This document shows, in pieces, positions 1-11,381 of a DNA stretch of 11,381 bases (the first letter of the stretch is position 1; every line of letters begins with the position of its first letter). The position numbers and the translations under genes were made by a program. The stretch is taken from contig NW_003314579.1 in the NCBI RefSeq assembly GCF_000143415.4, positions 1-11,381 of the forward strand. Direction: 5' to 3'. The DNA comes from Selaginella moellendorffii (taxonomy: Eukaryota > Plantae > Lycopodiophyta). The notes beneath the pieces are model-generated. The model was not told the DNA's origin. It did not search any database and was given only the letters and a program-made list of their open reading frames with translations.

Positions 1-659
1 GTTTACGAACACCGAATATCTTTCAGCGCAACGCATGAGGCAAGCCTTGAAATTCTCTTTTTGTAAACAACTAGCACTGGTTTTACACAACAGGTATCGC
101 CAAATGTACTACCATATGGAGATATTTAAGAACGCAGATGTGATCGTAACTCCTACCACAGCGTGAGCTTGTTAGAACCTTGGTTGCATACTCTGAGCAC
201 TTGATCCACAGGGCAACAGCACCATCTATTTCGTTGGACGCTCTTGAATGTGGAGAACTCAACTATGTCTATGGAGGTAGCCGTCTTGAGTTTTGCTAAT
301 GTTCCAGCGATTTGTTTCAACGTGAATCATTGCAGCTAAACTCATGCGGTACCAGATTGCTGGGAACTTCATCGGACTTCCCGCGATATCTGTGCCGGTA
401 AACCACATGAACAAACTCCATCTCTAGCTAGCTCAATCTTTGGAGTTACCAGGTTGGATTTGACCAGGCGGGCATGCCGATTGGCATCCAACTTATCGGG
501 AAACCATGGTCGGAAGCTACGCTGCTCAGGCTTGCATACGTGATTGAGGTGAGAGATCACATTCTCCATTCACAGAGATGATAAAAGCTTTTTACTCTAC
601 AGGGCCTTTGTGCTGCTGAGAGCCGGCGGCCAGAGGTGTTGTTCGATCTCTTGCTATAA
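1..659 (+). CDS. FAAH: Fatty acid amide hydrolase (amidase-signature family), 3' part. Exons <1-39, 94-162, 212-276, 336-397, 453-548, 603-659 (stop TAA 657-659)
   Basis: Manual splicing gives FTNTEYLSAQRMRYRQMYYHMEIFKNADVIVTPTTAATAPSISLDALECGELNYVYGAKLMRYQIAGNFIGLPAISVPVGFDQAGMPIGIQLIGKPWSEATLLRLAYVIEGLCAAESRRPEVLFDLLL*. This is colinear with the plant FAAH C-terminus as recalled (DVIVTPTT, N-x-x-G-x-PAISVPVG, G-x-PIG-x-Q-x-x-G-x-PW-x-EAT). Introns are 49-59 nt with consistent phases; the first has a GC donor. Confidence 0.92.
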
Positions 660-813
660 ATTTGGCGAGCTTTGTAGGATTTCCTTATGCAATGTAATGT
701 TTAGTTTTTATTTAAGTATACATAGTTAGTGTTTAATGTTAGTACTAATATAAACCTTGGTGTCACCTTTTATGAAAGGAGATTTTAAAACTTGGATCTG
801 ATTGTCCATCTAA

Positions 814-1154
814 CGTCGTGCCCGCATTGCCACCGAAGCTCTCCTCCACATGAGCGCTACTGCTCGTGGCGGTCGTGCAAATCCCCTGGAGACGAAGCCC
901 GAGCGGATGATCCGGCAGATGGAACAGTGCGCGAGGCTGCAGACGCTGCTGCAGGAGCTCGTTGCCGTCGGCGATGCCGCGCGCATTCTTGCGGGCCATG
1001 GAATTGGCGCGGAGCTTCACGCTGTCGCGGTAGTCCTCGTGGACCTTGAGCGCGCGCTCGATGCGGGCGATGGAGCTGTTGCTGGAGATCCAGCTGCTGC
1101 GGAAGATGATCTCGATGATGTTGCGCGACGAATCGCCGCGCCCCAGCTCCGACA
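814..1154 (-). pseudogene. Truncated, internally deleted exon of a plant C2H2-zinc-finger / ADP-ribosylation(PARP-like)-fold gene (At1g75710/At5g54630-like family)
   Basis: Minus strand reads VSELGRGDSSRNIIEIIFRSSWISSNSSIARIERALKVH/EDYRDSVKLRANSMARKNARGIADGNELL, then after a frameshift SSVCSLAHCSICRIIRSGFVS, then after another frameshift GICTTATSSSAH. These match recalled family motifs (VSEL..DS.RNI.EIIF.SSW; ..ADGNELLRF; C..C.IIR.GF; G..TT.TS..AH). It is preceded by an intact acceptor (ctaattctttgtgttcttcag|tg, AG at 1156-1155). The C2H2 exon and C-terminal RA.LVCRVIAG motif are absent. Confidence 0.8.
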
Positions 1155-1252
1155 CTGAAGAACACAAAGAATTAGAATGGGTCGATCAAAGAGAGAATAT
1201 TTTGCGACAATCAAGACCGAAAAGGAAAATACTCCAAATTTAGACCACGGCC

Positions 1253-1274
1253 ATATATATATATATACACACAC
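1253..1274. repeat. (AT)7(AC)4 compound microsatellite; may act as a TATA-like element ~35-55 nt upstream of the ATPase start
   Basis: atatatatatatatacacacac read directly at 1253-1274. Confidence 0.85.
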
Positions 1275-1307
1275 GTTTATTTTCTAAATTACCATCAGGT
1301 ACCAAGT

Positions 1308-2621
1308 ATGGCAATGCTTCGGGCAGGTCGGTTATGCCGTAGGTTTTCTTCTCTGTCAAAGGCGTCACTAGACGTAGATGGTGTCTTCATGAACCGATGC
1401 GAACTGGCGAAGTTGCAGAGGGCGCTATCCAAGCGCCCGGGAGATGCCGGAGTCGTGGCGGCTCTGCAGGGGCCCAAGTCGTCGGGCAAGACCATGCTGA
1501 TCAGCGAGTTTTGCAGGAGGCAGCGGGAAGGTATGTTTGCCGGAACGTCCACGTACGTGAGTCTTCGTCACCCTGGCCTCACCGACCCCGGACGCTTGGC
1601 CACGGGCCTCATGGGGGGCTTCCTCAAATCCGTATCGTCTTTCCGGGCTGTAGACACCGGGAAGGATGTGGTCGGGCAATGGGCGATGGAGGTGGGGTTG
1701 AAGGATGAAGACTTGGAGACTCATCCATTCGGCTATGGACACTTCCGACTGTTTGAGGAGCCAGAGCCCACGGGGATGGTTGCAGTGCTAGACGCTCTCA
1801 GGCGATGTTTCCTGTCATGGATGAAGATCTTAAGACTCGAGGGCGGGCTTTATACGAAGGGTTTCCCTACAATCTTCATTGACGAGGCCAGCGCTTTGAT
1901 GTCGTGGACGGAGACGGCTGATGGGAGAGCGGCCATGAACCTGCTTTTCAGATGTCTGTTGGCGATGTCCCAGGAGGATTGTTCGACTAACGTCGTCCTG
2001 GGGTCGTCGGAGAGCTTCTTTGAGCGCTGGCTGGGCAACTGCACCCCCGTCGGAGGTCATCGTGTGGCGGAGTGGTACGTTGGGCATTTCCCGGAGCCCC
2101 TCGCCAAGGCATATTTCATGCGCCGGGTAGGGGAAGCCAAGCAGGCGGAGGTTGCTCCTCTGTGGGATGGCGTCTATCGCCTGTATGGCGGACAGGCGCT
2201 CGAGCTGAACCTCTTGGCGGGCTTGATTTGTGATTCTGAGCCGGGCGAGGCTGCGGAGGTCTTTCGAGGAGAAGCAGGGCTCTCAACCAGCAGTGCCGTT
2301 TCGGATGTGGTTTCAGGCTGGTCTCCCCGCCGCCTTGAGCGCTTTGATGGGAGGAGCGATGCGCTGTGGAAGCCGGAGGAATGGACTGAGGTGATAAGGG
2401 TGTGTGCAAAGGCGCCGGATGGTGTGGTGCCCAAGTGCGAGCTCAAGATAGCACAAGAAAGTGTTGACTCCATGATCGAGCACGATCGCCTTCAAGTGCA
2501 GCCTGTTATCAGCTGGGCTGAGAGCAGGACTGATCAAGACTTAGATTCCTATCCGCTTGTCATGCCAATGACAAAGGCAGAGCACCATGGGATGAAGCGG
2601 CTAGCCCGTCAACTTTCTTAA
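1308..2621 (+). CDS. Intronless P-loop NTPase, 437 aa, ATPase_2 ('archaeal ATPase')/AAA_16 STAND-like; N-terminus resembles a mitochondrial presequence
   Basis: Uninterrupted GC-rich ORF from ATG to TAA. Motifs: pre-P-loop FMNR-x-EL, Walker A GPKSSGKT (1470-1493), Y-V-S-L-R strand, Walker B IFIDEA (from 1872), VVLGSS-E-S-F-F-x-x-W-L, and helical-domain YRLYGG. N-terminus MAMLRAGRLCRRFSSLSK is Arg/Ser-rich with no acidic residues. Confidence 0.85.
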   Translation: MAMLRAGRLCRRFSSLSKASLDVDGVFMNRCELAKLQRALSKRPGDAGVVAALQGPKSSGKTMLISEFCRRQREGMFAGTSTYVSLRHPGLTDPGRLATGLMGGFLKSVSSFRAVDTGKDVVGQWAMEVGLKDEDLETHPFGYGHFRLFEEPEPTGMVAVLDALRRCFLSWMKILRLEGGLYTKGFPTIFIDEASALMSWTETADGRAAMNLLFRCLLAMSQEDCSTNVVLGSSESFFERWLGNCTPVGGHRVAEWYVGHFPEPLAKAYFMRRVGEAKQAEVAPLWDGVYRLYGGQALELNLLAGLICDSEPGEAAEVFRGEAGLSTSSAVSDVVSGWSPRRLERFDGRSDALWKPEEWTEVIRVCAKAPDGVVPKCELKIAQESVDSMIEHDRLQVQPVISWAESRTDQDLDSYPLVMPMTKAEHHGMKRLARQLS

Positions 2622-2958
2622 AGCATGTAATCATAGTCAATTAAAGTCAACGAATAGTTATCTATAACTTTAGTGTTCTTAAGGATAAACTTATCTGATA
2701 ACTTAAGGAGTAGTTTTTCAGTCCGAATTTACTCACCTTGTAATCCCACACATTCATTTAGATTTTTCAACAAGAGCTAGGTAAAGTCGAGCCTTTGTTC
2801 TCAAACATTGCTATAATTAATTAAAGATTCTTTTGTGATAAGCTAGAAGGAATTGAAACTAGAACATATGTCGTTAAGTTTAAGCCGGGGTTTTCGCTCC
2901 CCAGCCCTAACCCAGGAACTCACGCAAGCGAGCGCGCTTGGGGCGAAGAGAGGCGGCG

Positions 2959-4658
2959 ATGAGCGTCCTGACGCTGGATCTGCGGCCTGGCGCTGGCATC
3001 GGCGCCTTCAGCCTAGGTATGGTTGGATCCTCCCGCGCAATTGACCTAGAATTCTTCTCTCCGGGCGTTAGCTGAGCTTGACTCTCGAGAAATTCGTGTC
3101 CAGGGATGCCAGTTTGTGAGGCGCTTGCTTATATCGAGCAGCATCACTCCGTCTTTGATGTCGTGCACATCAAATTCAACGACGAGGTGAAGAAAAATTT
3201 CTTTTTTCTTTCCTTTCTCCTCATTAGCGACACTCGTTCAGGATCCGCTACAATTCGACCTTGTTATAAGCTTTCCAGAGCATGGATTTCACCTTCGTTT
3301 CGAGCCGCGGACGCAGGTCTGCGATTTTCTTGCTTTTTTTTCTTCTTGCTTTCTCACCAATGGTAAATGCGTCTATTCTAGAGGCTTCGTCTGATAGAAG
3401 TATATGATGTCCAACGCTTGCAAATGCGGTATGCCACGTCCTCGATTGGGTGAGCTCGCTAGCGTTTTTCTCTCCTTGATGGAATTTCTCGAGACTTACA
3501 CTTTACAGAGGTCCCAGTGTCGCGGCTACCTTCGTTGCCGTTTACGCACTCTTTGGCCCAACGTTTCCGGGATCGTTCGATGCAAAGCGGAATATCTATA
3601 CTCTCTTCTATCCTGTAAGCCTTGTCTTTCAAACTTTCCAGCCTGAAGGTGGGGCTTTATGATCATCTTTGCTTGCAGGGCCTGGCGTTCACATTTCCGA
3701 TTCCTGGGCAGTACACTAACTGCTGCCAAGATCGAGAAGGTAAGAGATCTACGTCCTGCGCATAATGGCAATGTTTCTGACTTTCATTTTTTCGTTTTTG
3801 GCTAAACCAGCTGAGCTGCCTATTGAGTTTCCAGATGGAACTACTCCTGTGATGTCTCGCGTCTGTATATATGACGGTGCGCTTGGTGGTAATGTGGAGG
3901 CTGGCGCTAACCTTGCGGCCCTGATAAAGAAAGCCATCCCGCCGCAACTACCTTCAGGAAGTTTATACATGGAAGAAGTCCATGCAAAGGTGTTTTGACT
4001 TTGTAAGTTTCTTATGCCTGCCATCTAAACTTCTTCTCTTTTGCATTAACAGCTCGCTGAGGACCTGTTCTTTACAACCAGTAAGAAGCGCTTGCCGTTT
4101 GGAGCGTCTCCTCAGGACGTGTGGGCAGAACTTGGCCGCCCCGACGGAATTCATCAAAAGCAGGTAACTATCGATATGAGAGAGAGAATCAGTCACAACA
4201 ATCTTTTCGTGTTACTCAGGTGGATCCTATGGTTATACACTCGGCATCGGATCCGAGGCCGAACTCAGCCCTTTNNNNNNNNNNNNNNNNNNNNNNNNNN
4301 NNNNNNNNNNNNNNNNNNNNNNNNNNNNNNNNNNNNNNNNNNNNNNNNNNNNNNNNNNNNNNNNNNNNNNNNNNNNNNNNNNNNNNNNNNNNNNNNNNNN
4401 NNNNNNNNNNNNNNNNNNNNNNNNNNNNNNNNNNNNNNNNNNNNNNNNNNNNNNNNNNNNNNNNNNNNNNNNNNNNNNNNNNNNNNNNNNNNNNNNNNNN
4501 NNNNNNNNNNNCTATGGCTACCGAAACATCGCATTTGAAGTAACCATATTCCCAAGTCTCTCTTTGGAACTCACTATGTTTTTTTCTTCTTTGTTTCTTG
4601 TATGTAGGTTATGAAGAACGGCCACATAGCAACTGTGACACTCTTCCAAACGAATTAG
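2959..4658 (+). CDS. PHAF1: PHAF1 / UPF0183 family protein (At3g51130-like). Exons 2959-3016, 3104-3186, 3242-3316, 3382-3449, 3509-3614, 3679-3739, 3811-3989, 4053-4163, 4220->4274, <4512-4539, 4608-4658
   Basis: Spliced translation MSVLTLDLRPGAGIGAFSLGMPVCEALAYIEQHHSVFDVVHIKFNDEDPLQFDLVISFPEHGFHLRFEPRTQRLRLIEVYDVQRLQMRYATSSIGGPSVAATFVAVYALFGPTFPG...LPIEFPDGTTPV...SLYMEEVHAK...PFGASPQDVWAELGRP...VIHSASDPRP...YGYRNIAFEVMKNGHIATVTLFQTN* closely matches the recalled plant UPF0183 sequence. All visible introns are GT-AG with consistent phases. Confidence 0.93.
4275..4511. other. Assembly gap (237 N) inside the PHAF1 gene
   Basis: Run of N from 4275 to 4511. Confidence 0.99.
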
Positions 4659-4896
4659 AGCGTCGCAAGAACCAATCACTCTCAAAACTCTCAAACTGTA
4701 CAGGATTGATGTAAATACTGCCCATCGCTTCGTGTGAATACGAATAATACAAGAAAGATGTTCTTGATTTGGTGTTCTTGGTTAGCTACAAAGTTTCTTA
4801 AAAAAACTACCAGGAATCGAGAGCTCGATGGTTGGTCAGCTCTAAAGTAGAAAAGAGAAGAAAAAAAATTTACACTGGATCGTCCATTCCTTTTTT

Positions 4897-6697
4897 TCAC
4901 AATGCCTCGTGACACCCCGCCGTTTGCAAGAGCACTGCTTTGATCTCTTCGGGGGCGATCTCGGCATCGCTACATTGCTGCTAAACAAGCCACCATTACC
5001 ATTTGCACGAGAGGAAAAGAGAACAAAAAAAGAACTTATACCTCGGCACGAAAGACGTCGAGGACGAAGCCATTGAAGCAGCTGATAACAGCCTGCTGGA
5101 CGTCCAGGCCAAGATCATCCAGAGCTCTCATCGTGGAGAGCAAAAGGCCTGGCGTTCTCGCGCAGAACATATGAATGTTAATTCCCTTGCCATCCCTTGT
5201 TCTCACCTCCACCTACAAAGACAAAGCCAAGGGGAATAAAAAAAACCATGAGAAAGGAACCACTTGGTCTTATACTACTATAGACTCCTACTATAGTACC
5301 TTTGCTGGCTGGAGATCTGTAGGAGGCCCGGGGAGCAACGGAAGCGGGGAGATGCTGGACGCCGGACATTCCTCCTTGACGCAAGGAGCGAAACTTTGGG
5401 GCGAAAGCAACGCTCCGGATTGCTGCTGTGGCGGAATTCCCATGCTCCCTCCATCTGCTGGGCCTTCCAGCTCGCTGTGGAGCTCGTTGATCCTCTGGAG
5501 GAGCTCCTTGAGATACTCGATCGCGTCACCCAGAATAGACGCTCTATCCATCTGACAAAATCAAACCAAGTTGAGAGTGAGTGAGAGCGAGAGGAGAAAA
5601 AGAGGTAAAGGCATGGAAAGAGGAGCGGGCGAGTGAATGCCAAGTTGCCCGAGTGGTTTGAAAGTACTCACCTTTGTAATTTTGGGGACCACCGAGCGAA
5701 GCATGTACAAGCGATCATTAAGCTTCTTCCGCCGTCGCCGCTCCGCCATGAGATTCTTGGCCGGAAGGCCCTTGCGATTCCCCCGGCCGGAAGGGCCCTT
5801 GTCCGCCACCTGGTGGCCGCCCATCGCCTCGTCATTCTCGCACAGAAGCCCGGATCCATCGTCCATCTCCTCGTCCTCGCGGAGCTCCAGATCGACGGTG
5901 GCCATGTCGTCGGACGCCGACATCACCGGGCTCCTCTTATGGACCAGCGGCTTCTTGCTCGGGCTGCTCGGCGGCGGCGGCGCTGGATGATGGAGAGAAT
6001 CGTCGCCCATCTCGAGGGAAGAATCCGGCGGCGCTTTGATCGCCCCTACGGCTGCTGCTATGGATGGAGATGTTTGCCCGCTCCCTGTATGCTGCTGCTG
6101 CTCGTGATGGTGATGGTTGTTCTTCCCGGACTTGGGCTTGGTCACCACCGAGGAGTGATCCTTGAATTCTCCTCCACTGCCACCTCCAAAGCAGTCGCCA
6201 AAAATGCCATTGCCGCTCTTGATCATCCCAATGCTGAGGCTGCTCCCAATTCCACTGAAATTCCCAAAGCTCGCGCCAGTGCTGGGGCCGAAGAGAGCTG
6301 GGAAGTCGAGGATCTGGCTGCCCGCCATGTCGGGCAGGAAGCCCGAGTGGAGATTGGCCACCGAGGACGAGGAAGAACACGCCGAGGAGGAAGCGCTGGC
6401 GTGGTGGTGGAAGCCGTTCCGGATGGGAGGCGGCGGTGGCAGCAATCCGGGCGAGAAATCGGTGATGAAGCAGCCGCTGGGCATGGAGGATTCGTCCAGG
6501 AAGGCGGACAAGCCGGTGGACCTGGCGTCGGATTTGCTGGCGGAGTGTGAGGCGGCGGCGGCGGCGGCCATGAAGTGGTGGTGCGAGGGCTGCGCTCCTC
6601 CTCCAGCGGCGCTAGGGTAAGAAGGCATGTCATCGATGAGCGAGCCATCGTACCAATCCTCCTCAAACGAGCCGTGGAGTGCCTGATCGACCACCAT
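4897..6697 (-). CDS. ICE1: ICE1/SCREAM-like bHLH transcription factor with C-terminal ACT-like domain. Core exons 6697-5672, 5551-5300, 5212-5042, 4980(or 4977)-4897, ~510 aa; probably extended N-terminally to ATG 6941
   Basis: [34 protein letters not shown]|[29 protein letters not shown] is the ICE1/SCRM bHLH-zipper. The C-terminus [57 protein letters not shown]|QC...[11 protein letters not shown] is the ICE1 ACT-like domain. VKEE SUMO-type motif at 5369-5380. Three phase-0 GT-AG introns at the usual ICE1 positions. Confidence 0.93.
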
Positions 6698-6941
6698 AGC
6701 CTGCGCGGCAAGGGAAATTTCTCATCCAGGCGATCGATCACGCGGAGATCCAAGAAAGAATACCTTGTGCTGTGGCTGATGCTGCTGCTGCTGCTGCCGA
6801 TCGTCCCCTATCGGCACCGTCCTGCGAAATTTCGAATCAAACAGTGAAAATTTCGGGAGAATCGCGGCAAGAACAGCACCTCATCTCCGATCCCTCGCCC
6901 CAGATTCCCTCCCTGCACAAGACGCTCGCGTCCGACGCCAT
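6698..6941 (-). CDS. Predicted N-terminal extension of the ICE1-like gene: exons 6941-6880 and 6821-6764, joined to 6700 (adds 41 aa [41 protein letters not shown])
   Basis: Two GT-AG introns, 6879-6822 (58 nt, AG|GTGCTG...TTTCGCAG) and 6763-6701 (63 nt, AAG|GTATTC...GCGCAG), match local intron sizes. They keep an ATGGCG start in frame with the main ORF, and the (CAG)5 repeat falls in frame as poly-Q. Confidence 0.6.
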
Positions 6942-7176
6942 GGAATGAGAGCGCGCGCGCGCCGCGATGGTCGATCACCTCCCGGATTCCGGCATCACGA
7001 ATGGCGCATTCCCGTCCCTGCGATCGCGATCATCTTTGTAGATTCGCCAGCGCCAAATTCTTTCTTGGCGGGGCGGCGTTGCCAGGCACCGCCCAACACG
7101 AAACACAAGGAAGCAAATCAAAGAAAAGGAAAAATTCACCGCACTTGAAATTCTTACCATGCGAGCTCCGTTTGTG

Positions 7177-7262
7177 TGACGGAACCGTCAGCCAAACGAA
7201 AAAGCGCGCGCTCCGTCCGGGCGACTGACGCCGCTAGACCGTCGGGCGTCAGCCACGTCGGC
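7177..7262 (-). promoter_or_regulatory. Putative cis-element cluster upstream of the ICE1-like gene: two inverted TGACG pairs plus overlapping ABRE (ACGTGGC) and DRE/CRT (GCCGAC) cores
   Basis: TGACGG-aa-CCGTCA at 7177-7190; CTGACGCC...GGCGTCAG at 7225-7232/7245-7252; GCCACGT at 7252-7258 and GTCGGC at 7257-7262 (minus strand GCCGACGTGGC). Motif matches only. Confidence 0.4.
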
Positions 7263-7711
7263 GTGTACGGCGCCCGTGCCGTCGGATCTTACCGCATCGC
7301 ACGGCTCCTGCAGCGCCACGGCGGTCCTCGGCATTGAATGCCGCGAATGCGACGGGTTTGAAGAACACACCAACCCGTTCGTACCATCGTCTAGATCATG
7401 TATCGTACGGACGATGATCAATCCTATTAGGAGAACTTGCAATGAACAAGAAAAAAAGGGGAGAACGAGGAACGATAGCTGCCGTGCTAGTCCCAAAGAG
7501 GAACGTCAACTTCATTAGGTCTTAATAGGTGGTGGGGCAAGATTCTGGAAAAAGGGAATCTTTACATACAGGGGCTTCTTCGATTTGATCAGTGCACCGC
7601 CTTCTCAAAAGCAGACGTATGCAAGCCCATGAAACAATTAGGTTGGAAAAGTTGGCGCAGTGGAATTCTCTGATTGCTTGGAATGGAATGGAAAGAAGAT
7701 TGATGGACTGG

Positions 7712-7734
7712 TTGATTGATTGATTGATTGATTG
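7712..7734. repeat. (TTGA)5 microsatellite
   Basis: ttgattgattgattgattgattg read directly. Confidence 0.9.
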
Positions 7735-9251
7735 CGTCCAAGCGTGTGGAACAACCAGACAACGTCATCCATGTGAGAGAAGCTTTCGCGCACAGCTTTG
7801 CGGGGGGGAATTTTTGCAGCATCTCTTTTGTTCTTCGTTTTATCTTCCCTGCGGCTATCAAAGAAAAAAACAAAAGCAACGCCGCGACACAGGAAGGAGG
7901 ATCAGAAGAAGCAAGAGGAAACAAACATATATACTTCTCTTTTGTGCTTACGAGCAAGACGTTATAAGTCGCGTCCTAATGCGACACTGGATCGATCGCT
8001 GCTGCGGCTGTGCTGTGCTTGAATGGAGCGAAGGATGAGGATCTATCTCTGTCGAGCGAAACTGACGTTCGCCCATCATCTCACTCTGGTGTTTTGCTCA
8101 AGTAATCTCGGATAAAAGTCGTTCTCCCTGACACACAAAACACGCAGAGTATAAACTTTTCAAGTGTACAAGCAAGAACCTGTTCCCGGTTCTTCGAGCT
8201 TTGTCGTGTGCTTCATAAATGTAACCAATCGCTGGCTTCCCAAATTCGCCTCCTATTCAGGTCAGCCACATCAATCAGATAAACTCACTCGGAGTTTTCT
8301 AAAGAGAAAACAGAAGCTTGTTTTCTCGAATAAATCTCTTACCAAACAACACGCTCGCCAGTGTGGTCACCACACTCACATGCAAAAATCCGAGAGAGTG
8401 CACAAGAGAATCTAGCAAGGTGGTGGAGCTGCACAGACAAACGAAATCAGAGATTTATAAGTTTTCCTCGTCTCGAGATGAGTAAAAAATTGGCTGGAAA
8501 GCGAGAGACGGGAGAAAAGGGAAGAAAACAAACAAAGCAACCAACCTGGATGGACGAGGAATTGGGAAACAACGCCGTACAGGAAAATTGGCGATTCTTG
8601 AGGTGCCTCCTGAGATAGATCTGGATGGCGTTTCTTTAGCTCAAGACGCACGAAGCTTCTCTTTTCGGTGACCACTCGGGAACACCTACGAGTATTAGAT
8701 CTGCAGAAAAGAAAGAGAGAAAAGATAAAAGCCAAACAACAAACAAAAGAGAAAGCCAGCCTTGCTACCTTTGTCCTTTTTTTCCAGCTGTTGGAATTTC
8801 ATCCTTGTTGATGAGTTCGGTTCCTTTGCACCAAATGCCGCGAGGGGAGGTATGAATTTCCTGCACATTCAATTCCCAAGAGCTTTTAAGATCCTTTCTT
8901 TCCTTTCCCTCGCGAGCGAAATGAAGAACTTGCCGTTGAAGTGGAGTCGAGTGTGTCAAAACTTTAAAACCAATGAATGTCAAACCCTGTGGACAAATCT
9001 TGCGTGTTCTGGAGCTTCGAAGCTGGGAGAGGAAGCATTATTCATGCGTGATGGCTGGCTGGCACACGCCTGTTGACAAAATCTACACTGATTTGTGAAG
9101 AATCTGGGGCAAAAGCAAAATTACCTGGCTGTTCTTGAGCGACAATTTAAGTCACAAATCTCTTTCCAAGTTGTGACCTCTCCAAAGACTTCCATTAGTT
9201 TTTGATTTCCTAATTTTTTCTTCCTCCTCTTTTCGCTGCGTATTTCCTGCA

Positions 9252-9275
9252 CAGCAGCAGCAGCAGCAGCAGCAG
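9252..9275. repeat. (CAG)8 microsatellite
   Basis: Eight CAG units read directly. Confidence 0.92.
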
Positions 9276-9730
9276 CATCTTCGGTTCTAACAGAATGAAA
9301 CGGAAATGCTTAAAACAAGTCACCTCTGTTGGCGACAAGGACGACGCTCTCTCTCTTTGCGTTTGCGAACGAGAGACTAATGTTCTTCCCGCAAGCGCAG
9401 ATGTTAAAAATCGCGTTCGTCCCAAGTTTTAATGTCCTATGCACATGCCAGGAATTGAAATAAAAACTCGCGACAGCGACGCGTCTGGATCCAGCAGCGC
9501 AGCGAGCAAGCAGAGCGGCAAAAGGAATGTCAACCTCGGGAGCTATCGGATCAAGATGATCCTCCCGGAAACATCAGCGTCAAGAGAAAAGAAAAAGAGG
9601 CACACAAACAACAAAACCATCGGTCGCAAGCCAGGCGACGCGGCAGCGCCAATGCAGCGCCGCAACAGTAATCTAATCCACCCCCGAATCTAAAATTCAA
9701 TGCTTACCGGAGCCCTACTACCGCCCGCGC

Positions 9731-9764
9731 CCATCGCCATCGCCATCGCCATCGCCATCGCCAT
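9731..9764 (-). repeat. (ATGGCG)n hexamer repeat giving six in-frame ATGs (MAMAMAMAMAM)
   Basis: On +, CAT occurs at 9732, 9738, 9744, 9750, 9756 and 9762, each spaced 6 nt within (CCATCG)n. Confidence 0.9.
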
Positions 9765-9772
9765 TGCCCCCA

Positions 9773-9780
9773 AAACCCTA
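9773..9780. promoter_or_regulatory. Telo-box (AAACCCTA), typical of plant TSS/5'UTR regions
   Basis: AAACCCTA at 9773-9780 with a related TTAGGG at 9791-9796; further telo-like copies at 10967-10974 and 11012-11020. Confidence 0.5.
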
Positions 9781-11238
9781 GAACAGGGTGTTAGGGCTTT
9801 AGTTTTAAATTTGGAATATTCACCACTACTTGGCGCGCGATTTTCGGATGCATTGAACTTGGATTCCCAGCATAAAGAAATCCAGCCCTGTTTATACATT
9901 TTTCTCTTTGTAGCAGAGTCTTTTGTAGGGAGCACCAGCTTTACTCCTTGCATTGTGGAATTCACCAAAAAGTATAAAATAAACAGCCAAATTATAAAAT
10001 AAAACTCTAAAAAATAAACCAAGAGAAAATTTCAGATGCGTTTCATAAGGCGCCTCCCAAATTCGCGGCCTGGCACCAAATTTCTTTAAATCCGCTGCCC
10101 GATTGATTGATTCCCATGGGTTTAGCTTCGGACAGCTCAAAGACACAAGCCTTTCTATTTTTATCTCCCCGCAAACTAAAGAATCACTAAAATCAAGCCA
10201 CAAGCCACGACTGGGTCTCGGCACCGCCCTCCACGGCCATTAAGGTCTCTTTCCTAAAACCATGAAAATCTCTCGATCGAATCCATATCGAATTGTGTGT
10301 TTGGAATAAACTGGAGGCACAAGCGGCCAGCGAGCAGACACCAAATGCCACATCCAAAAATTCCACACCACCCCACCAACAAGCAAGGCGCCGAGTTGAC
10401 ACGAGTACGGCACTAGACAATCCCCGTACGGACGCCTTTGACTGGCCAGTCTCTGCAATTAGAAAGAAAGAGAAATGGGAAAAGCTTGAAATGAGGCAGA
10501 GATTTAAAGACAAAGAAAAGAAATCCTGGCCGCTGTCCCCAGCCTTGTCGTTCGTGCTCTTGTTGTTGCCACTGTTGCTTGTGGCGAGGCATGGCACAGA
10601 GAACACAGTGGCCCCACATTTTATGATAGACAAAGAAAAAACATCGAGTTTTGGGCATATAAAGGGCTGCGGGGAATCAATCGGGATAGATAGATTCGCT
10701 GGAGATTCGGCTGCTTGAATGAGGACACTAGCAAGCAAGGCGGGAGCAAATTGCCAAGGGGAAGACGAGACATTCAGCCAGTCGAATCAAGCGGAATCGG
10801 TATTATATCTCCGGCCGTTACATACTTTTGGAGAGAAGAAGGTGGCGGACATTGAGTGATTGATTGAGAGTCCAAGCTCGCCAACCAAAACGGTTGTTCC
10901 TGGAAAGGGGAATCTAACTTACCCCGGTCTCCAGGTCTTGGTCTCTTTTAGGTCAAGTCGTTCTTGTTAGGGTTCTTACGGTAAGGAAAAAATGAGCTTT
11001 GACCTTTTGCAAAACCCTAAAAAAAAGCTGTCCGGCCAGCACTCACATGCCACTGCCAAATGCCACAGATGTTACTCCAGACAGCCAGTCAAGAAAGCGA
11101 CACACATTAGCTTACCATTGGCTACCCAGTAGCACACAACAGCTATAACAAAAATCAAATAAGAATTTCTACGAAACTATTTCTAGACGTACAGTGTATA
11201 GCTACGAAATACGTAAACTGCAGAGCGGGGATATTCTC

Positions 11239-11379
11239 TTACAGATTCCTACGCCACCTATCTAGCCCTAACTTCGACGTAACGCTCATATACTCTAGTT
11301 TTTCTTGCATTGCGCCTTGTGGCCCCGCATTATTGAACGGAGCAGAATTTAGTGGATCTTCCAATGTGACTGAAGTTTC
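11239..11379 (-). CDS. Possible last coding exon of an unidentified gene entering from the right edge (...ETSVTLEDPLNSAPFNNAGPQGAMQEKLEYMSVTSKLGLDRWRRNL*)
   Basis: One minus-strand frame is open for 46 codons from the window edge to TAA 11241-11239, followed by T-rich 3'UTR-like sequence. No family recognised. Confidence 0.3.
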   Translation of the reverse strand, partial: ETSVTLEDPLNSAPFNNAGPQGAMQEKLEYMSVTSKLGLDRWRRNL

Positions 11380-11381
11380 CA

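Follow-up and report, generated by a model that had tools for sequence, protein, structure and literature searches.

Pfam describes the ATPase_2 family (PF01637) as an 'ATPase domain predominantly from Archaea'. Its solved structures 2qen (Pyrococcus abyssi PABY2304) and 2fna (Sulfolobus solfataricus SSO1545) have a three-domain build, in which a nucleotide-binding alpha/beta domain is joined to a helical lid and a winged helix. This module is also found in the Orc1/Cdc6 initiators and in the NOD region of STAND NTPases such as plant NLRs, CED-4 and Apaf-1. A further point of comparison is Yme2 of yeast, a protein of the mitochondrial inner membrane. Yme2 requires its Walker motifs for function and for the formation of a high-molecular-weight complex, and its best remote matches are Orc/Cdc6-type initiators (PMC9284673). 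We found no paper joining Selaginella with PF01637, and the PF01637 papers that we did find were unrelated to our subject. The eukaryotic branch of ATPase_2 to which the gene described here belongs, characterized by an FFNR-type N-terminal motif, seems to be undescribed.

The stretch of DNA that we analysed (the window) is 11,381 bp long and is the entire Selaginella moellendorffii scaffold GL377883.1 of assembly GCA_000143415.2; the two sequences are identical. An ATPase_2-type AAA+ NTPase gene lies at positions 1308..2621 of its plus strand. It is annotated on the scaffold as a single-exon CDS of 437 aa plus stop, and the ORF listing gives an ATG start and zero internal stops. In the public annotation this gene stands amid spliced Amidase, PHAF1 and bHLH models. 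The flanking spliced genes were compared with Pfam one exon at a time. Upstream are the 3' exons of an amidase-signature gene (2..578, plus strand), with a Pfam Amidase match at 432-578 that runs to the last profile position, the profile ending at about 527. Downstream is the 5' part of a PHAF1/UPF0183 gene (2956..4273, plus strand), with Pfam PHAF1 matches at 3082-3363 and 3744-3995; this gene is cut by the sole assembly gap in the window (4275-4511), which is outside the ATPase ORF and its junctions. Farther along the window, the minus strand carries a plant bHLH gene with an ACT-like domain according to Pfam. A minus-strand ORF at 766-1185 suggested a fragment of a plant zinc-finger-like family, but this was not supported by Pfam or the Atlas.

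Contamination can be ruled out, because plant genes lie 150-340 nt from the ORF on both sides with no gap in between. The ATPase ORF has a GC content of 0.58 (GC3 0.66), whereas its upstream flank (1159-1307) has 0.34 and its downstream flank (2622-2955) 0.38. For the large bHLH exon of the same window the GC content is 0.61 (GC3 0.73). Thus, the composition of the ATPase ORF is within the range of a neighbouring plant gene. A preliminary description of this locus had reported that the ORF is intact, that its flanks are AT-rich and that the plant genes bordering it are rich in introns; all three observations hold.

The motifs listed in that description are also present, in the order given. All coordinates that follow are on the plus strand. 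The family motif F-x-N-R-x-E-L (FMNRCEL, aa 27-33; 1386..1406) is followed by the Walker A motif GPKSSGKT (aa 55-62; 1470..1493), the stretch YVSLRHPG (aa 83-90) and the Walker B motif PTIFIDEA (aa 187-194; 1866..1889). Next comes a helix plus strand beta4, LLAMSQEDCSTNVVLGSSESFFERWL (aa 217-242; 1956..2033), which contains the SSxSFFxxWL motif (sensor-1 region) and in which the family sequence TKE is replaced by SQE (K222Q). YVGHF (aa 257-261) and AKAYF (aa 266-270) precede the motif VYRLYGG (aa 289-295), whose invariant GG at aa 294-295 belongs to the helical lid domain (2094..2327). The protein ends in a winged-helix domain (aa ~356-436; 2373..2615), assigned from the model and the structure alignment, where the family motif N-x-L-H-x-R-P has become DRLQVQP in the window copy.

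To place the protein in a family we used an alignment of 23 full-length relatives (A1), which are colinear with the window protein over its full length. Positions R30, E32, G55, G60, K61, P187, D192, G294, G295 and D411 are invariant in A1, and E193 is nearly so. The window protein has both a GxxxxGK[ST] Walker A and an hhhhDE Walker B (TIFIDE, with D192/E193). With Walker A and B intact, it is a candidate active P-loop NTPase. Its own match to PF01637 (27.4 bits, E 3.5e-6) is below the gathering cut-off of 33.2 and spans profile positions 111-222 only. All 23 of the A1 relatives match PF01637 at E<=0.01 (best 5.8e-25) and those tested pass the cut-off, including the paralogs P0003 (47.6 bits) and P0077 (53.7 bits). 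Because its colinear relatives match the family in this way, we conclude that the window protein is a divergent but genuine relative of ATPase_2. A search of NCBIfam with the window protein gave no match, nor did a direct sequence search of the PDB with this protein alone.

The AlphaFold2 model built on A1 (mean pLDDT 82.6, pTM 0.84) begins with a low-confidence N-terminal helix (aa 2-19) and continues with an alpha/beta core for nucleotide binding; the helical lid spans aa ~263-340, and the winged helix is modelled with confidence. When this model was compared with solved structures by Foldseek and VIA-align, the best match was 2qen (Z 22.3, 325 residues aligned, rmsd 4.8) and the second was 2fna (Z 20.7, 320 residues aligned), both over aa 12-431. 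Plant NLR NOD, Orc1/Cdc6, CED-4 and TnsC structures came next at Z 14-18. The model thus predicts the domain build of 2qen and 2fna, in which a lid and a C-terminal winged helix are added to the AAA+ core. The assignment to ATPase_2 rather than to NB-ARC or to the classical AAA families, which had been made from motif patterns, is therefore upheld by the Pfam matches of the relatives and by the structure matches. Conversely, the segment of about 110 aa that had been taken for a C-terminal tail is really the rest of the helical lid plus the winged helix, since it aligns to 2qen and 2fna.

The window protein shares the three-domain build of the archaeal proteins, their Walker A and B motifs and an N-terminal FxxR-type motif, but it is only about 12-14% identical to them. 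It also differs in being encoded by a eukaryotic nuclear gene, in its basic N-terminal extension and in long insertions at aa ~113-156 and 399-416. It has an AAA+ domain plus a winged helix in common with Orc1/Cdc6 (Z 15-17); however, the rmsd is 9-10 A over the full length, there is no family match at the sequence level and the biological context is a different one.

The likeness to STAND NTPases requires more discussion, because it could mean that the protein is a minimal, NOD-only cytosolic switch in immunity or cell death, and that the expansion of the family reflects an arms race. The NBD, helical and winged-helix domains are in the same order and align to the NODs of plant NLRs, CED-4 and Apaf-1 with Z 15-18, and some relatives in the family have weak nSTAND/NACHT Pfam matches. 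The expansion itself, a tandem pair that is 99% identical, a dN/dS that is moderately high at 0.52 and an asymmetry in rates (all described below) would also suit such a switch. Against this, the fold of the archaeal ATPase_2 proteins is clearly the better fit, at Z 21-22, and the Pfam search of the window protein found no NB-ARC, NACHT, LRR or TPR match. Its 437 aa are wholly filled by the presequence-like region, the NBD, the lid and the winged helix, so that, as had been stated before, there is neither an effector domain nor a repeat sensor. PADLOC gave no match to the window protein, and its basic N-terminus, which is kept in the three closest paralogs, points to an organelle. We therefore consider a STAND-like switch very unlikely, and the role in immunity or cell death that had been offered as an example has found no specific support.

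An exhaustive phmmer search of 1.84 billion cluster representatives found 65 proteins at E<=1e-3. About 30 of these could be attributed to a named organism, and our counts of organisms rest on those. At least 12 distinct family genes are present in S. moellendorffii: P0001, P0002 and its tandem twin, P0003, P0004, P0006, P0008, P0009, P0012, P0014/P0077, P0015 and P0084. As the window is itself an S. moellendorffii scaffold, these matches are paralogs of the window gene, not orthologs. Several of the S. moellendorffii members occur as two near-identical entries on separate scaffolds, which resemble haplotype pairs. The fern Adiantum capillus-veneris has P0010/P0070 and P0034. Green-algal members come from Coccomyxa, Trebouxia, [Myrmecia] bisecta and Nannochloris/'Chlorella' desiccata, and the family is also represented in the xanthophyte Tribonema minus. 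The other matches are one Chlamydiales MAG and contigs from Logan, ENA and JGI. A scan of prokaryotes with a narrower alignment (A2) gave two bacterial MAG members. Among the roughly 30 attributed matches there were no fungal, seed-plant or bryophyte members.

Thus, the family is lineage-restricted, as had been proposed, with an expansion in Selaginella and members in a fern and in green algae. Relatives in land plants and green algae had been named as an outcome that would speak against horizontal transfer, and the result comes near to it: members were identified in a lycophyte, a fern and green algae, but none of the attributed matches is from a seed plant or a bryophyte. The fungal or prokaryotic affinity that had been proposed is not supported, since the closest proteins are paralogs from the same genome and none of the attributed matches is fungal. 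The homologs outside Selaginella include native eukaryotic genes: that of Trebouxia has at least four exons, and that of Adiantum spans 6.6 kb for a product of 588 aa.

We then inferred a maximum likelihood tree of 49 rows (LG+C20+F+G4 PMSF), which is unrooted and has no archaeal outgroup. The window gene groups with P0002 at 100/100. It is part of a subclade of seven rows (100/99); of the six rows besides the window gene, five are from Selaginella and one is unattributed. This subclade lies in a Selaginella plus Adiantum clade of 15 rows (97/96). The green algae and Tribonema form a group at 92/77, and the remaining 21 rows are placed past a long branch at 100/100. The sister relationship between the plants and the green algae is suggested by distance, by E-values and by midpoint rooting of this unrooted tree. 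Because the window gene is nested in a Selaginella subclade within the Selaginella plus fern clade, with green algae nearest outside, recent horizontal transfer is not its source, and the proposal that it had been acquired horizontally is not supported. The family predates the split between lycophytes and ferns, and its nearest relatives are green-algal.

An older exchange at the level of the family is a different matter. The FFNR-type ATPases might have passed long ago between eukaryotes and probably intracellular bacteria (Chlamydiae and Legionella-like Gammaproteobacteria), in which case the green lineage would hold the family by an old acquisition and not by ancestral descent. The 21-row group is indeed mixed. 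Three of its contigs (L002, L013 and L014) are eukaryote-like, with 19-33% in long ORFs, and four are truly bacterial, with 85-94% in long ORFs. Three of the bacterial contigs come from MAGs, one each of Chlamydiales, Parachlamydiales and Gammaproteobacteria, and the fourth is from Logan and carries RuvA, RuvC and GpsA. The Chlamydiales contig also has a TnpB-like gene and ribosomal L28. The range of the family is also patchy: it takes in one lycophyte and one fern among the land plants, trebouxiophytes and chlorophytes among the green algae, and a single xanthophyte. However, there are few bacterial members, they are scattered, and no two of them pair with the same non-attributed sequence. 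They have eukaryote-style basic N-terminal extensions, which better suit a transfer from eukaryote to bacterium. The unrooted tree gives no direction, and an exchange of this kind would concern the family and not this locus. Overall, we think it improbable that the green lineage obtained the family in this manner.

The tree and the locus together lead us to conclude, with good confidence, that the window gene is a native nuclear gene of S. moellendorffii, a dispersed and fast-evolving paralog in an expanded ATPase_2-type family. Its closest relatives are a tandem pair on scaffold GL377575 (L001, at ~9947-11260 and 14462-15769), 4.5 kb apart. The two members of this pair share 99% identity, and the window gene is 67% identical to either of them in amino acids and 78% in nucleotides. 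By the Nei-Gojobori method, the window gene differs from the pair with a dS of about 0.41 and a dN of 0.22, or a dN/dS of about 0.52. Over ~430 codons pN is 0.19 compared with a pS of 0.32, a difference of ~4.5 standard errors by a rough calculation from site counts. As pN is smaller than pS by this amount, the comparison indicates that the window gene has been under constraint, though a loose one.

At the same time, the window copy is changing. Its branch in the ML tree is 0.36 long, compared with 0.13 for its sister, or ~2.8 times faster. It retains 42 of 53 family-conserved positions, including every catalytic one; altered positions include K222, N195 and the winged-helix motif. The acceleration is asymmetric and reflects either relaxed constraint or a shift in function. 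Given the fast branch and the altered motifs, the function of this copy may have changed or may be in the course of being lost.

These features raise the question of whether the window gene is a recent retrocopy, or an insertion carried by a transposon, that is drifting towards a pseudogene. It is intronless, its nearest paralogs are on another scaffold, and within 10 kb the two loci have no flanking genes in common. Nucleotide similarity to the paralog locus is limited to the CDS (1307-2604), and the faster branch and altered motifs would fit decay. However, the tandem pair, which is of the parental type, is equally intronless. All five Selaginella loci examined, the pair included, encode the ATPase core in one exon, and annotated Selaginella introns occur only in the N-terminal extension (P0003) or the C-terminal tail (P0077). 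Thus, the lack of introns is a trait of the Selaginella family and not a mark of this locus. We found no poly(A) tract, target-site duplication or terminal repeats around the window gene, and at a dS of 0.41 its flanks are not expected to align with those of the paralogs anyway. The ORF of 437 codons is still open, and a dN/dS below 1 points to constraint. A recent retrocopy or transposon insertion is accordingly a doubtful explanation, to which we give little weight. What stands of the earlier proposal of a mobile copy is that the gene is a dispersed duplicate; the marks of mobility are missing.

The N-terminal 26 aa of this native paralog, MAMLRAGRLCRRFSSLSKASLDVDGV (1308..1385, plus strand), are Arg/Ser-rich and resemble a presequence. 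They contain five Arg and one Lys, and there is no acidic residue before aa 22. The helix predicted at aa 2-19 is amphipathic, with low pLDDT. The stretch MAMLRAGRxCRR is kept in the two nearest paralogs, and the three closest paralogs retain the basic, acid-poor character; the presequence-like N-terminus of the preliminary description is thus confirmed as a matter of composition. It is common for members of the family, the bacterial ones included, to have an extension of 20-100 aa ahead of the FFNR motif that is basic and poor in acidic residues; in a few (Trebouxia, P0015) the N-terminus is acidic instead. The candidate presequence is short, about 13-26 aa. It contains R-R-F↓S-S, in keeping with the '-3R' cleavage pattern of plants, but it is an unusually short segment. 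From these sequence features we infer that the window protein may be targeted to an organelle.

A mitochondrial address is suspected for the window protein and established for Yme2 (PMC9284673). Of the relatives, only green-algal members, with 41.9 and 31.5 bits, exceed the cut-off of PF10443 (RNA12), the AAA+ domain of Yme2; the window protein itself has no RNA12 match at E<=1. 'Mitochondrial escape protein 2' is among the structural look-alikes in the Atlas (TM 0.63), and both Yme2/Rna12 and the window protein resemble initiator-clade AAA+ proteins. They differ in that the Walker B of Yme2 is DR (PMC9284673) whereas the window protein has the canonical DE. In addition, the AAA+ domain of Yme2 faces the intermembrane space behind an RRM and a TM helix, whereas neither an RRM nor a TM segment is found in the AlphaFold2 model of the window protein.

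Based on these comparisons, we propose a model for how the window protein could work. Its short basic N-terminus would direct import of the ATPase into an organelle, probably the mitochondrion. Once imported, the protein may behave like AAA+ proteins of the initiator/STAND-like class, as an oligomer or a switch that depends on ATP, because Walker A and B are intact, Arg30/Glu32 and the GG are invariant and the lid is combined with a winged-helix module. The winged helix would hold a nucleic-acid or a protein partner. This mode of action would be akin to that proposed for the related AAA+ domain of Yme2. The role that we consider likeliest, although we rate it somewhat short of even, is that of an ATPase of an organelle, probably the mitochondrion, with a part in organelle maintenance or in gene expression.

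In sum, the claim of gene transfer fails, and the main value of our result is this correction. What remains is an uncharacterised eukaryotic branch of ATPase_2 that is expanded in the spikemoss and has a sequence link to the poorly understood Yme2. One could go further and speculate that the FFNR-type proteins are an undescribed, organelle-targeted and Yme2-related family of AAA+/winged-helix ATPases in green algae, lycophytes and ferns, which was apparently lost in seed plants and became expanded and stripped of introns in Selaginella. Its sister clade would then be common to protists and intracellular bacteria (Chlamydiae, Legionella-like), where the protein is perhaps an effector directed at the mitochondrion. 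We regard this whole picture as unlikely to hold in full. Still, if the members are organellar, the family would be a testable lead on organelle maintenance factors that have no counterparts in seed plants.

The single-exon ATPase_2-type gene of the window has close relatives elsewhere in the Selaginella moellendorffii genome. On scaffold GL377575, two paralogs lie in tandem (L001:~9947-11260 and L001:14462-15769) and are 99% identical to each other. The first copy has lost the ATG used by the second copy and by the window gene, reading IPMLWAGR… instead; its annotated model begins 18 codons further downstream and so excludes the presequence-like segment. The protein cluster of the window ATPase holds no second near-identical entry, unlike those of several paralogs.

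Upstream of the ATPase gene, the public amidase model (35-1158, plus strand) ends at 1158, whereas the Pfam Amidase profile ends at ~527-578. A GC-rich block (GC 0.60 at 801-1200) lies here, and both strands carry long stop-free readings across 766-1185. The minus-strand reading of 140 aa (…IIEIIFRSSW…IERALKVHE…ADGNELL…) is reminiscent of a plant zinc-finger-like family, an identity backed by neither Pfam nor Atlas. The block could be a gene relic or a mis-modelled last exon. A short (AT)n(AC)n microsatellite (~1262-1276) precedes the start codon of the ATPase gene by ~35 nt.

The scaffold totals just 11.4 kb, and downstream of the ATPase gene an assembly gap of 237 N (4275-4511) cuts off the PHAF1 gene model. 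Beyond it, a minus-strand gene (4897-6941) encodes a bHLH transcription factor with a plant ACT-like C-terminal domain; its motifs look ICE1/SCRM-like, making this a candidate subfamily. A second short microsatellite, a hexamer repeat (~9720-9760), translates as (Ala-Met/Ile)n within ORFs of both strands.

The eukaryote-type FFNR ATPase_2 clade to which the window gene belongs also has members on four bacterial contigs (L004:2333-3808, L010:504-1745, L011:3001-4240 and L012:10001-11323). Together, these contigs comprise metagenome-assembled genomes of Chlamydiales, Parachlamydiales and Gammaproteobacteria and a Logan contig with RuvA/RuvC. Some of these members have basic, presequence-like N-terminal extensions. 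The bacterial-contig members may derive from eukaryotes and serve intracellular bacteria as effectors.
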